Made by a program: the position numbers and the translations under genes. A DNA stretch of 64,000 nt from a virus (taxonomy: Duplodnaviria; Caudoviricetes), in IMG/VR virus record IMGVR_UViG_3300046779_000589, positions 243 to 64,242 of that record; one strand, written 5' to 3'. Below are positions 1 to 64,000 of this stretch, one piece after another. Numbering within the stretch: position 1 is the stretch's first letter; the number at the start of each line of letters is the position of its first letter. The notes beneath the pieces are model-generated. The model searched no databases. It was not told the DNA's origin and saw only the letters and a list, made by a program, of their open reading frames with translations.

Positions 1-1273
1 GCCGCCGCACAATCTCGTCGGTGAACCGTTGCTGTTCCGCTGCCATAGCGGCTTCACGCGCAGCCTCATCCGCAGTGCGGACACGCGACAACTCTTCGGT
101 GCTGTCCACGGTGTCGTAAAGTGTTTCTGCGAGTCCGGGCATACCAAGATACGCCGCCGCGTCACCTAGCTTTTCCGTGGACCAACCACCTGCACCGCGT
201 ACCGCCCCCGTAACCGCCTCAGCGGCATCAGTCGCCATTTCCCCAACACCCGCCCCCGCCGCGATCTGTTCCGCCCGCAGTTGGTTCAGCGTCATATCTT
301 CAAGGCGCGGGTTGTTCTCGGCGTACTCTTGCTCCAGTGCCGGAATACCCGCACGGACACCCTCACCCGTTCTGCGCCATTCATCGCCTGCAAGGATACG
401 CTCAGACATACGCATACGGGGCGGAAGTTCCGGCTGGTCGTAATACCCACCTTCGGGGCGCACACCGGGGATCGGGTTCCCCACGGGTACGGGCGGATAC
501 ATCGGACCACGCGGCGCAAACAAAGGACCGCTCTCCGGTGCATCCGGCTCGTTGGGATAAACCGGGTTCTCTGGGGGAACGTCAACGTAAGACGGGTTCA
601 CCGGGGTGAAGTCAATCGCGTTAGGATCGACGCGCCCAACAGGGACCGGATCAAACGGACTGGCCGGAACGACAGGCTCGACGTAATCATCCGGCACCCA
701 CTGGATGGTGTCGGCAGCGCCACCGGGTTCAACCGCTTCCATGCGGGCACGGCGGGCGCGGTTTACCGACCCCTGAACGAGACTTGCAGCTTGTGCGGGG
801 TCCAGCCCTGCGACGAACTCTTGGACGCTCTGCCCCATGCGGTTTGCCATTGCCCGGACGGCGTTGTCCGACAGGACTTCCGGTGGGAGCGCAGTAACTG
901 TTTGTCCTGCAGCCATCTTCCGCACCATCCCGCCCTGCGCCATGCCCTGCACAGGTTCTTCCATCGGGGCGGCTTGCGGAGCAAGGGCGGCGATGCCCGT
1001 GTTCTGGGTCAGGTCGGTCTGGGGGGCCAGAGCCTGCGCCATCGGCGCGATGCCAGCCTGCGGCACACCTGCGGCAGCAACAGCGTCTTGGGCCACCGTG
1101 GTTTGCGGAGCCTGTGCGTTCTGGGCTTGGAAGTCATCCCGCACGCGCTTGCGGCGCTGGAGTTCAGACAGCACGAGGAACTGCGGTGCCATGCCCGTGG
1201 GCATCTGCATCTCTTGGGCAAGCTGTTGCTCAGAGAGACCCTTCAAGCGGTCCTGAACTTGGATGATATTCAT
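1..1273 (-). CDS. Virion ejection/DNA-pilot-like protein, N-terminal part; runs off the window start
   Basis: Not in the ORF track. ATG at 1273 follows the stop of 1277..2302 and reads MNIIQVQDRLKGLSEQQLAQEMQMPTGMAPQFLVLSELQRRKRVR... I saw no stop in this frame down to base 1. It contains MAQGGMV and lies in the ejection-gene block. Confidence 0.7.
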   Translation of the reverse strand, partial: MNIIQVQDRLKGLSEQQLAQEMQMPTGMAPQFLVLSELQRRKRVRDDFQAQNAQAPQTTVAQDAVAAAGVPQAGIAPMAQALAPQTDLTQNTGIAALAPQAAPMEEPVQGMAQGGMVRKMAAGQTVTALPPEVLSDNAVRAMANRMGQSVQEFVAGLDPAQAASLVQGSVNRARRARMEAVEPGGAADTIQWVPDDYVEPVVPASPFDPVPVGRVDPNAIDFTPVNPSYVDVPPENPVYPNEPDAPESGPLFAPRGPMYPPVPVGNPIPGVRPEGGYYDQPELPPRMRMSERILAGDEWRRTGEGVRAGIPALEQEYAENNPRLEDMTLNQLRAEQIAAGAGVGEMATDAAEAVTGAVRGAGGWSTEKLGDAAAYLGMPGLAETLYDTVDSTEELSRVRTADEAAREAAMAAEQQRFTDEIVRR

Positions 1274-1276
1274 CAC

Positions 1277-2302
1277 TTACCCCATCGCGTTGTAGAGGCC
1301 GAGGGCCGAGATACCCATGCCAAGATATTGCTGCAGCGGATTGTACGGCACAGAGGTCGTCTGGCTCGTGGCGTTGGCCACCGGACTGCCGTGCAACATA
1401 CTGGCGTAGCGTTCCAACTGCTCCATCGGGTAGCCCTGCTGGCGCAGGAAGTCTTGGTAGGCAGTGTCGAGTCCGGCCTGCTGCTGACCCTGCTGGGCGG
1501 CACCTTGGGCTTGGAGAAGCTGTGCAGCCTGCACGTCGCCAGCACGAGCGGCGCGTTCCAGTGAAGCCGTCTGGTTGGCCAAATCGGATTGGAACTGCAG
1601 GCGGTTCAGTCCGAGGTTGGCATAGTTCAGGTTCTCGCCAGCCTGACCTGCCTGCACCCGGCTGAGTTCGGCGGCGCGGGCTTGGTCGGTCGCCATACGA
1701 GCGGCGCGGTCCTGTTCGAACATGCGCTGCGCGTCTGTGTAAGACTGCTGCAGCCCTTCCGACTGGATTTGGTTCGTGCGGGTCAACAAGTCGCGTTCGG
1801 CCATACCCTGCTGGACACCCTGACGGGAGCCGCCAAAGGCACCAGCCTGCACAGCTTGCGCGTTACGGGCTTGGTTGGCGATCTGGAAGTCTTCGACGGC
1901 AGACATCTTCTGCGCGTCCACGACGTTCTGCATGTAGGGCGACATATACTGGCCGATAGCCTGCCCGGAGAAGGTGCCCGGATCAGAATAGCCATACTCG
2001 GAGAACTGATACGGCCCACCCGCACCGATTTGGCCCGCCTGATTGTAGGCGTCCTGAGTCATCCCCATCGCAGCCTGCGTGCCCGGCATCCCCCGGTTCG
2101 CCATGTCGCGGATGATGCCGTAGGACTGGTTCGTGTCCGCAGAGGTGTCAGCAAGCCGCTGCCCTTGGTAGGGGATGTAGTCTTGGTTGGAGATCGCCTC
2201 GCCGCGCTTCAAAACCCGTTCGAAGAACGGGTAGAACTGCTTCGGGATAGTCGTGTTCGTGACCGTCGAAGTGGTCGATCCGCTGCTTCCGCCGCCAGAC
2301 AT
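1277..2302 (-). CDS. Putative internal virion/DNA ejection protein (Gln/Ala/Gly-rich)
   Basis: Start reassigned to ATG 2302 (GGAGG RBS upstream; MSGGGSSGSTTSTV...). Q/A-rich helical composition and position are typical of podovirus pilot proteins. Confidence 0.65.
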   Translation of the reverse strand: MSGGGSSGSTTSTVTNTTIPKQFYPFFERVLKRGEAISNQDYIPYQGQRLADTSADTNQSYGIIRDMANRGMPGTQAAMGMTQDAYNQAGQIGAGGPYQFSEYGYSDPGTFSGQAIGQYMSPYMQNVVDAQKMSAVEDFQIANQARNAQAVQAGAFGGSRQGVQQGMAERDLLTRTNQIQSEGLQQSYTDAQRMFEQDRAARMATDQARAAELSRVQAGQAGENLNYANLGLNRLQFQSDLANQTASLERAARAGDVQAAQLLQAQGAAQQGQQQAGLDTAYQDFLRQQGYPMEQLERYASMLHGSPVANATSQTTSVPYNPLQQYLGMGISALGLYNAMG

Positions 2303-2303
2303 G

Positions 2304-2744
2304 TTAGACCTCCATCTTGTACTGGACGTATTCCGGCTCCCAGCCGACACGTTGCGCCCAGCGAATCCATGCGTTGCGACCAGTGGCTTCAAGCCGCGTG
2401 CAGTCGTTCAGTTTGGCGTGCGCCTTGATGTGATCGTGTGCCATGCCCAACCACTCAGCCATACGCGTACCACCCATCCACTCTATTACCATAGCATTCA
2501 TGTCAGGGTAACGGGCTACTCGCGTAGTGAAAGCTGCGATGACCGCGTTCAGGTTGGTATCGAACACAATCCAAAGCAGGTGCCCACCGGACGAAACAGA
2601 CTGGTAGAGGCTTGGGATAGACATCCGACCACCAGCGGTGCGTTCGGCACGGGTTACATGCGGGAGGGCTTTAGGCCACATCAGCGACACATGCTCCACG
2701 GGAACAGGCGCACAAACCAATACGGACTTAGCCTCGTCGCTCAT
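2304..2744 (-). CDS. Small protein in the ejection module, possibly GNAT-like/T7 gp13-like
   Basis: 146 aa with an ATGA overlap with the upstream gene. The LEATGRNAWIRWAQRVGW segment recalls the acetyltransferase-fold gene found at this position in podoviruses. Confidence 0.5.
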   Translation of the reverse strand: MSDEAKSVLVCAPVPVEHVSLMWPKALPHVTRAERTAGGRMSIPSLYQSVSSGGHLLWIVFDTNLNAVIAAFTTRVARYPDMNAMVIEWMGGTRMAEWLGMAHDHIKAHAKLNDCTRLEATGRNAWIRWAQRVGWEPEYVQYKMEV

Positions 2745-4084
2745 GCCGGAAGTGCCTCTTTAGGCTTGATCTGCGGAGCCTGTTCTTTCTTACCCGTGCG
2801 GGACTCACGAACCCGGTCGAGCATCGCATCAAGGGCTTTAGCCCCCGCTTCGGACGACCCGTTGCCGAGGTGCGATACGACATCGGCGGGCACGACATAC
2901 TCACTGTCGGCCAGCAGGACATCCTCTCCGGTTTCCTTGATTTTGGCGGGGACGCGGTCGTCCATGCCATCGCCCGGCCCCTGCACCCGGCCACCATCTT
3001 TCGACGCTTCGCCTTCGGCCTTACCGGATTCAACCTTGTCCACCAGATCGCGCAGGGCGTCTTCGCCGTACATAGCGAGGAAGCGACCCAGCGCCGGGCG
3101 CGGGTCTTCTACTTGACCTTTGATCGCACGGATCGCCTCAACCACCACATCCTTCTCATTGCCGCCCGCAGGTGCATCCATCCCCGCATCCGCGTTGTTT
3201 TCTTCGTCATCCATACCTGCCAGAGACGCAATCCCGCCTTCGGCCATACGCATCGGGCCAAGGGCATTCACAACACCGCCGCCGACAAAGCCGCGCAGTC
3301 GGTTGTAGTTGGCCAAAGCCCCAGCGGTCTGGGGCGACGAGATGCCGTAGTTCCATTCGGGGTCGAAACCGGGGCGGTAGCCAGCGGGGGGCGCAATATA
3401 ATTGCGCGGCATCGGCAGGGATTCCGAGGAGTCAACCTTGTAGTTGCCTTCCTTGTCCTTACCGCCGCCCTGCGACATGTTGCGGCCCAGTGCGCTACCG
3501 ACCATGCTGCCAATGCCTGCACCGATACCTGTCGGCGTCTTGGCAAAAGCCAGACCCCCGCGAAGCGCGTCACCCGCTGCACCGCGACCGAGCATACCGC
3601 CAATACCGCCTTGCGGACCTGCAAGCGTTGCAGTGTACGCCCGCGCTGCGTCAGTGGCCCCTTGGCTAAGGGGTGCGGTCATCGCGGCTTGGGATACACC
3701 GGACTTGGCTGCGGCTTGGGCAAGCTGCGGGGCGAGAGAGGTTACAGTGCCCCCACCTGCCGTAGACAGCCCCTGCGTAGCAGCAGTTGTGGCCGCGTTG
3801 GTCGCACCTTGTGCAGCAGCAGTTGTGGCTGCGTTTGTCGCACCTTGTGCAGCAGCGTTACCTGCAGCGCCGCCTGCACCACCAAGCAACGGACCGAGGA
3901 GCGCACCGCCTGCCAGAGAGCCAAGCCCGGTCAGGATGCCTTTCTCAAGGCTACCCGTTTCTGCCGTAGAACCCAGCCCCGCGCCAATAGCGCCAGCACC
4001 CAGAGCGCCGAGGCCAAGGCCACCCAGCACGCCTGACGCGCCAAGGGCACTACCTGCCAGACCAAGAAGAAGCGGGAGGACCAT
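2741..4084 (-). CDS. Putative ejection protein: Gly/Ala-rich hydrophobic N-terminus and conserved C-terminal GPGDG..D..PA..LADSEYVVPADVV domain
   Basis: 447 aa with a GGAG RBS. The N-terminal GA-rich segments are membrane-compatible. Contains MAEGG. Confidence 0.65.
   Translation of the reverse strand: MVLPLLLGLAGSALGASGVLGGLGLGALGAGAIGAGLGSTAETGSLEKGILTGLGSLAGGALLGPLLGGAGGAAGNAAAQGATNAATTAAAQGATNAATTAATQGLSTAGGGTVTSLAPQLAQAAAKSGVSQAAMTAPLSQGATDAARAYTATLAGPQGGIGGMLGRGAAGDALRGGLAFAKTPTGIGAGIGSMVGSALGRNMSQGGGKDKEGNYKVDSSESLPMPRNYIAPPAGYRPGFDPEWNYGISSPQTAGALANYNRLRGFVGGGVVNALGPMRMAEGGIASLAGMDDEENNADAGMDAPAGGNEKDVVVEAIRAIKGQVEDPRPALGRFLAMYGEDALRDLVDKVESGKAEGEASKDGGRVQGPGDGMDDRVPAKIKETGEDVLLADSEYVVPADVVSHLGNGSSEAGAKALDAMLDRVRESRTGKKEQAPQIKPKEALPA
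3781..3852. repeat. Two copies of a 36-bp tandem repeat encoding a 12-aa unit (AAQGATNAATTA)
   Basis: Read directly: cagcagttgtggccgcgttggtcgcaccttgtgcag followed by a near-identical copy. Confidence 0.85.
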
Positions 4085-4113
4085 TGCTCACTCCATTCCC
4101 AATAAGTTGCTGT

Positions 4114-4132
4114 ATACTAGCACACGCTACGT
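4114..4132 (-). promoter_or_regulatory. Putative late promoter motif ACGTAGCGTG-N3-TAGTAT
   Basis: Intergenic, upstream of 4084. The same 10-mer with the same spacing occurs at 22271-22289. Confidence 0.6.
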
Positions 4133-4147
4133 AGTACGTACTACCCC

Positions 4148-4444
4148 TTACGGAGCCTTCGTAATCTGACCCACTCCACCCGTAGCGGACACGCCCGCTA
4201 GGTTCGGGGCGTTAGCCAAAGCCACCTTTACAAAACCATTGCCGTCACGAAACAAGGCACCCGGCTCAAGACCTTGGTCCGATGTTTGTAGGTCAGTCAG
4301 CACAATCCCCGTGTTGCGACCTTCGCCGGGGTTCTGCTGCTGTTGTTGGTAGGTAGCGAACGCACGGATCAGGTCGGCCATGTACCGCTGATCGTATTGC
4401 GCTGGCGGATTTGGGAACCGGGGTGCGACAAGGTTTCTGGCCAT
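4148..4444 (-). CDS. Small tail-associated protein
   Basis: 98 aa, coupled to the nozzle gene stop. Confidence 0.6.
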   Translation of the reverse strand: MARNLVAPRFPNPPAQYDQRYMADLIRAFATYQQQQQNPGEGRNTGIVLTDLQTSDQGLEPGALFRDGNGFVKVALANAPNLAGVSATGGVGQITKAP

Positions 4445-6591
4445 CAGCGCCGCCCGTCCGTGCGGACATCAATACGAGGGTGCCCGAAGCGCCAAGCCAC
4501 GCCAAGCTGATCGCTCTCGACCCGCACGGCAAAGGTCCGTCCGCGCAAGCGCGTGAAGACTTGGTTGGTGTACTGCTCTACGGGATAAGTCGCGGTTCGG
4601 ATCACATCACGTGCGTTCGACTGGCTGAAATTTGCACCGGGGAAGTTCGACATCTTCACCGTCATCGTCAGTTCCGGCGTATTCGGGGAGTCGCGGAACG
4701 TCACGTCAGGCAGCACACGGGTGATGAACGAGAACTGATTGCCGTCCCCGATGTCCTGCCCGGAGGACTCGATATACGCCGTAATCGGCGTAGCAGGGAA
4801 TGTGCTGCCGTCGTCAAAGCCGTCTTCGTGCAGATACGCCGCATGATCCAGACCCGTCGCCAACGGGTAGATGCCCGTGTTCTTGTGGGTCCACGCAGAC
4901 CGCGTCATCGTGCCAAAGTACCACAGCTTTTGCTGGTAGTTGAACACGACGTAACGGTCGTTCTCGGTGCTGTCGGCGCTGGGGTAGAACCACCAGACCT
5001 CGTTGAAGTTTTGGTTGACCCCACAAGCAACCTTGGTTGTCTGGTCCAGATTGATGTCGGAGAATACGTAGTCCTTCACCGTGCAGGGGAGTTGCGAGAC
5101 AACGCCATCGTAGGCGAAGAAGTCGCCCTGCCCCATCCAGAACACCGCATCATCCACGCTGACCGCTGCATTCGGCCCGATAATGGAGATGTTGTCCGAC
5201 AGCATGTCGATGCCAAAGGTATAGGGCGGGCCGAGATAGCGCATCGCGTGCACCGAGACATCGGTAATCACGACGGTTTGCTGCTTGGTTTCAACAGCAC
5301 ACACGATCTCGGACCCCGTACCCAGACGGAGCGAACCTGCGGAGTTGGTCGGAAGCGATTGCCAGTCTGCCGCGTTCTCCTGCGTGGAGAAACGAATTAG
5401 CAGGGGGTCCATCACGCCCGGCGAAAACTCATCGTCGCAACCAAACGCGACCACGTGACGGTCTGCGTCACTGATGATGACTTGCTTCGCAAGCGTCGGT
5501 GCGAAACTCGCACCGGGCAGGTCCGACAATGCAACAGCGCGTGGGTAATTCGTGTTCTTGGCCCAGTAGTAGATGCCACCGTCGCGGACGTTGAAGATCA
5601 GGTCTTGGCCATAATTGTCGCCACCCCACAGCCGCAGTTGTGCGCCGGGGACCGTAACCGTAGCGGGGTCGCCCCAACCCGTTGTGGTCGGTGGAGACGA
5701 AGTTCCGCCCGTACCAATACCGCCATACGGACCCGCGCCCCAACCCGTACCGCTGATGCTCGTGTTTAGACCCGCAGTGATCTGGTAGGCACCAACAGTG
5801 GCAGCGCCACCTGTGCCGCTGTCACCTGCGGCAGAGAAGACGTAGGTCGGGTCCAGCCCGTCAGTCGTGGTGATCGACGAAACTGTCGATACCGTGCGAG
5901 CCGAGATGACATACGTGCTTAACGTCAGGATCGCGTCGATCTGGTATTCTTGGTTCAGGACCGCTGCGGTCATGTTACCGCCAAGCGAGGTCGCCCCGGA
6001 GAAGGTCACGAAATCGTTTTGGTACGCGCCGTGGGCCGTATCTGTCACGATGATACTGGCCGAGGACACAGCGGCACCGTTTGAATGGGATGCGGCGGTC
6101 GTGCCATCGACCCCCCGGACGATACCGCCCAGCGTGCTGCCCGACACGGTGGCGTAGGTCATGACCTCGTTGTCGATTTTGATGCGCCCGCCCGTGGTCG
6201 GGAAGTTCGTGACAGACGCGAGGGTGATCGTGCGCTGGCTGTCGTCGATGGCCCCATTCAGCGTGGTGTAACCCACGGCAAAAGTCACATCACCCGCAGC
6301 CGTCGTGGCGCGGATAGGGGTGATGTCGTTATAGACGCCGCTGCCGTAGACGTAGAATTTCAGGTTGGTGCCAAAGCCCACATACTGGTTGGCGTCCAGC
6401 GCCACCCACGGTACGATGAAACGACAGGTGCCAAGAAAGTATGCGGGGCTGAACTTGGTCCAGCCACCGATTTTTTCCGGCAGACCCATGCGGAAGCGGA
6501 CCTTATCAATATCCCACCAGCCGCCTTCGTTGGCGTACCCGGTAATCTCTCGGTTCACACCCGGAGAGAACTGGAGTTTCATAAGTGGCAT
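4444..6591 (-). CDS. Tail nozzle/tubular protein B-like (P22 gp10/T7 gp12-like stabilization protein)
   Basis: 715 aa, beta-rich. Starts MPLMKLQFSPGVNRE and ends WRFGHPRIDVRTDGRR, termini typical of this family. Located next to the ejection genes. Confidence 0.75.
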   Translation of the reverse strand: MPLMKLQFSPGVNREITGYANEGGWWDIDKVRFRMGLPEKIGGWTKFSPAYFLGTCRFIVPWVALDANQYVGFGTNLKFYVYGSGVYNDITPIRATTAAGDVTFAVGYTTLNGAIDDSQRTITLASVTNFPTTGGRIKIDNEVMTYATVSGSTLGGIVRGVDGTTAASHSNGAAVSSASIIVTDTAHGAYQNDFVTFSGATSLGGNMTAAVLNQEYQIDAILTLSTYVISARTVSTVSSITTTDGLDPTYVFSAAGDSGTGGAATVGAYQITAGLNTSISGTGWGAGPYGGIGTGGTSSPPTTTGWGDPATVTVPGAQLRLWGGDNYGQDLIFNVRDGGIYYWAKNTNYPRAVALSDLPGASFAPTLAKQVIISDADRHVVAFGCDDEFSPGVMDPLLIRFSTQENAADWQSLPTNSAGSLRLGTGSEIVCAVETKQQTVVITDVSVHAMRYLGPPYTFGIDMLSDNISIIGPNAAVSVDDAVFWMGQGDFFAYDGVVSQLPCTVKDYVFSDINLDQTTKVACGVNQNFNEVWWFYPSADSTENDRYVVFNYQQKLWYFGTMTRSAWTHKNTGIYPLATGLDHAAYLHEDGFDDGSTFPATPITAYIESSGQDIGDGNQFSFITRVLPDVTFRDSPNTPELTMTVKMSNFPGANFSQSNARDVIRTATYPVEQYTNQVFTRLRGRTFAVRVESDQLGVAWRFGHPRIDVRTDGRR

Positions 6592-6621
6592 GGCGTCATC
6601 TCCTATGCGACGGAGTATACA

Positions 6622-6825
6622 TCACTCACAGATTGCCGCCACCTGCTCGTTATAGACCGCAATATCCGTCAGCAGCCGTTCATCGTGCTTGGCCAACCAC
6701 TCCACCGTGTCGAGGGAACCGAACAAAATCGGCTGGCTCAAAGTGCAGTAGTCATTTGCCGGAACCGCGCACCCACTTAGCAGCGCGGCGCTTGAGAGTA
6801 TCCCGATCCAGAGCCTCGACTTCAT
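6622..6825 (-). CDS. Rz1: o-spanin (Rz1-like lipoprotein)
   Basis: ATG 6825 with GGAGG. The signal peptide has a lipobox LSGC, and the gene overlaps the i-spanin in another frame. Confidence 0.75.
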   Translation of the reverse strand: MKSRLWIGILSSAALLSGCAVPANDYCTLSQPILFGSLDTVEWLAKHDERLLTDIAVYNEQVAAICE

Positions 6826-7000
6826 TTCGGACCTCCTGTGCTTCCTGCACCCGCTCCAGCGTGCGACGTTCAATTTTCTGCCGCAGGCGCTGTTCCCCCT
6901 GATGCAGCAGTGCGCTCCGCACGCCAAGACAGCCAAGGATGAAGGCGACAGCCACAACCCCATAAAGCTGCCACTTGGTCAGCGAATGCCATCCACCCAT
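6752..7000 (-). CDS. Rz: i-spanin (Rz-like)
   Basis: N-terminal TM (LYGVVAVAFILGCLGV) followed by a coiled coil, lying between endolysin and lipoprotein. The start codon is uncertain. Confidence 0.65.
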   Translation of the reverse strand: MGGWHSLTKWQLYGVVAVAFILGCLGVRSALLHQGEQRLRQKIERRTLERVQEAQEVRNEVEALDRDTLKRRAAKWVRGSGK

Positions 7001-7602
7001 TTCTTGATCCTCTCCCGCATGATCCACGCCGCTGCAAACACGACGATAGCACAGAGAACCAAAGCCACGATCTGCGCGTTGCCGTCAAGCGCCCCGACAG
7101 CCGCAAGCCCCCCACCAACACCCGACGCGATCTGGACTGCGGATGCCTGCACGGTCGTGGACTGTGCGACAGTGGTGCGTTCTTCCGGCGGCTTGGCTTT
7201 GCTGGTCCAGTCGCCAGCGGGATAGACCTTACGATCCAGTTCGAAGTGCGGGCCGTCTTTGAACGACTTCCAGTCGCCACCCCAGTCCAGCGCCACGCCC
7301 TCTGCTTCGGCAGCGGCTTTCACGGCAGGGCCAAGTTTGTCGTAGAGGGGCCAAGCAAACGAGGCTTTCCCATCCGGCCCAATCGGAACCAGATCAACGG
7401 CGTGCCCGGTGATGTGACGGCTATCCATCGTCTTGGACGCACCAGAGGCCACGAGTTGCTTCTGCCGTGCGACCGTGCGAAGCCCTTCGATTACGACGAA
7501 GTCCACCGGGCTTTCCTGCAAGGCACGGTCGATCACCCGACGCAGGTCGGGGTGAATACCCTTGAGGTTATTCAAACTGCGGGTCGAAAACTTGCGAGTC
7601 AT
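6979..7602 (-). CDS. Endolysin, M15 family L-Ala-D-Glu peptidase-like, with a C-terminal hydrophobic hairpin
   Basis: Motifs EGLRTVARQ, SRHITGHAVDL, WGGDW and DGPHFEL. The C-terminus includes IVALVLCAIVVFAAAWIM. Confidence 0.85.
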   Translation of the reverse strand: MTRKFSTRSLNNLKGIHPDLRRVIDRALQESPVDFVVIEGLRTVARQKQLVASGASKTMDSRHITGHAVDLVPIGPDGKASFAWPLYDKLGPAVKAAAEAEGVALDWGGDWKSFKDGPHFELDRKVYPAGDWTSKAKPPEERTTVAQSTTVQASAVQIASGVGGGLAAVGALDGNAQIVALVLCAIVVFAAAWIMRERIKKWVDGIR

Positions 7603-7871
7603 AGCCCTGCTCCCCGTTTCAAGATGTAGGCGATACCCGCCCCGACAACCAACCAGAAGCCCTTGTCCACCATGTGGTAGACCACCCCGCGTTGGATCGT
7701 CACCTTCTCCACCGCACCGACACGATCAGACAGCTTGGTATGGCCGTCGTCGTACTTGTCCATGCGCTTGAAGAGCGTAACCATGCGCTCCTCCATGCGG
7801 GCCAAGAGTGTGATCGCTTCGGACATCTTGTCCAACTTGTCCTCTATGCGGGTCAGACGGTCTTCGCTCAT
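7599..7871 (-). CDS. Holin-like/XhlA-like protein (coiled coil plus C-terminal TM)
   Basis: 90 aa with FWLVVGAGIAYIL, directly upstream of the endolysin. Confidence 0.55.
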   Translation of the reverse strand: MSEDRLTRIEDKLDKMSEAITLLARMEERMVTLFKRMDKYDDGHTKLSDRVGAVEKVTIQRGVVYHMVDKGFWLVVGAGIAYILKRGAGL

Positions 7872-7909
7872 CTCAGGCTCGCTCGTTGCAGTTTCTTATA
7901 GGGGTGGGA

Positions 7910-10537
7910 TTAGCGAATCCCGTAGACTTTCACAGAGCCGCCATTGAACGACGTGGCATCCGTACTTACTGAGACCGATGTGGTCGCAGTCGAGTAGGTA
8001 GTGTTCCCGATGCGGATGCCACCACTGCCCCCATCCACAGCAACAAGACCCCAGACCCGGCCAGTGGTGAGCGACACGTAGGCCAGACCGTAGTGTGCGC
8101 CACCGTCGTTTGTAGCCGTGATGTTGATGCCGCCAACCTTGCGGTTAGCCGAAGGACCAGAGACCGTTACACCGTTGAAGTCGAACATGATCTGGGTGTA
8201 GCCAGTCAGGTCAAGGTCTTCGAGATAGCGGGCATTCTGCGTGTTGGGAGATACCGGGCTGGCCACCGTAGCCGTAGAGATTGTCCCCAACAGCTTCATG
8301 TTTGCTTGCGCGTCGATGGCCTGCGCCGTCCGCAAAGGGGTCATCAACGTGGTATTGTCGGTACCCGCCTCGGCCTGCGCCTGAGACGCGATAGCCACCG
8401 TGACGCCATTGACAGTGCCTGCAACAGTGAGGTTGCCCGACCCGTCGATACGCATCTGCTCCACAGCACCGACGGTGCCCGAAGTGTTAGAGCGCGTACC
8501 GAAGACGAGTGATACCTTGGCGTCGTCCGTGGACGAAGATGCGAAGATAGTGATCGGGGAAGCCGACGAACCGGATTCCTGCGAGGTAGCGACCGTGTAG
8601 GTGCCGACGCCGCCAGTGCCCGTGCCGAGCGCCGTGATCGTGGTCGTGGTGACACCCGACCCATACAGGGTCTGTCCTACAGCCAGTCGGCCAGAAGTCA
8701 CAGCCGTGACGGTCAGAACCGTGCCCGCATTGCCCGTAGACGCCCCATCGTCGATGTAGCCCGTAACTTGCGCCCGGCTGGTTGTACCAGAGATTGCGGA
8801 TACATAGGCACCAACACCCGCACCGGGGGTAGCAGCGTCGTTGCTGTAGAACTCCAGCGTACCAACAGGTTGGCCTGCGTCCACCGTGGTGTCAGTGTCC
8901 GTAATCCGCACGCGGTTGGTGCCGGGCGCGATGGCGTACACCGCCCCAGAACGGGTCGATTGCGGAACGCTCACACGGTACGTAGTGCTGGTGAGGACCG
9001 CCGTGATATAGGTGTTCGGCGCAATGTCCGGGCCATAGATGTACTGCCCGGCTTCCATCGTCCCGACAGAGAGGGTCAGTTTCGTACCCGACGTACCGAC
9101 GGTGGCCGTGTCGTCAGAAATGAAGCCCGTACCAGACACGACGGGTCCCGTGTCACCCGATACTGTGATTGCACCGACAGGAGACGTGGTCCCCACACCC
9201 AGCAGGTAGTTGGTGTCAAGTTGCATGGACGTGGAGGTGAGGACCATGCGATCCCCAAGCGTGCCTGCCTTCATCGTCTGGAAGAAGATCATCCCATCCG
9301 GGCTTGCCGCCGTGGCGTCGGTGATCTGCGACCCAATCTTGGCATAGACCCGCGAGGCTGCTGCGTCATCCTTGCCTTGGAACGAAATGTTCCCCAGCAG
9401 GTCAAGCGCCGCAGGTGAGGCGCTGTTACGATAGAGCATGAGGTCAGGGGCATCAGTAGACCCTGCCTCGGCAACTTCCAAGATCACCGTCTCGGAGACA
9501 CCTGTCGATTTCACGTGAAGTGGGGCCGTGGGGGCGTTGGTACCGATGCCCACATTACCATCGCTCGTGATCCGCATGGCTTCGGCTGCGCCCGCGCTGT
9601 CGGCGCTGTCCCGTGTACCAAACACGAGCGCTGCGTCAGGCGTGGTGGATTCGGAGATGGCCGTGACATATGCGGCGACCCCAGCCGAACTGTCGGTGCC
9701 ATAGAACTCCAGCGTGCCGACAGGCTGATTCACCTCGACGGCAGTGTCCGTGTCGGTGATGCGAATGCGGTTGGTGTCCGCAGCCAAGGCCCGCGTTGCA
9801 GCAGACGCAGCGGTCTGGCTCACGCTGACGGTGTAGTCCCCGCTGCCACCCGTGGTACCGCTATCCTGCGAAAGGATGTAGGTGTTGGGGGCGACGTTGA
9901 CGCCAAATACGTACTGACCTACGGCCAGCGGGCTGGACGGGCTATCAGACACCGTCATGGTGGTGCCAGTGATGGACGCCGTGAAGGTAGACACAGGGTT
10001 GGTGGTGCCGCGCACCTCAATAGCCGTCGAAGGCGAGGCCGTGCCAACACCCAGTTTGCCCGTCAAAGACAGGCTACCCGTGACCGCGCCACCGCTGGCA
10101 GTAGACAGGTAGGGCAGGGCAGAAGTCAGGTCAAAGGCGTTTCCGGCACCATCGGTGTAGACAATGGCAGCGGTCAGAGGGAGGATCGTCGCCTTCGTGG
10201 TGCCTGCACCCTGCTGGATGTTGATGTAGGCGCTGGTCGTGTTGCGGACCATGTAGAGTTTCTGGGCATCGGTCGGCACAATGGACAGGGCAAAAGGCGT
10301 CCCAGAAGTACCCGTCGGCGTGCCGCCGAGGATGATCGTGCGATACTGACCGTCCGAAACCACACCGTCATCCGTGGTAAGGTTAGCCGAAGACCCGGTA
10401 AGCGTCAGCGTAACAACACCGTTCACCCCGATGTCGAGGATGTCCATGTTGGCGTTGACGGTGTCGCCCCAAGTACCCGACTGCTCGCCGTTGGCGGGCT
10501 TCTGGATGCCGAGGTTATTCGTGTAGGTGCTTGGCAT
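7910..10537 (-). CDS. Long tail fibre protein with internal domain repeats
   Basis: 875 aa, T/S/G-rich. N-terminus MPSTYTNNLGIQKPANGEQSGTWG; contains MRI..GNVGIGT repeats and the EAGTDNTTLMTPLRTAQAI motif. Confidence 0.85.
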   Translation of the reverse strand: MPSTYTNNLGIQKPANGEQSGTWGDTVNANMDILDIGVNGVVTLTLTGSSANLTTDDGVVSDGQYRTIILGGTPTGTSGTPFALSIVPTDAQKLYMVRNTTSAYINIQQGAGTTKATILPLTAAIVYTDGAGNAFDLTSALPYLSTASGGAVTGSLSLTGKLGVGTASPSTAIEVRGTTNPVSTFTASITGTTMTVSDSPSSPLAVGQYVFGVNVAPNTYILSQDSGTTGGSGDYTVSVSQTAASAATRALAADTNRIRITDTDTAVEVNQPVGTLEFYGTDSSAGVAAYVTAISESTTPDAALVFGTRDSADSAGAAEAMRITSDGNVGIGTNAPTAPLHVKSTGVSETVILEVAEAGSTDAPDLMLYRNSASPAALDLLGNISFQGKDDAAASRVYAKIGSQITDATAASPDGMIFFQTMKAGTLGDRMVLTSTSMQLDTNYLLGVGTTSPVGAITVSGDTGPVVSGTGFISDDTATVGTSGTKLTLSVGTMEAGQYIYGPDIAPNTYITAVLTSTTYRVSVPQSTRSGAVYAIAPGTNRVRITDTDTTVDAGQPVGTLEFYSNDAATPGAGVGAYVSAISGTTSRAQVTGYIDDGASTGNAGTVLTVTAVTSGRLAVGQTLYGSGVTTTTITALGTGTGGVGTYTVATSQESGSSASPITIFASSSTDDAKVSLVFGTRSNTSGTVGAVEQMRIDGSGNLTVAGTVNGVTVAIASQAQAEAGTDNTTLMTPLRTAQAIDAQANMKLLGTISTATVASPVSPNTQNARYLEDLDLTGYTQIMFDFNGVTVSGPSANRKVGGINITATNDGGAHYGLAYVSLTTGRVWGLVAVDGGSGGIRIGNTTYSTATTSVSVSTDATSFNGGSVKVYGIR

Positions 10538-10546
10538 GGCAGACCC

Positions 10547-11380
10547 TTATGCTGCGACGTTCGTCCAGTCAGTGGTAGTAGTTGTGATGGGAGAATACCC
10601 GGAAGCGCCATTCGGCACAACATCTGCGTAGTTCGTGCTAGTCGTGCTAATTGTGGCCCACGCAGGTTGTAGGCTGGTTGTCACGGGTTGGTAGTTCGGA
10701 TCGGTGCTGGGGATGATCGGCCCCCACACCAGAGGCTGACCAACGGCACCAGTGGCCGCGACCCCAGTAAGGAAGACCGTGATCTTCCCAGACGCAACAA
10801 CCTGCCCAACCTGCCCCGTGGCCGCGACCCCTGTGAGGAGCGCTTGCACGTTGGTGTAGGCCGTGACCGTCCCGACAGAAGCCGTGGCTTCGACCCCGGT
10901 GACGTTGACCGTCGTGATGAGTTGGACCGTGACAGACCCGACATCAGCCGTAGCCTGCACGCCCGTAACGGGGGCGTAGGCAATACTGCCCGCCAGAACC
11001 TGCCCAACATTACCCGTGGCGAACACGCCCGTGAGGTTGACGGTGGCACCAGCCGCGACAGTGGCATCGCCTACTTGCCCTGTGGCAAACACGCCCGTAA
11101 CGGGCACAGTAACGCCTGTGCCTTCGGTAACAGTGACCGAGCCTACCTGACCCGTACCAAAAACGCCCGTCAGAGAAACCTGTGCGGTGCCCGTAACTGT
11201 CAAAGTTCCGACAGCGCCTGTGGCGAATACGCCCGTGAGCGGGGCGTTGGCACTTGCAGTTACAGTGACAGACCCTACCTGCCCGGTCGCGGAGACGCCC
11301 GTGACGGACGCGGCGGCGCTAACCCCCGGAAGGGACGCAATCGGGAAGGCGGCGATGGGTGATCCTGCGATCAAAGACAC
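10547..11380 (-). CDS. Repetitive virion protein (VTGVxATGxVGxVTV repeats)
   Basis: 277 aa containing about nine imperfect ~23-aa repeats; lies in the tail gene block. Confidence 0.7.
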   Translation of the reverse strand: MSLIAGSPIAAFPIASLPGVSAAASVTGVSATGQVGSVTVTASANAPLTGVFATGAVGTLTVTGTAQVSLTGVFGTGQVGSVTVTEGTGVTVPVTGVFATGQVGDATVAAGATVNLTGVFATGNVGQVLAGSIAYAPVTGVQATADVGSVTVQLITTVNVTGVEATASVGTVTAYTNVQALLTGVAATGQVGQVVASGKITVFLTGVAATGAVGQPLVWGPIIPSTDPNYQPVTTSLQPAWATISTTSTNYADVVPNGASGYSPITTTTTDWTNVAA

Positions 11381-11434
11381 AAGTCACCCTCCTCTAGCTG
11401 GCGTGACAGTTGGATTATGCCACGACCCGACCCA

Positions 11435-11683
11435 TCAGGGATACGGAAAACGGGCTTTGATCTCGGCCACCTTGGCTTCCCATTCAGCCATCGTTGCTTC
11501 ACCGCGCTGGGCCATGAAGAAGATAGGGTCGGCTTCGACAGTATAGGCAGCGCGACGAGCGGTTTCCTGCTCCTCGCGGGAAGGCTGTTTTGCCAGAATA
11601 GCGGCGATCTCTTCTTGGGTGAATGGGCGAAGCGTAACCTCCCCCGTCTCAGCGTTCGTGATCGCTTCGGTGAACTCGCTCAT
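11435..11683 (-). CDS. Tail fibre assembly chaperone-like protein
   Basis: ATG 11683 overlaps the fibre stop codon. Ends [15 protein letters not shown], typical of fibre-associated chaperones. Confidence 0.6.
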
Positions 11684-13008
11684 GCTTTCACCCCGTATAC
11701 TTTGATGACGCCTGCGTCGAAGTTGCCAGAGCCGTCCCATGTGAACGAAATGGACGTCGAGGCGGTGGTAACGGTAGATGTGGTGAGGTTGTTGACCCCA
11801 CCTTGGGTCGTGTTGACCAAAACTGAACCACTGTTCAGCATGACATGAAGCGTTCCAGAAAACACTGCTGTCGCACCAGAGGCGCTGGTGAAAGACTGCG
11901 TTGCAATCTGGAGGCGGCGGTTGGCCCCGGTGTTGTCGTGGGAAACGCCGTCAACCGTGATGTACAGAGACCCATAGCTGGTCAGCGTCAAGCCAGACAG
12001 GGTCTGCGTCGTGCCACTGGTCGTGGTCAGGGTGCCAAGCAGGACGACGTTCTGTGTCGTGGACGACAGCGGTGTGATGCCGTTGATGAGCGCCGTGTTG
12101 CCACCAGAAGCGTCATAGTAGTTCGCGGACCGCACGCTGCCCGCGACCAACAGATTGGTCGCGCCGGGGTCTGTGGTGTTGCCAACCGACACACCGCCGC
12201 TGGCGTGAATACGCATACGCTCCGTTACGGCCCCACCAGCCCCATTCGGGCGAGTGGTGAACCGAAGGTATCCGCTGATGTCGTTGGACCCAGTGGCAGT
12301 CTCGACGATCCCTTGAATTTGCGACAGGATGCGAAGCGCCCCGCCATCGTAAGCCGAGTAGTTTGAAGACCCGACATTGTCCCCGCTTGCAACCGTTGTG
12401 GGGGATGCGAGGGTTCCTCTGTACTTCCTGAAGTTCAGGGCGGAAGAAGAGGTATCCGTGGATGCTCTGGACAGGATGATGTTTGTCCCTGCGTCCCCAG
12501 AGACCAGAAGGGTTGATGTGGTGGAGTTATACAACTCCATCAGCGACGATGGGTTAGACGTTCCAATCCCAACATTTCCAGCGCTATCAATCCGCAGGCG
12601 CTCAGACCCGTTGGTCGAGGCCGTGATGACGTTCGCACCCGTGGCCGACAGGGCCAGCGTTCCAGCGTTCGTGACGCCCGTCAGTGTGGCGGTGGTTCCC
12701 GTCACGACGAGGCCGGAGAGGTCAGCCGCCGAAATGATTACCGACACAACCGCTGCGCCAGACAGGTTCAACAACGATCCGGTGGAGGACTGCACCAGCG
12801 TGCGCGAGAGCGTGGTGCCAGACGAGGTGTACGTCCCCGTGCCGACTTCCCATGCCGTACCATCCGTAATCAGGTAGGACACCACGTTGCCGTTGGCGAT
12901 GCCACCAGAGGCGAAACTCTGGTAGCCCGTCGTGGCAGAGCCAAGGGTGACGGTCCCCGTCCCCGTGGTCGCAGTGCTCATCTGAACGCGGTTGGCATAG
13001 ACGGGCAT
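11680..13008 (-). CDS. Second tail fibre/spike protein
   Basis: 442 aa. Begins with [19 protein letters not shown], contains [15 protein letters not shown], and ends [13 protein letters not shown]. Confidence 0.8.
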
Positions 13009-13016
13009 GTCAGTCC

Positions 13017-13466
13017 TTACGCGATACGGATGATGGCGTTGCTTGCGTCAGCCGTCGGGAAGACGATCACGAAGTCACCAGCCGTCGAAGTCTTGTCCGC
13101 ACCGAAGTCCAGCACCGCCACGGTCGGGTTGGTGTAGGTGTGGGCCGGGGTCGTGTTGTAGATCAACGCACCGCGAGCCGTGATAGTTGCCGACGTGAAG
13201 GTCAGGTCCGCGAAATCGGTGAAGGCCGTGGTTCCCGACGTGGTTGGGCTGACGTTGGTCAGCGCACCGCCGCCAGCGGAGTACGAACCCGACGCACTGA
13301 CCTCGTTAGTCGAGGTATACGCCGTGGTCGCAGCCGTGAAGCTGGCCGAGTTGGTGTACAGCGCCAACTTGAACGTGTCGCCGCTGGGCGAAACGCGGAA
13401 GTCGTGAACACCCTCAAGGAGTTCATCCTTGAACGAGGTGCACATGTAGTTACCCGTGAATGCCAT
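13017..13466 (-). CDS. Conserved virion structural protein
   Basis: 149 aa ([17 protein letters not shown]...FKLALYT...), beta-rich, in the structural operon. Confidence 0.7.
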
Positions 13467-13768
13467 CAGAGCCTCCTGATAAGTTCTGCCAGATCAGGAT
13501 GCCCTGCATCCTTCAACGCATTATACACCGTGGTACGATCCGACGCGATAGCCTCGCGCATGTAGTGTGCCACGACCTTTTCGATGTGGGCTTTGAAGGC
13601 CCGCGCTTGGTCGCGGATTTCGGCAGGGGCCGAGTCCGAGACGAAGATCAACTTGTCGGAACAGCGGGCGGCGACCTCTTCCGGGGTCGAGCCGCGCCCT
13701 GTCGTGGTGTGAACCTGCACGAGTGGGATGTCGCGGGGGAGGTCCATAGAGATTGCGGGGGTCGTCAT
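13466..13768 (-). CDS. Hypothetical protein (late operon)
   Basis: 100 aa with coupled start and stop overlaps. Confidence 0.65.
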   Translation of the reverse strand: MTTPAISMDLPRDIPLVQVHTTTGRGSTPEEVAARCSDKLIFVSDSAPAEIRDQARAFKAHIEKVVAHYMREAIASDRTTVYNALKDAGHPDLAELIRRL

Positions 13769-14415
13769 TTATCCACCCTGATTTGTCCGTCGCGGTAGTC
13801 GTCACGCTTGGAGCGCACGTCGATCATGCCGAGGTTTGCCAGCGCATCCATGTAGCGTTTCTCGTACAACGACATGAGGTCCGTGTCGCCCTTGAGGAAG
13901 GTATAGGCTTCGACAAGGCACCCGTAAAGCAGTGCCGTCTCGGCGTTCTCGCCAAGCCACGAGGTGCCCGTATCCACGATGGACGGCGGCTCGTAGAAAT
14001 AGTGCAGTTCGACCGTGTAGCTGGCGTTTGGCGTCGGGCCGAGGATGAACGTGCCGTAGGTCGAGACAGGGCCATCCCCATCAAACTGCGCGTAGTACTT
14101 CGGCACCCCGGTGCTGGACGCGTTGGGGTATGCCTCGCGCATGAAGTTCACGTCCTTGTCGATCAGGTAGAGGTAGTCCCCGTCGCCGTCTATGATGGCG
14201 ATAGAGAAGACCGACAGGAAGTCGGAGGGTCGGGCAAGGTACTTGTTGCCCGACGCCAGCGCCCCCGTGACGTTCTTGCGAAGTTCGGGGATCATCACCG
14301 AACGGTAAATACGCTCCTCAGTCTGGCGAATGAAGTTGTCGATGTTGTCCACGAGAGTGGTCTCGTAGCTTTCAACGTAGTCTTGGATCGCTTGCTTGAG
14401 TTGCGTGTAGTCCAT
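13765..14415 (-). CDS. Head-tail adaptor/tubular protein A-like
   Basis: 216 aa with GVPKYYAQF..GPTPNASYTVELHY and LLYGCLVEAY motifs. Confidence 0.7.
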   Translation of the reverse strand: MDYTQLKQAIQDYVESYETTLVDNIDNFIRQTEERIYRSVMIPELRKNVTGALASGNKYLARPSDFLSVFSIAIIDGDGDYLYLIDKDVNFMREAYPNASSTGVPKYYAQFDGDGPVSTYGTFILGPTPNASYTVELHYFYEPPSIVDTGTSWLGENAETALLYGCLVEAYTFLKGDTDLMSLYEKRYMDALANLGMIDVRSKRDDYRDGQIRVDK

Positions 14416-14427
14416 TTACCGCTCCAA

Positions 14428-14877
14428 TCAGTAGGTGCCCGAAAAGCCCTTGCCACGGATAGCAGCACCCGTACCACGAACCGAGCCGCCCTTCGCCATC
14501 TTTTTCGGCGCGTCGTGCTTCTTGTCCGCAGCGGACTTTTCCCAGTCCTTCATCGACATGCCACGCTTCTTGGCCATCGCCTTGTCTTCGCGCATGTCCT
14601 TGGCGGTGCCTTCCTTCGACTCCACCTTGCCGCCCTTCTTGTAGTAGCCGGGCTGACCGTTACCCCCGATCTTGCGAGCGTAATCCTCGCCCAGCTTACT
14701 GGCCCCTGCGGTACGCAGACCGTAGATCGCGCCTTCGCCAGCCTTCTCGGCCTTCTTCGGGTCGGCGGCAATCTTTTCCGCCGCTTTGATCTTGGCACGG
14801 CCTTCGGCACCGGGGCCAGCCCCACGGGCGTTGGCGCGGCGGTATTTCTGGGCGTCACTCATCGGCTTCTTCGCCAT
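14428..14877 (-). CDS. Small Lys-rich basic protein
   Basis: GGAG RBS before ATG 14877. C-terminus MAKGGSVRGTGAAIRGKGFSGTY. Confidence 0.7.
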   Translation of the reverse strand: MAKKPMSDAQKYRRANARGAGPGAEGRAKIKAAEKIAADPKKAEKAGEGAIYGLRTAGASKLGEDYARKIGGNGQPGYYKKGGKVESKEGTAKDMREDKAMAKKRGMSMKDWEKSAADKKHDAPKKMAKGGSVRGTGAAIRGKGFSGTY

Positions 14878-14878
14878 C

Positions 14879-15205
14879 TCAAACTCCATCAGTTGTGGTG
14901 ACAGTCACGGCCCCAACGGAGCCAGTCATGTAGATCAGCGGGTTGCCAACAGGCGACCAGCCCCACAGGGCGTTTGCCGCTGCCTCTGCCGTATCAGGGC
15001 GAGGGTCTTTCAACGACTGCGGGTCGTTAATCTTGAGCCGTCCGATGAAAAGCTGCGGCTGATCGGGGTCCACCACGTCTTTACCCACGCGGAATCCCGT
15101 GCGGCGTCCATTACGGATTTCCCAGACAAGTTCGCTCAACGGGTAGCGGAACCCGGTGAGGTCGCAGAACCCAAATGCTTTTGATCCACGGGCGTATGCG
15201 GGCAT
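14879..15205 (-). CDS. Conserved hypothetical late protein
   Basis: 108 aa (AFGFCDLTGFRYPL..DPDQPQL) in an operon context. Confidence 0.7.
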   Translation of the reverse strand: MPAYARGSKAFGFCDLTGFRYPLSELVWEIRNGRRTGFRVGKDVVDPDQPQLFIGRLKINDPQSLKDPRPDTAEAAANALWGWSPVGNPLIYMTGSVGAVTVTTTDGV

Positions 15206-15206
15206 C

Positions 15207-15890
15207 TCAGTTCCCCAGCATCATGGTATTGAACGGCGTGAACATGACAGACGAACGGTCGCGGTCTTCGCTGGCGGCAAGTTCAAACTGCGTCTCGTAC
15301 TCAGCCTTGAGCATCGGCAGCATCTGCTGGGCCTGCGGTTTCTTCATGGCGATATAGTACGCCAGACCAGCCACAAGGGCAGGCACAAAGCGCGGCGGCA
15401 CCGAGGTCATATCCGTGCCAATACCTGAAGCCAAACCGTCGATCCCTTTCAGACGGTAATACGCTACGGTGTACTGCATCGTGGTATCCGGCAGGGGCCA
15501 CAGCGTGAACTTGGTTTCGGTCGCCAGACGCTGCACAAAAATCTGCGTCGGACGGCCCGTAATCAGCTTGTTGGTCTGCTGCGAATAGGTCGAGACGCTG
15601 ATCCGCTCCAGATAGGTATCCACCTGTGCCGTACCCGATCCGGTGCGAAGCTGGTGCTCGATCAGGTCAATGGTGTTGGCAGGCAGGGTATATGTACCCT
15701 CACCGGGGGTCAGCACCTGCGTGCCCGACTCGATGGTAAAGAGGTTCAGGCCACGGTTGGCCCACTCCAACGTCATCAGGTTCAGGCTGCGGCGGGCGGT
15801 TTTCAGGTCATAACCCGAACGCATTTCGAGGCCAGCCCGTTCGTAGGCTTCCTCAAACAGTTCCGGCAGGTCAGGTACGACAACGGCCAT
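15207..15890 (-). CDS. Second head-tail connector/tubular protein A-like
   Basis: 227 aa with ARRSLNLMTLEWANRGLNL and GRPTQIF..LWPLPD motifs. Confidence 0.7.
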   Translation of the reverse strand: MAVVVPDLPELFEEAYERAGLEMRSGYDLKTARRSLNLMTLEWANRGLNLFTIESGTQVLTPGEGTYTLPANTIDLIEHQLRTGSGTAQVDTYLERISVSTYSQQTNKLITGRPTQIFVQRLATETKFTLWPLPDTTMQYTVAYYRLKGIDGLASGIGTDMTSVPPRFVPALVAGLAYYIAMKKPQAQQMLPMLKAEYETQFELAASEDRDRSSVMFTPFNTMMLGN

Positions 15891-15893
15891 GAC

Positions 15894-16280
15894 TTAGTCC
15901 CTGAATTTCGCCGTCTTTTTGGCGATGCGTTTCGGTTGCGCCACGAACTGCTTACCCTTGGCGGTGCCTTCCCGTTTGGCGCGGCTGGTGGCAGCGTACT
16001 CCGAAGCGGTCAGAGACTCACGTGCCTTTTTCGGCAGGTAGCGTTCGCCCGTCGCTTTCGGTCCGACCGTGGAGTTCTTGCCGCTCTTGGTGCCCCAGTC
16101 TTCCTTCGTCCACTTTGACATGGACTTCTGGGCCGCAGTCTTCTCTCCGGTATAGCCACCGCCTTTTTCACGGTAGATTTTCCCGGCAAGCTGCATGGCG
16201 CGGGCGGAATGCTTCCCACCCATCTTAGCCTTGGCTTGCGCCTTAGACTGTTCCCACAGCTTTCCGTTCGTGCGGCCCAT
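15894..16280 (-). CDS. Basic Lys-rich protein (DUF5872-like)
   Basis: Motifs KHSARAMQLAGKIY..GGGY, WTKEDW and RYLPKKA, recognised from recall. Confidence 0.65.
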   Translation of the reverse strand: MGRTNGKLWEQSKAQAKAKMGGKHSARAMQLAGKIYREKGGGYTGEKTAAQKSMSKWTKEDWGTKSGKNSTVGPKATGERYLPKKARESLTASEYAATSRAKREGTAKGKQFVAQPKRIAKKTAKFRD

Positions 16281-16283
16281 AGG

Positions 16284-16457
16284 TCACTTCATCTTCTTGA
16301 GCGTCTGGGCAAGGCGGGCACGCTGGCCCATCTTTCCCGGTTTCTTGGCAGCAGCAGCCAGCTTCCCGGCGGGGATCGGCTCGCCTTTCTTGGCACCCAG
16401 CGCCTTACGCAAGGCACCGGGCTTCTTGATCGCGCCTTTGATCCAGTTCTCGGCCAT
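16284..16457 (-). CDS. Small basic protein
   Basis: MAENWIKGAIKKPGALRKALG...RARLAQTLKKMK; ATG overlaps the upstream stop. Confidence 0.75.
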   Translation of the reverse strand: MAENWIKGAIKKPGALRKALGAKKGEPIPAGKLAAAAKKPGKMGQRARLAQTLKKMK

Positions 16458-16732
16458 CAGACCATCTTCCCACCTTTGGTCCCGCGAATGGCGCAGCCGC
16501 AACCGCGCATAGACGAGACTTTGCCGCCCTTCTTCATGCCCGTTGCGGGCGTGCCAGCGGCACGGCGCTTGCGCTTTTCTTCTTCCTCGTCCTCGTAGCC
16601 CATGGCCATGCCAAGCGGAGTGTAGCGCATCAGACCTTCGGGCTGGCCCTTTTGGAGCGACTGCACGAGTGCCGCAGCGGGGCTAATCATCGCCAGCCCG
16701 CCGCTGCCCATTTTCTTCACGGGCTTTTTCAT
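16457..16732 (-). CDS. Small basic Met/Gly/Lys-rich protein
   Basis: ATGA overlap; C-terminus MKKGGKVSSMRGCGCAIRGTKGGKMV. Confidence 0.7.
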   Translation of the reverse strand: MKKPVKKMGSGGLAMISPAAALVQSLQKGQPEGLMRYTPLGMAMGYEDEEEEKRKRRAAGTPATGMKKGGKVSSMRGCGCAIRGTKGGKMV

Positions 16733-16995
16733 ACCATCTTCCCCTTGGTATGGCCGCGCTTGCACATGCCGTCGCCGCGACCCTTCACAGCGCCGCCGTT
16801 CTTCATCATGCGGGGTTTGACCATTGCGGGCGTAACCGCGACCGGGCCTTTGCCCATGCCACCCATCATGCCAGCGGGTTTGCCCATGCCCATTGAGCCG
16901 CCCATGCCGCCCATACGCATTTTCTTCACGGGCTTGTCCGACTTCGTGCGGTTGCCCGTGAGTTCCTTCGTCATGCTTCCACGTCCGATAGCCAT
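16729..16995 (-). CDS. Small basic Met/Gly/Lys-rich protein
   Basis: 88 aa; C-terminus MKNGGAVKGRGDGMCKRGHTKGKMV. Confidence 0.7.
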   Translation of the reverse strand: MAIGRGSMTKELTGNRTKSDKPVKKMRMGGMGGSMGMGKPAGMMGGMGKGPVAVTPAMVKPRMMKNGGAVKGRGDGMCKRGHTKGKMV

Positions 16996-17005
16996 CTCTA
17001 TCTCC

Positions 17006-17266
17006 TCAACAGTTCCAAGCCTTAAGCGACAGCGCCTTGCGGGTCGGTCGTCCCTTCTCGTCTTTCATAGGGCCGGGCATACCACCCATCCGGGCGCAAA
17101 ACGACTTTCGGCGCTTCGCGTCTTTTTCGGTCTTCGGGTGTGGAGCCGGGGCTTTCAGGCCCGGCTTATCGGGGTTCGCCCGATTGTAGCTGGCGCGGCC
17201 TTTTGCGTTCAGGCCACCCTTCGGGTTCTTCCCCTCTTTGCGGGTCCAAGCAGGTGTCTTAGCCAT
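17006..17266 (-). CDS. Basic protein (DUF6321-like)
   Basis: KNPKGGLNAKGRASYN...RRKSFCARM...SLKAWNC. Confidence 0.7.
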   Translation of the reverse strand: MAKTPAWTRKEGKNPKGGLNAKGRASYNRANPDKPGLKAPAPHPKTEKDAKRRKSFCARMGGMPGPMKDEKGRPTRKALSLKAWNC

Positions 17267-17993
17267 TTTTGATGAGAACCCCCTCAAGCTGGATGGACCC
17301 CGGAGCGGCGTTGGATTGCATCAACTGCCACTGCACGTCGGTTTTCTCGGCATAGCCACGCGGGATAATCCGTGTGGACGAGTATGCCTGCGTGAACGGC
17401 GCAGACAGCACGATAGTCGGGGTGGAAACCCCGTCCACAAAGACCCGCGAGTAGACGCGGTAGGTGCAGAACTGCGCCCCGTTGTTCGTCGTAAACGCCT
17501 GCGACCGGATCAGGTAGAACGTATATCCAGCAGGCACCGTGTAGATGCTGGCCTGCGACCGCCCGGTGCCAGAGTTGATCTGGGCGTAGGTCGTACCGTT
17601 GTTGGTCGCCACGACAGTATCCGCAGCGGTGCCCTTGGTGATCTGCATTGCGTTGATGCGAAAGAAGTCGGCGGTACCCGAAGTAACGGTCCCCGTGGTG
17701 CCCCCAGAGAACGTGACCGTGGCCGTCTTGGCCACATAGTTCGCGTCCAACCCCTCGACCCGCATTGTCAGGGTCTCAGACAAGCTGGAGGTAAACGCCA
17801 TCGTCACGGACGTAGCGGGGTAGACGTAGTCGGTCGTGTCCGATTTTTCCCAAACAGCACGGAACGTAGTGCCGTGGGCGGCGTTGTAGCCCTGCACGTT
17901 CACAAGCGAATGGTAGCTGATCTGCCCACGGCCAACCTGCAGTTCGAAGGGTTCGTATTTACCGACCCGCGAGATTGAACTGATTTCAGCCAT
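17259..17993 (-). CDS. Virion structural protein
   Basis: 244 aa, beta-rich, in the late operon. Confidence 0.65.
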   Translation of the reverse strand: MAEISSISRVGKYEPFELQVGRGQISYHSLVNVQGYNAAHGTTFRAVWEKSDTTDYVYPATSVTMAFTSSLSETLTMRVEGLDANYVAKTATVTFSGGTTGTVTSGTADFFRINAMQITKGTAADTVVATNNGTTYAQINSGTGRSQASIYTVPAGYTFYLIRSQAFTTNNGAQFCTYRVYSRVFVDGVSTPTIVLSAPFTQAYSSTRIIPRGYAEKTDVQWQLMQSNAAPGSIQLEGVLIKNG

Positions 17994-18003
17994 GGGCCAC
18001 TCC

Positions 18004-18282
18004 TTACTGGACTAGCAGTGTCACGGAAGTGACGTTGGTCAGCGTGCTGATGTAGGGATCGTTGTCCGACAAGATACCACTTTCGGGGAAAAGGAAGTAC
18101 TCGACGGTGCCTGATGCCGTGTCGAGGTCCAACAGGGTAGCCCCACCGTTCCCGTTGGTGATTGTGACTCGCCCCGCGCCGCCGCTGGTCACGACGTTGA
18201 TCGCGGCCAAGCGGCTACGGCCCAGCGAGGTTGCCCCCGTGGCCGTCAGGCGTTTGGCGCGGACGTTACTCTTAACGGCCAT
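18004..18282 (-). CDS. Small virion structural protein
   Basis: 92 aa with a GGAG RBS. Confidence 0.65.
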   Translation of the reverse strand: MAVKSNVRAKRLTATGATSLGRSRLAAINVVTSGGAGRVTITNGNGGATLLDLDTASGTVEYFLFPESGILSDNDPYISTLTNVTSVTLLVQ

Positions 18283-18284
18283 TC

Positions 18285-18455
18285 TCAGCCCTCCTTCTTA
18301 CGACGGGGCTTCTTCACCCACGCTTCGTCCACGTTGGGGGTGACGGGGTTGTCCGCCTTGAACGTACCATCGTCAAGGCGGGCACGCTCCGGGGCGTGCC
18401 CAACCCCACGAGCGGCAAGTTCTTCCTCACTTGGAGGTGCCCACTTGATGCTCAT
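18285..18455 (-). CDS. 56-aa conserved hypothetical protein
   Basis: Not in the track (<60 aa). MSIKWAPPSEEELAARGVGHAPERARLDDGTFKADNPVTPNVDEAWVKKPRRKKEG fills the gap in the operon. Confidence 0.7.
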   Translation of the reverse strand: MSIKWAPPSEEELAARGVGHAPERARLDDGTFKADNPVTPNVDEAWVKKPRRKKEG

Positions 18456-18467
18456 AATGTCACCCTA

Positions 18468-18701
18468 TTACGAGGTGGCGATGGCGATACCGCTGGCGGC
18501 GATCCAGTTGGTGCCATTGCTGACAGCCACGGTCGGCGCACCTGCGTTACCATTCGACACGTAGATGATCGTGCCAGCGCCAGCGGCGGAAGCGGAGGGG
18601 GCGGAAGCAACGGTGTAGGTCGGTAGCTTGGCAGCGCCAACAACATCACCAACGAAGCCGTTCTGGGAGGTCACGGGACCGGAGAAAGTGGTCGAAGCCA
18701 T
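18468..18701 (-). CDS. Head fibre/decoration-like small protein
   Basis: MASTTFSGPV...LPTYTVASAPSA..IIYVSNG..AVSNGTNW; GAGGA RBS. Confidence 0.65.
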   Translation of the reverse strand: MASTTFSGPVTSQNGFVGDVVGAAKLPTYTVASAPSASAAGAGTIIYVSNGNAGAPTVAVSNGTNWIAASGIAIATS

Positions 18702-18712
18702 TTCAGTTCCTC

Positions 18713-18773
18713 TTGCACAAGGGTTCGCCGTACAGTCTGTGCAACGTCAGGGAGGGCATCCTGTCTGCACGGC
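18713..18773 (-). ncRNA. Candidate pseudoknotted leader RNA
   Basis: Interleaved helices on the minus strand: GCCGUGCAG/CUGUACGGC (9 bp) and UUGCACA/UGUGCAA (7 bp). The last arm abuts the GAGGA RBS. Confidence 0.45.
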
Positions 18774-18812
18774 TCATGTCGCCCATTGCCGCATTGTACG
18801 CTTCGCGTAGCC

Positions 18813-18841
18813 AAAAAGAAAGGGCCACGTTTCCGTGGCCC
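18813..18841 (-). terminator. Intrinsic terminator after the major capsid gene
   Basis: GGGCCACG-GAAA-CGTGGCCC followed by TTTCTTTTT on the minus strand. Confidence 0.8.
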
Positions 18842-18863
18842 CTCCCATTCACTGTTCCGTCGC

Positions 18864-19769
18864 TTACGCGCCCGGCGAGGCGTACATGCCCAGCGGGTCC
18901 GACACGCCAAACGAGTAGCGTTCGCGGGCCTTGTAGCGAACGTTCCCTGTATCGAAGTCACCATCCATTGCGGTCGTCATCGCGGTACGGACGAAGTGCT
19001 TCATGCCGTTCGGAACGTCGGTCTTGAGGAACCACGCATCCGTGTCGGTCAGGTAGTGGTTGACCGCATAGCCACCGGGGATCGACCCGTTGGTGCGCAG
19101 GGCGTTGATGTCGTTGTCGGCGGTTGCCACACGCAGTTCCGTTTCCAGAAGGCGGGTTGCAACGAACATCAGGCTCGGCGGAACGATCAGCTTGCGGGGA
19201 CGTGCAGCGATCAGCAGGCCACGTTCGTCTTTGAACGCAGCGATGTCGATCACGGCCTGTTCCAGAGCCGTTTCGTTCAGGTCAACGTCAACCGACGGGC
19301 GGTTGGAGTTGGTGATGCCCGACACCGTGGGGTGCGCGGTCGAGAACAGGGTCACACCGTCGCCCGACTGGAACGTGGTGAAGCCCGTGTTCAGCAGCGA
19401 AGCCGCCTTGACCTGCTTGGTGTAGGCCATCGCACGAGCCAGTGCTTTGGTGTAGCGAGCCGACAGCGAGTCATAGAGGTTGTCCTCCATGGCTTCTTCG
19501 GTGATCGCAAAGCCCATCGCAACGGTTTCGTGCGTGTAGCGAGCAGTGAAGGATTCCTGCGCGTTGTCGTAAACGATGGCAGCGCCTTCGTTCTTGACCG
19601 GAGCCGCGCCGAAGCCCGACAGCTTCTGCTCTTCTTCAAAGCTACGTTCCGAGTTCTCGGTGTCGTAGATTTCCGTGTGCTCGTTTTCGTACTTCTTGTA
19701 CTCCAGACCGAACAGAGCGTTCAGACCGGGCAGAAGTTCTTTGAGAGCCTGTGCGCGTGAAATTGCCAT
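18864..19769 (-). CDS. Major capsid protein
   Basis: 301 aa. Begins MAISRAQALKELLPGLNALFGLEY and ends YKARERYSFGVSDPLGMYASPGA. Follows the scaffold and decoration genes and is followed by a terminator. Confidence 0.9.
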   Translation of the reverse strand: MAISRAQALKELLPGLNALFGLEYKKYENEHTEIYDTENSERSFEEEQKLSGFGAAPVKNEGAAIVYDNAQESFTARYTHETVAMGFAITEEAMEDNLYDSLSARYTKALARAMAYTKQVKAASLLNTGFTTFQSGDGVTLFSTAHPTVSGITNSNRPSVDVDLNETALEQAVIDIAAFKDERGLLIAARPRKLIVPPSLMFVATRLLETELRVATADNDINALRTNGSIPGGYAVNHYLTDTDAWFLKTDVPNGMKHFVRTAMTTAMDGDFDTGNVRYKARERYSFGVSDPLGMYASPGA

Positions 19770-19782
19770 AGTTCAGCCCTCC

Positions 19783-20448
19783 TTACACGCCGAGCGAGTT
19801 GTCGTAGGAGTGCACACCCACGTTGAGTTTCACGAGGAACTCAGGGTACGCATCCGATTCAGTGCCCGACACGAGGCCGACGATCCGCACGGCGAGGGTC
19901 GAGGTGGTGGCCAGCGAGCCGCCATTCGAACCAACGACGAGGTTCACGCCCGACACACCCGTGGTGGTGTTGCCAGCGGTGGAGAAGCCCAGCGCAGCGT
20001 TCTTGCCGATGGCACCCGGCCAGCCCGACCCGGAGGTCCCGCTGTTGAAGGTACCCAGAGCGGCAGTGCCTTGGACTTGGAAGATGCCGCGAGGCTCGTC
20101 CATGACCAGAATCCACACATCCGTCGCGCCACCCGTGATGGTGTTGGCGGGCAGATAGTTGGACCACACGGGCTGCTTGGTCGCCGGGTTCACGTAGCGT
20201 GCGCCGACGCAAACGCCCACGATACCAGCCGTTGCGTCAGCCGACGTGGCGGGAATCTTGATGGCGGTGGGGGACGACGAGACAGCCGAGGGCTGGCCAG
20301 CCGAGGACAGTTGAACGAGGTCGCCGTTGAAGATCGCAGCCGAGTTGTTGGCAGCGACCTTGTATTCACGGATAACCCCGCCGTTGTACGGCGCTCCACC
20401 GATCAGTTGGACCGGCTTGAGGCCATAGGGAGAAGCGACAGACGCCAT
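19783..20448 (-). CDS. Capsid decoration/cement protein
   Basis: PYGLKPV..IFNGDLVQL..GIVGVCVG motif; immediately upstream of the major capsid gene. Confidence 0.7.
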   Translation of the reverse strand: MASVASPYGLKPVQLIGGAPYNGGVIREYKVAANNSAAIFNGDLVQLSSAGQPSAVSSSPTAIKIPATSADATAGIVGVCVGARYVNPATKQPVWSNYLPANTITGGATDVWILVMDEPRGIFQVQGTAALGTFNSGTSGSGWPGAIGKNAALGFSTAGNTTTGVSGVNLVVGSNGGSLATTSTLAVRIVGLVSGTESDAYPEFLVKLNVGVHSYDNSLGV

Positions 20449-20489
20449 TGGTCTAATCTCCTACAGACGGTTTCGGTTCGGCAGGGCTG

Positions 20490-20936
20490 TTAGCCCTTAC
20501 CAAAAGTGGTGCGGGACGAACGCTCCGGCGCAAGGACGGGCATCCGTGGGTCAGATTCTCGCATGTAGTTCCGGTCCACGGCTTCCATCTGCTGACGGGC
20601 CTCATCGACCTGACCATACGTGCGGTCTTCTGCAATATCGGCGGGGATGGCGCACAGGAGCAGTCCACCCACTTCGATGTTTTCGGGGAAGCGCGAATCC
20701 ACGTCAGACATGACGTGAAGTTCGGGAAATTCAGTGGCCTTCACAGGGACATAGCCCTCACGGAAACGGCGAGATACGTTCGTCATGTCTCCCTGACCCA
20801 GAGTCGAGGTGCGAACCCAACGGAATTTCAGACCGTCACGGGGTTCGGGGGTCGGCAGCATGGACTGGCGTTGCCACGAACGCTTACGCTCTCCGGTTTC
20901 ACGGGTCTGTGCGGTACGAGGAGTGCGTTCAGCCAT
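20490..20936 (-). CDS. Conserved head-module protein
   Basis: FRWVRTSTLG..NVSRRFREGYVPV..VGGLLLCAIP motif; lies between scaffold and decoration genes. Confidence 0.7.
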   Translation of the reverse strand: MAERTPRTAQTRETGERKRSWQRQSMLPTPEPRDGLKFRWVRTSTLGQGDMTNVSRRFREGYVPVKATEFPELHVMSDVDSRFPENIEVGGLLLCAIPADIAEDRTYGQVDEARQQMEAVDRNYMRESDPRMPVLAPERSSRTTFGKG

Positions 20937-21846
20937 TGGAGGAATCCTTGAGAAGTTGCGCCGCATACTGTTCGTTGGTCAACCCCAGCCGCTTGGCGAG
21001 AGCAACTTGGGTCGAGGAGAGCACTACCTTGCGCGGTGTGACGGAGGTCTGACGACCCGCAGGAGCCACCGGGGAACTCATTTGCTTACGAGCAGGCTTC
21101 TCCTCTTTTTGCTCGTCTTCAAACTTGTCTGCGAAAACGCGGCGAACCGCGCTGTCAATGGCAGTGTAGTATTCTTCGCTGTCTGGCGCAACACCACTCT
21201 TGATAACACGTTCATGTACGCCATACGCGTACCCGGTCATCTCCTCGTCTTTGCCAAACCACGGGTTACGCTGTGCCCACGACTTGGCACGATCCGACGG
21301 TTCGGGGACGCGGGGAGCCTGCTGTGCTTGCGACTGCGGAGCCTGTTGTTGCTGCGGTGCCGGGCGCTGAGGCTTGAAGGACGCAAGGCGCATCTCCTCA
21401 CCCTTGAGTTCCGACATCTTCAACTGGGCATCCGCCAGAGCGTCAGCATCGCCAGCTTCATACGCCGCCTTGAACGCCGCTTTGGCCTGCTCAAGCTGGG
21501 TGGCAACCCGCTGCTTGGCCTGCCCGATGGAGACATCCTCGGTCGCTTCCAGCCGCTTCATCAGAGCATCGCGCTCTTCCTTGACGCGGGCGGCAAAGGC
21601 GATGGCTTCCTCGCGGGCGCGAATGGCCTCTTCCTTGGCCCGGCGCTCGGCGTGGCTCTCGTATTTCAGCTTGTTGATGCGCTTCTTGACCTTGTCGGAA
21701 TAGTCCTCAAGGTCGTCGTCATCCGCGCCCGTGTCGGCCTTGGCAGGCTCTTCCGCTGCTTTCGGCTTACCCTTGTCGGGTTCCGGGGTGTCATCGACAA
21801 TCTCGATTTCGAGTTCGTCGTCCTTGTCTTCGATCTGGTCGGTCAT
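20929..21846 (-). CDS. Capsid scaffolding protein
   Basis: Acidic N-terminus, long coiled coil, WAQRNPWFG motif, and C-terminal LAKRLGLTNEQYAAQL helix. Confidence 0.8.
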   Translation of the reverse strand: MTDQIEDKDDELEIEIVDDTPEPDKGKPKAAEEPAKADTGADDDDLEDYSDKVKKRINKLKYESHAERRAKEEAIRAREEAIAFAARVKEERDALMKRLEATEDVSIGQAKQRVATQLEQAKAAFKAAYEAGDADALADAQLKMSELKGEEMRLASFKPQRPAPQQQQAPQSQAQQAPRVPEPSDRAKSWAQRNPWFGKDEEMTGYAYGVHERVIKSGVAPDSEEYYTAIDSAVRRVFADKFEDEQKEEKPARKQMSSPVAPAGRQTSVTPRKVVLSSTQVALAKRLGLTNEQYAAQLLKDSSNG

Positions 21847-22211
21847 GCTCGGCTATACCCCCGTGGGTCTTCGACAACCGCTTCCACGGTGTCATCGTTG
21901 ATAAGACGGAACTCCTGCCCGTTCACCTTGAAGCGGGTGCCGGAATAGGAACGGAAGATGATGAAGTCACCTTCTTGGCAGTACGGCCCATGCGGGAACT
22001 TTTTGTCGTCGGCGTAGCACTCTGCGCCAAGTTTCAGCACGTATCCGATGATGGAAGCGGTTTCCTCGCCTGCCCGACGCTCTTCGGGGATGAACACCCC
22101 ACCTTGCGTGGTCTTGGCTACTTCGGGGATGGCGATGAGGATTTTGTATCCCTTTGGTTCAGGCAGCTTGGCCTTAACCTCGTCGGATACCGACGTTTCG
22201 GCAGCGTACAT
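21843..22211 (-). CDS. groES: GroES/Cpn10-like co-chaperonin
   Basis: PKGYKILI..TQGGVFIP..GYVLKLG..GDFIIFRSYSGTRFKVNGQEFRLINDDTVEAVV matches the Cpn10 pattern. Confidence 0.8.
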   Translation of the reverse strand: MYAAETSVSDEVKAKLPEPKGYKILIAIPEVAKTTQGGVFIPEERRAGEETASIIGYVLKLGAECYADDKKFPHGPYCQEGDFIIFRSYSGTRFKVNGQEFRLINDDTVEAVVEDPRGYSRA

Positions 22212-22270
22212 TTTGCTCTCCGCAGTGGCTCTGGGTGCCACAGTTACCCTGCGTGGGACCACCCCACGAT

Positions 22271-22289
22271 ATAGTACGTCACGCTACGT
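22271..22289 (-). promoter_or_regulatory. Putative late promoter motif ACGTAGCGTG-N3-TACTAT
   Basis: Intergenic, upstream of groES; matches 4114-4132. Confidence 0.6.
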
Positions 22290-22298
22290 TATTGCGCG

Positions 22299-22487
22299 TT
22301 ACTCATCAAGATAGCGTTTTTCGATCTCTTTGACCTCAGACTCCATATCTGCATAAGCTGCGTACTCGCCTGTCAGCTTGCAGTACTCCTCGTAGCTGCG
22401 TGCAGCCCCTCCAGCGAGGGACTGCTCGATATGCGACTTGCGGTCAGCGATCCGGCGCATCAGGAGCGCGAGAATATCACTCTCCAT
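22299..22487 (-). CDS. Small helical hypothetical protein downstream of the portal
   Basis: 62 aa; overlaps the portal stop. Confidence 0.7.
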   Translation of the reverse strand: MESDILALLMRRIADRKSHIEQSLAGGAARSYEEYCKLTGEYAAYADMESEVKEIEKRYLDE

Positions 22488-24972
22488 CCTTCACCCCCTT
22501 GGGCTGCTGCGGTTGTTGCTGGGGCTGGCTGGACTGGATCAGAGTCTTGGCGACCTCGACCCCGATGCGTGCGCCTTCCATCTTCTGCTTGGCGGCATCG
22601 CCCTGCATCTGCGTGGCGAGACGCGCCCCGATCTGCGCCCCGGCCCGTTTGTCTTCGGACTTGAGGCGGTCTTCCTGCAGCTTGAGGTTCGCGGCCTTCA
22701 TCACCGTGTCGGCTTTCAACTTCTTCTCGGCCAGCGCCAGCTTGCCTTGGACCTCAATTGCCTTGATCTGGAGTTCCTGCTGCTGCATCTGGACCAGCGG
22801 GTCTTGGGCCTGCTGCTCGGCTTGCTGCTGGGCCATCTCGGCTTGGTCTTTTTGCAGCAGCTTCTCGGCAGCAACCGCAACCACACGCGACAGTTCCAGT
22901 TCGACATCTTCCGGCAGCGGCTCGTCTTGGCCGGGCATCGGGACGCCCATCTGCTTTTCGATCTCGACGCGATACTGATAGGCCACATGCTCGTTGATGT
23001 GCGCCAGCATGGCCGACTGGATGGCCTGCGCGAAGGGCGACTGGCCCACGATTTGCTGGATTTTCGGGTCTTGCATCGCGGCCATGTGGACTTGGATGTG
23101 CGCCTCGTGGTCCTGATACAGGTATGCCTTCACAGGCTCCTGCTTGAGGATGGCCATGTTCTCGGACACGGGGTCACGCGGCTTGATGTCGTCGGGCAGC
23201 TTGATGATGTCGCCCGCATCTTGGATGCCCAGCACCTCCAGCATCTGCTGGTGCAGCTTGCCCATGTCGTAGAGTTGCGGAGCCTGCTGCGCGAGTTGCA
23301 GCGCGGCCTGATACTGCATGATCCGCTGCGCCATGGTCGCGGCGTTGGGATCGGATACGGGGATCACGTCCACGGGACCACCAAAGTCCTCGCGGCGATT
23401 GAAGCCCTCGCCCACCTCGTAGTCATAGGCGTCGGGCATGTAGTCGCGGATGATCGCGGCCAGCAGGCGCAACTCGTCCTTCATAGCTGCGTGCAGGCGG
23501 GCTTGGACGCCCGACATGACCTTGAGCGACCGCTCCAGCAGGGCCAGCGTGGTGCCCACGGGGGCTTGCGCCGACATATCGCTGACCTTGAGGTCCGCCA
23601 CGGAGCCGATGCGACGACCCTCTTCCACCACGTTGCCCAGCAGGGTGTAGAGGACAGACGACGGTTCCTTGTACGGCATCGGGAACAGGCTCTCGCGGAG
23701 CGTGCCCCCCACCACGTCGGCATCGCGCCACTCGCCCGGCATCAACGGGGTGTTGTCGCCTTTGATGCGCAGAGTCTTGGCTTTCAGACCCGCAGGCAGG
23801 TTCGACAGGGTGCCTGCGTCGATCAACTGGCGCAGGATGGAGGTCGCGGACTTAGCCAGACCACCGATCAGGTGGATCAGACCCGTGCCGTAGAAGCCCA
23901 TGCCCGGCAGATAGGCGTAATGCACGAAGTGCATCCGCTTGGTCTTTTTCGGGTCATCCTCGTACCAGTTGCGACGGATCGACAGGATTGTTTTTGTGTC
24001 CTTGTCGATGGTCACGACATAGGGCCGGGCGATGCCCTCCTCATCTGCGAACGGTTCCGGCAGGTCGAGGTCCACGTGCATCTCAAGAAGAGTATACCGC
24101 GTATCACCCTGAATATAAGTCGGGTCCTGACCGTCAATCTCGTCGTACTTCTCTTCGATGTCAGTCCGCTCGGCTTGGGGTTCCGGCAAATCGACATCGC
24201 GGTAGAAACCCACCGCCTGCAGCTTCTTGATCTCGTTGTCGGTCTTCTTCATCACGTGCGTGTAGCGAGGGCACGTGCGGAGCGTGGACGCCCCGTAGGA
24301 CACCACGAAGTCTTCGGCAGGGACGAAGTTAGCCACAGCCCGTTGTTCGATGGGGTCGAAGTACAGCTTCTTGAAAGACGACCCGGCCAGCGGCAGACGG
24401 AACAACATCTGCTCCATCTCGGTGCGGTAGTCGGGCATCTCCTCGGTGATCTGGTAGTTCATCTCCTGCTCGACGCGATGCGCCTGCCGGGTCTTCTCAG
24501 GGGTGATCTTACCCACAATCTTCGTGCGGGCCGGGCCAGAGGCAGGCATCAACTCACCCATAGCCTGCGCTTGGAACCGCACCACGGCTTCGGAGAGCAT
24601 CGGGTGGTAGACCCCAGAGGCACCCATCCACGGCTGCGTCCGGTCTTCGATCTTCATGCCCAGCAGGTCCAGCCCTTTGACATAGGCCATGGCCCACTCT
24701 TTGCGGCTGTTGCGGTCGGCCAGATAGCTGTCCACCAACTCGTTGGCCAGCGTGCCAAGATCGGAGTCTTCCATCAACTCTGCGAGGTTCGCATCGTGGT
24801 CGGCGTCTTCTTCGCCCTCACTGCGCGGATCGCCAAACTCGATGACAACACCGCCGTCATCCAGTTCGATAGAGACAGCATCGGCAGGATCAGCGACTGC
24901 GATTTCGATGTCGGGCATCGCGGAATCATCCAACAGGATGTCGGACGGGGTCATAGGTTTAGCGACAGCCAT
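22477..24972 (-). CDS. Portal protein (P22-like, long Gln-rich C-terminal barrel)
   Basis: ~830 aa. SRKEWAMAYVKGLDLLG and HPMLSEAVVRFQAQA motifs; follows terL. Confidence 0.9.
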   Translation of the reverse strand: MAVAKPMTPSDILLDDSAMPDIEIAVADPADAVSIELDDGGVVIEFGDPRSEGEEDADHDANLAELMEDSDLGTLANELVDSYLADRNSRKEWAMAYVKGLDLLGMKIEDRTQPWMGASGVYHPMLSEAVVRFQAQAMGELMPASGPARTKIVGKITPEKTRQAHRVEQEMNYQITEEMPDYRTEMEQMLFRLPLAGSSFKKLYFDPIEQRAVANFVPAEDFVVSYGASTLRTCPRYTHVMKKTDNEIKKLQAVGFYRDVDLPEPQAERTDIEEKYDEIDGQDPTYIQGDTRYTLLEMHVDLDLPEPFADEEGIARPYVVTIDKDTKTILSIRRNWYEDDPKKTKRMHFVHYAYLPGMGFYGTGLIHLIGGLAKSATSILRQLIDAGTLSNLPAGLKAKTLRIKGDNTPLMPGEWRDADVVGGTLRESLFPMPYKEPSSVLYTLLGNVVEEGRRIGSVADLKVSDMSAQAPVGTTLALLERSLKVMSGVQARLHAAMKDELRLLAAIIRDYMPDAYDYEVGEGFNRREDFGGPVDVIPVSDPNAATMAQRIMQYQAALQLAQQAPQLYDMGKLHQQMLEVLGIQDAGDIIKLPDDIKPRDPVSENMAILKQEPVKAYLYQDHEAHIQVHMAAMQDPKIQQIVGQSPFAQAIQSAMLAHINEHVAYQYRVEIEKQMGVPMPGQDEPLPEDVELELSRVVAVAAEKLLQKDQAEMAQQQAEQQAQDPLVQMQQQELQIKAIEVQGKLALAEKKLKADTVMKAANLKLQEDRLKSEDKRAGAQIGARLATQMQGDAAKQKMEGARIGVEVAKTLIQSSQPQQQPQQPKGVKDGE

Positions 24973-25226
24973 CGGTGTCTCCCACAAGATTTGTGCAGAC
25001 TATAGCAGGAAACTGTGGGGATCGGGAAGCGGGATGTCATAGACCTGTATCGGGGAGGGACAATACAGAGGACATGTCCACGACACCCCGCCTCAACCGT
25101 GTGTAAGCATGGTATGAAAGGAGACCGCCATCTTACACCGCCGCTGTTTTACCCGTCATTGTCGTGACGGTCCATGCCCCACCTGCGGCTGGGGGTAATC
25201 ACCACAAAAGTACGCGCTTTGGCGCG

Positions 25227-25484
25227 TTAATCAACGCCCCAGCGCCGTTTGAAATGCGCGATGTTTGCCCGCAGAGCCTCTTCCTCGCATTGCAGGGCGT
25301 ATGGCGGTTTGCGCTGGTATGTCAGCATGGCCCTCTGGACCCGCCCAAGGCGCTTCTGCATGTCCGCCAACACCTCTTGGGCCTCGCGGGACAGGGGCGG
25401 TTTAGGGCGAAATGCGCCTGCCAAATCCTCAGAAAACCCCTGAAAATCGTCGTTTTCAGGCTCTTTTTTGTCGTTTTTTGTCAT
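25227..25484 (-). CDS. Hypothetical protein
   Basis: 85-aa ORF in the late orientation between terL and the portal gene. Confidence 0.45.
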   Translation of the reverse strand: MTKNDKKEPENDDFQGFSEDLAGAFRPKPPLSREAQEVLADMQKRLGRVQRAMLTYQRKPPYALQCEEEALRANIAHFKRRWGVD

Positions 25485-25517
25485 TTTTGGCTCATTTCGG
25501 GGTCGCTTTATGCGACC

Positions 25518-27086
25518 TTAGTAGTACTCCACCTTGTGCCTGTATGGAATCTCTTCATCAGGCTCATCAGACGGCAGGCGGATAAAACCACCTTGGCGGA
25601 ACCGCATCAAGGCCATCACGCTGGAGTCAACCAAGTCGTCATGGCTGGCGAATGGGAATGCAGCGATCTCCTCGACCACCTCCTCGGCCCAACGGGTGGG
25701 CGGAACCCACACCAGACCTGACGAAATGATGTCCGAGACGGAGTTCAGGCGTGCCAGCTTGTCCCCAGTGCCCCGGTGGGGCGTATATTCGGCCACGGGG
25801 ATGCCAGAACGGCGCATTTCTTGGAAAATTGCCGTCCCTGCGGACTTTTTTTCCACGATGAAGGCATCCGGCTCCCACGAGCGGTACTCTTCAAGGCACA
25901 AAGCCTTGAGTTCGGGGAACTCCAGACGCCGTTTGATGCTGTTTAGCAGGATGATATGGTAGGCATCCCCCGCTTCCTCGTTCACAAACACGCCCCACGT
26001 CGTCAAAGCCGTGTAGTCGGCCCGGTTGTTTGTCTCTGCAGCGGCGTCGAGCGACATGATGACGTATTCGCAGTATGGCGGGCTGTCCTTGTCCCACAGA
26101 TTCCACCACTCGCGCTTGATGATGGCCGCTTCTTCCGCCGTGGGCTGCTGCTGATACTGCGCGTTCCACTGGAACACGGGCATGGACGCCTTTGTCCGCA
26201 TCAGGGCAGGCAGGTCGAAGAACTCAGGCCAGAGCGGGCGCTGGCTGTGGGTCACTTCCCCCGTCACGGGGTCTTCTTTTGACACGTCGAGGATCGCTGG
26301 GAACTCAATCACCTCGTACTGGTCGGCCCCCTCGTTCTGCGTCATGTCGCGGACCACCCGCCCCGTGAGGTCGTCCATGTGCCAGCGAGTCTGCACGATG
26401 GCCACGCGGCCCCCCGGCATCAGACGGGTGCGTGCACCGTAGGTGAACCACGCGTAAGCCTTCTCAAACACGTCGAAGTTGCCACTCAGCACGTCCTGTT
26501 CGGAGTGTGGGTCGTCCACCAGCAGCAGGTCAGCACCACGACCCGCGATGGATGAGCCAATACCGCAGGCGAAATACTCGCCGCCAAAGTTAGTGTTCCA
26601 CCGCCCAGCCGACTTACTGTCCGTGGCCAGCGAGATTGCCGGGAAACACTCGCGGTAGCGTTCCGTGTCGATCAGGTTGCGGACTTTTCGTCCGAAATCG
26701 ACCGCGAGGTCGGTCGTGTGGGACACCATCATGACCTTCTTGCCCGGATTCCGCCCAAGGAACCATGCAGGGAAGTAGATAGAGACAAGCTGCGACTTGC
26801 CGTGTCGGGGTGGGATGTTCACGCAGACCCGGTCCGCTCCCTCCTCGACGCTCGGCCCCCGTTCGATGGCCATCAACTTGTCGGCCAAGATGCGATGATG
26901 TCGGCCCACCTTATAGGTGGGGTCCATGAACAGGCAGAATGCGATCAGGTCGTCATAGGCACGCTCCCGCTCCTTACGGGCGGTGAGTTCCTCCACCAGC
27001 TTGTTCAACTCATCCACCTCGTCAGGGGACATTGTGTCCACCTGCGACAGGAGCAGGTCAATCTCGTCTTCGGTGAAGTCAGTCAC
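25518..27086 (-). CDS. terL: Terminase large subunit
   Basis: Walker A VNIPPRHGKS, Walker B LLLVDDPH, nuclease motif SLDAAAE and HDDLVDS. Confidence 0.95.
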   Translation of the reverse strand: MTDFTEDEIDLLLSQVDTMSPDEVDELNKLVEELTARKERERAYDDLIAFCLFMDPTYKVGRHHRILADKLMAIERGPSVEEGADRVCVNIPPRHGKSQLVSIYFPAWFLGRNPGKKVMMVSHTTDLAVDFGRKVRNLIDTERYRECFPAISLATDSKSAGRWNTNFGGEYFACGIGSSIAGRGADLLLVDDPHSEQDVLSGNFDVFEKAYAWFTYGARTRLMPGGRVAIVQTRWHMDDLTGRVVRDMTQNEGADQYEVIEFPAILDVSKEDPVTGEVTHSQRPLWPEFFDLPALMRTKASMPVFQWNAQYQQQPTAEEAAIIKREWWNLWDKDSPPYCEYVIMSLDAAAETNNRADYTALTTWGVFVNEEAGDAYHIILLNSIKRRLEFPELKALCLEEYRSWEPDAFIVEKKSAGTAIFQEMRRSGIPVAEYTPHRGTGDKLARLNSVSDIISSGLVWVPPTRWAEEVVEEIAAFPFASHDDLVDSSVMALMRFRQGGFIRLPSDEPDEEIPYRHKVEYY

Positions 27087-27336
27087 TCTGCACCTCGTCA
27101 GGCAGATAATCTCCCCGCACCAGCTTCATCTTGAATGTCTCCAAGAGCCACAGCACGTCGCCGCCGTCCTTCATACCGAGCGTGGCACGCGCATCCATCG
27201 TCCCGTCATCCTTGCGATAACCGATGATGATGACCTCATCGTAGACACCGATGGCCTGCTCCAGCACGTTGTCCGCATCCTTCGCGGCGTCTTTGGGGTA
27301 GAACTTGGTGACGTTGGTGGTGCTTTCTCCGTTCAC
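27079..27336 (-). CDS. Hypothetical protein
   Basis: 85 aa; overlaps both terS and terL. Confidence 0.7.
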   Translation of the reverse strand: MNGESTTNVTKFYPKDAAKDADNVLEQAIGVYDEVIIIGYRKDDGTMDARATLGMKDGGDVLWLLETFKMKLVRGDYLPDEVQSD

Positions 27337-28010
27337 TCTTTCTCTCCATAAGAACTTAGGATGTCATCTAGGTCATCCGTAGTTGTTTTTAGCGCGTTCT
27401 GTTCTTTTGGTTGGTCTTGCTGGCTCTCGCCAAGGATAGCGTCGAGGTCGAGGGCTTCTCCGTCGATGGTCAACGGCTCGTCATCCGCAGGGGTCACGTC
27501 TTTCAGGGCGTTCAGGCGCTGTTTCAGCTTGGCCCGCAGGTCGTCCGTGGTCTGGTGCGTGATGGTGACTTCGGTCTTCTCGGTGAAGAGGCCCACATCC
27601 CCGATCTTGCCCAAGAGTTCCAGCGCCTTTATCCGCACCTTGGGGTCCGGGTTCTCTGTCTCTTGGATGAGTTTGTTCGTCACCAAGTGACGAATCTGCG
27701 TGGCCGAGGTCACGATGGCATGGGAATACTCTTTCAGGACTTGCTGGGTCAGCAGCAGTGCGGGTGGGGTTAGCTGGGCCACGTTCTTCACCGTCGCTTT
27801 CTTGTTGGTCGCTGCCGGGTCAGACGAAAATGCAGCGGTGATGGTCGCCGCCGCCTGCTTGTCTTCTTCCGTCGGCGTTTTGATCTTCAACCCATGCCCG
27901 GCCAGCAGAGCCACAGTGCCGCAAGCCGCATCCACCTTGTCCATAAGCCCCTGCTGCAGCCCGGAGTCTGCACCGAGAGGTGTCTGGTTGTCAGGCGTGA
28001 TGCGCAGCAC
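27333..28010 (-). CDS. terS: Terminase small subunit (putative)
   Basis: First gene of the late arm, two genes before terL; contains DPKVRIKALELLGK. Confidence 0.65.
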   Translation of the reverse strand: MLRITPDNQTPLGADSGLQQGLMDKVDAACGTVALLAGHGLKIKTPTEEDKQAAATITAAFSSDPAATNKKATVKNVAQLTPPALLLTQQVLKEYSHAIVTSATQIRHLVTNKLIQETENPDPKVRIKALELLGKIGDVGLFTEKTEVTITHQTTDDLRAKLKQRLNALKDVTPADDEPLTIDGEALDLDAILGESQQDQPKEQNALKTTTDDLDDILSSYGEKE

Positions 28011-28140
28011 GGATGGTGTCCGAGTGGTGAAGTTTCACAAAATATAGCCCCCTTTCCGGGTTTTTGGGAGTCCCTTTGTAAAGAGGGGGTACCCCTGTTT
28101 TTTAGTGATGTTCTGTGCCGAAATTTAACAAGGGGTGGGG

Positions 28141-28217
28141 TGTTCTGAGCGTCCAAGCGATGGTCTAAGCCGGGACGAAGCTGTTCTGAGCGTCCAAGTG
28201 ATGTTCTGAGTTTGTTC
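28141..28217. repeat. Direct repeats TGTTCTGAG(CGTCCAAG), ending in a GTTC-N7-GTTC box
   Basis: 17-mers at 28141 and 28182, a 9-mer at 28202, and GTTCTGAGTTTGTTC at 28203-28217. Confidence 0.75.
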
Positions 28218-28245
28218 CAAACTGAAATGTTTGTGTGGAATAGTA

Positions 28246-28274
28246 ATACTATATCAGACCATGTGACCTGTCAG
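28246..28274 (-). promoter_or_regulatory. Putative promoter of the terS/late operon (CTGACA-17-TAGTAT)
   Basis: Near-consensus sigma70 elements with a 17-bp spacer, facing terS. Confidence 0.5.
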
Positions 28275-28485
28275 TTAGGGGGGATACCCCTCCGGTGGGG
28301 GTCTAGGTAGTCCGTTTCAGCCTGATCCAACCCTGCCTGCGCGACGGCTGGTTCGGCGCTGCCTGACGGGCTGCAGAGCGGCCTGCCAAATGGCCCAAGG
28401 CGTTCTGGCTGGCTGCAAAGCGGCTCGGCGCGTGGCGCAAAGCGTGGTGAAACGTGTAGTCGGGGGGCGTTTTATCCCCTCCCGT

Positions 28486-28502
28486 GTTAGCGCGTGGCTA
28501 AC
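28486..28502. promoter_or_regulatory. GTTAG box (GTTAGC-GCGTG-GCTAAC)
   Basis: One of 13 copies of the palindrome. Confidence 0.7.
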
Positions 28503-28582
28503 AGTGCCGGACAATGCCGGACAATTCCTTATAATGGTGTCCATCGAACGGCAATGGTGCTGCTCGATATAACATGAAAGGC

Positions 28583-28599
28583 GTTAGCAAATGGCTAAC
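28583..28599. promoter_or_regulatory. GTTAG box overlapping a start codon (GTTAGC-AAATG-GCTAAC)
   Basis: The spacer contains the ATG of 28591..29313. Confidence 0.75.
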
Positions 28600-29313
28600 A
28601 TTTCTCTGGCGAATGGCGCTTCGGGCGCTGCAATCGTGGCTGGTGCTGGGTCGAACCTCGGCGTCTCCGAGGACATGATCGACACGCTCCGCAAGGGCTG
28701 GTCGTCGCATGGCAAGGGCGAGAAATACCTCGCGGCGTTCTTCGATCTGGCGGATGCGCAGGGCTGGGCCGATACGCATTTCATCGCGGTCGGCAAGGAC
28801 GGGTCCACGGCCACAGAAGCGTCTTGGGAACGGTGCAAGCTGATGGTTACATCGGCCATGCCCAAGGGCGTGCAAACGCTTCTGGCAATGCCCGCTGAGG
28901 CGGCGCGGGGCCAAGTCGCGGCGGATTGGGACGGGAACGATTACACCAAATCGGGCCAGCCCAAGGACAAGCGGTATTGGCAGCAGCAGGTCGGGGCGCG
29001 GATCGCCAAGCTGGGTGATCAATGGCGCGAATTGGTGCGGGCGCGTGCCGCGAAAGAAAACTTCCTGCGGCTCAAGGATATGATCGCAGCGGGCGATACG
29101 GACGGGGCGCTGGCTCTCAAGGGCGAGATGGAACGGGCGCAACCGCGCAAGAATCTCCAGCCGTCTGAGTTCTTGGATCAAGCGTTTACCGATACGCTCA
29201 AGCGGATCGAACGGGCCAAGTCGGATGCGATTGATCTGCCCATGCTGCGGGAAGCGGTGCTGCGGTTTAGGGCTGAGGTTCGCAAGCTGGCCAAGGGCCA
29301 AGCGGCGGAATGA
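28591..29313 (+). CDS. First early-arm gene, 240-aa hypothetical protein
   Basis: AAAGG RBS, strong coding bias, followed by a GCAA-loop hairpin. Confidence 0.8.
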   Translation: MANISLANGASGAAIVAGAGSNLGVSEDMIDTLRKGWSSHGKGEKYLAAFFDLADAQGWADTHFIAVGKDGSTATEASWERCKLMVTSAMPKGVQTLLAMPAEAARGQVAADWDGNDYTKSGQPKDKRYWQQQVGARIAKLGDQWRELVRARAAKENFLRLKDMIAAGDTDGALALKGEMERAQPRKNLQPSEFLDQAFTDTLKRIERAKSDAIDLPMLREAVLRFRAEVRKLAKGQAAE

Positions 29314-29367
29314 CAACGGGCGGGGCGGCGCAAGCCGCCCCATCCTTCAACGCAAGCAAGGGATGAG

Positions 29368-29466
29368 ATGATGCGGATTCGGGATTGGTTGGCTGACGCG
29401 CTGGGCGTCGTGATGTTGTTCGGCATCCTCTACGGGGTGTTGTTTCTGGGTGCGGTGTTCGGATGA
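29368..29466 (+). CDS. 32-aa single-TM peptide
   Basis: MMRIRDWLADALGVVMLFGILYGVLFLGAVFG; followed by a terminator. Confidence 0.55.
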   Translation: MMRIRDWLADALGVVMLFGILYGVLFLGAVFG

Positions 29467-29470
29467 GGCA

Positions 29471-29502
29471 AGGGGAAGCGGCGCAAGTCGCTTCCCCTTT
29501 TT
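29471..29502 (+). terminator. Intrinsic terminator
   Basis: AGGGGAAGCGGC-GCAA-GTCGCTTCCCCT followed by TTTT. Confidence 0.85.
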
Positions 29503-29718
29503 AGTTGCGCTGCGGCTTCCCATGCAGCAAGCGGCGCGGCGCGCTATCCCTGCCGGATTCGGCGCGGCCTACGTTTCCGGCTTTCGACGCCAGTTCTCCG
29601 GCGGCAGTATGGTCTTGGCGTCTGCACCTTTTGCCTAACGCTTCTCTACAGGAATGAGACCAGTTCTCTGAGCGGCTGTGCGCCCACGCGCACGGGGCGG
29701 GCGCGGCCATGCAGGCGT

Positions 29719-29735
29719 GTTAGCGGCTGGCTAAC
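29719..29735. promoter_or_regulatory. GTTAG box (GTTAGC-GGCTG-GCTAAC)
   Basis: Abuts repeat cassette 1. Confidence 0.7.
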
Positions 29736-29812
29736 AAAAAACCCGCGCCGGTTGCGCGGGGTGCTGGACGGCTATGACGTAGTCATAGCCGGTTTTCCTT
29801 CTGGTTGTCAAG
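29736..29812 (-). ncRNA. Cassette 1: TTGACA promoter, hairpin and terminator (candidate tiny RNA gene)
   Basis: TTGACA at 29811-29806; hairpin CGGCTATGAC/GTCATAGCCG; terminator stem CCCGCGC/GCGCGGG with T6 on the minus strand. Confidence 0.5.
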
Positions 29813-29859
29813 CGGAAATTTTGCCCGATGCCAGTTCTCGGAGCAGCGGCGCGCCCAAC

Positions 29860-29936
29860 AAAAAACCCGCTCAGGTTGAGCGGGTGGCTTGGCGGCTACA
29901 ACTACGTTGTAGCCGTTTTTCCTTCTGGTTGTCAAG
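29860..29936 (-). ncRNA. Cassette 2: TTGACA promoter, hairpin and terminator (candidate tiny RNA gene)
   Basis: TTGACA at 29935-29930; hairpin CGGCTACAAC/GTTGTAGCCG; terminator stem ACCCGCTCA/TGAGCGGGT with a T-tract. Confidence 0.5.
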
Positions 29937-29954
29937 AACTTTTTTCGGCCAAAT

Positions 29955-30270
29955 GAGAACATCCTAAGTGCTTGATTTCATTATAATGTTCGTGACTTTG
30001 CGGAACAAACCATGAATGTTCGGAGAACATTCCGTCGATGCTCCTCGTAAGTCATTGATATTTGGTAATGTTCGTTCTGTTCGCACGAAAAAAGTATTAT
30101 CCGGGCGCTCGTTCGACCGACGGCAAGATGTTCGGTTTTCCGCACCCGCCAGAAACGCCCAAAAAGAATGACTAATAATAATTCTAAAAAAACATTAGAA
30201 CTTTCTAGGATTTTCAAGCACTTGCCCACACCTCACTGCGAACATTATACGAACATTTATGTTTACTAAC
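29955..30270. repeat. AT-rich region with iterated AATGTTC/GAACATT and an inverted AAGTGCTTGA pair (candidate origin/control region)
   Basis: AATGTTC at 29985, 30015 and 30067; palindrome AATGTTC-GGA-GAACATT at 30015-30031; AAGTGCTTGA at ~29966 with its complement at ~30214; GAAC-N7-GAAC at 30240-30254. Confidence 0.6.
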
Positions 30271-30397
30271 ACTTCACCATTACTCACCACCCCACACCAC
30301 CAAACAACAAACCCCGATAGGCAAAATGGGGCCAAAAACCCCCTGCCTCACAACAACCACTGCAAAATGCGATAGGAATCGACACGTTCTGTAATCA

Positions 30398-30426
30398 TTG
30401 CGCAAGAACTGATAGTTTGCTATACT
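30398..30426 (+). promoter_or_regulatory. Early sigma70 promoter TTGCGC-17-TATACT
   Basis: Exact 17-bp spacer; faces the early genes. Confidence 0.7.
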
Positions 30427-30524
30427 ATATGGACAGTTGGAAATTTAGTCAGTGAGTTGGTTGCCCGTCGGCGGTGCCCGCCCAACTGCGGCCCGCGCTC
30501 TTTTTCATTGTTGTCTCTGTCGTT

Positions 30525-30541
30525 GTTAGCTGGCTGCTAAC
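30525..30541. promoter_or_regulatory. GTTAG box (GTTAGC-TGGCT-GCTAAC)
   Basis: Lies in the early leader. Confidence 0.7.
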
Positions 30542-30629
30542 ACTCGACGCCCGCTAGGGGTGCCACCGTGCTATGCACGGCGCGGCTTGCCGCCCCCGAT
30601 CATGCTAGGGTGATGCAGGTATGTGCAGT

Positions 30630-30762
30630 GACGTTGCCCCAGCAGCGTCAGCTACCGATGATACCGTATGGTATGGCTACCCCCACGTGCCCCAGCACGG
30701 GGGAGGATAGATGCCGGAGACCAAAACCAAAAGGCCCGCTGTTGTGTAGCCCCAGCTACACA
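30630..30762 (+). ncRNA. Three hairpins sharing a GC-CCCA-GC apex
   Basis: GACGTTGC-CCCA-GCAGCGTC (30630-49), CGTGC-CCCA-GCACG (30686-99, extended by CCCC/GGGG), TGTGTAGC-CCCA-GCTACACA (30743-62). Confidence 0.7.
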
Positions 30763-30945
30763 GGAGATTGCGGATCGCAGACTGTGGCTGCGTTAAGCCC
30801 ATAAACTTCCAAGCACGATGACTCGGCTCACATACACCGCGCTGTGAAGCGCCGCGCTGCATACCCAAAGAAAACAGATTGCCAAACCCGCCGAGCGGCA
30901 CAGACGCCGCATGGAACGGGCGAGACAAACTGACGGGCAACAACG

Positions 30946-31028
30946 GTCGAAACCAAGGGGCGGCGCTACGCTATGCTTCGCCCCATTGGTCTGATGCAGA
31001 TGGTTCCTGCATCACTGACGAGACAACC
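30946..31028 (+). ncRNA. Type II hammerhead ribozyme; predicted cleavage after GUC at 30991
   Basis: GAAA at 30949-52; stem III ACCAA-GGGGCGG/TCGCCCC-A-TTGGT; GUC; stem I TGATGCAG/CTGCATCA; CUGACGA at 31015-21; stem II GTC/GAC; pseudoknot loop-I GGUU with 3' AACC. Confidence 0.9.
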
Positions 31029-31056
31029 CACAAACCCACCAAGCCAAGGACCAACC

Positions 31057-31275
31057 ATGACCATTAAGAACAAAATCACCAAGACTTGGGACGGTCGCAT
31101 CGTTGACGACCACAACAACCTTCATGTTGTGGAAGCCTTCAACGACCACGGCACTATGAAGGCCGGAAACACCTACATCATGGAGCGTCACGGGCGCATT
31201 GCCCCAGTGCTTGTCACCTCGACGGTGTGGAACGCGATGCAGAAAGCCTGCGCCGCATACAACTCCAACCGCTAG
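31057..31275 (+). CDS. Early hypothetical protein, first gene after the ribozyme
   Basis: AAGGA RBS; 72 aa. Confidence 0.7.
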   Translation: MTIKNKITKTWDGRIVDDHNNLHVVEAFNDHGTMKAGNTYIMERHGRIAPVLVTSTVWNAMQKACAAYNSNR

Positions 31276-31306
31276 GTCGGTGCCTAGCACAAACAAGGAG
31301 ACTGAA

Positions 31307-31723
31307 ATGACCAACCTGAACAAAGAAGCCGCAGCCGATGTTGCCGCGACCAACGCAACGCTGTCCGCCACGGGTGGCGTGTCGCCCATGCCCAAGCAGA
31401 CCATCTGGTCCTCGCGTGTCCCCCTGCAGGACCGCACCATCCGCTTCGGGATCGCTGCCGAGACGCTCACGGCCATTGCCGAGATCACGGGCAACCAAGC
31501 CCTCCACCATGCCATTGGCTACCTGACGCAGTGGAACCTCGCCCATCCGTTCTGCGAGATCATCGGCGGTGTCTATGACGGGACGCCCGAACTCGTTGCG
31601 ACCTACCGCAAGGAAGAGCGCGGCCCCATCACCTACCAGATCGGTGCGGTGTGGCATGAGGGCAAAGCGATTGATGGCATGACGGGCGACACCGTGGCCG
31701 GACACTTCGGGTTCCATTCGTGA
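31307..31723 (+). CDS. Early hypothetical protein
   Basis: AAGGAG RBS; 138 aa ending GHFGFHS. Confidence 0.7.
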   Translation: MTNLNKEAAADVAATNATLSATGGVSPMPKQTIWSSRVPLQDRTIRFGIAAETLTAIAEITGNQALHHAIGYLTQWNLAHPFCEIIGGVYDGTPELVATYRKEERGPITYQIGAVWHEGKAIDGMTGDTVAGHFGFHS

Positions 31724-31735
31724 GGGAGAACTAAG

Positions 31736-32023
31736 ATGAGCGATAATTTCGTGACGCACTGCGAAGCAGTGGAGCGGACCCTGCCCGCGTTCTGGGCACC
31801 TGCCCTTATCAACCGTGACTTCACGGGGTTTGATGCCGACTACCCCGACATGGAAAAAATTTGCGCCTTCATGTCCGATTTCACCGAACTCTACGGCAAC
31901 TGCGATCCCATCGACGTGAGCGAGGAGTCCTATTTTGTTAAGGGGCACGATGCAGTGCGCTACGGTGTGCTCCCGTGTGAGTGCTTTGAGTATACGTTCA
32001 TGCCGAGCATTGGAGAACTGTGA
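31736..32023 (+). CDS. Early acidic hypothetical protein
   Basis: GGGAG RBS; 95 aa. Confidence 0.7.
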   Translation: MSDNFVTHCEAVERTLPAFWAPALINRDFTGFDADYPDMEKICAFMSDFTELYGNCDPIDVSEESYFVKGHDAVRYGVLPCECFEYTFMPSIGEL

Positions 32024-32024
32024 T

Positions 32025-32297
32025 ATGAACATGCAAGCCCTGTTCGATAAGTTCCTGACCGGAACCGACCAAGATAAGGCCGAGGTGCGCGAGTTCCTGA
32101 CGCGCCACGAGAACATGCACCTGCTGTATAGTCGGGACTTCATCAACCTCGCTATCAAGAACGCCACCCTGCTTGGGGTAACGCCTGATGCAGCACAGGC
32201 CAAGTCCCGTGAGGAGTGGGTCGAAGCCGTCATCGCGGGCGAGACGGACGAGAGTTTCGAAGATTGGCGGTTCCCGTGGGAACGGGGGGAGGACTAA
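32025..32297 (+). CDS. Early hypothetical protein
   Basis: GGAG RBS; 90 aa. Confidence 0.7.
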   Translation: MNMQALFDKFLTGTDQDKAEVREFLTRHENMHLLYSRDFINLAIKNATLLGVTPDAAQAKSREEWVEAVIAGETDESFEDWRFPWERGED

Positions 32298-32298
32298 C

Positions 32299-32508
32299 AT
32301 GACCTATTCATGTGATGAATGCGGCGAGTGGGTGCACTCCAAGCGTTGGGAGTTGGGCTACCGCACCTGCCGTGAATGTGGCGAGGCTAACGCCCGTGCG
32401 GCCCGCGCCTCGTGGTGCATCGCCCCTGCGGGGCACAAGCAGGGCTACACGCGGATCACCGACCCGCAATACCTGCGGAACATGAACCCCAAGAGAGTGG
32501 AGGACTAA
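32299..32508 (+). CDS. C4 zinc-finger protein, DksA/TraR-like
   Basis: CDECGEWVHSKRWELGYRTCRECGE follows the C-x2-CGE...R...C-x2-C pattern; preceded by GGAGGACTAAC. Confidence 0.6.
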   Translation: MTYSCDECGEWVHSKRWELGYRTCRECGEANARAARASWCIAPAGHKQGYTRITDPQYLRNMNPKRVED

Positions 32509-32509
32509 C

Positions 32510-32824
32510 ATGGAGCCGAGATGGCGTGAGGAGTGGCGGTTTGACCCTGACCGCCGCTTCATCGGCGGCACCGCCGAAGCCGACCTGTGGGTGGTGTATC
32601 ATCGGGATAGAGACAGCAAGGAACCCACGGGTAAGGTGGCATCCATCCGCATGGTGCTCGGCCCCGGCTGGGACGGTTGGGATTGGATGTGGTGGGCCAG
32701 CGATGGGCTGCGCTACCCGAATGCGAACCAGTCACATGCCTACAAGCTGGCCCGCTATTTCGAGAAGAACAAACCCCTGCTGGACGCCTACGTGCGGGCC
32801 TTCGTGCCTGAGTTGGAGGACTAA
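32510..32824 (+). CDS. Early hypothetical protein (MEPR..RFIG..D family)
   Basis: GGAGG RBS; 104 aa, Trp-rich. Confidence 0.75.
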   Translation: MEPRWREEWRFDPDRRFIGGTAEADLWVVYHRDRDSKEPTGKVASIRMVLGPGWDGWDWMWWASDGLRYPNANQSHAYKLARYFEKNKPLLDAYVRAFVPELED

Positions 32825-32825
32825 A

Positions 32826-33083
32826 ATGCAGCGGTATACGTTTCAGAGCAACCACCCCGCCCAATACCTTGGCGGTGTGGGCAAGTATGATGTGTTCTAC
32901 GTGCCGAGCATGGAGAAAGTCTATGCCAAGCGTAGCAGCGAAGCAGGGGATGCCTTTGTCTATAACCTTGCGGTTCGTGAGTGGCAGCGGGGCTATCTGA
33001 TACAGCGCGGCGATGAACCGCCGACTGACGAGGAATGCGCCGTCATCCTCGCTATGTATGAGTGCTTTGCAGTAAAGAGTTAG
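32826..33083 (+). CDS. Early hypothetical protein
   Basis: GGAGG RBS; 85 aa; its TAG stop lies inside a GTTAG box. Confidence 0.7.
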   Translation: MQRYTFQSNHPAQYLGGVGKYDVFYVPSMEKVYAKRSSEAGDAFVYNLAVREWQRGYLIQRGDEPPTDEECAVILAMYECFAVKS

Positions 33084-33096
33084 TGTGCTAACTAAC
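33079..33096. promoter_or_regulatory. GTTAG box (GTTAGT-GTGCTA-ACTAAC)
   Basis: At a gene junction. Confidence 0.75.
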
Positions 33097-33126
33097 GCAA
33101 CAAACAATACCAATGGAGAACTAATC

Positions 33127-34107
33127 ATGACGACCAATACCAACACCATCACGCTTCCCAATGGCGTGACCATGCGTTCCAGCACTGCGCCTTTCGTGGC
33201 ACCCGCCCCCGCGCCCGCGTCGGTGCCGAGCATCTCGTCCTCGGCCATGCTGGTCGAACTGTCCATCAGCGTGTGGACGGGCATCAAGAAAGACAAGCGG
33301 GCCTCGCAGGATGTGGAGAGCCAGAACGGCGCTGACCGTGGCGTGGCCAACGTGTCCAAGAAACTGCTGGGCGACTGCGCCGAACTCAAAGCGGTGCAGG
33401 ATTTCACCGCGAATGTGAGAACTGGCATCCATTATGACATGACGATGCCGTGGTCCAACAGCGGTTTGCGTCTGCTGCCGACCGCCAAATACTTCGACTA
33501 CACCAAGACCATGACCGCGCTGCAAGCGGAGTGGGAGCGGCTGGTCGAAACCTTCCTTGCCGCATACGAGTGGGAAGCCGCGCAAGCCCAAGCCAAGCTG
33601 GGTTCGCTCTTTGCCCGTGACGAGTATCCGACCATCGAAAAGTTGCGGACTAAGTTCCGGTTCAGCATCAACTTCATCCCGATGCCCGAAGCTGGCGACT
33701 GGCGTGTGGACATGCAGTCCGAAGCCCGCGATGCCTTGGCCGCGCACTATGAGAAGTTCTACTCCGAGCAAACTCAGCGGGCCGTTATGGCAACGTGGTC
33801 GGTCGCAGCAGAAGCACTTTCTGCCATGTCCGAGCGGCTGGCCGACCCGACCGAGGGCGAGAAGGCCAACAAGAACGGCTCCAAGGTGTTCCGCGACAGC
33901 CTCGTGGAGAACATGATGGACGCCATCGACAAGCTGGAGGTGTTCAACCTGACGGGCGACCCGACCATGCAGATGATGCAGAAGCGGCTGCGTCAGGCGA
34001 TGAACGGCGTCACGCCGGAAGCCCTGCGCGAGGACCGCGACTTCCGTCTGGCAACCAAACGGGCGGTGGACGAGGCGATCAAAGCCCTGCCGTCGCTGGA
34101 CCTGTAA
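33127..34107 (+). CDS. DUF3150-like protein
   Basis: MLVELSISVWTG.K.DK, PW..SGLRLLP, EYPT.E.LR.KF motifs recognised from recall; GGAG RBS; next to AAA and vWA genes. Confidence 0.65.
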   Translation: MTTNTNTITLPNGVTMRSSTAPFVAPAPAPASVPSISSSAMLVELSISVWTGIKKDKRASQDVESQNGADRGVANVSKKLLGDCAELKAVQDFTANVRTGIHYDMTMPWSNSGLRLLPTAKYFDYTKTMTALQAEWERLVETFLAAYEWEAAQAQAKLGSLFARDEYPTIEKLRTKFRFSINFIPMPEAGDWRVDMQSEARDALAAHYEKFYSEQTQRAVMATWSVAAEALSAMSERLADPTEGEKANKNGSKVFRDSLVENMMDAIDKLEVFNLTGDPTMQMMQKRLRQAMNGVTPEALREDRDFRLATKRAVDEAIKALPSLDL

Positions 34108-34113
34108 CGTCCG

Positions 34114-34130
34114 GTTAGTGGAGGACTAAC
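34114..34130. promoter_or_regulatory. GTTAG box enclosing the Shine-Dalgarno (GTTAGT-GGAGG-ACTAAC)
   Basis: ATG at 34132 follows immediately. Confidence 0.8.
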
Positions 34131-34131
34131 A

Positions 34132-34365
34132 ATGAGCCTTAAGAACTTCCAAGCGGCCTTCGACGCGCTGCCCGAAGGGGCAGACGGCGAGGATATCGCT
34201 GACTTCCTCGCAGGGGTGGCTGTGTCCTACATGCCCCCCGACGAAGCGATCCGCACGCTGTTCCGTGCGGCAAAGACGGTGGCCGAGTATGTCGCCGATA
34301 TGGAGGGGCAGGAGTGTAACTGCCCCAAGTGCACAGAACGCCGCGCAGCAGAAACTAAGCATTAA
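34132..34365 (+). CDS. Hypothetical protein
   Basis: 77 aa with C-terminal CNCPKC. Confidence 0.7.
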   Translation: MSLKNFQAAFDALPEGADGEDIADFLAGVAVSYMPPDEAIRTLFRAAKTVAEYVADMEGQECNCPKCTERRAAETKH

Positions 34366-34380
34366 CAAAGGAGAAACAAC

Positions 34381-34545
34381 ATGAGCGACAACGACATCTA
34401 CTTTGTCGTCACCCTGAAAGCCTTCGCCTTCGAAACCAAGGAACAGGCACAGGCGGTGGCCGACAAGCTGCTCGACGCGTTCTGTGATCTGCCGGAAGCA
34501 GATGGCTACGGCGCATCGGCGCAAATCACCGAAGAAAAACATTAA
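34381..34545 (+). CDS. 54-aa hypothetical protein
   Basis: Not in the track; AAGGAG RBS; MSDNDIYFVVTLKAFAFETKEQAQ... Confidence 0.65.
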   Translation: MSDNDIYFVVTLKAFAFETKEQAQAVADKLLDAFCDLPEADGYGASAQITEEKH

Positions 34546-34560
34546 CCAAGGAGAGACAAC

Positions 34561-35160
34561 ATGACCCGACTGACCAATGATATGCGTGACAGCATCCGCC
34601 GCAACATCATGAAGGGGTTGCCCAACCGCAACTACGAAACCGAGATTTACAACCTGCTGCAAGGCGTGGTCGTGGCGTTCATGGACCCCCGTGTCAAGGC
34701 GGTCTACGAAGATGTCTCGCTGCGTCCGCTGCTGCAGCGCCATGATGTGCGGATCAGCACGGGCAGCAAGAACCTCTACCTCTACAATGCGACCGACCGC
34801 TACATCGTTGGCCTGAACAAGCAGATGGAAATCCGCATTGCCGATTACGACCTGCCCGACCGTGTTCCCGAAGGGTCGATGTATCACCACATCCTGTTCA
34901 AGACCAAACTCGTGGAGTTGGTGCGGGCACACTACGCACAGGACGAGTTGCGTGAGCAGGTGAGCAAGCGCCTCAAGGCCAACCTCGCTGCGGCAACCAC
35001 CATCAAGCGCCTGTTCGAAATCCTCGAACCCGAACTGCACGGCTATATCCCCGTGATCGTAGAGGGCAAGTCCACGCTGCCCGCATGTGTCGCCCCCGTG
35101 GTGGACGACCTCAAGAAGTTGGGCCTTGTCGTGCCGGAAGTGCCGAAGGCGAGTGCGTAA
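34561..35160 (+). CDS. Nmad5-like (nucleotide-modification-associated domain 5) protein
   Basis: N-terminus MTRLTNDMRDSIRRNIM and C-terminal LAAATTIKRLFEILEPEL resemble the family (recall only). Confidence 0.45.
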   Translation: MTRLTNDMRDSIRRNIMKGLPNRNYETEIYNLLQGVVVAFMDPRVKAVYEDVSLRPLLQRHDVRISTGSKNLYLYNATDRYIVGLNKQMEIRIADYDLPDRVPEGSMYHHILFKTKLVELVRAHYAQDELREQVSKRLKANLAAATTIKRLFEILEPELHGYIPVIVEGKSTLPACVAPVVDDLKKLGLVVPEVPKASA

Positions 35161-35213
35161 TTAGTGCCCACGTGAGTAGTGCTAGTAACGTGTAGTAGCA
35201 ACCGTCAAAACAA

Positions 35214-35231
35214 GTTAGTGCACAAACTAAC
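35214..35231. promoter_or_regulatory. GTTAG box (GTTAGT-GCACAA-ACTAAC)
   Basis: Just upstream of the AAA gene RBS. Confidence 0.75.
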
Positions 35232-35254
35232 TTACCAATGGAGAAAGAACTATC

Positions 35255-36349
35255 ATGTCGAACGCAGCCATTCAGATGTATGACCTGAACCTCGACGAGT
35301 GTGTGGACCTGATCGCAGCGGTGGGCCACGAGCGCACCGTGCTGGCCGAAGGCCACATGGGCACGGGCAAGTCGTCCATGCTCAAGATGCTGGCGCAGCG
35401 GTTCCCGAACCACAAGCCGATCTACTTCGACTGCACCACCAAGGACTTGGGCGACCTGATGATCCCCAAGATCAAGGAGTTGGACGGTGCCGATTTCGTT
35501 CGCTTTGCGACCAACGAGGACTTGGGTCTGCATCTCGGCCAGCCCGTGATCGTCATGCTCGACGAGTATGGCAAGGCCAACCCCTCCGTGCAGATGGGCC
35601 TGACCGCCTTCATGCTGGAACGTCAGATGGGTGTGGCGCGTCTGCACCCTGACAGCATCGTGTTTGCCACGACCAACTTGAGCAGCGAGGGTGTGGGCGA
35701 CACGCTCAAGTCGCACCAGCAGAACCGCATCACCCGTGTGCGTATCCGCAAGCCGGGCCACATGGAGTGGATCGAGTGGGGTATCAACAACAACATCGAC
35801 GCCAGCCTTCTGGGCTGGGTGAAGGACAACCCGCAACTGTTCCAGACCTTTGAGGAGGTGAAGAACCCCGACGAGAACCCCTACATCTTCCACCCGTCCT
35901 CGACCCGCAAGTCCTTCGTCACGCCCCGCTCGTTGGAAGCGGCGTCGGACCTGCTGCATGTGCGTCACAAGCTGACGGACAAGATCGTGGTGGCGGGCCT
36001 GATGGGCACCATCGGTGAACGTGCGGCGATGGACCTGATGGCCTTCGTCCGTCTGGCCGACCAGCTTCCGTCCTTGCAGTCCATCAAGGACGACCCGCTG
36101 AACGCCAAGGTTCCGTCCTCTGCCTCTGCCGTGTGCATGGTGGTCTACCGCACCCTGTCCACGCTGGAAGCCGACTGGATCGACAACTGGATGCTCTACA
36201 TGAACCGCCTCGACAAGGAAGCGCAGGGTCTGTTCGCCAATGGTGTCCGCAGCCCGAAGTATTCCAAGCAGCAGATGGTCATGACGAACCGCAAGTTCAC
36301 CGAGTGGGCTATGAGTAACAATTACCTCTACGCCGCAGATCGCAAATAG
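35255..36349 (+). CDS. MoxR/CobS-like AAA+ ATPase
   Basis: Walker A GHMGTGKS, Walker B VMLDEYGK, sensor ATTN, and TPRSLE. Confidence 0.85.
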   Translation: MSNAAIQMYDLNLDECVDLIAAVGHERTVLAEGHMGTGKSSMLKMLAQRFPNHKPIYFDCTTKDLGDLMIPKIKELDGADFVRFATNEDLGLHLGQPVIVMLDEYGKANPSVQMGLTAFMLERQMGVARLHPDSIVFATTNLSSEGVGDTLKSHQQNRITRVRIRKPGHMEWIEWGINNNIDASLLGWVKDNPQLFQTFEEVKNPDENPYIFHPSSTRKSFVTPRSLEAASDLLHVRHKLTDKIVVAGLMGTIGERAAMDLMAFVRLADQLPSLQSIKDDPLNAKVPSSASAVCMVVYRTLSTLEADWIDNWMLYMNRLDKEAQGLFANGVRSPKYSKQQMVMTNRKFTEWAMSNNYLYAADRK

Positions 36350-36365
36350 TTAGTGCGGCACTAAC
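36349..36365. promoter_or_regulatory. GTTAG box (GTTAGTG-CGG-CACTAAC)
   Basis: Overlaps the AAA stop codon. Confidence 0.75.
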
Positions 36366-36415
36366 GGGGGGCTGATGCCCCCCACAACAACTCACCAAAC
36401 AATGGAGAACCGAAC

Positions 36416-37666
36416 ATGCTTGCTATCGGCAAAGCACTCACGCCTGAACAGCGTATCCAGAAAGCGACCATCGACATCATGGCCAACGGCAAATACGTGG
36501 CGCTGGCAGGTGTCCTGATGATCGGCAACAAGCGCGTCGAGTATGACGCCAAGCGGTGCCCCACGGCCTACACCAACGGTAAGGATGTGGTCTTCGGTGC
36601 CGACTTCGTCGCCAAGCTGAACGACGCCGAACTGCGCTTCCTCGTGCTGCATGAGGAATACCACAAGCTGTATCGCCACCTGACCACGTGGCGCTGGATG
36701 TGGCAGGAGAACGCCCAACTGGCCAACATCGCCTGTGACCACGTTATCAACATCAAGTTGGTGGATGACAACAAGGACGGGTTCGCCACCATGACGGGGG
36801 GGCTGACCATCGGTGCCTGTGACTTCCGCTTCCGTGGCATGGACGCCGCACAGGTCTACAACATCCTCAAGAAGGAGCAGCAAGGCGGTCAGGGCGGCGG
36901 TAAGGGCCAGCAAGGTCAGGGTCAAGGACAGTCCGGTCAGGGTCAGAGTGACGGAACTGGCTTCGATCAGCACGGCTGGGAAGAGGCACAGGACATGTCC
37001 GCCGAGGAAGCCCGCGAGTTGGAACGCGAGATCGACGAAGCTATCCGGCAGGGCGCGTTGATCGCAGGCAAGATGGGCACGGGTGGCAACCGAGACTTCG
37101 CTGATCTGCTGGAACCGCAGGTCAACTGGCGTGAGGCGCTGCGCGAGTTCATCACCTCGACCTGTGCGGGCCGCGATTACTCCACGTGGAAGAAGCCGAA
37201 CCGCCGCTATATCTCGCACGGTGTCTACATGCCGAGCGGTGTGAGTGAGCAAGTTGGCGACCTCGTGCTGGCCATCGACACGTCGGGTTCCACCTTTGCA
37301 CCGGGGGTGCTGCCTGCCTTCCTGTCCGAAGCCAAGGCGATCTGTGATACCGTTAAGCCGGAACGTGTCCACATCATTTATTGGGACACTAAGGTGTGCG
37401 GCGTCGAAACCTATACCCACGAGCAGCAGGCCAGCATGATCCACTCCACCCGTCCGAAGGGCGGCGGTGGCACCACGGTGGAAGTTGTTCCTGCCTATCT
37501 GGCCGAGAACAATATCAAGCCGCAGGCCGTGGTCGTGCTGACTGACGGCTATCTGGGTGGCTCGTGGGGTCAGTGGTCCAGCCCCGTGCTGTGGTGCGTG
37601 ATCGACAACAAGTCCGCCGCACCCGACTGCGGCAAGGTCATCCACATCAAGACGGAGCAGTTCTGA
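36416..37666 (+). CDS. Metallopeptidase plus vWA domain protein (DUF2201-like)
   Basis: PTAYTNG, HExxH (LHEEYH), Gln/Gly linker, MIDAS IDTSGS, GGGT and VLTDGY. Confidence 0.85.
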   Translation: MLAIGKALTPEQRIQKATIDIMANGKYVALAGVLMIGNKRVEYDAKRCPTAYTNGKDVVFGADFVAKLNDAELRFLVLHEEYHKLYRHLTTWRWMWQENAQLANIACDHVINIKLVDDNKDGFATMTGGLTIGACDFRFRGMDAAQVYNILKKEQQGGQGGGKGQQGQGQGQSGQGQSDGTGFDQHGWEEAQDMSAEEARELEREIDEAIRQGALIAGKMGTGGNRDFADLLEPQVNWREALREFITSTCAGRDYSTWKKPNRRYISHGVYMPSGVSEQVGDLVLAIDTSGSTFAPGVLPAFLSEAKAICDTVKPERVHIIYWDTKVCGVETYTHEQQASMIHSTRPKGGGGTTVEVVPAYLAENNIKPQAVVVLTDGYLGGSWGQWSSPVLWCVIDNKSAAPDCGKVIHIKTEQF

Positions 37667-38007
37667 TGCCCCCCTTCGATCCGCGCAACACCCTGCATCC
37701 GCTGCACCAAGCAGCGATCCAGCAACAGATGCTGTCGGTCCAAACCGCACAAGGACAACCACGCATGAGCGCAGGTGGCGCAGCATACCCCGTGAAACAA
37801 ACACCGGACTACTCGCTTGTGATGGTCCAGTTGCAGGGGGAGGAACTCTTCCCCTTCAACATCTCAGCCAGCCCTGCCCTGCTGCAACACAGCATCAAGC
37901 AGATGAACGACACAGGCTGGCTCTACCTGTTCAACGACGCCGAATCCGTCGCCATTCGGTCCGACAAGATCGTGGCGGTCAACATCAAGTCCCTGACGAA
38001 GGAGTAA
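37666..38007 (+). CDS. Hypothetical protein
   Basis: TGATG overlap; 113 aa. Confidence 0.6.
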   Translation: MPPFDPRNTLHPLHQAAIQQQMLSVQTAQGQPRMSAGGAAYPVKQTPDYSLVMVQLQGEELFPFNISASPALLQHSIKQMNDTGWLYLFNDAESVAIRSDKIVAVNIKSLTKE

Positions 38008-38303
38008 TGATGGAACCACGATACACACCAGCTTGGTTGCCGGGGGACGAACGCTTCCTCGGCCATGCGGGCGAGATCGACGTTTACTACGAGTATAACA
38101 ACGATGACGAGGTCGATAACGTCTACATCGTCGGGCCAGCCCACCGAAAGCTGCGGGAGGAGAACACATACAACTTCGACCCCTACGCCATCGAAGGAGG
38201 TGGCGTTCTGGTCCTCCAAGATGAGGGCATGAAGGACATCCATATCGAACTGTCCGAGATGTGCGAAATCTACCAACTCTTGCAGAAAGAGGAGATACTG
38301 TAA
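38007..38303 (+). CDS. Hypothetical protein (MEPR..RFLG..D family)
   Basis: 98 aa; AAGGAG RBS. Confidence 0.7.
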   Translation: MMEPRYTPAWLPGDERFLGHAGEIDVYYEYNNDDEVDNVYIVGPAHRKLREENTYNFDPYAIEGGGVLVLQDEGMKDIHIELSEMCEIYQLLQKEEIL

Positions 38304-38752
38304 TGGGATACCGCAGTGAAGTGTGCCTTGTCGTGGCTGTCCGCACCCACGAGCAAGCTGATGAGTTGATGGCGATCTATGCGATGGATCACAGGGTGCA
38401 GAAACACGCCCTTGCGGACAAGTGGGAGCGGCACGAAGGGAAGGACGCCGTGTTCCTCGTCTACTACGACGACCATCTCAAATGGTATAAGGAATATGAG
38501 GAGGTGCAGGGTATGGAACACTTGCTCAACCTCGCCCGCACATTCAGCGATGAACGCACCGATGTGGGTCTCATCCCTGATGAGGGGGACAAGCCCGAAA
38601 TGATTGTCGGGTTCCCTTATGCCGCCGCCAAGTTGCGGATCGGGGAAGAAACGCCGGACATTGAGGAGGAGATGCACTCCTCTGACGGCAACCTTGAGTC
38701 CGACATTTGGGACCGTGCCTACGTGTCCCGCAGGATCACCCTCGACTTCTAA
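38303..38752 (+). CDS. Conserved phage hypothetical protein (MGYRSEV..KWY..RIGEE)
   Basis: TAATG overlap; GGAG RBS. Confidence 0.75.
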   Translation: MGYRSEVCLVVAVRTHEQADELMAIYAMDHRVQKHALADKWERHEGKDAVFLVYYDDHLKWYKEYEEVQGMEHLLNLARTFSDERTDVGLIPDEGDKPEMIVGFPYAAAKLRIGEETPDIEEEMHSSDGNLESDIWDRAYVSRRITLDF

Positions 38753-38793
38753 CCACGGCGTTATACGCCGCGTATAACATACAGGAGATAAAC

Positions 38794-39834
38794 ATGGCTC
38801 TCTATAAAACGCACTTCACCTGCTTCGATGATGTCGAGCAGCGGTATAACACCACCAAACCCATTAAAGGTCCGAAGCATAAGGACCACGATGTGCGCCC
38901 CATCGGGGACCGTAACCGCAAGTGGGAACGCATCGTCAAGATCGACAACGACTGCTATGCCTTGAGTGATGGACACCACCGTGGCGATGCGGTGTTTCCG
39001 GCTTGGGGTCGGCCAGACATTTCGCCCGCTGACATGGAGAAGTTCGCGCCCATCGTCTGGCGGCGCTATGGGCAGGGCGTCGAGAAGGTCACGATCCGCA
39101 ACGGCATCGGCCCCTATGTTCACACCACCCGCTACATGTTCTTGAACCGCCATATGCCCGCAGGGCTGACCTTTGTGCAGACCCAGCAAGGCAAGCAGTT
39201 TGTCCGTATGCGGGGGACCGAGACCCCACTGTTCTTGGCGAAGGGGACGCACGTGACTGCTGGCGAGTATGCGGACATCCTGAAGGACCGTGCGCAGCTT
39301 ACCGCTGCGCCTCTCCGCTCCGTAAACCGCTGGGCCACGGGGACCGAGGATACCACCTCGCTGACCTTCCTGCGTGTAGGCACGGGCCAGTGGGAGTTCA
39401 TCAGCAACAACGGCGTGGCCCCGCCTGTTCCCCGCACCCGCGTCGATGCGGACCACAAGGCCCAATACAAGGACGCCATCAAGCAGTTCTGCGAGTGGGC
39501 CTTCACGGTTGGCCCGATGCTCAACGTGGCCGATTACAACACACGGCGGGAATACGAACAGCAGTTCAGGGATTGGTGCCAAGAGCAGGGTATCCCGCAA
39601 CGTGGGTGGGGCACCATGTCCCGCCGCGCCGCGCCGGAAGTGTTCCGCACCATTATGGCTGATGCCGACCACCCGATGCGTATCGTTATGATGGTGGCGA
39701 TGCTCCACGAGGCGGACGTAAACCTCCACGCTGTAACCACCAAGGAAGATGTAAGCGCGATTCGTAGTCGCATAAACCGCTGGCTCAACAAGGTCTTGGG
39801 CTTCACCACCAAAGTTATCGAAGAGAGGGAATGA
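38794..39834 (+). CDS. Hypothetical protein, 346 aa
   Basis: AGGAG RBS; preceded by the palindrome GTTATACG-CCG-CGTATAAC (38760-38778). Confidence 0.8.
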   Translation: MALYKTHFTCFDDVEQRYNTTKPIKGPKHKDHDVRPIGDRNRKWERIVKIDNDCYALSDGHHRGDAVFPAWGRPDISPADMEKFAPIVWRRYGQGVEKVTIRNGIGPYVHTTRYMFLNRHMPAGLTFVQTQQGKQFVRMRGTETPLFLAKGTHVTAGEYADILKDRAQLTAAPLRSVNRWATGTEDTTSLTFLRVGTGQWEFISNNGVAPPVPRTRVDADHKAQYKDAIKQFCEWAFTVGPMLNVADYNTRREYEQQFRDWCQEQGIPQRGWGTMSRRAAPEVFRTIMADADHPMRIVMMVAMLHEADVNLHAVTTKEDVSAIRSRINRWLNKVLGFTTKVIEERE

Positions 39835-39835
39835 T

Positions 39836-40693
39836 ATGACCGAACACTACAGCGTAGCCAACCTACGTCAACAAGGGCGGACCGATGCTGCCACAGATGA
39901 TCCGTCACTCCGGCATGAACTGCGGGAGTTCATGGCTGAACTTCGCGTCAAGATGCCGTGGCTCAAGTTCTTGAGCAGGAGCAGGAACGAGGTGTATGTC
40001 TATACCGACACGTGCCCCTATGCCTTGGGGTTCATCGGTTACGCCGACTACAGTGCTGGCGAGAAGTATATGGTCTACTCGCGGACCATTGAGAACAATA
40101 AGTTCTCCAGCAGTAACCGCCAGCACAACATGCTCCTGTCGAGTAACATTGGCGTGGCGGTTCGCAATGCCCGCACTCACCTGCGGGTCTATAGCACCGC
40201 CGAACTCGCCGCGAGAAACGTAAGCGATCTGTCCACCTGCATCACGGACGCCAACGCGACCATGCGGAACCAACTGTCATCGTCTCGGCGGTTCGTCACC
40301 GATGGTATCTCCCTGTTGCTGGAGTTGCGTAACCTCGTGGAAAGCGGCCACGTGTTCGCGCAACCGGGCTTCGACAAAGAGGTGCGTCGGTTCATCGAAG
40401 CCACTGACCACATGAATGCGGTGGAGCAGCAGGAACTGCACCACGTATACGTCTATGTCACCGAGGACTGGCGGGGGCAGGTCTTCAACATGCAGCGCAT
40501 GAAGCCCTGCAAAGGTTCGTATGCTGGCACCATGCGAGTGGACACGGACCACCCACCCACTGACCTGCCCGTTGCCGAGGTGGACCCTCTCATCTTGGGG
40601 CGCGTTAGCGTCCTCTCCATGCTGGCCGACAAAGGCTACGTCGCTGGTGTGGGTATGCGTATCACGGAGGATAGCTTCTATGTCCAAGTTTAA
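39836..40693 (+). CDS. Hypothetical protein (C-terminal V.GVG.RI domain)
   Basis: 285 aa in an operon context. Confidence 0.75.
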   Translation: MTEHYSVANLRQQGRTDAATDDPSLRHELREFMAELRVKMPWLKFLSRSRNEVYVYTDTCPYALGFIGYADYSAGEKYMVYSRTIENNKFSSSNRQHNMLLSSNIGVAVRNARTHLRVYSTAELAARNVSDLSTCITDANATMRNQLSSSRRFVTDGISLLLELRNLVESGHVFAQPGFDKEVRRFIEATDHMNAVEQQELHHVYVYVTEDWRGQVFNMQRMKPCKGSYAGTMRVDTDHPPTDLPVAEVDPLILGRVSVLSMLADKGYVAGVGMRITEDSFYVQV

Positions 40694-41153
40694 GGGTGCA
40701 GACTGGTATGACCGCATGTGTAAGCGGTTGGAGATAGACAACACCGACCGTTACAAGTTGCCTGAGTATGCGATGAAGATGGTGCGGGACTTCGGCTACC
40801 TGTGGTCCTCGCAGTTGATAGCGCGAGAGTCGGGCCACAGGCAGATGATCCTGATTGGCGTGGACCACAAAACCTCTGAGGGAAACCCGCTGGCACACTG
40901 GGACCCCGACAAAGACCTCATCTATCGTGTCTGTGTAGACCCTCTCACACAACGGGTCGAGGTAACAAGTTTCGGTATGGATAGTGTTGATACGCCAGAG
41001 GTCGGCATGTATGCTAACACTTCGGAACTACCGATATGGATGCAGGAGAAGTTGGCTGTGCTGTGCATGATGTCGCCCACCCCGCCGACCAAGGCAGTGG
41101 AAGGTGTGGGTCAGCGCATCAACGCCAACACCTACTGGCTCCCCAAGACTTAG
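40680..41153 (+). CDS. Hypothetical protein (C-terminal V.GVG.RI domain)
   Basis: GGAGG RBS before ATG 40680; the C-terminus resembles that of the preceding gene. Confidence 0.7.
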   Translation: MSKFKGADWYDRMCKRLEIDNTDRYKLPEYAMKMVRDFGYLWSSQLIARESGHRQMILIGVDHKTSEGNPLAHWDPDKDLIYRVCVDPLTQRVEVTSFGMDSVDTPEVGMYANTSELPIWMQEKLAVLCMMSPTPPTKAVEGVGQRINANTYWLPKT

Positions 41154-41165
41154 TGAACGACTAAC
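41149..41165. promoter_or_regulatory. GTTAG box, one mismatch (CTTAGT-GAACG-ACTAAC)
   Basis: Contains the stop codon and precedes the VRR-NUC RBS. Confidence 0.65.
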
Positions 41166-41178
41166 AAGGAGAAACGAG

Positions 41179-41502
41179 ATGGCTGCAACGCCTGAAAGCC
41201 GCGTGAAGAAACTCGCGGTCGAACAAATGCGCAAACTCAAGGACTGCTACTACTTCTACCCTGTGACGAGTGGGTATGGGTCCAGCGGCGTCCCCGACAT
41301 TGTCGGCTGCTACAAGGGCATGTTCTTCGCCTTTGAATGCAAGGCTGGCAGCAACAAACCCACGGCACTGCAAGAGTTGAACATGTCGAAGATCAGGAAC
41401 GCGGGCGGCGCGGCTCTGGTCGTCAACGAGAGCAACGTGCTGTTCGTCAAAGAGTTCCTTGAAGGGCTGGCACAGGAGGAGAAAACAGATGATCCGGCCT
41501 GA
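41179..41502 (+). CDS. VRR-NUC/Holliday junction resolvase-like nuclease
   Basis: PE..VK, GVPDIVGC, FECKAG and PTALQ PD-(D/E)xK pattern. Confidence 0.85.
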   Translation: MAATPESRVKKLAVEQMRKLKDCYYFYPVTSGYGSSGVPDIVGCYKGMFFAFECKAGSNKPTALQELNMSKIRNAGGAALVVNESNVLFVKEFLEGLAQEEKTDDPA

Positions 41503-42163
41503 CATTGACGCGCTAGGCTTCACCATCGCGGTCTGTAACTGCGACGTGTGTGGCCACGAGACTACGGTGAAAGCGCAGCACAACCGCCACCGTGGTAACG
41601 CCAACAAGCGCGAGGTGATTGAGAGTCAAGTGATTACCAAGTTGCAGGGACAGGGCTGGACCAACATCAAGAAGACCCTGCGCTGCGCCACCTGCGAAGA
41701 AGAACGCAAGGCCAACTACAACAAGCCGAAGGATATGGAGAACGCCATGGCTGAACAACCCACCACCACCGATCTGCGTCAACCGACCCGCGAACAGAAG
41801 CGGGCGATCATGGGCCTCTTGGAAGAGGTCTACGACACCAAGGCTGGCCGCTACACGGGCGGCGAGACCGACAAGACCGTGGCCGAAACCTGCGGTAATG
41901 GCGTGATGCCCGGCTGGGTGTCGGCAATCCGTGAGGAGTTCTTTGGTCCTGACGGGGCCAACGAGGAGTTGGAAGTCCTGATGGCGGACTTCTTGGAGTG
42001 GCGCGACGAGGCAGCGAACCTTGCTAAGAAGTGCCACGACGACATCCAGAACGCCCTCGCTGCTCTGCGTGACTACAACAAGTTGCGGGATAAGCTGGGT
42101 GACATGGAAGCCCGCATACAGAAACTCAAGAAGGCTGTCGGGCCGAAAGCGGAACACGTGTGA
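41489..42163 (+). CDS. Zn-ribbon plus helical/coiled-coil protein
   Basis: CDVC...CATC, then PTREQKRAI..LEEVYD..PGWV..IREEFFG. Confidence 0.7.
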   Translation: MIRPDIDALGFTIAVCNCDVCGHETTVKAQHNRHRGNANKREVIESQVITKLQGQGWTNIKKTLRCATCEEERKANYNKPKDMENAMAEQPTTTDLRQPTREQKRAIMGLLEEVYDTKAGRYTGGETDKTVAETCGNGVMPGWVSAIREEFFGPDGANEELEVLMADFLEWRDEAANLAKKCHDDIQNALAALRDYNKLRDKLGDMEARIQKLKKAVGPKAEHV

Positions 42164-42288
42164 TGCGTGACATCTTCTTGCTGGCCATGCTGGCCTTCCT
42201 GCTGTGGGTCTGGGCTTACCCACGTGACGCTTACTTCTGGTATTTGGACCTGACCCAAGGGGTCTATGGGGAGATTGACTATGACTAA
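42163..42288 (+). CDS. 41-aa membrane peptide
   Basis: MRDIFLLAMLAFLLWVWAYP...; TGATG overlap. Confidence 0.5.
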   Translation: MRDIFLLAMLAFLLWVWAYPRDAYFWYLDLTQGVYGEIDYD

Positions 42289-42574
42289 TCTGAAAACGCT
42301 GATCTTCATCGGGGCCGCGCTTGTCGCGGCTCCTGCCTATGCCGCCGATTACGATGCCTGTCAGGTGCTGGCGGAGTTCGTGGAGAACACGGCCAATGCC
42401 CGCGATGCGGGGATGTCCATGCAGGCCGCGCAGGAGATGGTGCGGCAGCGCATGACCAACGCTCAGTTGTCCGCCTCCATGCAGGAAACGGTGCGCCTGA
42501 TCTATACGAGCGGCGCGAATGTCTCGCCCGGCCAGTTGGCCATGTTCATGTTCAACACCTGCATGGAGAACTGA
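42281..42574 (+). CDS. Secreted/periplasmic small protein
   Basis: Sec-type signal MTNLKTLIFIGAALVAAPAYA and two Cys residues. Confidence 0.65.
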   Translation: MTNLKTLIFIGAALVAAPAYAADYDACQVLAEFVENTANARDAGMSMQAAQEMVRQRMTNAQLSASMQETVRLIYTSGANVSPGQLAMFMFNTCMEN

Positions 42575-42576
42575 CC

Positions 42577-42900
42577 ATGACTGACGATCTGGTGAAGTTT
42601 CTGAGGACATCAACCAGTGCGGCGTTCAACAAAGCCGCCGCCGACCGCATCGAAGCCTTGGAGCAGGAAGTCGAGCGCCGCATCGAACCCGAACAAGTCG
42701 AGAAGCTGATCGAAATGGCGGAACCGATCTTGGCAGAGGTTTACGCCGCCGAATGCGCCTACAGGAAAGAAGCCGAAGCCCGTCTCGCCAAGGCGGTGGA
42801 GGCGCTGCGGGAGATGAAAAAGCAGTGGCATATCCGCGATCTGATCAACGACGATTTCATGGACATGCTGGCCGAGATTGAGGGAGGGAAAGATGAGTGA
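42577..42900 (+). CDS. Coiled-coil hypothetical protein
   Basis: MTDDLVK...AADRIEALE pattern; GGAG RBS. Confidence 0.7.
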   Translation: MTDDLVKFLRTSTSAAFNKAAADRIEALEQEVERRIEPEQVEKLIEMAEPILAEVYAAECAYRKEAEARLAKAVEALREMKKQWHIRDLINDDFMDMLAEIEGGKDE

Positions 42901-43702
42901 CGATGATCTGATCCGGCGCGGGGATGCGATGACTGTGGCAGATGCCGAATTGCGCCGCTACGGTTTCGGTGGGTTGGATGGCGGACGTTGCGATCAAATG
43001 CGCGAAGCCATCGCCGCCCTGCCCGCCGTGACCGCGCCGGATGCGCCGGATGCGCTGCAAGCCGCAGGACGCCACATGCTTGCGCTGCATGACGATTTCC
43101 TGCGCGGGGGAGATGTGGACATTGCCGCCGCAAACCGCCTGCATTTGGCCGCGTCTTTTGGGGCGCAGGCGTTTGCCGTCTGCCCAATCCCTGATGCCCG
43201 TCCTGCCGCGATGATGCGCGCCATTGCTTTGGCGCTGATTGACCCAATGCATCCCGATCTGGATTATCTGCGCAGGGTCAACATGGCACGTCCTGTGGAA
43301 GCGCCGATGATGACAGACTTGATGGTGGACCCAGAAAGCATCGACGCCTTCCTTGAAGCCAATCCGCTAACACCAAAGTCCGTTGATGACAGTCTGGCGG
43401 CTGATCCTGCCGTCAAAGATGTTTGCGAGAAGTGTGGTGGCGAAGGGTGGCTGTGGGCGCACGAACTAGACAACTACTACAACCCAGACAACCACTCACC
43501 GATGAACGACCAGACGCGATATTCGTGCGATGGACCTAAACACGCGCAACCCACGCTGGCCGAGGCGCTGGAGGTGCCGGAAGTGAAGGCGCTGGTCGAG
43601 GCGGCGAACGAGCATATCGCGTTTATGGAAGGAACTGGCCTTACGTTTGATTTTCTTGGCAAACTTCGCGCCGCCCTGCGCCAGATCGGGGGTGAGGTAT
43701 GA
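42893..43702 (+). CDS. Mosaic hypothetical protein
   Basis: GGAGG RBS; patchwork of short modules including CEKCGGEG. Confidence 0.6.
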   Translation: MSDDDLIRRGDAMTVADAELRRYGFGGLDGGRCDQMREAIAALPAVTAPDAPDALQAAGRHMLALHDDFLRGGDVDIAAANRLHLAASFGAQAFAVCPIPDARPAAMMRAIALALIDPMHPDLDYLRRVNMARPVEAPMMTDLMVDPESIDAFLEANPLTPKSVDDSLAADPAVKDVCEKCGGEGWLWAHELDNYYNPDNHSPMNDQTRYSCDGPKHAQPTLAEALEVPEVKALVEAANEHIAFMEGTGLTFDFLGKLRAALRQIGGEV

Positions 43703-44091
43703 CCGCGCCGGAACTGAAACCCTGCCCGTTCTGCGGGGGCGGCATCACGACCATCGAAGGCGGTGGGCAGACTTGGCGCGGAGTGAACGGCTATTCAGAC
43801 CCGCAGTTCTTTTACCTTCGCCACTTCGGGAAGCTGTCCAAGACGGACGACTTTCCTCGCTGCTCCGTAGAGTTTCGGTGCAGGACGGAAGCCGAAGCCA
43901 TCGCCGCATGGAACACCCGCGCCGACACCGCCACATGGAACGCTGCGATCAGGGCGGCTGCGGAGGTATGCACCCGCATCTCGACCGACCCTCTGACCAA
44001 GGCGGGAAGGGACCATGCACCGTGGATGCGGGCGGCGGCAGAGGACTGCGCGAGATACGTCCTCGCTCTGCTGAAGGAGAAAAAGCCGTGA
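43699..44091 (+). CDS. lar: Lar-family restriction alleviation protein
   Basis: ELKPCPFCGG...EAEAIAAWNTRA signature. Confidence 0.7.
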   Translation: MTAPELKPCPFCGGGITTIEGGGQTWRGVNGYSDPQFFYLRHFGKLSKTDDFPRCSVEFRCRTEAEAIAAWNTRADTATWNAAIRAAAEVCTRISTDPLTKAGRDHAPWMRAAAEDCARYVLALLKEKKP

Positions 44092-44225
44092 GCGCACCAG
44101 CCCATCAGCCTGAGACCCGTGACGCCCTCAACATCATCGAGGCTGCGGTGCAGGCCTGCGTCAAGGAGATCGAGGTGGTCTATGTCTGCCGAAACCTCAA
44201 CATCACCGTCAAGGTAAAGAAGTGA
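44088..44225 (+). CDS. 45-aa hypothetical protein
   Basis: GTGA overlaps at both ends; AAGGAG RBS. Confidence 0.5.
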   Translation: MSAPAHQPETRDALNIIEAAVQACVKEIEVVYVCRNLNITVKVKK

Positions 44226-44461
44226 GCAACGGCAGTGAACTCAAGTCCAAGGGGGCGATGGCCCTGCGGGCAGCAGGGTTCAAACCATGCCCTCGCTGGT
44301 GGCTCACGCAGGACCAGTTGGACCTCGTGGAATACATGGCGAAGCAGAACGCAGACGAGGTAAACAGGATACGGGCCGCAGCTTACGAGCGGCCCCTAAC
44401 CAAAGAAGAAGAGATGGAGTTGGCATGGCAGGCGATGAAAGCTGGAAGGGTGAACACCTGA
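44222..44461 (+). CDS. Hypothetical protein
   Basis: 79 aa with a GTGA overlap. Confidence 0.6.
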   Translation: MSNGSELKSKGAMALRAAGFKPCPRWWLTQDQLDLVEYMAKQNADEVNRIRAAAYERPLTKEEEMELAWQAMKAGRVNT

Positions 44462-44618
44462 TCCGCAAGAGTATCACCAAACAAGAGAGTAAGAGCGAGG
44501 TGCGTCGGTTGGTCAGCAGCATCGCCCACACCAACCGCAGGGCTAAGGGTATCCAGCACCCCGCCGCCAAGTCCCACGGTCAGTTCATCCTGACCGCATT
44601 GATCGACACGAGGAAACG

Positions 44619-44816
44619 ATGAAGACCAAGAAAGTGCGGGTATCCCGCGCTTCTGCTGCGTTCAGCACTGCAATAGCTACGAGCGTATCGGTGACGATCC
44701 CACGACCGCCGTGGGATACCGAGCCAGACTACCAAGAGCCGGAACGGGTGACGGAGGAAACAAAACGCAGGGAGCCGAGGCACCTCGGCCCCTACACAAG
44801 GAGAGGAGACCCATGA
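44619..44816 (+). CDS. Hypothetical protein
   Basis: 65 aa with a GAGG RBS. Confidence 0.45.
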   Translation: MKTKKVRVSRASAAFSTAIATSVSVTIPRPPWDTEPDYQEPERVTEETKRREPRHLGPYTRRGDP

Positions 44817-45034
44817 AATACTGGACCATACTTATCATCACATACGGGGCGGGCATGTTGGACGACAGCGTGTCCTACGTCGCACTACCAAGTCAGGACG
44901 AGTGCGAGGTGTATATGGGACAAATGTTTGACACCCTGCACCCGAAGTTTCCCGACCTGATGATCCAGTGCAAAGAAACCGCGCTGCCGTCGATCACGAT
45001 ACGGCCACAACCACGACCGGAGGGACTGAAATGA
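44813..45034 (+). CDS. Small Cys-pair protein with a C-terminal S..RP.PRP motif
   Basis: GGAG RBS; MKYWTILII...C..C...SITIRPQPRP. Confidence 0.6.
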   Translation: MKYWTILIITYGAGMLDDSVSYVALPSQDECEVYMGQMFDTLHPKFPDLMIQCKETALPSITIRPQPRPEGLK

Positions 45035-45180
45035 ACTTTGCCGAATGGCCCACGTCGCGCCTGTTGGCGCTGTATCGCATCGCCAAGAACAAGGCCAAGG
45101 GTGCCTACCCGTTCTTCCGCGACCCCTATGAGATGATCGCTCTGCGGAAAGAAGTCGAAAAGCGGAGCGGACAGTGCTAG
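45031..45180 (+). CDS. 49-aa hypothetical protein
   Basis: GGAGG RBS with an ATGA overlap. Confidence 0.55.
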   Translation: MNFAEWPTSRLLALYRIAKNKAKGAYPFFRDPYEMIALRKEVEKRSGQC

Positions 45181-45206
45181 GCTAGGGCACCTCCCTGTTG
45201 GACTTT

Positions 45207-45235
45207 GGGGCGGCTTCGGTCGCCCCTTTTCTTTT
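45207..45235 (+). terminator. Intrinsic terminator
   Basis: GGGGCGGC-TTCG-GTCGCCCC followed by TTTTCTTTT. Confidence 0.85.
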
Positions 45236-45243
45236 GAGGTCAT

Positions 45244-45402
45244 ATGACACGTCCAGAATTGATTGTGCTGCTGCGTAAAATCGAACGCATGGATCGTGCC
45301 GTCCGTATCGAAGGCACACCTGCGGTGCAGGAACGCTGGCATGACCTAGCCAACACGCTGCGGCGCAACATTGAAGCGGAGGGTATCAAGGAGGGAACGT
45401 GA
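45244..45402 (+). CDS. 52-aa hypothetical protein
   Basis: GAGG RBS; MTRPELIVLLRKIERM... Confidence 0.55.
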   Translation: MTRPELIVLLRKIERMDRAVRIEGTPAVQERWHDLANTLRRNIEAEGIKEGT

Positions 45403-45569
45403 AATTTAGTCCAGAACTAACCTGCGTAGCGACACGCATAAAAAAGTTGCAGAAAGAACTATCAGACGCGGAGTGGGAAAACTCACCAAACGTCGGCTTC
45501 CTTCGCCACGAATTGGAACACTTTACTAGCCTAGCGAAGCGGGGCATAGTATACGAACCTAACTTCTAG
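45399..45569 (+). CDS. 56-aa hypothetical protein (ends GIVYEPNF)
   Basis: GTGA overlap and AAGGAGG RBS; a GTTAG-like box (TTTAGT-CCAGA-ACTAAC, 45405-21) lies in codons 3-8. Confidence 0.55.
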   Translation: MKFSPELTCVATRIKKLQKELSDAEWENSPNVGFLRHELEHFTSLAKRGIVYEPNF

Positions 45570-45578
45570 GGAGAAAAC

Positions 45579-45902
45579 ATGACCGAGGGCGTCAAATTCG
45601 ACGGGGGCAAACCCCGTTACGATCTTCTTGCACCCGAATTTCTGGACGGCACTGCACGGGTGCTGACCTTTGGTGCGGAGAAATATGGGGAGCGCAACTG
45701 GGAACTGGGTATGGCGTGGCACCGCCCCTTCGCCGCTATGATGCGCCACATGTGGGCGTGGTGGCGCGGGGAAGACCGCGACCCGGAGACGGGGATGAGC
45801 CACCTCTGGCACGCTGCTTGCTGCCTTTGCTTCCTGATGGCTTACGAAGAACGCCACATCGGCACGGATGATCGTCCGCGCCCTGCACCGGAGAATGGCT
45901 GA
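45579..45902 (+). CDS. dATP/dGTP diphosphohydrolase-like protein (DUF5664)
   Basis: GVKFDGGKPRYDLL..GAEKYG..NWE.G..RH..W..GED.DPETG.SHL.HA signature. Confidence 0.85.
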   Translation: MTEGVKFDGGKPRYDLLAPEFLDGTARVLTFGAEKYGERNWELGMAWHRPFAAMMRHMWAWWRGEDRDPETGMSHLWHAACCLCFLMAYEERHIGTDDRPRPAPENG

Positions 45903-46183
45903 TGTTTGGATGGTTGAAACGCCGCAAGAACGAGGCCCGCGTGGTCCTCGTGGGGTCCACCCCCTCGGCAGAGGAACGTGAACGCCAGCACCGGATGCGT
46001 GTCGAGCAACTGACGATCCAACAAGAGTTGGGGTTCAACGCCGAAGATGACACGCAAAGCTGGCTGCGTCTGCACCAGCTTTTGAAGAGCCACGAAGAGC
46101 GCATCACCGCATTGGAGAAGAAGAATGATCGTAAACGGAAAGTCCCTGCTCAAAGCCGCCCCGATCAAGGGAATGCTGGCTGA
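45902..46183 (+). CDS. Hypothetical protein
   Basis: 93 aa with a TGATG overlap. Confidence 0.55.
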   Translation: MFGWLKRRKNEARVVLVGSTPSAEERERQHRMRVEQLTIQQELGFNAEDDTQSWLRLHQLLKSHEERITALEKKNDRKRKVPAQSRPDQGNAG

Positions 46184-46607
46184 CAAGCAGCGGGAACATG
46201 GGGTCAGCTACGGGCTGGCCGAGGCGGGCTACGACATCCGCATCAAGCAGGACATCGTGTTCTACCCTGCGGACAACCAACTGACGGTGGACGGCGAGTG
46301 GGTCAAGGGCCGCTTCACCATCGCCTCTGCGCTGGAAGAGTTTACTCTGCCTGATGACTTGGTGGGTGTGGTGCATGACAAATCCACGTGGGCACGGAAG
46401 GGTCTGTCGGTGTTCAACACCGTGCTGGAACCCAAGTGGCAGGGCTTCCTGACCCTTGAGTTGGTCTATCACGGGGGTGAGACGCTACACATTCCGGCAG
46501 GTGCGGGCATCGCACAGGTGCTGTTCCACAAGATCGAAAACACCGCCGCCTACAGCGGCAAATATCAGAACCAAGCCGACGCGCCTGTCGCGGCTAAGTT
46601 TGAGTGA
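46125..46607 (+). CDS. dcd: dCTP deaminase/dUTPase superfamily protein
   Basis: SYGL..AGYDIR, HDKSTWARKG, NTVLEPKWQGFLTLEL, IAQVLF and Y.GKYQNQ. Confidence 0.85.
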   Translation: MIVNGKSLLKAAPIKGMLADKQREHGVSYGLAEAGYDIRIKQDIVFYPADNQLTVDGEWVKGRFTIASALEEFTLPDDLVGVVHDKSTWARKGLSVFNTVLEPKWQGFLTLELVYHGGETLHIPAGAGIAQVLFHKIENTAAYSGKYQNQADAPVAAKFE

Positions 46608-46611
46608 GAAC

Positions 46612-48438
46612 ATGGACGTATACACGCTCGACTTCGAAACCTACTACAGCCAGACCTTCTCGCTGTCGAAGATGACGACCGAAGAATATGTCCGCAGTCC
46701 TGAGTTCGAAGTCATCGGGCTGGGCATCAAGTGCAACAACGGCCCGACCTTCTTCTATCCGAAGCACATGGTCGGCGCGGTTCTGCGTGAGATCGACTTC
46801 TCCAATGCGGGCATCCTCTGCCACAACACCATGTTCGATGGGGCGATCCTGTCGTGGCATTACGGTGTGCGCCCGAAGGTCTGGTTTGACACGCTCTGCA
46901 TGGCCCGTGCCGTGCACGGCATCGAAAAGAGCGCCAGCCTCAAGGCGCTGGCTGAGAAGTACGGTATCGGGGAGAAAGGCACCGAGGTGCTGAACGCCTT
47001 GGGGAAACGCTACAACGATTTCACCGAGGAAGAACTTGCAGCCTACGGCAGCTACTGCGCCAATGACGTGGACCTCACCTACAAACTCTTTACCCTGATG
47101 GGTCAGGAGTTCCCGAAGAACGAACTCAAGCTGATTGACCTAACGCTGCGGATGTTCATCAATCCGATCCTGCAACTCGACACCGAGAAGCTGGAAAAGC
47201 ACCTGATGGCGACCGTGGCGCAGAAGGATACCCTGCTGGTCGAGGCGGGCGTGACCAAAGACGACCTCATGTCTAACCCGAAGTTTGCGGAACTGCTGCG
47301 TGGGTTCCGTGTGACGCCGCCGACCAAGATCAGCCCGACCACGGGCAAGGAGACGTTGGCGCTGGCCAAGTCCGACGAGGGCTTCAAGGCGCTGGCCGTG
47401 CATGAGGATGCACGGGTGCAGGCGCTGGTCGCAGCCCGTCTGGGTAACAAGTCCACGCTGGAAGAAACCCGCACCCAGCGCTTCATCGACATCTCCAAGC
47501 GCGGCTCCCTGCCTGTCCCCGTGCGGTATTACGCAGCGCATACGGGGCGCTGGGGCGGCGACGACAAGATCAATCTCCAGAACCTGCCGAGCCGTGGGCC
47601 GAACGCGAAGAAGCTGAAAAAGGCTATCATCGCGCCGGAAGGCTACACCATCGTGGAGTCGGACTCGTCACAAATCGAAGCCCGCACCCTTGCATGGCTT
47701 GCTGGACAGGAAGACGTTGTGGAGACCTTCGCGGCCAAGGGCGATGTCTACAAGAAGATGGCGTCGGTGATCTACGGCGTCTTGCTGGACGAGGTGACAA
47801 AGGACCAGCGGCACGTGGGTAAGACCACGGTGCTGGGCGCAGGTTACGGCATGGGGGGCGAGAAGTTCCAAGCCGCCCTCAAGAACGGCTTCCCGTCGGT
47901 TGACCTACCGCTGCACGAATGCAAACGCATCATCGCGGTCTACCGTGAGGCCAACTGGGCGATCTCCGACCTGTGGAAGCGGGCAGGCGTCATGCTGCAA
48001 TACCTTGCACGGGGGGACAGTATCCCGTTTGGTCGTGACGGCCTTCTGGTGCCCGACCCCGAAGTTCCCGGCGTTCGCCTGCCGAATGGGTTGCTGATCC
48101 GCTATGACGGCCTACGGGCGCAGCAGGGTGAGAAGGGCGTGGAATACGTCTACGACACCCGCAAGGGGCCGAGCCGCATCTACGGCGGCAAGGTGATCGA
48201 AAACGTCACGCAAGCCCTCGCCCGCATCATCATCGGGGAGCAGATGCTCCGTATCGCCAAGCGGTATCGTGTGGTCTTGACTGTGCATGACAGTATCGTG
48301 TGCTGTGTGCCTGACGAGGAAGCCGAAGCCTGCCGTGCATACGTGGAAGAATGTATGCGGTGGGTGCCTGCATGGGCCACGGGCCTGCCCGTCGATTGCG
48401 AGTCCGGTATCGGCAAAACCTATGGAGACTGCGAATGA
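46612..48438 (+). CDS. polA: DNA polymerase family A with 3'-5' exonuclease
   Basis: Exo I LDFETY, motif A DSSQIEAR, motif B KTTVLGAGYG, motif C TVHDSIV; start reassigned to ATG 46612. Confidence 0.95.
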   Translation: MDVYTLDFETYYSQTFSLSKMTTEEYVRSPEFEVIGLGIKCNNGPTFFYPKHMVGAVLREIDFSNAGILCHNTMFDGAILSWHYGVRPKVWFDTLCMARAVHGIEKSASLKALAEKYGIGEKGTEVLNALGKRYNDFTEEELAAYGSYCANDVDLTYKLFTLMGQEFPKNELKLIDLTLRMFINPILQLDTEKLEKHLMATVAQKDTLLVEAGVTKDDLMSNPKFAELLRGFRVTPPTKISPTTGKETLALAKSDEGFKALAVHEDARVQALVAARLGNKSTLEETRTQRFIDISKRGSLPVPVRYYAAHTGRWGGDDKINLQNLPSRGPNAKKLKKAIIAPEGYTIVESDSSQIEARTLAWLAGQEDVVETFAAKGDVYKKMASVIYGVLLDEVTKDQRHVGKTTVLGAGYGMGGEKFQAALKNGFPSVDLPLHECKRIIAVYREANWAISDLWKRAGVMLQYLARGDSIPFGRDGLLVPDPEVPGVRLPNGLLIRYDGLRAQQGEKGVEYVYDTRKGPSRIYGGKVIENVTQALARIIIGEQMLRIAKRYRVVLTVHDSIVCCVPDEEAEACRAYVEECMRWVPAWATGLPVDCESGIGKTYGDCE

Positions 48439-49115
48439 CCACCAAGAAACTTCCTGCGTGGTCCTTCTCCGGCCTTAAGTCGTTTCTCGGCTGTGCCAAG
48501 AAATACTATCACCTCAAGGTCGCCAAGGATTACTCCGAGCCGCCGACTGACGCCACGCTCTACGGAAGCCAGTTCCATCTGGCTTGCGAGGAATATGTGC
48601 GTGACGGCAAGCCGTTGCCGGAACGGTTTGGTTACATGCAGGAGACGCTGGACGCGCTGATCCAGAAACCCGGCGAGAAGTTGTGCGAACAGAAGTTGGC
48701 GTTGAACGCGAACCTTGAGCCGTGCGGGTTCTTCGACCCCGATTGCTGGTTCCGTGGCATCGCGGACTTGCTGATCCTGAACCATGACACGGGCACGGCC
48801 TTCGTGGTGGACTACAAGACGGGCAAGAACTCCAAGTATGCCGACACGGGTCAGTTGGAACTCATGGCTCTCGCGGTGTTCGCACACCACCCTACCATCA
48901 AGCGGGTGAACGCGGGGTTGCTGTTTGTCGTGCCGAAGCAACTGATCCCTGCCAAGTACACGGTCGAGAACGTGCCTGACCTCTGGCGCAAGTGGCTGGC
49001 TGACTACGCCAAGCTGGAGAAAGCGCATGAGACGGGGGTGTGGAACGCAAGCCCAAGTGGGCTGTGCCGAAAGCACTGCGTTGTGTTAGAATGTCCGCAC
49101 AACGGAAGGAACTGA
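48435..49115 (+). CDS. PD-(D/E)xK (Cas4-like) exonuclease
   Basis: WSFSGLKSFLGC, RGIADLL, VDYKTGK, QLELMAL and LCRKHCVVLECPH. Confidence 0.85.
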   Translation: MTTKKLPAWSFSGLKSFLGCAKKYYHLKVAKDYSEPPTDATLYGSQFHLACEEYVRDGKPLPERFGYMQETLDALIQKPGEKLCEQKLALNANLEPCGFFDPDCWFRGIADLLILNHDTGTAFVVDYKTGKNSKYADTGQLELMALAVFAHHPTIKRVNAGLLFVVPKQLIPAKYTVENVPDLWRKWLADYAKLEKAHETGVWNASPSGLCRKHCVVLECPHNGRN

Positions 49116-49118
49116 GCC

Positions 49119-49373
49119 ATGCCTTACACCAAGTCGCCGCGCCCGTATAAGCACGAGTACGAGATGCAAAAGTCCCGTGGAGAACACGAGGACCGCATGG
49201 AGCGTCAACGCGCCCGCCGCGCCTTGGACAAGAAGGGCGTGGACCGCGCAGGGAAAGACGTGAGCCACAAGAAGGCTCTCGCCAAAGGCGGGTCGAACAA
49301 GGATGGCTACATCCTTGAAAGCCCCAAGAAAAACCGCAGCCGGAACGGCCACAAGCCCGGTGAAAAGAAGTAG
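49119..49373 (+). CDS. Small basic HNH-like protein
   Basis: KDVSHKKALAKGGSN...NRSRN is an HNH-like pattern with the first His apparently replaced. Confidence 0.55.
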   Translation: MPYTKSPRPYKHEYEMQKSRGEHEDRMERQRARRALDKKGVDRAGKDVSHKKALAKGGSNKDGYILESPKKNRSRNGHKPGEKK

Positions 49374-49389
49374 TTAGTGGCCCACTAAC
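49373..49389. promoter_or_regulatory. GTTAG box (GTTAGTGG-C-CCACTAAC)
   Basis: Lies between a stop codon and the helicase RBS. Confidence 0.75.
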
Positions 49390-49399
49390 GGAGAAACAC

Positions 49400-50935
49400 A
49401 TGCAGATCATCAATGGGAAGGCGCTGCTGTTGAAGCTGCGCAATCCAAAACAAGTCACTGCGATCATCCCCAAGAGCAGGGAAGTCAACGAACACGAGGT
49501 GCTGGTGAACTGGGGGGTGCCTGAGTCCCTGACGCTCAAGTCCCTTAATATCAAGGTGCCGTCGCCCATCACGGGCCGCTACGACTGGCCCGGCCAATAC
49601 AAGCCGATGGACCACCAGCGCACCACGGCTGAGTTTCTGACGATGAACCAGCGGGCCTTCTGCTTCAACGAGCAGGGCACGGGCAAGACGGCCAGCGCGA
49701 TCTGGGCTGCGGACTTCCTGATGAAGCAGGGGATCGTGCGTCGAGCCGTGGTGATCTGCCCCTTGTCGATCATGGACAGTGCGTGGAAGTCGGACATCTT
49801 CTCCGTGGCCATGCACCGGAGTGTGGGCATCGCGTATGGCAACGCCGACAAGCGCCGCAAGATCATTGCCCTGCAACCGGACTTCCTCATCATCAACTAT
49901 GACGGCGTGGAGATTGTGGCCGACGATCTGGCTGCGGCGGGCTATGACCTCTTCATCGTGGACGAAGCCACGCACTACAAGAACGCCATGAGCAAGCGGT
50001 GGAAGACGCTGAACAAGCTGGTGCAGCCGCACACGTGGCTCTGGATGATGACGGGCACTCCCGCAGCGCAAAGCCCCGTGGATGCTTACGGCCTCGCCAA
50101 GCTGGTCAATCCGAAATCGGTGCCTCGCGCCTTCGGGTCGTTCCGTGACATGGTGATGCTCAAGATGTCGCAGTTCCGCTGGGAGCCGAAACCCAACGCG
50201 GTCGAGACGGTTTTCCGTGTGCTGCAGCCCGCTATCCGCTTCACCAAGGAAGAGTGTCTGGACCTGCCTGACATGGTCTACGTCAAACGGCAGGTGGCGC
50301 TGACACCCATGCAGAAGAAGTATTACGAGCGGCTCAAGACGCAGATGATTATGGAAGCCAGCGGCGAGACGGTCACGTCGGTCAACGCGGCGGTGAACAT
50401 GAACAAGCTGCTGCAAATTTCTTGTGGCGCAGTCTACACCGATGAAGGCGACACGCTGGAGTTCGACATCGGCCACCGCTACACGGTGCTGCGCGAGGTC
50501 ATCGACGAGAGCAGCCAGAAGGTGCTGGTCTTTGTCCCGTTCCGCCACACGATCACGATCTTGGCCGAGAAGCTGCGGGCTGACGGTATCCCAACCGAAG
50601 TCATCAGCGGCTCCGTGTCGGCAGGTGAGCGCACCGACATCTTCAAACGGTTCCAGACCCAGAGCGACCCACGGGTGCTGGTGATCCAGCCGCAATCGGC
50701 GGCGCATGGCGTGACCCTCACTGCGGCAAACACCGTAGTCTGGTGGGGTCCGACCTCGTCGCTGGAAACCTATGCACAGGCCAACGCCCGTGTTCACCGA
50801 TCTGGCCAGAAGCATCACTGCACCGTAGTGCAACTGGCTGGTAGCCCTGTTGAGAAGCGTCTTTACAAACTTCTCGACAGTAAAATTGATGTCCACTCAA
50901 AGATTGTGGACCTCTACAAGGATTTGCTTGACTAG
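49400..50935 (+). CDS. SNF2-family (SF2) helicase
   Basis: EQGTGKT, IVDEATH, MTGTP and QANARVHRSGQ motifs. Confidence 0.9.
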   Translation: MQIINGKALLLKLRNPKQVTAIIPKSREVNEHEVLVNWGVPESLTLKSLNIKVPSPITGRYDWPGQYKPMDHQRTTAEFLTMNQRAFCFNEQGTGKTASAIWAADFLMKQGIVRRAVVICPLSIMDSAWKSDIFSVAMHRSVGIAYGNADKRRKIIALQPDFLIINYDGVEIVADDLAAAGYDLFIVDEATHYKNAMSKRWKTLNKLVQPHTWLWMMTGTPAAQSPVDAYGLAKLVNPKSVPRAFGSFRDMVMLKMSQFRWEPKPNAVETVFRVLQPAIRFTKEECLDLPDMVYVKRQVALTPMQKKYYERLKTQMIMEASGETVTSVNAAVNMNKLLQISCGAVYTDEGDTLEFDIGHRYTVLREVIDESSQKVLVFVPFRHTITILAEKLRADGIPTEVISGSVSAGERTDIFKRFQTQSDPRVLVIQPQSAAHGVTLTAANTVVWWGPTSSLETYAQANARVHRSGQKHHCTVVQLAGSPVEKRLYKLLDSKIDVHSKIVDLYKDLLD

Positions 50936-50982
50936 CAAATCAAACAACAATAAACACAACAATACCACAATGGAGAACAACA

Positions 50983-51381
50983 ATGGCTGAGAGCAATATC
51001 TCTGTCGAACGTCTGACCCGTGCCTACCTGAAAATCCGCGACAAGCGGGCAGAGTTGAAGGCCAAGTTCGACGAAGAAGAAGCCGTCTTGTCCAAGCAGT
51101 TGGACAAGGTGAAAGCTGCCTTGCTGGACTACTGCAAGGATCACGAAGTCGAGAGCGTCCGCACCACTGCGGGCATCTTCTATCGCACCGTGAAGACCCG
51201 CTACTGGACCAATGACTGGGAGAGTTTCCATAAGTTCCTCGTGGACGTGGAAGCGCCTGAGTTGCTGGAGAAGCGCATCAATCAGGGTGAGATGAAGAAG
51301 TTCTTGGAAGAGAACCCTGAACACGTACCGCCGGGTCTGAACACGGACTCGGAGTACGTAATCTCTGTGAGGAAGAAATGA
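50983..51381 (+). CDS. Conserved replication-module protein, possibly Gam-like
   Basis: N-terminal coiled coil plus SVRTTAG..YRTVK..DWESF pattern. Confidence 0.5.
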   Translation: MAESNISVERLTRAYLKIRDKRAELKAKFDEEEAVLSKQLDKVKAALLDYCKDHEVESVRTTAGIFYRTVKTRYWTNDWESFHKFLVDVEAPELLEKRINQGEMKKFLEENPEHVPPGLNTDSEYVISVRKK

Positions 51382-51614
51382 TGACCGAAACGACTGCATC
51401 CCCCTACGTCCCCATCGAAGATGTCGCCAAGTATCTTTCCGTGTCGCTATCGACCGTGCGCGCTTGGGTTCGTCAGGGCTACATTCCCAAGCACACCTAC
51501 ATCAAGGTCGGGAATACCTACCGCTTCCGCCTCGCGGCGGTTGTCGAACACCTGACGAATGATGTACCCTCGGAGGCTCCGGTGGGTGGCACGGGTGGGG
51601 GGAAGTACGAATGA
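51378..51614 (+). CDS. Excisionase/HTH_17-like DNA-binding protein
   Basis: IEDVAKYLSVSLSTVRAWVRQGYIP..KVGNTYRF. Confidence 0.85.
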   Translation: MMTETTASPYVPIEDVAKYLSVSLSTVRAWVRQGYIPKHTYIKVGNTYRFRLAAVVEHLTNDVPSEAPVGGTGGGKYE

Positions 51615-51847
51615 CCAAGGGCGAATACCGGGTTGGCATCACGTTCAACCCCTCCCAAGACGACATTGTGGCCCGCATCAAGCGAGCCGCGGCAGACCTG
51701 ATCGACCTGATCGACAGCATCGACTCGTCGGCAGAAAACATGCAGGGGATGGAAAAGGTCCGCTGCAAAGCCCTTGCCCAGACTGCGGTGGAAGAAGCCG
51801 CAATGTGGGCCGTGAAGGCCGCGACGAAACCGCAGCCGCAAAACTGA
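51611..51847 (+). CDS. Acb2/Tad1-like hairpin protein (candidate immune-signal sponge)
   Basis: RCKALAQTAVEEAAMWAVKAA resembles the Tad1 C-terminal helix pattern (A.T.VEEA.MW). Confidence 0.55.
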   Translation: MTKGEYRVGITFNPSQDDIVARIKRAAADLIDLIDSIDSSAENMQGMEKVRCKALAQTAVEEAAMWAVKAATKPQPQN

Positions 51848-51859
51848 GTGGAGAAACAA

Positions 51860-52759
51860 ATGACTGACATGACCCTTTTCAAGGGCAACGCCCTCGTCAA
51901 CAGCGACCTCTTCAAGTCGTTGCAGGACATGAACAAGACCCTCGCTGGCGGTGCTGGCGGTGGTAAGCGGATCAGCATCAAGGGGATGCGTTTCCGCGAG
52001 TTCGTCGGTGGCGAACAGGTGAACGTCTCGAAAGAGGACTGGCTGAATTTCGTTGTGGTGAACGCCGCCCCGATCAGCCGCACCTACTATGAAGGCACCT
52101 ACGACCCGAACAACACCGCCGCACCGACCTGCTGGTCCACTGACACGCAGGCTCCGTCCAAGGATGTCCCCGCCGAGCAGCGCATGGCGTCCAAGTGCGC
52201 CGACTGCAAGATGAACATCAAGGGGTCGGGCCAAGGCGACAGCCGTGCTTGCCGCTTCAACCAGCGTCTGGCTATCACGCTGGAAGGTAAGCCGGATGAA
52301 GTCTACCAACTGCAGCTTCCGGCGACTTCAGTCTTCGGTGAAGCCAAGGATGGCAAGATGCCGATGCAGGCGTATGCGAAGTTCCTGAACTCGCACAACA
52401 CGCCGATCATCGCGGTGGTGACGCAGGCTTACTTCGATGCCAACGCCGAAACCCCCAAGCTGTTCTTCAAGCCCGTGCGTCCGCTGACGGAAGAAGAACT
52501 GCAAGCGGCGGTGAACGTGAAGGACAGTCCCGAAGCGATCAACGCGATTACCCTGACCGTGTCGCAGACGGATGGTGTGAAGGCCAAGGAGAAGCCCAAG
52601 GCCGAGACGCCGAAGGCCGAAGTGAAGGCCAAGGCGGCGGTGGTCGAGGATGACGAAGAGGTCATCGAAGAACCGAAGAAGACCACGGCTAAGAAGGCCG
52701 CACCGGAAGTGGTGGATGCCGACCTCGCTTCCATCGTCTCGGACTGGGACGACGAATAA
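51860..52759 (+). CDS. Putative single-stranded DNA-binding/annealing protein
   Basis: RISIKG..FR, YY.GTYDP, P.CWS, C..C..N.KGSG....ACR, acidic tail ending WDDE. Confidence 0.6.
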   Translation: MTDMTLFKGNALVNSDLFKSLQDMNKTLAGGAGGGKRISIKGMRFREFVGGEQVNVSKEDWLNFVVVNAAPISRTYYEGTYDPNNTAAPTCWSTDTQAPSKDVPAEQRMASKCADCKMNIKGSGQGDSRACRFNQRLAITLEGKPDEVYQLQLPATSVFGEAKDGKMPMQAYAKFLNSHNTPIIAVVTQAYFDANAETPKLFFKPVRPLTEEELQAAVNVKDSPEAINAITLTVSQTDGVKAKEKPKAETPKAEVKAKAAVVEDDEEVIEEPKKTTAKKAAPEVVDADLASIVSDWDDE

Positions 52760-52774
52760 ACCTATGACAGACTG

Positions 52775-52805
52775 CCCCGGTTAGTGATGCACTAACCGGG
52801 GTTTT
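52775..52805 (+). terminator. Intrinsic terminator whose stem is a GTTAG box
   Basis: CCCCGGTTAGTG-ATG-CACTAACCGGGG followed by TTTT. Confidence 0.8.
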
Positions 52806-52825
52806 ACATTCAGAGTGGCGGCACA

Positions 52826-55660
52826 ATGGAAACGAAGAAATTCCTTACCCGCACTCTGGGGGACGACGGTTACTACTGCGTGTTTGCGGCAAAAGACGGA
52901 CGCAAGTTGCAGAAGTTCTATCCGACCCTAGAGGCGGTGGTTAACGCGGCGGGCAACTTCGACAGTGAGGGTTTTGACACCTACTTCGCGCTTGCCACGT
53001 TCCAAGACGATACAGCACGGGTGCGGGACAATGTCCGCCAGATGCGGTCGTTCTACCTTGATCTGGACTGCGGTCCTGAGAAAGAGTTCCCCACGCAGGA
53101 AGCCGCGATCAAAGAATTGCGGGCCTTCTGCAAATCCGTTGGGCTACCTCGCCCGACGATGGTCAATTCCGGCAACGGTGTTCACGTCTACTGGCCGCTC
53201 ACGCAGCCCGTGAGTTTGGCTGAGTGGTTCCCCCATGCACAGCGCCTCAAGAACCTGTGCAAGGAGAAGGGGTTCGACGCGGACAAGAACGTCACCGCCG
53301 ACGCGGCCCGCATCCTGCGGGTGCCGGGAACACATAATTACAAGCGGGGTGAGCGGAAGCCTGTGGCGCTGCTCGGCACCCTCTCTGATCCTGTAGACTT
53401 TGACGCTTTCACCACGCTCCTTGGTTCCGACCCCGCCCCCCTGTTCCGCCCCAACACAGGGCCAGTAGAGCGTAATGCCGTCATGGATGCCTTGATCGGC
53501 AACCGCGAGAGCGTGTTCAAGAAGATCGTCATCAAGACCGCAGAGGGCAAAGGCTGCGCTCAAATCGGCGCACTCCTGACCAAGCCTGAGACGGTGCCAG
53601 AACCCCTGTGGCGGGCGGGCCTGTCCATCGCCAAGTTCTGCTCGGACGGCTACAAGGCCGCGCACCGCATGTCCAAGGGCCACCCCGAATACGACCCCGA
53701 TGTGACCGACCGCAAGGTTGAAGGCATCAAGGGTCCGTATCTCTGCACCCGCTTCGACGAACACAATCCCGGCGTCTGCGCGGGGTGCCCCAACTGGGGC
53801 AAGATCAAGTCTCCTATCGTCTTGGGACAGCAAGTCCGCGAGGCGACCGACGAAGACAACGTGGTGCAGGCACCTCCCGCCCAAGCCGCGTTCGCTCCGT
53901 CCAACGTCACCTACCTGATCCCCAAGTATCCCCGTCCCTATTTCCGTGGGGCCAACGGGGGCGTCTATCTCCGCAAGGTGGATGAGGATGGTGAGGTCGA
54001 GGAGAAGTGCATCTACCATAACGACCTCTACGTGATCCGCCGTGTGCGTGATCCCGAAAGCGGTGAAGGCATCGTCATGCGTCTGCACCTGCCGCATGAC
54101 CCCGTGAAAGAGTTCACGGTGCCGCTGACCGCCGTGGGTTCCCGCGACGATTTCCGCAAACAAATGTCCGCGCAAGGCGTGGGCGTGCTGAAAATGGATG
54201 ACCTCATGTCTTACACGATGCAATGGGTGAACGAGTTGCAGGCCGTCGCCAAAGCCGACGAAGCCCGCCGTCAGTTCGGCTGGGTCGATGAAGATTGCTC
54301 CTCATTCGTGCTGGGCAACCGCGAATACTTCCACGACCGTGAGGGCGACAACCCGCCCTCCACCACGACGATGGCGATGCTGGGCCACTTCCAGCCCAAG
54401 GGTAGCCTGCAAGGGTGGAAGGACACGATGTCGTTCTATGCCCGGCCCGGCTTTGAGTTGCATCAGTATGTCGTCGCCGCAGGGTTCGGCTCGGTTCTGA
54501 TGCAGTTCCTGCCCATCCACGCTGCTGGCCTGCACCTCTATTCGAAGGACAGCGGCCTCGGTAAGACCACGGCCATGCTGGCGGCACTCTCTATCTGGGG
54601 CAAGCCGGACAAGCTGATCCTCGGCCAGAACGACACCTATAACTACAAGATGATGCAGGGGGAGATGTATCACAACCTGCCCTTCATGCTGGACGAAGTG
54701 ACCAACATGTCGGGACGTGAACTCTCCGACATGGTCTACCAGTTGACGGGTGGTATGCAGAAAGGGCGTATGTCATCAGGCTCCAACACCGCACGTCACC
54801 GTGGTGAGCCGTGGAAACTTCTGGCTGTCACGACCGGAAACGCCAGCGTCATCGAACGCATCAGTATGGCCAAGGCCATGCCGAAAGCAGAAGCCCAGCG
54901 GATGCTGGAAGTGCGGGTTGACCGCATCTTCTCGGCCCCTTCTGACAAGTCGGAGACGGACAACTTTGCCAAGGCTGTGATCGAAAACTGTGGGTGGGCA
55001 GGGCCGATCTTCGTTCAGCACATCATGCGGAACCGCGATACCGTCAAGGCACTGTTGCTCAAGGTACAGGAGCGGATCGACAAGGCTGCGGGACTGACCG
55101 CCGAGAACCGTTTCTGGTCGGCCCATACGGCTTGCTCCCTCACGGGTGCCATCCTTGCAGGGCAACTCGGTCTGGTACAGTTTGATACGAAGAACCTGTT
55201 CAACTGGATCATCTCGACGCTGCTTGCTGAAAACAAACGCACCAGCTTCGACATGGTGGCCTCGGTCGAAGACACCCTGAACGACTACATCAACGAGCAC
55301 TGGGGTAGCTTCCTCTGGATCAAATCGACGGAAGACCTGCGCGGCAAAGTCGGTAACGGGAATGGCATCGACAGCCTCGTGGTCCCCGAAGTGCAGCCCA
55401 AGGGCAAGTTGGTCGGTCGCTATGAAACGGACGTGAAGCGGGTCTATCTTGTGCCGAAGTTCCTCAAGGCGTGGTGCGGAGAGCAGCAGATCAACTACTC
55501 GGCCTTCGTGCAGGAACTCATTACCAAGATGGGTGGCAAGAAGATGAAGGCCCGCCTCGCCAAGGGCACGCACATGAACCTGCCCGCCACCGATGTCATC
55601 ATGGTCGAATGTGACGTGAAGATCGCAGAGGGTGCAACCAATGACGGTTCTGCGGCTTGA
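52826..55660 (+). CDS. Primase-helicase (AEP/RepB-like primase, DUF927-like, P-loop ATPase)
   Basis: YLDLDCG, VNSGNGVHVYW, RILRVPGTHNYK, and Walker A SGLGKTT with MLDEVTN. Confidence 0.85.
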   Translation: METKKFLTRTLGDDGYYCVFAAKDGRKLQKFYPTLEAVVNAAGNFDSEGFDTYFALATFQDDTARVRDNVRQMRSFYLDLDCGPEKEFPTQEAAIKELRAFCKSVGLPRPTMVNSGNGVHVYWPLTQPVSLAEWFPHAQRLKNLCKEKGFDADKNVTADAARILRVPGTHNYKRGERKPVALLGTLSDPVDFDAFTTLLGSDPAPLFRPNTGPVERNAVMDALIGNRESVFKKIVIKTAEGKGCAQIGALLTKPETVPEPLWRAGLSIAKFCSDGYKAAHRMSKGHPEYDPDVTDRKVEGIKGPYLCTRFDEHNPGVCAGCPNWGKIKSPIVLGQQVREATDEDNVVQAPPAQAAFAPSNVTYLIPKYPRPYFRGANGGVYLRKVDEDGEVEEKCIYHNDLYVIRRVRDPESGEGIVMRLHLPHDPVKEFTVPLTAVGSRDDFRKQMSAQGVGVLKMDDLMSYTMQWVNELQAVAKADEARRQFGWVDEDCSSFVLGNREYFHDREGDNPPSTTTMAMLGHFQPKGSLQGWKDTMSFYARPGFELHQYVVAAGFGSVLMQFLPIHAAGLHLYSKDSGLGKTTAMLAALSIWGKPDKLILGQNDTYNYKMMQGEMYHNLPFMLDEVTNMSGRELSDMVYQLTGGMQKGRMSSGSNTARHRGEPWKLLAVTTGNASVIERISMAKAMPKAEAQRMLEVRVDRIFSAPSDKSETDNFAKAVIENCGWAGPIFVQHIMRNRDTVKALLLKVQERIDKAAGLTAENRFWSAHTACSLTGAILAGQLGLVQFDTKNLFNWIISTLLAENKRTSFDMVASVEDTLNDYINEHWGSFLWIKSTEDLRGKVGNGNGIDSLVVPEVQPKGKLVGRYETDVKRVYLVPKFLKAWCGEQQINYSAFVQELITKMGGKKMKARLAKGTHMNLPATDVIMVECDVKIAEGATNDGSAA

Positions 55661-55862
55661 TGACCTTCATCCCGACGGTATTCGCATCGTCGTAGACTGG
55701 TCCCGGTTCACGCCGGGATCGTCAATCTTTGTCCCGTGCCTCGATCTGGACGCCTGTATTCAGCAGGTCGAACGTATCGCGGAGCGTAAAAAATGGAAGA
55801 TTCAGCACCGCGTTTGGGCCGAGAACAACATATTGGGCTTACGTGTGTGGCGCATAGCATGA
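55641..55862 (+). CDS. Small hypothetical protein (FTPGSSIFVPC..GLRVWR)
   Basis: Overlaps the primase stop; 73 aa. Confidence 0.7.
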   Translation: MTVLRLDDLHPDGIRIVVDWSRFTPGSSIFVPCLDLDACIQQVERIAERKKWKIQHRVWAENNILGLRVWRIA

Positions 55863-55913
55863 TATAGATGGGGCCACGATGGTCGTTGGCTATCGTTTCT
55901 CCATTGTTCCTAG

Positions 55914-55951
55914 CCCCCAGTTAGTGCCGCAACTAACTGGGGGTCTTTTTT
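55914..55951. terminator. Terminator at the convergence of the two arms; the stem is a GTTAG box
   Basis: CCCCCAGTTAGT-GCCGCA-ACTAACTGGGGG followed by TCTTTTTT. Confidence 0.85.
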
Positions 55952-58900
55952 AGAACAGTTGCCAGCCTTGATCCCAGTCGCGGGCGTTTTGCAGCAGGGC
56001 TGCACGGTTCGCAGGGTTTATCGTAATCCCGTTGAACATCTCGTCCGTCGTCTTCTGGTGCTGCTTCAACGACCGCTGCAGGTCTTCCGGTTCAATCGGG
56101 TTGTCGGGATGGCGGCGGTTGAACTCCGCGATCTTCTGCATGGCGTTGGCGCGTTCTTCGGCATCGCCTTTACGCATGGACATATACACCGACTTCATCA
56201 GCTTGGTGCGTTCCTTGCCGATAGCGGTGTCGATGCGCTTGATGACTTGGTTGCGCTCTTGGTTGAAGGTGTAGGACGCAGGGGCAAAGCCCAGAAGCTG
56301 GCCGATGATGTTGCCCGTAGTCACGTCGTCCACCACAGGGTCGCCACGACGGGTGGTCATCCCCTCGTTGGCGTAGCGAACAGCCTTGGACACGCTGGAG
56401 AAGGCCGCAGGCAGCATCTGCTCGACGCCACGTTGGATGTCTCCCCCACTCAGCAGTTCCTTGACGCCCCGCGAGAACCGCACCCCCGTAGCCCATGCAG
56501 GGCCACCGAAGTAGTTCATGAACGTGTCGGCTTCCGACGGGTTGGAGTTGAAGCGGTCTGCCCGCAGCAACAGGCCCGACAGGCCGATACGGCCAGAGAT
56601 GTCCATCCCCGTGCCTTCGGTCAGCCAGCCCTTGTACCAGCCTTCACCGATGCTCTTGCGGACGATGGTTTCGAAGTCATCCTCGTCGTCGTCCAGCAGC
56701 ATCGCGTTCACCATCATGGCGACAGCGTTGAACATCGGCACACCAGCGACACCCGCCAGCAGGAAGGACGACCCCCACATACCCAGCGTGGCCTTGAGAG
56801 CGATGCGGGCATCCGCCTTCAACTGAGCGAGGTGCATCAGGTTCTCAGGAGTGCGCGGCAGTTGACCGGAGTCCAGCTTGCGCTGGAACGCACGGACCTC
56901 CATGCCTGCGGCTTCCTTCATGTACCGCAACTGCATGTGGGTCATGTGCAGCCCGTAGTTACGGAACATGCCGACGATCCGTCCGATACCCTGCTGGGTC
57001 CAGCGCGGTGCGTCGTTCAGCGTTGCGCCACCGTTCAGCTTGCGGGTCAGCCGCACCGCTTCTTCTGCCGCAGCTTGCCGCAGATCGGCTTCCGCCGCAT
57101 TCGGGTTTGCCGCACGGAGTTGCGCGTAATGCAGTCGGTAGCTGGCCAGAGCCGTTACCTGACGGTTCATGCGTTCTGCGACGTGGAAGGCACCGCCCAT
57201 CAGCGTCGAAACCCGCGAGAACACGGTGTTCTTACGCCCCGCCGTCTCGAAACCAAAGCTGTCGTAGAAGAGCGAACGCGAGAGTTCCCCCTGCGCCGCC
57301 ATCTCCTCAATAAGCGGGATCAGCGTCTCATACTGAGCGACCTGTTCCGGCGTGAAGCCCATATCGGTGCGGACAGTATACGCCCCATCCACCACGACAA
57401 ACGCATTGTCGATAGAGGGCGCAGAGCGCACCTTGACCGATTGCGTACCGCCCACACTCTGCGGCAGGTCTTGGAGCCGGGTGAACCCGCTGGTCGTGAA
57501 CGCCTTGGTCGCCGCAGCAATCTCCCGCATGGTCGGGGCCGTCTTGTACCGTGCAGCCAAGTTCGGAGCCACGACAACCCCGATGGTCCCCGTCTGCACG
57601 ATGACGGACGAGACGTTCCAACCCAGCGTCATGGCGAAGGTGGCCCGCGTGACCTTCTCGGCAAACTGGTCATTCGGCGGGTTCACGGCAAACTCAGCCC
57701 GTTGCACGAGTTCTTCCACAAGACCCTTGGTCGCCGGGTCGTGCGTGCGGTTCCACTCATCAACGAGTTTCGTCTTCTCCTCATTGATCTTGCGGCTGTA
57801 GCGCAGGCGCTCAGTCTGGCGAGCCGTCTGGAACGCCTTGATGCGGAACGCTTCGACCGGATCGGTTTCGAAACCGGGGAAACCCTCGCGGCGCTGCAGG
57901 GACTTGGCGAACGAACTTTCCGGCATCAGTTCGATGACCATAGCCATGAACCGCTCTTTGGTCGGGTCATCCACGTTGGCTTGGTCCAGCAGGGTAAGCA
58001 CCCCACGGACAAACGAGCCGTCCGGTGCGCGGCGGAACGTGTTCATGCTCAAGCGCGGGGTCGCGTCGTAGACAGGGTTGCCCGCTGCGTCCTTCTCGAC
58101 TTCCGGCATGGTGGCCAGCGCCGCAATCGCCCGCTTGCGTTCCGCATCGGTAGCGAACGTCTGGTAGACCGTTTCCGGCGGGGTGTCCGCAGAGGCACGG
58201 GCGACATAACTCAGCCAGTACGACCCTTCGCGCACCATCGGCTGGTAGCCGTCCATCAGTGTCGAACTCTGCATCAACCGGGCTTGGAACGACCGGAGCA
58301 ACGAGGTCTTCGTTGCTTCTGGGATGGAGATACCCTCGACGTTGGTCATCTCGTCGATGCTATCCGTGATCGCGGCCATTAGCACCCCGTGTTGGCGCGG
58401 ATAGTTGGCCCAGAGAGCGTCAGCCATAGACCGCAGGTTGGGCGGCAGGCTGCGATAGATCGCATTAAGTTCTTGGTGCGTGATGTTCTGGTCGCGGTCC
58501 TTATAAGTCCCCAGCGGGCGGTTCGCTTGCACGTGAGCAAGGTTGCCCTTGTTCATCATCAGTTTGAACCGTTCGTAGACCGCCGGATCGGCGGCGTCCC
58601 GCACCTCTTCAAACACCTTCTGCATACCCGACAGGCGCTGGGCTTCGGTGGTCTGTGCCGCCGTCATCTGGTTGATGAGCCGTTCCATACGCTTGGCAGC
58701 GGGCATTTGCGCCGCTTGCGCCATTTCAACCAGCATCGGTAGGTTGCGAGACCCCATCACGGCGTCACTCACACGGCCCAGCGGATCGTTCTGAACGGCA
58801 TCAAGAAGCTGGTCTGCAACGGCCCGCATAGACCCCTGCGTGGTGCGCTGGATACCTTGTTCGATGCGGTTGATGAGTCGGATCGTATCGCTCGCTCCTT

Positions 58901-59279
58901 CGGCGCTGGACGCCATATACAGAGAACCCGCATCCCGCGAGGCCGGAGCAGGTGCGATAGCCGCCGTCAACACGTTGTCCAGCGTGGAGAGCGCCGTGTC
59001 GCGCAGTTTGCGCGGCTTGCCCACCATCATCCGCAGGAAGTTACGCACCGCATCCGAGAAGCGGGTCCACGACGAGATTGGGTCGCCGTTCGGATGCAGT
59101 CGGGCCAGTTCGCCACGGAACTCCATGTTGGTCAGGGCTTCCGACGCAAATTCCTGCAGCGACTGGGAACCATAGTACGTGCTGAGAAGTTCTTTCACCG
59201 AGTCATAGACGGCTTGGACAGCTTGCGTCGTGGGGTGCGACGGGTCAGCCAGCGTGTGCGACAGCGCAGCGTGGCCCAT
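55950..59279 (-). CDS. Giant ejection/polyvalent protein, C-terminal part after the frameshift
   Basis: Starts at the EMGH half of a zincin motif; followed by QEFASEALTN and a long helical region ending with TM-like segments. Confidence 0.75.
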   Translation of the reverse strand: MGHAALSHTLADPSHPTTQAVQAVYDSVKELLSTYYGSQSLQEFASEALTNMEFRGELARLHPNGDPISSWTRFSDAVRNFLRMMVGKPRKLRDTALSTLDNVLTAAIAPAPASRDAGSLYMASSAEGASDTIRLINRIEQGIQRTTQGSMRAVADQLLDAVQNDPLGRVSDAVMGSRNLPMLVEMAQAAQMPAAKRMERLINQMTAAQTTEAQRLSGMQKVFEEVRDAADPAVYERFKLMMNKGNLAHVQANRPLGTYKDRDQNITHQELNAIYRSLPPNLRSMADALWANYPRQHGVLMAAITDSIDEMTNVEGISIPEATKTSLLRSFQARLMQSSTLMDGYQPMVREGSYWLSYVARASADTPPETVYQTFATDAERKRAIAALATMPEVEKDAAGNPVYDATPRLSMNTFRRAPDGSFVRGVLTLLDQANVDDPTKERFMAMVIELMPESSFAKSLQRREGFPGFETDPVEAFRIKAFQTARQTERLRYSRKINEEKTKLVDEWNRTHDPATKGLVEELVQRAEFAVNPPNDQFAEKVTRATFAMTLGWNVSSVIVQTGTIGVVVAPNLAARYKTAPTMREIAAATKAFTTSGFTRLQDLPQSVGGTQSVKVRSAPSIDNAFVVVDGAYTVRTDMGFTPEQVAQYETLIPLIEEMAAQGELSRSLFYDSFGFETAGRKNTVFSRVSTLMGGAFHVAERMNRQVTALASYRLHYAQLRAANPNAAEADLRQAAAEEAVRLTRKLNGGATLNDAPRWTQQGIGRIVGMFRNYGLHMTHMQLRYMKEAAGMEVRAFQRKLDSGQLPRTPENLMHLAQLKADARIALKATLGMWGSSFLLAGVAGVPMFNAVAMMVNAMLLDDDEDDFETIVRKSIGEGWYKGWLTEGTGMDISGRIGLSGLLLRADRFNSNPSEADTFMNYFGGPAWATGVRFSRGVKELLSGGDIQRGVEQMLPAAFSSVSKAVRYANEGMTTRRGDPVVDDVTTGNIIGQLLGFAPASYTFNQERNQVIKRIDTAIGKERTKLMKSVYMSMRKGDAEERANAMQKIAEFNRRHPDNPIEPEDLQRSLKQHQKTTDEMFNGITINPANRAALLQNARDWDQGWQLF

Positions 59280-62200
59280 CTGTTGAGACCAGTTTTCGAG
59301 TCCAGCAGAATTTCGTTGGTGGACGGATCGAACAGGCCCGGCACGGCGGTGCCATCTTCGGCACGCAGGTCGTCCACGATACGGACTTTGGTGGTTCCCA
59401 CCGCCTCGGACATCTTCATCATGATGCGCCCGATGAGCGGGTTCGGATGCGTCAGACCAATACCGATGAGCGCATCACGCAGGTTTCCGGCCCGCAGAGC
59501 GGCCACGACACTGGGCCGCAACGGTACGGCCATCGCGTCCACCGCGTGCGACAGGAGTTTCAACGTCGGCCCGTAGATGAGTTCGCGCACTGCACGCTCA
59601 CCCGCTTCGAAATCGTCGATGGCGTCAAGGATTTGCGTGTCGTTGCTGTCCTTGTTGATCCGGCCCGTTTCACGGAGGTGCCGCAGGATTGCGTCGGACC
59701 GCGTCTCTCCCTTGCGGTATTTGATGCCGCTGAGATTAGGGATCGGCTTGGCTTCGAACGGCAGCTTGGTGGGCGCGGCGACCTTCACCTCCCGCAGAGC
59801 GTCTTCGGCCTTACGCGCAAGCGTCTTACGCATCGCCTCGTTTTCTTTGGTCATCACCTCAAGCGCCGACGCCGCCATGCTCTCATGCAACGGGACTTCT
59901 GCGACAACTGCGTCATGCGCGGCGCTAACCACCGCATTGGCTTTCACGCCCGCCTCAACCTCAGTCTTGGTCGAATTGGCTGCTTGCCCCATAACGATCT
60001 GGGCCTTGGGCGAAAGATTTGCCACCACCCATGCACGGGCTTTGATCGCGTCTTTCGGTTTGATACCTGCGTAGAACTGCTCGGCCCCGATGATCTTGGC
60101 ACGCGCCTTGCCGTCCTTGATGTCGATCATGTCTTCGTGTGGCGTGGTGGAGTTCTTCGCAACACTCGTGGTTTCGACCGATTGGCCCGGCGCGGCAAAC
60201 ACCGACACGGCCCCGATTTCTTGCAGGGCTTCCATCACGTTGGGGAAGCGCGAGAAGAACTGGAACGCCGCCTCGGCTTCCTCGTTCTTGAGGGTATTGT
60301 TGCGCGAGTAGAGCAGGCGATACACCGCCCCCTTGTCCGTGTGCGTCGTCACGTCCTTGATCGCTGCAATCTCTCCGACGCCTTGGATATAGCTGCGGAA
60401 CTTGCGGAACGATTCGGGCGCACGTTGGTCAAAGAAGTCTTTGATCTTGGTGGCGAAGACCAGACCTTCTGCTTTCGCGTTAGGCGTCGGGTTATTTGCT
60501 TCACGCTCCTGCAGCGTCTCCAGCCAACCCACAGTCGGCTTGCCCGTCATGCGACGGTTGCGACGACGCAAGGTAAAGGTTTCCGGCCCCAACCGTGCGG
60601 GTCCAGACGGCTGCAACGTGCGGGCATCCGTAGGCGTGAGCAGTCCCGATGCCGTCATAGTGGGATCGGACGAACCGACTTGCCCCAGCGTGCGGGTCTT
60701 CGGGCGCGGAAGTTTGCGGCGTGCCGCACCTTCCACAGCGGTCTGTGCGGCGCTCTTCGCCATGCCGATCTTGCGCCGAGCATCGTTTCGGGCAATCCAG
60801 TCGCGCAGGACTTTACCGCTCTGATTACGCGGGTAGTTCACCAACTCAGGTTTGGGTTCCAGTTCCAGCAGGTTGTCAGGGAACCCAAGGGCTTCTTCGG
60901 GCGTTACTGTTTGACGTTGACCCGTGGCTACCTCGTTGAACAACTGCGTAGCCTCGGCTTCGGACATAGCCTTGGCTTGCGGTACGACCTCTTCTTTGAC
61001 CTTGGGCGCTGCGGGTCGCTGCGGGTTAGCCGCCTTGGGTGCCGGGACCGAAACGGGTTCTTCAATGACAGGCGCAGCTTCCGGCTCCTCGCGCACAGGT
61101 CCGCGCACCATCGCTGCGGCTTGCTCAAACGCTTCAAGTTCCGTTGGAAGATCAGCGTCTACGACTTCCGGCACTTCCTCGACAACGGGCTGCGGAGCGG
61201 CTTCCGGCGTCGGAGCCAACGGCAGTTCATTCTGCGCGACCTTCTCCACAGCGGGTTGGGCCACAGGCTTGGGCGCGACTTCCGGTGCGGCCTTTGCAGC
61301 GGCAGGAGTTGTCGGTGCTTTCTCCAGAACCCGACGTTTCCCATTCATGTCGGGGGCCGACACGACGCCTTGACTTTCCAGCGCGGTCAGGAGGTCTTCT
61401 GCCGTCTGGGCGCTGACCTCCATATAGTCTTGCAGGTGTTCGACCGAAGCACGCTGCGACCACTCCACTTGTTGTTTGGCTTGGGCCAGCAGAGACGACG
61501 AGATGCCGGGCGGCAGGCTGGCGGCTTCCGCAGCCGCGCTACCCGTATAGAAATTGCCGTACCGCGCCTTGAGTATGGCATCGGCTCGCTTGCGGGCTTC
61601 CTCGGCGGCGGCTGCACGGTCTTCGGCAAAGCCAAGCTGCCCCATATCGTCATTCAGAAACGGGACGCCAGCCTTACCATATTGGTGGAACTCCGGGTCT
61701 TTTTGACCGATGTCGAAGCGGCCCCAAACTTTACCCGCCAGCGGCACGTCGTCGTTGAGTGCATCGCCTTCGGCGTCGTTGAGGACGGAACCAAAGCGGG
61801 CGTCGAGGTCGGTAGCAAGTTCCGTTGCAGCGTCTTTGGCACCGACATAGATAGTCATGCCCTTACCAGACTGGTCGCTGTTACGCCCAACCTTGTGCGG
61901 TACACCCTTCTCGGTCAGGTAATCCGAGATGTCTTTTTCGCTGCCCGGTACGGGGTTCAGGTGCAGTTTCCAGCCGGAGGTGTCAGGTTGCGTCGAAGTA
62001 GCAGCGGTAGCTTTTGTTCCAGCCCGTGCAGCGGGACGCACCACGGGCGTGTCGCGTTCAATGAGGTCAAAGTCCTCATCGTCCAGCGCCGAAACCTCAT
62101 CCATAATTTCTTGGGGCGTCTTCACCTTTGCAGGTGTGGTCGGAGCCTGCGTAGCCGCCTTCGGGCGCAGGGTAGGTTCTTCGACGGGCGTCTCTTCGGG

Positions 62201-63376
62201 TGTTTCTTCCGTCCGCACGCGGGGGCGTGCGCCCGCCATCTCGTCGGCCATCTCAGCCTGCCACGCATCGCGGGCGGCTCGTTCTTCTTCGGTCAGATCG
62301 CCGGGAGCAGGGCGCGGGGCGGTAGGAGCAGTGGGGGCCGCAGCGGTAGGAGCAGTGGGGGGCGCAGCGGTAGGAGCAGTGGGGGCAGCGGCTGCGGGCG
62401 GCGGTGCGGTAGTGTCCTTGGGTTTGTTTTTGCTGGTGTCCGCTTCACCTTCGATGCCGATACCAAGCGCAGCCGTGCCACCACGGACAGGCGCACCGAT
62501 GACACCACCCGCAATACCCGCGTTGATGTACTCCTTGATCGCTTCGTCGTTGTCGAGCGGCAGACCAGCCTGCCAGCGTTCCAGCATCTGCTGGCCAACT
62601 TCCGTCAACCCTTCGGTGGTCGCACCTTCGGCGGCACCCGCAACCGTGCGAGTGAACACCTTCATGCCCGGCTTGACCAGACCCGACAGCAGCAGCTTGT
62701 CCGAGACAGACTCCAGCACCGACTGACCGACCGTGGCAGCAAGTGCCGACCCGACATCAACCTTTTCCCGACGCCCTGCCGCAACTTCGGCTTCTTGGCG
62801 CTGGATGTTCCCACCAAAGATCGTGGGAGCGGCGACCATAGCACCCGTGCCGATACCAATCGCGCCGCCCGTCAGCGGGTTGCCCGTGGCCGCAGTGCCG
62901 ACCAGCGTACCGCCAAGCGTAGCGCCGAGGGACGCGAGGCTTTCCGGTCCGGTCTGGCCCGCCTGCTCTCCGGCGAAAGTCAGAAACGAGCCGAGACTGT
63001 CAACGTCTTCCCACTGGGTTTGTTCGGGCTGACGCAGGGATTCCATGAAGGCTTCTTGGTCGCCCGCTGCCCGCATGGACTGGCCAAGACCGCGCAGAGA
63101 GTCGATACCCAGACCACTACCGAGATACTCGGTAGCCGTACCGAGACGCGAGGTGGCCGAAGCCTTTCCCATCTCCCAGCCGCGACCGAGTGCGGTACCA
63201 TCATCTACGGCGAGAGGACGCCCGAAACGTTGCTCGTATTCTTGGGCAAACGCCCCTTCGCGCTCATCAAGGAACTGCCGGATGCGGGCTTGCTCCGTCG
63301 CGGACGGGGTATCGCCTTTGATATTGATCGCATACTGACGACCGCTGAGACGGCCCGGAACAATGATCTTGCCCAT
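59195..63376 (-). CDS. Giant ejection/polyvalent protein, N-terminal part (in frame to ~59282)
   Basis: 1393-aa ORF ending GLFDPSTNEILLDSKTGLN followed by an Arg-rich out-of-frame tail. Confidence 0.8.
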   Translation of the reverse strand: MGKIIVPGRLSGRQYAINIKGDTPSATEQARIRQFLDEREGAFAQEYEQRFGRPLAVDDGTALGRGWEMGKASATSRLGTATEYLGSGLGIDSLRGLGQSMRAAGDQEAFMESLRQPEQTQWEDVDSLGSFLTFAGEQAGQTGPESLASLGATLGGTLVGTAATGNPLTGGAIGIGTGAMVAAPTIFGGNIQRQEAEVAAGRREKVDVGSALAATVGQSVLESVSDKLLLSGLVKPGMKVFTRTVAGAAEGATTEGLTEVGQQMLERWQAGLPLDNDEAIKEYINAGIAGGVIGAPVRGGTAALGIGIEGEADTSKNKPKDTTAPPPAAAAPTAPTAAPPTAPTAAAPTAPTAPRPAPGDLTEEERAARDAWQAEMADEMAGARPRVRTEETPEETPVEEPTLRPKAATQAPTTPAKVKTPQEIMDEVSALDDEDFDLIERDTPVVRPAARAGTKATAATSTQPDTSGWKLHLNPVPGSEKDISDYLTEKGVPHKVGRNSDQSGKGMTIYVGAKDAATELATDLDARFGSVLNDAEGDALNDDVPLAGKVWGRFDIGQKDPEFHQYGKAGVPFLNDDMGQLGFAEDRAAAAEEARKRADAILKARYGNFYTGSAAAEAASLPPGISSSLLAQAKQQVEWSQRASVEHLQDYMEVSAQTAEDLLTALESQGVVSAPDMNGKRRVLEKAPTTPAAAKAAPEVAPKPVAQPAVEKVAQNELPLAPTPEAAPQPVVEEVPEVVDADLPTELEAFEQAAAMVRGPVREEPEAAPVIEEPVSVPAPKAANPQRPAAPKVKEEVVPQAKAMSEAEATQLFNEVATGQRQTVTPEEALGFPDNLLELEPKPELVNYPRNQSGKVLRDWIARNDARRKIGMAKSAAQTAVEGAARRKLPRPKTRTLGQVGSSDPTMTASGLLTPTDARTLQPSGPARLGPETFTLRRRNRRMTGKPTVGWLETLQEREANNPTPNAKAEGLVFATKIKDFFDQRAPESFRKFRSYIQGVGEIAAIKDVTTHTDKGAVYRLLYSRNNTLKNEEAEAAFQFFSRFPNVMEALQEIGAVSVFAAPGQSVETTSVAKNSTTPHEDMIDIKDGKARAKIIGAEQFYAGIKPKDAIKARAWVVANLSPKAQIVMGQAANSTKTEVEAGVKANAVVSAAHDAVVAEVPLHESMAASALEVMTKENEAMRKTLARKAEDALREVKVAAPTKLPFEAKPIPNLSGIKYRKGETRSDAILRHLRETGRINKDSNDTQILDAIDDFEAGERAVRELIYGPTLKLLSHAVDAMAVPLRPSVVAALRAGNLRDALIGIGLTHPNPLIGRIMMKMSEAVGTTKVRIVDDLRAEDGTAVPGLFDPSTNEILLDSKTGLNRWATLRCRTRWLTRRTPRRKLSKPSMTR
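62321..62389. repeat. ~2.9 copies of a 24-bp tandem repeat encoding a Pro/Ala/Thr linker
   Basis: ggtaggagcagtgggggccgcagc-type units at 62321, 62345 and 62369. Confidence 0.9.
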
Positions 63377-63436
63377 ACATCGGCTCCTCTACTCGATGCG
63401 AGTATACGCACCGTGCGTTGTTTGGGCTAGACGCCT

Positions 63437-64000
63437 TTATTGGTCGGCTAGGTCCGCTTCCTCATCATAAGCACCAGCGCCACCATAGGGGACATATCCT
63501 ACCCCGTGAGTGGCATACGCCTGCGCAAGTTGCATGTCGGCAATCTCCAACTCTTGCGCCAAGCGGGTGCGATCTGCAGCCGCCGGGTCAGACGGACCGG
63601 AGAACCAACCGCCTTCGTCCGGTGGAGGAAGTCCCTCAAGTGCTGCGGCAATCGTGGCCCGCTTCGTTTCGAGGTTGTTGATGAGCGTTGCAGGGATAGG
63701 CTTACCGCCACCGCCGCCGCCACCAGCGCGGGCCAGTGCCATCTTCTGGCGATCCATATCCATTTGATACTGCGTGGCCAGCAGGTCCATCTTGGTCTTT
63801 TCGGCTTCGTCACGGCTGCTGCGGTATGCACCGATACCCGTCATGCCCGCTTCGCCCAGCGCACCGCCGAGGGTCGGCTGCTTGGACGACATCAGGGCCA
63901 AGCCCGCCTGCGCCACAGCCATCCACTTGTCTTGGTTGGCCCGCTTGTCGGCACGTGCCAGCGCGTCCGCGATGGCTTGCTCGTAGGAAGTCATCCCACC
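63437..64000 (-). CDS. Ejection protein, C-terminal part; runs off the window end
   Basis: QDKWMAVAQAGLALMSSKQPTLGGALGEAG. The frame is open to base 64000 and is probably the 3' end of the gene starting at 1273. Confidence 0.7.
   Translation of the reverse strand, partial: GGMTSYEQAIADALARADKRANQDKWMAVAQAGLALMSSKQPTLGGALGEAGMTGIGAYRSSRDEAEKTKMDLLATQYQMDMDRQKMALARAGGGGGGGKPIPATLINNLETKRATIAAALEGLPPPDEGGWFSGPSDPAAADRTRLAQELEIADMQLAQAYATHGVGYVPYGGAGAYDEEADLADQ

Follow-up and report, generated by a model that had tools for sequence, protein, structure and literature searches.

Hammerhead ribozymes have been known in phage operons since 2011. Those of type II process the polycistronic transcripts of phages and prophages (RF02276; Perreault et al. 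2011, PMC3088659), and in the majority of them a pseudoknot is formed between loop I and the tail (PMC3088659). The candidate ribozyme considered here shares with these phage-operon hammerheads the core, the strand order, the pseudoknot and the position between units of a phage operon, while it differs from them in that the unit to be cut off is a 0.5-kb non-coding RNA and not a gene, and in an unusually long stem III, which is not scored by Rfam. Another related system is HHphage, the hammerhead found in the early transcript of the haloarchaeal viruses HF1 and HF2 (PMC3088659), which like the present one is located just upstream of the first early ORF, the mature mRNA starting at the cut. Unlike the present one it belongs to another host domain and is a variant ribozyme, and a conserved structured RNA upstream of it is not described in PMC3088659.

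The early transcript of phage T7 is similar in that a few hundred untranslated nucleotides lie between the early promoters and the first gene and are freed by an endonucleolytic cut. The T7 leader is removed by host RNase III at site R0.3. There the host enzyme cuts a long duplex, whereas in the present case self-cleavage is predicted and the leader possesses a conserved higher-order structure. In size (~0.5 kb), ornate multi-helix fold and invariant loops the leader resembles the large RNAs GOLLD (RF01998), ROOL (RF03087), OLE and HEARO. GOLLD and ROOL are like it also in their phage location; the leader has no sequence or structure match to any of the four at E <= 10. GOLLD, ROOL, OLE and HEARO are stand-alone genes, often near tRNAs, and are not known as ribozyme-terminated leaders.

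The processing of phage operons by ribozymes and the hammerhead before the first early ORF of HF1/HF2 are already published (PMC3088659), while the new element is a predicted RNA of ~0.5 kb and of an uncatalogued family, supported by covariation, which lies in the early leader and is ended by a hammerhead. The module is small and self-contained, consisting of a promoter, an RNA and a ribozyme, and the unit cut off would be a conserved folded RNA that is expected before any phage protein.

The stretch of DNA analysed (hereafter the window; 64,000 nucleotides, positions 243 to 64,242 of the IMG/VR record IMGVR_UViG_3300046779_000589) is nearly the whole of a 64,242-bp phage genome, and its closest cultured phages reach a TerL identity of only ~45%. 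The features that define the setting of the leader are the following.

Left of the gene-free gap, minus strand: structural and packaging genes.
22477 to 24987, minus strand: portal gene.
25518 to 27086, minus strand: TerL.
~29467 to 31056: gene-free gap (~1.6 kb) between the minus-strand structural block and the plus-strand early block.
30398 to 30426, plus strand: predicted early promoter (TTGCGC, 17-nt spacer, extended -10 TGcTATACT).
31044 to 31275, plus strand: Shine-Dalgarno sequence AAGGA and first early gene (72 aa, ATG at 31057).
31057 to ~55860, plus strand: small early genes and replication genes in one long block.

The leader (30433-30991) sits in the right-hand third of the gap. 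Third-position GC shows no frame preference over ~29440-31040 and reaches 0.75-0.88 in the flanking genes. A preliminary description had presented 30433-30991 as an ORF-free region of 560 nt, which was right as to the lack of a coding signal and too narrow in extent, since the gap is wider (~29467-31056) than these 560 nt. Upstream of the promoter the gap also contains terminator cassettes and an AT-rich repeat region. The former are two tandem 80-nt units at 29733-29936 (81% identical, spacing 124 nt), each of which has two terminator-like hairpins placed back to back, one for the minus and one for the plus strand, the changes in the second hairpin being compensated. The AT-rich region (29980-30270, core 30044-30092; 38-46% GC) carries repeated AATGTTCG/CGAACATT motifs and could be an origin or a regulator array; a 47-nt element within it is the only part of the gap recognisable in the distant relatives L246-L256 (~79% identity). 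Elsewhere in the window ARAGORN calls a 91-nt tRNA-Tyr on the minus strand (46495-46585) that overlaps the start of the plus-strand DNA polymerase ORF (46456-48438); this tRNA may be an erroneous prediction or else an unusual nested gene.

Homologues of the leader were found by a metagenome scan with the 138-aa early protein (31307-31723 in the window), followed by a look-up of the contigs of the closest relatives. This yielded only two full leader homologues, both metagenomic, namely L243 (an NCBI metagenome contig of 5.5 kb, identical to L202) and L245 (a Logan assembly contig), together with the fragment L244, which comprises no more than the ribozyme and matches L243 exactly over it. The window is 90% identical to L243 over 30651-31064 and 100% identical over 30763-30880 (~110 nt), and L245 is ~79% identical in the core. 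The predicted RNAs are of comparable length, ~558 nt in the window and 538 and 508 nt in the two homologues, and about eight invariant sequence blocks are common to all three. The first 115 nt of the window RNA are unlike L243 and L245, which resemble each other, and the gene following the ribozyme also differs (72 aa in the window, 84-85 aa in L243 and L245), so that the 5' domain and the downstream gene are exchanged around a core and a ribozyme that remain joined. The core plus ribozyme is therefore regarded as the conserved unit. In L243 and L245 the RNA begins with an A-rich stretch that lacks structure, a feature that does not argue for a stable RNA.

The promoter TTGCGC-17-TATACT, which had been proposed at first reading, is present, with the -35 at 30398-30403, the -10 at 30421-30426 and a TG at 30418-19 that makes the latter an extended -10; transcription would be expected to start near 30433-30434. 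The matching place holds TAGACA-17-TGcTATTCT in L243 and GAGACA-17-TGcTATAAT in L245, so that the three sequences share the motif (-35-like hexamer, 17-nt spacer, TGcTATAnT) within flanking DNA that does not align. TGNTATANT occurs only 4 times in 64 kb with both strands counted. The -35 matches at only 3/6 positions, and a generic promoter scan did not list the site. According to these data it is a sigma-70-type promoter, conserved in the relatives, whose activity is predicted. Of the remaining three extended -10 motifs, two (28248-28256 and 24999-25007, minus strand) immediately precede, in the correct orientation, the terminase block and the portal gene; they are likely host-type promoters for the minus-strand genes.

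At the 3' end of the leader a hammerhead had been proposed as well, and the site was found to be complete.

30946 to 31028, plus strand: predicted type II hammerhead, in the order GUC, GAAA, long stem III, GUC, stem I of 8 bp, CUGACGA, GAC.

Every nucleotide of the hammerhead core is present in the type II order, in which stem II is open and the other two stems are closed. GAAA (30949-52), CUGACGA (31015-21) and the GUC that ends at 30991 are identical in L243, L244 and L245 and agree with the hammerhead consensus of CUGANGA, GAAA and an NUH cleavage triplet with A15.1-U16.1; cleavage is predicted after C30991. The variable parts covary in the homologues. Stem I is formed by UGAUGCAG/CUGCAUCA in the window, by CACGGG/CCCGUG in L243, where it is wholly replaced with pairing retained, and by CGGUGCAG/CUGCAUCG in L245, in which one pair of stem I and one of stem III (A-U to G-C) are changed on both sides. 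The pseudoknot pairs GGUU of loop I (31002-05) with AACC (31025-28) on the 3' side of stem II; in L243 it is rebuilt through a 4-nt insertion as UGAUC:GAUCA, and L245 allows only 3 bp. Stem II (GAC/GUC) has only 3 bp and is invariant, and stem III is unusually long, with 33-63 nt between its outer pairs. Even with the 116 nt searched in isolation and at E <= 10, Rfam gave no match to a hammerhead, so that the gathering threshold of RF02276 is not reached; probably it is the long stem III that defeats this model. We take the hammerhead as genuine, its cleavage being predicted from anatomy and covariation. A motif scan specific for this layout returned only this site in the window, and in 670 kb of related loci only three sites, all adjoining homologues of the 138-aa early gene. 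Two of these three are the type II hammerheads of L001 (4276-4340) and L002 (4260-4325), which pass the RF02276 cut-off of 37 (50 and 38.8 bits, respectively) and lie directly after the homologue of the 138-aa gene, unlike the junction used in the window; from this difference it appears that hammerheads move between junctions of the early operon.

Between promoter and ribozyme the leader can be divided into the following parts, with the helices as predicted.

30434 to 30547, plus strand: variable 5' domain, without alignment to L243 or L245 except for GCUCUUU and a GUUAG...CUAAC hairpin.
30548 to 30612, plus strand: domain 1, an invariant helix (CGCCC-G-CUAG / CUAG-GGUG) around a variable hairpin insert.
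30619 to 30835, plus strand: long-range helix P2 of 7 bp, GUAUGUG (30619-25) with CACAUAC (30829-35).
30630 to 30649, plus strand: hairpin 1, 8-bp stem and CCCA loop.
30654 to 30681, plus strand: conserved block ACCGAUGAUACCGUAUGGUAUGGCUACC, partly a small hairpin, with 18 nt invariant in all three sequences.
30681 to 30703, plus strand: hairpin 2, 9 bp with a bulged A and an invariant CCCA loop.
30704 to 30742, plus strand: AGGAUAGAUGCCGGAGA block, with 17 nt invariant in all three sequences, then an A/C-rich loop closed by GCC/GGC.
30743 to 30762, plus strand: hairpin 3, 8-bp stem and invariant CCCA loop.
30763 to 30828, plus strand: GGAGA, hairpin GCAG/CUGC (30777-91) and a small hairpin (30812-28).
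30836 to 30941, plus strand: variable 3' domain with hairpins GCGC-UGUGAA-GCGC and CCCG...CGGG.

In the 5' domain the CAGUUGG/CCAACUG hairpin (30435-41/30482-88) is followed by the GCUCUUU block common to all three (30497-503) and by a GUUAGC-N5-GCUAAC hairpin (~30524-42), to which a GUUAG...CUAAC hairpin corresponds at the same position in L243 and L245. The insert of domain 1 and hairpin 1 are wholly different in sequence in each homologue and each still forms a hairpin: the former is GGGG...CCCC with two sub-hairpins in the window, CCCGCGC/GUGCGGG in L243, and AUGUGG/CCACGU plus CGUC-GUGA-GACG in L245, while hairpin 1, whose CCCA loop is found in two of the three, reads GUUAGUC-CCCA-GACUAAU in L243 and GAGUUAGC-caagcc-GCUAACUC in L245, the stem being replaced and the hairpin retained. 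Helix P2, with arms 210 nt apart, closes the conserved core; in L245 it becomes CAUUGUG / CACAAUG, with three pairs changed on both sides and none broken. Hairpin 2 differs from that of L245 by three pairs changed on both sides, and in L243 its A mismatch is repaired and one C-G becomes U-G. Hairpin 3 has the stem UGUGUAGC/GCUACACA in the window and GGUUAGUC/GACUAA(U/C)C in L243 and L245, five of the eight pairs being changed on both sides. Other elements of the core are the helix CCGC/GCGG (30736-39/30770-73), the invariant 18-mer CAUAAACUUCCAAGCACG (30800-17), the GCAG/CUGC hairpin, which turns into GCAUC/GAUGC in L245, and a pairing of GGCU (30675-78) with AGCC (30796-99) that is predicted by RNAalifold and does not vary.

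The 3' domain, which includes the GCGCTGTGAAGCGC hairpin (30839-52), is ~95% identical to L243, and L245 has a shorter unrelated sequence instead. The three CCCA hairpins announced in the preliminary description are thus at hand (C-CCCA-G at 30630-49, 30681-703 and 30743-62), and the other helices listed there were all located; the 5' 115 nt with the CAGTTGG helix proved to be unconserved, and the domain of the GCGCTGTGAAGCGC hairpin is replaced in L245. A 10-bp end-to-end helix, in which GACGGGCAAC (30932-41) can pair with GUUGCCCGUC (30460-69), was left out of the consensus, its p value being ~0.003 in the window and not significant in L243 or L245.

The comparison of homologous leaders that had been proposed as a check of structural conservation gave a positive result. 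RNAalifold on the three-sequence alignment, in which two sequences are close and the structure is scored on its own source alignment, predicts 108 leader pairs, and 24 of these are changed on both sides, as against 1-5 when the 3' partners are slid by 1-3 columns; paired cells amount to 91% in the consensus and 30-37% in the slid controls. With so few sequences the statistical depth of the covariation is small. Pairs changed on both sides include 3 in P2, 3 in hairpin 2, 5 in hairpin 3 and 1 in P8, and only 45 of the 79 pairs of a hand-curated consensus occur in the unconstrained single-sequence fold of the window RNA. Between the window and L243 the unpaired columns of the core are 98.9% identical and the paired columns 86%, which means that substitutions are almost confined to stems and are compensated there; the adjacent shared gene, for comparison, is 87% identical at third codon positions. 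For L245 the corresponding figure is only 68%, in spite of which blocks of 17-18 nt show no change. Judged by these identities, the constraint on the leader is stronger than that on the neighbouring proteins, and the comparison as a whole supports the leader as a conserved, non-coding, structured RNA module.

That the region might encode one or more small proteins was considered on the basis of plus-strand ORFs of 25-78 aa, one of which (MVWLPP...) starts at a conserved ATG. The longest begins with GTG and has 78 aa. Third-position GC is unbiased, none of the ORFs is preserved in frame or ends across the window, L243 and L245, the indels are not multiples of three, and the substitutions keep base pairs rather than codons. 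The absence of a convincing long ORF, claimed at the outset, was borne out also in that none is conserved in the two homologues, and a coding function is hardly credible.

Single-sequence folding is less informative. The leader folds better than shuffled sequences (z = -3.1), and this is weak evidence because the reverse complement folds similarly well (z = -2.8); G-U pair counts do not separate the strands either, and the reverse complement gives a similar alifold energy. The plus strand is assigned because the promoter is conserved, the ribozyme is fused to the leader and the operon runs in this direction. The equal folding of both strands is one of the arguments for a DNA-level element, that is, a replication origin, a packaging site or an operator array with the palindromes acting as double-stranded DNA or cruciforms, and it is joined by the AT-rich repeat region just upstream and by the GTTAGC-N5-GCTAAC palindrome at 30525, which belongs to a family of 11 sites. 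Such an element is nevertheless very improbable: a 7-bp helix with arms 210 nt apart and three compensatory changes, and helices built around variable inserts, make sense in a single-stranded molecule rather than in double-stranded operators, the CCCA loops are asymmetric and invariant, and a ribozyme of the same strand is fused to the region.

No described family was recognised in the leader at first sight, and the searches agree. Rfam 15 on the whole window at the gathering score gave no family match to the leader, nor did the leaders of L243 and L245 give any at that score. In the scan of 2 kb at E <= 10 the only match inside 30433-30991 was c4-a1b1 on the minus strand (12.5 bits, E = 8), with none there to GOLLD, ROOL, HEARO, OLE, CsrB/Rsm, 6S or riboswitches. 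The region had no blastn match in GenBank phages. Among 80 IMG/VR relatives by TerL (73-79% aa identity) neither leader similarity at the nucleotide level, nor a covariance-model match, nor a hammerhead was found, and the 72-aa first gene had no relative among the IMG/VR relatives searched. A covariance model of 30650-30836 run against 717 kb of related loci returned only its three training sequences, and exact patterns from three invariant blocks gave only chance matches in coding DNA in IMG/VR and GTDB genomes. A three-hairpin pattern (GCCCCAGC three times) hit in IMG/VR only tandem repeats unrelated to the leader RNA.

The same early operon is present in the more distant relatives L246-L258, which carry a homologue of the 138-aa protein at 70-73% identity and the layout TerL, ~210-aa gene, ~1 kb gene-free gap and early genes. 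In these relatives a promoter (TTGACT-17-TATTCT) and ~65 nt of UTR form the end of the gap, and neither leader RNA nor hammerhead is present, from which it follows that the module is dispensable for expressing the operon. On the loci compared here, leader and ribozyme are an accessory module of a small phage lineage.

This narrow distribution, with three sequences only, none further in the 717 kb of related loci or in the pattern scans of IMG/VR and GTDB, and with mosaic borders, might be expected of a selfish or hitch-hiking RNA module that entered the early leader of one small phage lineage, or of a decaying remnant, in either case of little benefit to the phage. We regard this as improbable in view of the strong purifying selection on unpaired positions and of stems compensated across ~30% synonymous-site divergence; moreover, no integrase, second ribozyme or border repeats were found. 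In the 138-aa protein itself an N-terminal extension of ~40 aa is present in the window and in the homologues of the two leader-bearing contigs (128-140 aa in total) and is lacking in all leaderless relatives (86-111 aa); given three genomes, this co-occurrence may be a coincidence.

The reading that we tentatively prefer, with somewhat less than even confidence, is that of a self-contained early RNA freed by self-cleavage and serving as a protein-binding scaffold or decoy; its transcription, cleavage, stability and function in trans are what we infer from the sequence. Host RNA polymerase would start at the extended -10 promoter (30398-30426) and would produce first a non-coding RNA of ~560 nt (about 510-540 nt in the homologues), the core of which (~30548-30835) would fold as a multi-helix structure closed by the 7-bp long-range helix and display the three CCCA-loop hairpins together with several invariant single-stranded blocks. 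Once transcribed, the hammerhead would cut after C30991. Because hammerhead chemistry is established, the nature of both products can be predicted: the leader would end in a 2',3'-cyclic phosphate two bases behind the 11-bp hairpin of stem III, and the mRNA would begin with a 5'-OH and the 8-bp hairpin of stem I, 65 nt before the first start codon. The released RNA would then be bound by protein through its invariant loops, and the role of the ribozyme would be to separate the leader from the genes behind it, the leader not being their regulator.

The main rival is a purely cis-acting leader that controls the early operon, with the cut-off piece as waste, for example through cleavage timed by folding, through masking of the first ribosome-binding site until cleavage, or through protection from Rho or RNase. 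Every early mRNA does pass through the leader, with no other promoter at 30427-31057, RNAalifold pairs a shared UCUUUG with CAAGGA of the ribosome-binding site in all three sequences, and in HF1/HF2 the hammerhead lies 13 nt before the first early ORF, the 5' end of the mRNA having been mapped close to the cut (PMC3088659). Against this, sister phages have the same operon without such a leader, the pairing of UCUUUG with CAAGGA is without variation and the conservation of each partner can be explained otherwise, and a structure of ~300 nt, with its invariant loops and junctions and its compensated stems, goes far beyond what an insulator or an anti-Shine-Dalgarno element needs. We therefore consider control in cis a real possibility of distinctly lower probability. 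A leader working on its own is preferred on three grounds: the sister phages lack it, strong constraint is seen in its loops and junctions, and it remains linked to the ribozyme while the neighbours are swapped.

As to the partner of such an RNA, no candidate binding protein was found for the leader. A protein sponge of the CsrB/Rsm type would carry many GGA motifs exposed in its loops; the GGA motifs common to the three sequences without change number only three (one in AGGAUAG and two in GGAGA), by estimate no more than chance in 560 nt. The complementarity of the leader to the early operon (33 10-mers, shuffle mean 19 and maximum 36) gives no signal. N4-like hairpin promoters were considered for the CCCA hairpins, and searches of Pfam and PHROGs with ten large ORFs each gave no RNA-polymerase match; some matches in the PHROGs scan of large ORFs were to families without annotation. 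Put-type antitermination reportedly depends, from work on HK022, on an RNA link to the transcribing polymerase, and it fits poorly as a role for the leader because the ribozyme would sever the RNA from that polymerase. The functions first suggested for the RNA, as sponge, antitermination element or anti-defence factor, are thus to be taken as guesses.

A more far-reaching reading is that of a general and undescribed habit of phages, in which the first early transcript is a ribozyme-freed structured non-coding RNA that acts in trans as infection begins, perhaps by titrating a defence protein or an RNA-binding protein of the host; we consider it rather unlikely. If action in trans were true, the leader would be an early phage effector of a new kind, consisting of RNA, and would provide a concrete job for this ribozyme class in bacteria.

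The GUUAGC-N5-GCUAAC hairpin of the 5' domain is one of a family of GTTAG-N7/8-CTAAC hairpin palindromes, of which 11 were observed across the window and 0.12 expected.

28486, 28583, 29719, 30525, 33079, 34114, 35214, 36349, 49373, 52780 and 55920: GTTAG palindromes.

All of them are placed between genes or in the control region, and their sixth pair covaries (C-G or T-A). One loop contains the start codon of the gene at 28591, and another contains GGAGG, 2 nt ahead of the gene at 34132. Since their loops vary in length, the palindromes are provisionally interpreted as RNA hairpins to which a phage factor would bind, rather than as DNA operators. L243 and L245 have the same GTTAG stem, even around CCCA loops, and relatives of the L247 type carry CTAGTC-N4-GACTAG boxes at the same junctions.

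Follow-up and report, generated by a model that had tools for sequence, protein, structure and literature searches.

A predicted type II hammerhead ribozyme between a structured non-coding leader and the first rightward gene of uncultivated freshwater phages

Type II hammerhead ribozymes have been known in phages since 2011. According to the consensus of Perreault et al. 2011 (PMC3088659), loop I of this type is pseudoknotted to the tail located directly 3' of stem II; the pseudoknot comprises at least 4 bp in most members, but not in all, and stem II may have as few as 2 bp. A triple hammerhead arrangement was described around ardA in a prophage of Agrobacterium tumefaciens (PMC3088659). In D. 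vulgaris, cleavage in vivo was shown for type II hammerheads in the neighbourhood of phage-like genes (PMC8782182), and the role of bacterial and phage hammerheads was still regarded as unproven in a 2019 review (PMC6765202).

Self-cleavage between a transcription start and a ribosome-binding site is used in RiboJ, an engineered satellite-RNA hammerhead with an added 3' hairpin, giving a 5' UTR with a hairpin-capped 5'-OH end. The original design is reportedly that of Lou et al. 2012. In E. coli, RiboJ raised transcript about 2-fold and protein 2- to 10-fold (PMC6206723). The phage element considered here may share with RiboJ the position between the transcription start (a consensus match here) and the ribosome-binding site, as well as the hairpin-capped 5'-OH 5' UTR, which is predicted; this likeness concerns the way in which the element may work and carries no claim of a common family. 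In contrast to RiboJ, the phage element is natural, belongs to type II, is stabilised by a pseudoknot and has a long conserved leader upstream. The glmS ribozyme, found in 5' UTRs of Gram-positive bacteria, is another example of 5'-leader self-cleavage, which generates a 5'-OH mRNA end that decides the fate of the mRNA. It has a different fold and needs a metabolite, and RNase J1 breaks down its 5'-OH product more rapidly, so that the way in which such an end acts is host-dependent and cannot be assumed for the phage element.

The window, that is, the whole stretch of DNA analysed (64,000 nt), represents a complete 64.2-kb IMG/VR virus record with a G+C content of about 60%. A first-pass annotation of this DNA had placed a complete type II hammerhead, with a pseudoknot between loop I and the tail, at positions 30946-31028 of the (+) strand. 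Direct reading of the sequence confirmed all its coordinates for this segment, and the proposal itself was borne out by the anatomy of the element and by a full-length, although sub-threshold, alignment to the Rfam model. The sequence, a structural descriptor, Rfam model RF02276 and covariation all support the whole ribozyme including its pseudoknot tail.

The anatomy was identified directly and is given below together with its conservation in three homologous copies, designated L204, L206 and L200. The element begins with the 5' strand of stem II, GUC (30946-30948, positions 11.3-11.1), which forms three pairs with the 3' strand GAC (31022-31024, positions 10.1-10.3); both strands are invariant in the four homologues, including the pair G31022-C30948 (G10.1-C11.1) that closes stem II by the core. 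The core nucleotides G12, A13 and A14 (30949-30951) are also invariant in the window, L204, L206 and L200. They are followed by the stem III hairpin (30952-30990), which has 12 bp, a bulged A at 30985 and a loop of about 14 nt in the minimum free energy (MFE) fold. This stem consists, in order, of the A15.1-U16.1 pair (A30952-U30990), CCAA/UUGG, the bulged A and GGGGCGG/UCGCCCC, and includes a G-U pair between 30963 and 30978. The cleavage triplet GUC occupies 30989-30991, and, from the core numbering, C17 is C30991, with the predicted cut between 30991 and 30992. Stem I is a hairpin of 8 bp (30992-31014), in which 30992-30999 pairs with 31007-31014 around the loop AUGGUUC (31000-31006). The core heptamer CUGACGA (C3 U4 G5 A6 C7 G8 A9; 31015-31021, with G5 at 31017) is the same in the window, L204 and L206, with U in place of A9 in L200. 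The AACC tail (31025-31028) can pair with GGUU of loop I (31002-31005), giving a pseudoknot of 4 bp.

The conserved core of hammerheads is thus present as CUGACGA, GAA, A15.1-U16.1 and H17 (C30991), and the same is true of L204 and L206. The descriptor match and the MFE fold both give the type II permutation, with stems I and III closed by loops and stem II open. Like the type II hammerheads of PMC3088659, the element has a short stem II (2-3 bp), a pseudoknot of at least 4 bp between loop I and the tail, and a phage or environmental context. It differs from them in its long stem III (39 nt) and in being a single copy that ends a leader of about 0.5 kb instead of a member of a multi-ribozyme array. 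Similarly to the ardA-type hammerheads, it stands just 5' of a small phage gene whose identity is inconstant, and the role proposed in both cases is the cutting of a longer transcript into pieces of differing stability or translation. Unlike the ardA-type arrangement, the window has one ribozyme, located between the leader and the first cistron and not between cistrons. The L200 copy, unlike that of the window, is intercistronic: it adjoins a stop codon and extends to the next ribosome-binding site.

A broader comparison was provided by a generic type II pattern, which matched at least 117 viral loci; 116 hammerheads were parsed among the matches listed. In these 116 hammerheads, stem I typically has 6-8 bp (8 bp in the phage element) and stem II 2-4 bp (3 bp), a pseudoknot of at least 4 bp is present in 59% (4 bp), and the stem III hairpin reaches up to 48 nt, 11 examples having 35 nt or more (39 nt). 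A covariance model, R1, was built from sequences of the window lineage only. With scores of 23-47 bits, it picks out 58 further type II hammerheads of viruses, and several of these exceed Rfam's own cut-off (39-52 bits). Since some of the viral hammerheads recognised by R1 also pass Rfam, the recognition works in both directions. These data support the assignment of the element to the already known class of type II hammerheads, in a lineage formed by one small group of uncultivated freshwater phages.

Membership in the class is assigned here by the structural definition and not by the operational threshold of Rfam. The element scored 27.2 bits (E = 3.8e-4) when RF02276 was applied to 95 nt with the most permissive filters, the alignment covering model positions 1-66 of 66 and window positions 30945-31032, and so did not reach the curated Rfam gathering cut-off for Hammerhead_II, 37 bits, which is an operational and not a structural limit. 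The aligned element has a 29-nt stretch in the stem III loop against 9 in the model, and one inserted base beside stem II; these two features are taken as much of the cause of the shortfall. The Rfam consensus and the element have in common C15.2, the GUC triplet, UG/CA at the base of stem I and UGG in loop I. Three larger Rfam searches missed the element: a scan of the whole window found no family at the gathering score, a scan of 271 nt at E values up to 10 found no hammerhead, and a direct RF02276 search of the genome gave nothing. These misses are filter losses. The Rfam type II model, which the first-pass annotation had named as a check, therefore gave a mixed answer, with a full-length alignment on the one hand, and a score below the cut-off and misses under default filters on the other. 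The three misses also suggest that type II hammerheads with a long stem III are under-counted in phage annotation.

The element is clearly non-random. The descriptor, which required exact CUGANGA, GAAA and UH motifs together with three helices in type II order, had one match in the window. Among 150 shuffles that preserved dinucleotides (19.2 Mb), no site was equally good, and two much looser ones appeared. Folded in isolation, the element gives the three-way junction as its MFE structure with z = -3.5, and none of 200 shuffles folded as well; the same junction is the MFE fold for the window, L204, L206 and L200. Stems I and III are retained in a 271-nt fold context. In that longer fold, 30941-30949 pairs with approximately 31096-31105, inside ORF1, and displaces stem II. 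This pairing was treated as a chance one, because the partner is peculiar to this phage and would be made about 80 nt later. Masking of the core by the CA-rich tail was considered as well, as its repeated ACCAA might bind the 3' strand of stem III in competition with the 5' strand; this feature is not conserved in L206, and the idea was dropped.

Variant copies were reached through homologues of ORF2, and the assemblies are independent: two metagenome assemblies at NCBI gave L204 and L205, Logan gave the contig L206, and L200 was taken from ENA. One further contig, L203, represents the same phage as the window. In L204 and L205, stem III is identical to that of the window, and stem I is entirely different (CACGGG/CCCGUG, 6 bp). 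These copies also have a new loop I containing UGAUC and a tail with a 4-nt GAUC insertion, which together form a 5-bp pseudoknot, UGAUC/GAUCA. In stem I of L206, the pair 1.1-2.1 is changed from U-A to C-G and the pair 1.3-2.3 from A-U to G-U; in stem III, the pair 15.4-16.4 is changed from A-U to G-C and the hairpin is lengthened to 69 nt. The pseudoknot of L206 has 3 bp only. Searching with R1 led to a fourth, more distant copy, L200:3291-3351 (27.6 bits). It has GUC/GAC in stem II as in the window, a short stem III capped by UUCG (16 nt), a different stem I with one mismatch and a 4-bp pseudoknot, GGCU/AGCC. The core of L204-L206 is identical to that of the window, and the substitution A9U in L200 may weaken activity. 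The distance from the end of the ribozyme to the next start codon is 23-46 nt in all four loci; the L200 copy is given as 19 nt from the next gene.

Pairs were counted in a model-aligned set of four non-redundant sequences (window, L204, L206 and L200), the alignment being fitted to the structure. The set contains only four sequences, and fitting biases its alignment in favour of the structure. Standard pairs make up 96.4% of its cells, compared with 33-52% after sliding of the 3' partners by 1-3 columns. A plain MAFFT alignment, which misplaced a gap in stem I of L204, still gave 90% pairing against 34-51% after sliding. Double compensatory changes were observed in 10 of the 23 pairs, including seven of the eight in stem I and three in stem III; the pairs of stem II are invariant across the four sequences. 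None of 500 shuffles matched the observed value on any covariation measure. Loop I and the tail also co-vary, as GGUU/AACC in the window, UGAUC/GAUCA in L204 and GGCU/AGCC in L200. The 13 single-stranded core nucleotides stayed unchanged in L204 and L206 while the pairs were compensated. Conservation of the core and covariation of the stems in homologous phages, which had been named as a check of the hammerhead, were found in L204 and L206 as well as in L200 with its A9U change.

The ribozyme is located at the downstream end of a long gap without genes. Judging from the G+C content by codon position, 28591-29313 (+) is coding, and 29314-31056 has no frame signal. This non-coding gap of 1.74 kb has an AT-rich core at about 29.9-30.4 kb, and on the contig of the same phage no gene was called in the 1,151 nt 5' of ORF1. 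The ribozyme and its flanking genes share the + strand. An ORF of 82 aa at 29981-30229 (-) is probably not a gene; a protein search with it found nothing. Eleven strong terminator-like hairpins on both strands, against about 2.4 expected, are clustered in the first part of the gap, so transcription of the ribozyme probably starts inside the gap. A candidate promoter, TTGCGC-17-TATACT with a TG extension (TGCTATACT), can be read at 30398-30426 (+); given the + strand hairpins upstream of it, the ribozyme would have to be transcribed from this putative site. Its -35 box has 3 of 6 matches, and the site was not listed by a promoter scanner. Consensus matches to extended -10 sites are also present on the + strand of L204 and L206, 440-520 nt 5' of the hammerhead. 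Transcription thus probably begins about 0.5 kb upstream of the ribozyme. An upstream RNA of about 560 nt had been proposed earlier; a promoter-like site is indeed present, and the length is no firmer than an extended -10 box with a weak -35 box.

The structured non-coding leader, which would be released by the cut, extends over 30433-30945 (+), its 5' limit being presumed; it has no codon periodicity. L204 and L206 share its conserved 3' part (30651-30945), in which the hairpins have fixed loops of the CCCCAG type with 4-5 compensatory double changes each. By contrast, L204 has a replacement for 30332-30595, which holds the presumed promoter and the 5' half of the presumed RNA. An Rfam E-value scan of 29300-30950 gave chance-level matches only, and the stretch from the leader to ORF1 showed no terminator on the + strand.

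On the other side of the ribozyme, the short 5' UTR of the predicted processed mRNA (31029-31056 (+)) contains the ribosome-binding site AAGGA (31046-31050) and is followed by ORF1 (31057-31275 (+); 72 aa), the first rightward gene, called as gene P0001. Up to ATGACCAT, the 5' UTR with its ribosome-binding site is near-identical between the window and L204, which has two insertions of 4 nt; divergence is full beyond this point. The window has ORF1 as its downstream gene; L204 and L206 have in its stead a member of an unrelated family (84/85 aa), and L200 has a further, different gene. Homologues of ORF1 with 62-80% identity were found on four contigs (L199-L202) that have no hammerhead directly upstream; the similarity of these contigs to the window begins at 31054, just 5' of the ATG. 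In L200, the hammerhead lies about 0.8 kb downstream of the ORF1 homologue. Linkage of the ribozyme with the leader and the 5' UTR is therefore observed directly, and ORF1 itself is an exchangeable cassette that is swapped at the start codon. The earlier description of the ribozyme is to be qualified here: it travels with the leader and the 5' UTR, and not with ORF1. A search of IMG/VR with ORF1 found no relative, and exact cluster look-ups for ten small ORFs returned no record, since the called genes probably use other start codons.

We infer transcription, cleavage and all consequences for RNA stability or translation from the features described above. In our opinion, the element is probably a functional type II hammerhead that cleaves itself and lies in the sense orientation of the rightward, presumed early, gene cluster, and its cut would free the mRNA from the leader. 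Transcription would proceed from the promoter about 0.5 kb upstream, the ribozyme being the last element of the long structured leader. During co-transcriptional folding, stems I and III would form as local hairpins, the 3-bp stem II would close the junction, and the pseudoknot between loop I and the 3' tail would hold stems I and II parallel. A cut after C30991 would then set the leader apart from the mRNA. By virtue of the type II topology, both new ends would be capped by hairpins: the leader product would end with the 12-bp stem III hairpin and one nucleotide bearing a 2',3'-cyclic phosphate, and the mRNA product would begin with a 5'-OH flush on the 8-bp stem I hairpin, 65 nt 5' of the ATG. 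This last distance, from the predicted cut to the ATG at 31057, had been stated in the same way in the first-pass annotation and agrees with the sequence. The result would be a defined 5' UTR which does not depend on the leader and is poorly accessible to 5'-end-dependent decay. In this respect the element would be the natural equivalent of RiboJ, its nearest functional analogue.

RNase E and RppH-dependent decay prefer single-stranded 5'-monophosphate ends, and 5'-terminal hairpins stabilise E. coli mRNAs. Consequently, a 5'-OH mRNA capped by a hairpin should resist 5'-end-dependent decay, and the cut may stabilise the mRNA against RNase E. In hosts with RNase J, a 5'-OH end can accelerate decay, as is the case with the glmS product in Bacillus. 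As the structured leader is conserved, it is equally plausible that the released upstream RNA is the product that matters.

The latter idea can be extended to an explanation in which the hammerhead serves mainly to give the structured upstream RNA (about 0.5 kb) its 3' end, this RNA being freed as a stable ncRNA that ends in a hairpin and a 2',3'-cyclic phosphate, and the trimming of the mRNA is a by-product. It overlaps with the explanation preferred above and differs from it only in which product matters; we regard it as possible, but rather doubtful. As would be expected for such a function, the 3' portion of the leader was kept along with the hammerhead, the ORF downstream being exchanged, and the leader is devoid of coding signal and carries the compensated CCCCAG-type hairpins already mentioned. 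Moreover, self-cleavage would be the only end-forming device of this RNA, as no + strand terminator stands between the leader and ORF1. However, L204 has another sequence in place of the 5' half of the presumed RNA with its presumed promoter, a gap of about 1 kb without genes persists in relatives that have no hammerhead, and no known RNA family matches the leader. Conservation also extends to the 5' UTR from the ribozyme to the ATG, which points to a role for the mRNA side as well.

Both products can be accommodated if the leader, the hammerhead and the 5' UTR form one module, in which the ribozyme acts as a two-product insulator, the upstream part is a dedicated ncRNA of about 0.5 kb and the gene cassette is swapped at the start codon. 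We put forward this model tentatively, as a speculative one. If it is true, the RNA of about 0.5 kb with CCCCAG-type hairpins could be a protein-binding, titrating or antitermination RNA. The locus is a clean and simple test case for the role of hammerheads, having one ribozyme, one leader and a conserved 5' UTR. Natural variants in which the downstream gene, stem I or the pseudoknot partner is swapped constitute matched natural controls, and these could be used to ask whether cleavage stabilises or insulates the mRNA, or matures the upstream RNA.

The distribution of the element is narrow. The nearest relatives in IMG/VR (terminase identity 73-79%, synteny kept) have neither DNA similarity across 28-33 kb nor a hammerhead. 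The descriptor found no canonical type I, II or III hammerhead in 80 syntenic terminase relatives and L199-L202; the A9U variant in L200 was missed by the descriptor and found by R1. A three-topology hammerhead descriptor had no match in about 810 kb of related phage DNA, and neither the descriptor nor R1 detected a hammerhead in L207-L229, which were reached through ORF2 homologues. No Rfam ribozyme was present at the gathering score in nine syntenic relatives. The only Rfam matches in these nine genomes were Mu-gpT-DE RNAs located elsewhere. A blastn search of the region against 50,697 GenBank phages gave no match, and lineage-specific hammerhead patterns occurred in none of the viral contigs and none of the JGI metagenome contigs. 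In relatives without the ribozyme, a gene-free gap of about 1 kb is situated in the same place. As most relatives with the same layout are without the hammerhead, the element is dispensable for this phage group and is not its general feature.

Such a sporadic occurrence, with absence from about 100 related loci, would also suit a selfish or relic element, for example, a remnant of a small mobile RNA or DNA module, which may cleave without benefit to the phage. The position at a mosaic junction, the related copy at a different intergenic position in L200 and the replacement of the whole stem I and loop I in L204, suggestive of recombination, point in the same direction. We nevertheless consider this origin improbable. 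The invariant core, with compensation in the stems and in the pseudoknot, implies continuing purifying selection for the active fold; the exchange of loop I in L204 is matched by an insertion in the tail, and the placement before a start codon is constant in four contexts. The explanation that the element is a chance consensus match in GC-rich inverted repeats, or a DNA-level element such as an origin or a protein-binding palindrome, with no ribozyme activity, is very improbable, for although the score is below the Rfam threshold and the 1.74-kb non-coding region with its AT-rich core and many hairpins could be an origin, the 19.2 Mb of shuffles yielded nothing comparable, L204 and L206 retain the 13 single-stranded core nucleotides while their pairs vary with compensation, the stems contain G-U pairs (30963-30978 in the window and 1.3-2.3 in L206), and a covarying pseudoknot is expected for an RNA and not for a DNA palindrome.

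The region was also traced in contigs of independent sequencing runs. Diverged strains in freshwater and drinking-water runs carry the leader and ribozyme region, and their sequences differ after approximately 31042-31064. The loose ends of two of these runs, X3 and X10, match the gene of L204; among the differences listed for X10, there is none in stem I, and X3 may have further differences beyond those listed. Recombinant haplotypes probably exist.

The mosaic junctions at window positions 31054-31064 and at the equivalent positions of two metagenome contigs coincide exactly with the start codon of the gene that opens the rightward cluster. One contig, L199, has ORF1 (31057-31275, + strand) in common with the window, but not the leader, while L204, which carries a variant of the hammerhead ribozyme, has the leader, ribozyme and 5' UTR in common with it as far as ATGACCAT, but not the ORF.

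Two hairpins with a fixed loop of the CCCCAG type were found in the structured non-coding leader, at window 30680-30706 and 30739-30766. Their stems vary among the window, L204 and L206, another contig with a variant ribozyme, showing 4-5 compensatory double changes per hairpin. These hairpins look like repeated RNA recognition sites, situated in the leader that would be removed by the predicted ribozyme cut. A third leader hairpin, near 30638, was observed in the first-pass annotation.

The 1.74-kb gap at 29314-31056, of a length unusual for a phage, contains no called genes and lacks codon periodicity, and its AT-rich core is located at about 29.9-30.4 kb. Strong terminator-like hairpins are densely clustered on both strands of the 29394-29917 region, where 11 were observed against about 2.4 expected from shuffled sequences; those at 29470-29499, 29769-29791 and 29891-29917, all on the + strand, are examples. 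A gene-free gap of ~1 kb is retained at the same place in relatives having no hammerhead. The 1.74-kb gap may serve as an origin or as a regulatory region, or it may encode a long non-coding RNA.

The hammerhead of the window (30946-31028) was missed in three Rfam searches with default and medium filters, and a match was obtained only when the search was confined to 95 nt. The L204 and L206 hammerheads were also absent from the Rfam scan at the gathering score. These misses suggest that annotation under-represents type II hammerheads whose stem III carries a long insertion.

A more distant, related type II hammerhead was found in contig L200 (3291-3351), with the core CUGAUGU, in which U replaces A9, and an intact GGCU/AGCC pseudoknot. 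Its 5' end is the last base of the preceding stop codon, and the next gene lies 19 nt past it. The A9U change may be one that the core tolerates, or it may mark a copy in decay.

Mu-gpT-DE RNA (RF03012) was detected with Rfam scores above the cut-off downstream of the terminase region in three syntenic relatives (L065, 17735-17787; L043, 14164-14216; L075, 17243-17293), and it was not reported by the Rfam scan of the whole window. In another relative's locus, L224, a terminase (1-482, the gene extending beyond the locus) has 828 aa, compared with about 517 aa for ordinary terminases among its kin, and this length, together with weak matches to intein and Hint domains, suggests that it contains an intein. 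Finally, a 199-aa protein of the rightward cluster (window 34561-35160) matches Nmad5 (PF18757), a domain associated with nucleotide modification, at 28.4 bits, barely above the cut-off.

Follow-up and report, generated by a model that had tools for sequence, protein, structure and literature searches.

The giant gene at the end of the late operon

The window analyzed here is a 64,000-nucleotide stretch of DNA from an uncultured phage, and all positions refer to it. Its late arm has the order terminase, portal, capsid, tail fibers, a phrog_4287 "DNA ejection protein," and a giant gene, which is the last gene of the late (virion) operon and occupies its distal end. In this DNA an apparent frameshift divides the giant gene: tblastn alignments of relatives change frame between 59300 and 59273, and the relatives P0004 to P0006 are single proteins of 2238 to 2342 aa. 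The two reading frames are as follows.

59195 to 63376, minus strand: giant protein gene, first reading frame (P0001, 1393 aa)
55950 to 59279, minus strand: giant protein gene, second reading frame (P0003, 1109 aa), with a PLxRFG C-terminal domain

The C terminus of P0003 matches NCBIfam NF032893 (PLxRFG) at 302 bits against a cutoff of 100; P0003 also matches phrog_10089, "DarB-like" (E value of 7.5e-53), and LPD39 or LPD1 polyvalent-protein domains are present in relatives of the giant protein. In its multidomain size and its linker-separated effector modules, the protein resembles the polyvalent proteins of phages and conjugative elements (PMC5512222). It shares a PLxRFG C terminus, a similar genome size, and a similar genome position with the PLxRFG giants of ~62-kb podoviruses such as Klebsiella Lastavirus (PMC9505181). 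The preliminary description had called the product a giant ejection protein. A giant PLxRFG protein encoded after an ejection-protein-like gene is indeed present, and the ejection role is suggested by synteny and family membership only. Because a linker-rich polyvalent PLxRFG protein lies at this late-operon position, it is probably a virion component that is carried into the cell together with the DNA.

A discrete, conserved domain in P0001

Residues 466 to 615 of P0001 form a discrete 150-aa domain, which is followed directly by a winged helix and preceded by a low-complexity linker.

61997 to 62476, minus strand: upstream Pro/Ala/Thr/Glu-rich low-complexity linker (residues 301 to 460), from a composition scan and the translation
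61532 to 61981, minus strand: phospho-Ser/Thr-lyase-like domain (residues 466 to 615), with the motif order GWKLH, HK, GKGMTIYVG, DD, GRFD, YGxFYTG
61325 to 61495, minus strand: FtsK-gamma-like winged helix (residues 628 to 684; Pfam FtsK_gamma)

The lyase motifs had originally been assigned to 61540 to 61985, which corresponds to residues 465 to 613 and agrees with the conserved module. The motifs quoted at that time are real: in the P0001 translation, GWKLHLNP starts at residue 468 and KVWGRFD occupies residues 549 to 555 (together, window positions 61712 to 61975). They are encoded on the minus strand; the plus strand at 61540 to 61985 translates with stops. The earlier view of the domain as an insert between low-complexity linkers also holds. 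The combined fraction of Pro, Ala, Thr, and Glu is 0.62 to 0.90 across residues 301 to 400 and 0.57 to 0.60 across residues 681 to 800, and inside the domain it is only 0.15 to 0.30. The winged helix matches Pfam FtsK_gamma with an E value of 2e-6 (27.9 bits, under the cutoff of 30.6) and also matches the FtsK/SpoIIIE-like phrog_13700 and phrog_1358. The lyase-like domain is the best-conserved part of the giant protein, with 58 to 66% identity among relatives versus 26 to 36%, or no detectable similarity, elsewhere, and the match is well in excess of what chance would give.

Sequence and structure comparisons point to the phosphothreonine-lyase superfamily

The top Pfam match of the segment is RamC_N (PF25816), the lyase domain of class III synthetases. 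It scores 18.9 bits (E value of 1.1e-3) with a 162-aa segment and 17.9 bits with a 159-aa segment, and neither reaches the gathering cutoff of 27 bits. RamC_N weakly matches 15 of 24 family members, the best-scoring relative, P0032, comes close to the cutoff (26.1 versus 27 bits), and RamC_N is absent from 14 control genomes. When a 45-column profile of the N-terminal part was run against 177,635 PDB sequences, the eight highest-ranking matches were all class III LanKC chains (best E value of 0.006). In this alignment GWKxH...(F/H)K pairs ungapped with LanKC, and K495 falls at the same 25-residue spacing. The nearest named protein-language-model clusters are VRP3/OspF and RamC_N.

Other searches were negative or gave matches that we set aside. 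The Pfam search returned no VRP3 (PF03536) match at an E value of ≤1; the domain had no match in PHROGs, NCBIfam, or PADLOC and none among BFVD viral structures at an E value of ≤0.001; and P0032 against the PDB yielded nothing useful. phmmer of the segment against the PDB returned only GFP, at an E value of 1. Designed "Cake/Bagel" propellers, which topped the full-domain profile search of the PDB, were dismissed as spurious because their scores sum a repeated TIYVGS-like motif. A profile of the C-terminal half showed no sequence similarity to known lyases in the PDB; its sole match, colicin D (E value of 0.2), was taken as chance. The domain reaches none of the curated family cutoffs, and its individual scores are all modest.

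Structure prediction with AlphaFold2 gave a model of the domain with a pLDDT of 92.2 and a pTM of 0.85. The top 14 Foldseek matches of this model were all LanKC, SpvC, VirA, or OspF chains (best E value of 7.6e-3), and the best fold matches include ThurKC, PneKC, CuvL, SalKC, SpvC, OspF, and HopA1. By VIA-align, the model superposes on ThurKC with a Z score of 8.6 over 116 residues at 3.5 Å (model residues 1 to 147 versus chain residues 57 to 206) and on HopA1 with a Z score of 8.6 over 133 residues. Scores of this size (8.2 to 8.6) are moderate, being near the usual best Z score of 7 to 8 for models without a clear relative. A second model, of a 30%-identical gut-bacterial member, matched ThurKC with an E value of 8.7e-4 and a probability of 1.00 and SpvC with a probability of 0.99; its leading Foldseek matches, too, were without exception LanKC, SpvC, VirA, or OspF chains. 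The AlphaFold and Foldseek comparison proposed at the outset thus returned a predicted fold of the OspF/LanKC kind in two independent models. Sequence profiles, both models, and language-model neighbors support an OspF/SpvC/LanKC-like domain with the K-x-H, Lys, Tyr, and Arg elements in the order initially described. Together, profiles and predicted folds support placing the domain in the phosphothreonine-lyase superfamily, which comprises the class III LanKC lyase, OspF/SpvC, and HopA1.

The predicted catalytic residues are conserved

Four conserved elements carry the residues that align with known active-site residues or are candidate counterparts of them.

61961 to 61969, minus strand: K470-L-H472, the K-x-H motif (SpvC K104/H106, ThurKC K65/H67); 152/152 relatives
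61892 to 61894, minus strand: K495, predicted general base (SpvC K136, ThurKC K94); 152/152 relatives
61847 to 61864, minus strand: K505 to Y510, G-K-G-M-T-I-Y (Y510 = SpvC Y158); K505 in 150/152, T508 in 152/152, and Y510 in 149/152 relatives
61718 to 61750, minus strand: D543 to R553, DD...GRFD (candidates for SpvC D201/R213 and ThurKC D152/R163); R553 in 151/152 relatives and Asp or Glu at position 543 in 146/152

K470, H472, K495, and T508 are thus kept in every relative, and R553, K505, and Y510 vary in one, two, and three, respectively. In an hhalign comparison of the 152 relatives with the SpvC/OspF family (P value of 1.7e-4), K470, H472, K495, and Y510 pair with K104, H106, K136, and Y158; G504 and T508 likewise pair with SpvC G152 and T156. 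The first model places the predicted catalytic residues on neighboring strands with i/i+2 spacing.

In SpvC, K104 contacts the phosphate and the carbanion and H106 is the general acid; the basic residues that bind phosphate are R148, R213, and R220 in SpvC and K117, R163, and R191 in ThurKC, and the corresponding Asp is D201 or D152 (PMC4159009, PMC10604976). K505 is the likely counterpart of the phosphate-binding residues SpvC R148 and ThurKC K117, and its spacing, like that of D543 and R553, resembles ThurKC. The ~10- to 11-residue spacing, as in SpvC and ThurKC, and whole-domain structural alignments suggest D543 and R553 as the candidates for the Asp and Arg of the D201/R213 and D152/R163 pairs. 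No equivalent of SpvC R220 was found in the domain.

Comparison with characterized lyases

The best match in both sequence and structure is the lyase domain of LanKC/LanL (ThurKC 8SAM, PneKC 8W7J, CuvL 8CAR, SalKC 9UGQ). The phage domain shares with it the GWK-x-H strand, the base Lys 25 residues further on, the GK..T.Y strand, and a fold match over about 116 to 121 residues (Z score of 7.9 to 8.6). Residues K65, H67, and K94 of ThurKC have counterparts, and K117, D152, and R163 probably do. In contrast to LanKC/LanL, the phage domain is ~150 rather than ~185 aa long, lacks a fused Ser/Thr kinase, a LanC-like cyclase (Pfam, P0001 and P0003), and a leader-peptide groove, and resides in a giant protein of a structural operon rather than in a biosynthetic cluster.

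Among the type III effectors OspF, SpvC, VirA, and HopAI1 (2Z8P, 3I0U, 3BO6), Foldseek probabilities were 0.91 to 0.99. Like these effectors, which one organism sends into another, the phage protein probably enters a foreign cell, but its presumed target cell is a bacterium and not a eukaryote. SpvC residues 1 to 95, including the MAPK-docking region, have no counterpart: the alignment begins at SpvC residue 96 to 99, and upstream of it the phage protein has its low-complexity linker. SpvC R148 is replaced, probably by K505. HopA1 and the class V lyase LanY (PF17914; 4RSW, 4RSX) gave the longest structural alignment (128 to 133 residues, Z score of 7.9 to 8.6) but show 9 to 11% identity and no HMM match.

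A large family in phages, plasmids, bacteria, and archaea

Searched against 1.84 billion representatives clustered at 50% identity, the domain profile recovered 616 clusters at an E value of ≤1e-3 and 464 at ≤1e-10. This family of at least 464 clusters is unnamed and has no family annotation that passes a threshold. On mobile elements, it occurs in giant polyvalent proteins of phages and in one relaxase-like protein of a plasmid; among cells, it occurs in candidate-phyla bacteria, archaea, and gut alphaproteobacteria. In the plasmid homologue, the domain is fused to a weak relaxase-like N terminus and adjoins a T4SS coupling protein; relaxases move together with the DNA. In P0090, the domain comes after a weak NADAR-like domain. 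The gut alphaproteobacterial members lie among housekeeping genes (gyrB, polA), and some family members are fused to Ppx/GppA; therefore, the family is not restricted to conflict, and some of its members may act on nonprotein substrates.

tblastn with three divergent members found no match to the domain in 50,697 GenBank phage records. A single-sequence scan of viral contigs likewise found nothing; an alignment was needed. Kinase and FHA domains are absent from the 20 family proteins scanned, and no Pkinase or APH domain is encoded anywhere in the phage.

Proposed function and alternatives

Given the observed boundaries, fold, homology, and residue conservation, we favor, with reasonable but far from full confidence, the reading that residues 466 to 615 are a stripped-down, catalytically intact phosphothreonine lyase (beta-eliminase), probably injected and acting on host phosphoproteins, with kinase signaling or defense as the most plausible target. 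By analogy with SpvC and ThurKC, K495 would take the C-alpha proton from phospho-Ser or phospho-Thr and H472 would donate a proton to the leaving phosphate, which K470, K505, and R553 would hold; Y510 would maintain K495 in its deprotonated state, and D543 would aid acid/base catalysis. The product would be dehydroalanine or dehydrobutyrine, so that the site could never be phosphorylated again. Flanked by flexible linkers within a ~2400-aa polyvalent PLxRFG protein, the lyase would act early in infection on phosphorylated host proteins, most plausibly those of kinase-dependent signaling or defense. Weighing against this reading are the modest individual scores, the C-terminal half that sequence does not link to known lyases, the uncertain counterparts of SpvC R148 and R220, the absence of a phage-encoded kinase, the housekeeping neighborhoods and Ppx/GppA fusions of some family members, and the apparent frameshift in the giant gene.

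The same fold and beta-elimination chemistry might instead serve a substrate other than a phosphoprotein, such as a phosphorylated small molecule, a nucleotide, a signal, or, in the manner of an AP/dRP lyase, a DNA lesion at genome entry. Several neighbors of the domain are consistent with this, namely, the DNA-binding, FtsK-gamma-like winged helix directly after it, the relaxase-like region of the plasmid fusion, the Ppx/GppA phosphohydrolase of cellular relatives, and the NADAR-like domain of P0090. We nevertheless consider such a substrate unlikely, since the conserved residues make up the whole catalytic set specific to peptidyl-pThr/pSer lyases and every characterized member of the superfamily acts on peptides or proteins. 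As for a DNA lesion, the known AP/dRP lyases have other folds.

Another alternative, which we rate as rather improbable, is a two-step dehydration like that of LanKC, LanL, or LanK/LanY, in which the domain performs the lyase step and a kinase acts in trans, coming either from the host or from an unrecognized phage protein. Rather than erasing host signaling marks, the two enzymes would introduce dehydro-amino acids into one defined target, a peptide or a protein, possibly the Thr-rich linkers of the phage itself. That these linkers flank the domain and that its closest relatives in sequence and structure are lanthipeptide synthetase lyase domains and HopA1/LanY would fit such a pathway, but neither the phage nor the 20 scanned family proteins contain a Pkinase or APH domain, and a cyclase or precursor-peptide context is absent.

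A noncatalytic reader that binds a phospho- or other anionic ligand seems quite improbable. The fold is common to nonlyase binders: eIF4E uses it in this way, and the same use has been proposed for BLES03 (PMC4159009). An eIF4E chain gave a Z score of 5.7 in VIA-align. However, all 152 relatives retain the Lys and His predicted as general base and general acid, and it is exactly these two residues that eIF4E lacks (PMC4159009). A chance resemblance, in which a common alpha/beta (ferredoxin-like) core with short motifs is unrelated to lyases, is very improbable: many ferredoxin-like folds reach Z scores of 6 to 7.7, little below the lyases, and all HMM matches fall under curated thresholds, but generic folds align over just 60 to 85 residues versus 116 to 133 for lyases, the best match is to the same superfamily whether sequence, structure, or language models are compared, and the invariant positions are the four catalytic ones that align.

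For an injected lyase acting on host phosphoproteins, one hypothesis is that it erases the marks of kinase-based defenses. A broader proposal, which we advance only tentatively, is that phages, and conjugative elements via relaxases, inject a dedicated, irreversible "phospho-eraser" that, in the earliest moments of entry, turns host phospho-Ser/Thr into dehydro-amino acids, permanently disabling kinase-based immunity or signaling (e.g., Stk2-like and PglW-like kinases or HipA-like toxins). The family would then be a counterdefense module with a wide distribution that spans bacteria, candidate-phyla bacteria, and archaea.

Two contexts are known for phosphothreonine lyases: bacterial effectors that silence eukaryotic MAP kinases and the dehydration step of lanthipeptide biosynthesis. 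The phage domain is a variant that misses every curated family cutoff and lacks both an attached kinase and a MAPK-docking region. A literature search for a phosphothreonine lyase in a phage or polyvalent protein returned nothing relevant. The 2017 polyvalent-protein catalogue of Iyer et al. lists peptidases, ADP-ribosyltransferases, kinases, acetyltransferases, and nucleotidyltransferases as protein-modifying modules and does not mention a lyase or OspF (PMC5512222). If a minimal, kinase-free lyase does reside in polyvalent (probably injected) phage proteins and in a relaxase-like plasmid protein, this irreversible chemistry would extend to conflicts among bacteria, phages, and plasmids. The 150-aa domain could then be used to probe directly how important Ser/Thr phosphorylation in bacteria is to antiviral defense, and it suggests a testable function for at least 464 unannotated protein clusters and for one module of the enigmatic PLxRFG giant proteins.

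A conserved lyase-like module on the minus strand

The virus record (64,242 bp, nearly all of it covered by the window) was scored as 100% complete by CheckV. The preliminary description had proposed an OspF/SpvC/LanKC-like lyase domain at 61540 to 61985; the plus-strand translation of this stretch is full of stops, and the quoted motifs were found on the minus strand, where they run from GWKLHLNP (starting at residue 468) to KVWGRFD (ending at residue 555) of the open reading frame (ORF) P0001.

59195 to 63376, minus strand: P0001, a 1,393-amino-acid ORF carrying the quoted motifs
61532 to 61981, minus strand: the lyase-like module, P0001 residues 466 to 615
55950 to 59279, minus strand: P0003, a 1,109-amino-acid ORF, next on the strand and overlapping the end of P0001
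1280 to 2392, minus strand: match to phrog_4287, "DNA ejection protein" (E 7.9e-19)

A conserved module of ~150 residues was delimited with 8 proteins and later with 30 loci, with the motif order G-W-K-x-H, H/Y/F-K, G-K-x-x-T-x-Y-x-G, D-D, G-R-F, Y-G, G-x-P, and Y-G-x-F-Y-x-G. A composition scan gave P+A+T+E fractions of 0.15 to 0.30 within the module and 0.6 to 0.9 on either flank, bearing out the earlier view of the domain as an insert between low-complexity linkers. The module is the best-conserved piece of the giant protein, with 58 to 66% identity to the nearest relatives, compared to 26 to 36% or nothing elsewhere. Directly after it lies an FtsK-gamma-like winged helix (61325 to 61495, minus strand; 27.9 bits against a Pfam cut-off of 30.6), a region also matched by FtsK/SpoIIIE-like PHROGs.

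Sequence and structure place the module near phospho-Ser/Thr lyases

The top Pfam match of the module was RamC_N (PF25816; E 1.1e-3), the class III LanKC lyase domain, with a score of 18.9 bits that falls below the cut-off of 27 bits; 15 of 24 family members gave a similarly weak match, and one relative reached 26.1 bits. When the first 45 columns were made into a profile and compared with 177,635 PDB sequences, the eight best were class III LanKC chains (E 0.006 to 0.5), aligned without gaps and with both GWK-x-H and the Lys 25 residues on paired. Alignment of 152 relatives with 80-odd OspF/SpvC family proteins by hhalign (P 1.7e-4, probability 50%) paired K470, H472, K495, G504, T508, and Y510 with SpvC K104, H106, K136, G152, T156, and Y158. 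Independently, language-model features placed the VRP3/OspF and RamC_N clusters nearest to the domain.

An AlphaFold2 model was built from a 24-sequence alignment (pLDDT 92.2, pTM 0.85), and its 14 best Foldseek matches were all LanKC (PneKC, ThurKC, SalKC, CuvL) or SpvC/VirA/OspF chains (E 0.008 to 0.06, probability up to 1.00). A Foldseek-independent all-against-all structural search was headed by ThurKC (Z 8.2), HopA1 (Z 8.0), and CuvL (Z 7.9). On reexamination of Foldseek matches, ThurKC gave Z 8.6 over 116 residues (3.5 Å; model residues 1 to 147, chain residues 57 to 206) and HopA1 gave Z 8.6 over 133 residues; generic ferredoxin-like folds ranked next, with just 60 to 85 residues aligned. 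A second model, of a gut alphaproteobacterial member just 30% identical (pLDDT 79.6), matched ThurKC at E 8.7e-4, and its 20 best matches were exclusively LanKC, SpvC, VirA, or OspF chains. By Foldseek, both models match best the SpvC/OspF and LanKC chains with which comparison had been proposed. Each score alone is not strong, yet every method concurs, and the module is very probably homologous to the phospho-Ser/Thr-lyase superfamily.

Putative catalytic residues

In SpvC, K136 serves as base and H106 as acid, Y158 holds K136 deprotonated, D201 aids catalysis, and phosphate is bound by K104, R148, R213, and R220; in ThurKC, the corresponding residues are K94 (base), H67 (acid), D152, K65, K117, R163, and R191 (PMC4159009, PMC10604976). 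Among 152 relatives, representatives at ≤50% identity, K470, H472, K495, and T508 are present in all (152/152), R553 in 151, K505 in 150, and Y510 in 149, and position 543 is D or E in 146. From the alignments, K470, H472, K495, and Y510 are the predicted equivalents of SpvC K104, H106, K136, and Y158, while spacing only suggests K505 (R148 in SpvC, K117 in ThurKC), D543 (D201, D152), and R553 (R213, R163) as candidate counterparts. The D-to-R distance is 10 to 11 residues in the module, the same as in ThurKC; no counterpart of SpvC R220 was found in the module.

The module is predicted to work like the LanKC lyase domain and OspF/SpvC, yet it belongs to neither family: it lies under the Pfam cut-offs, and its C-terminal half is unrecognizable by sequence. 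Unlike LanKC, it is partnered by neither a kinase nor a cyclase, and unlike SpvC, it has no counterpart of the N-terminal 95 residues. A scan of 20 family proteins showed no FHA domain. No phage phosphothreonine lyase was found in a literature search, and the catalogue of polyvalent-protein modules (PMC5512222) mentions no lyase.

The giant gene and its probable delivery

The relatives P0004 to P0006 are each one uninterrupted protein of 2,238 to 2,342 amino acids, and their tblastn alignments change frame between 59300 and 59273 (minus strand). We therefore read P0001 and P0003 as one giant gene of ~2,400 codons, split here by a frameshift. Near this point there are ~8 codons fewer than in P0005, and the HExxH motif of the relatives (P0005 residues 1147 to 1151) is kept in neither frame (QQxxH in one, NRWAT in the other), so loss of the metallopeptidase-like (zincin) site does not depend on whether the frameshift is genuine or arose in assembly.

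The C terminus of P0003 is a PLxRFG domain (NCBIfam NF032893, 302 bits), and P0003 also matches the C terminus of phrog_10089, "DarB-like." LPD39 or LPD1 ("large polyvalent protein-associated") domains are present in module-bearing proteins. PLxRFG giants have been recorded, with no function given, in 62-kb Klebsiella podoviruses (PMC9505181). Two hydrophobic stretches in or near the PLxRFG region (P0003 residues 556 to 576, about 57552 to 57614, and residues 832 to 862, 56694 to 56786; minus strand) might be where an ejection protein inserts into the membrane.

The minus-strand late arm encodes terminase, portal, major head protein, tail fibers, a virion structural protein, and then the phrog_4287 match; across the record ends, it goes on to a 185-amino-acid ORF and the giant gene. 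The giant gene is thus the second gene downstream of the phrog_4287 ORF and closes the late operon; past it, primase/helicase is encoded on the opposite strand. From this synteny and the polyvalent-protein model (PMC5512222), we infer that the giant protein is packaged and ejected.

Predicted activity and alternatives

What looks like an intact active site, kept by strong purifying selection, points to a functional enzyme, which would most likely β-eliminate phosphate from pSer/pThr to leave dehydroalanine or dehydrobutyrine. We favor, with some reserve, the full reading, in which an active peptidyl lyase arrives along with the DNA. No kinase is encoded in the phage genome, so such a lyase would rely on phosphorylation by the host; a host-made substrate would fit the earlier idea that marks of host kinases may be erased.

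A less likely alternative is a non-protein or DNA substrate, to which the domain's neighbors (FtsK-gamma-like, relaxase-like, Ppx/GppA, and NADAR-like) point. A part in kinase-coupled dehydration would resemble the LanKC setting, where a kinase accompanies the lyase domain. Binding without catalysis would leave the selection on the putative active site to be accounted for. Chance resemblance to lyases is the least credible, given the agreement among methods.

Distribution of the family

A profile search recovered 616 clusters at E ≤ 1e-3, of which 464 remained at E ≤ 1e-10; among the 150 best, 63 were ≤350 and 62 were ≥1,000 amino acids long (maximum, 6,105). Members occur in giant ORFs on IMG/VR viral contigs, in metagenome-assembled genomes labeled Saccharibacteria, Peribacteraceae, Woesearchaeota, Methanosarcinales, and Planctomycetales, and in many gut Alphaproteobacteria. 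Those whose names were looked up are all "hypothetical" or unnamed, and precomputed Pfam assigns none to the lyase family. GenBank phage records gave no tblastn match to three divergent members, and the module had no match in PHROGs or PADLOC and none in BFVD at E ≤ 0.001. One mostly viral Atlas cluster is labeled RamC_N by Pfam 38.1, so automatic annotation already reaches related viral proteins.

On Skermanella rosea plasmid pSR-1 (NZ_CP086112.1; L001:7296-8516), the domain ends a 406-amino-acid "hypothetical protein" with a weak N-terminal MobA/VirD2-like relaxase match (E 1.4e-4), encoded immediately upstream of the type IV secretion system coupling protein and Trb operon; in this copy, Gln replaces the Lys of K-x-H (GWQLH). 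Gut alphaproteobacterial copies (P0011, P0013; L011:3369-5771) are chromosomal, amid housekeeping genes with gyrB and polA as neighbors, and in some members a Ppx/GppA phosphohydrolase domain is fused to the lyase-like domain. Three others (P0022, P0032, and P0049) each have two or three matched stretches of the domain.

NADAR is an ADP-ribose eraser. The 4,751-amino-acid P0090 has a weak NADAR-like match at residues 1296 to 1395 (24.4 bits, below the cut-off), the lyase-like domain at 1436 to 1590, and DUF1848 later; the first two may be paired "eraser" modules. Two further giants with the lyase-like domain match a CrtO-like acyltransferase (PF18927, E 5e-11 to 5e-13), at residues 965 to 1044 of P0035 and 258 to 337 of the protein at L008:3-5600.
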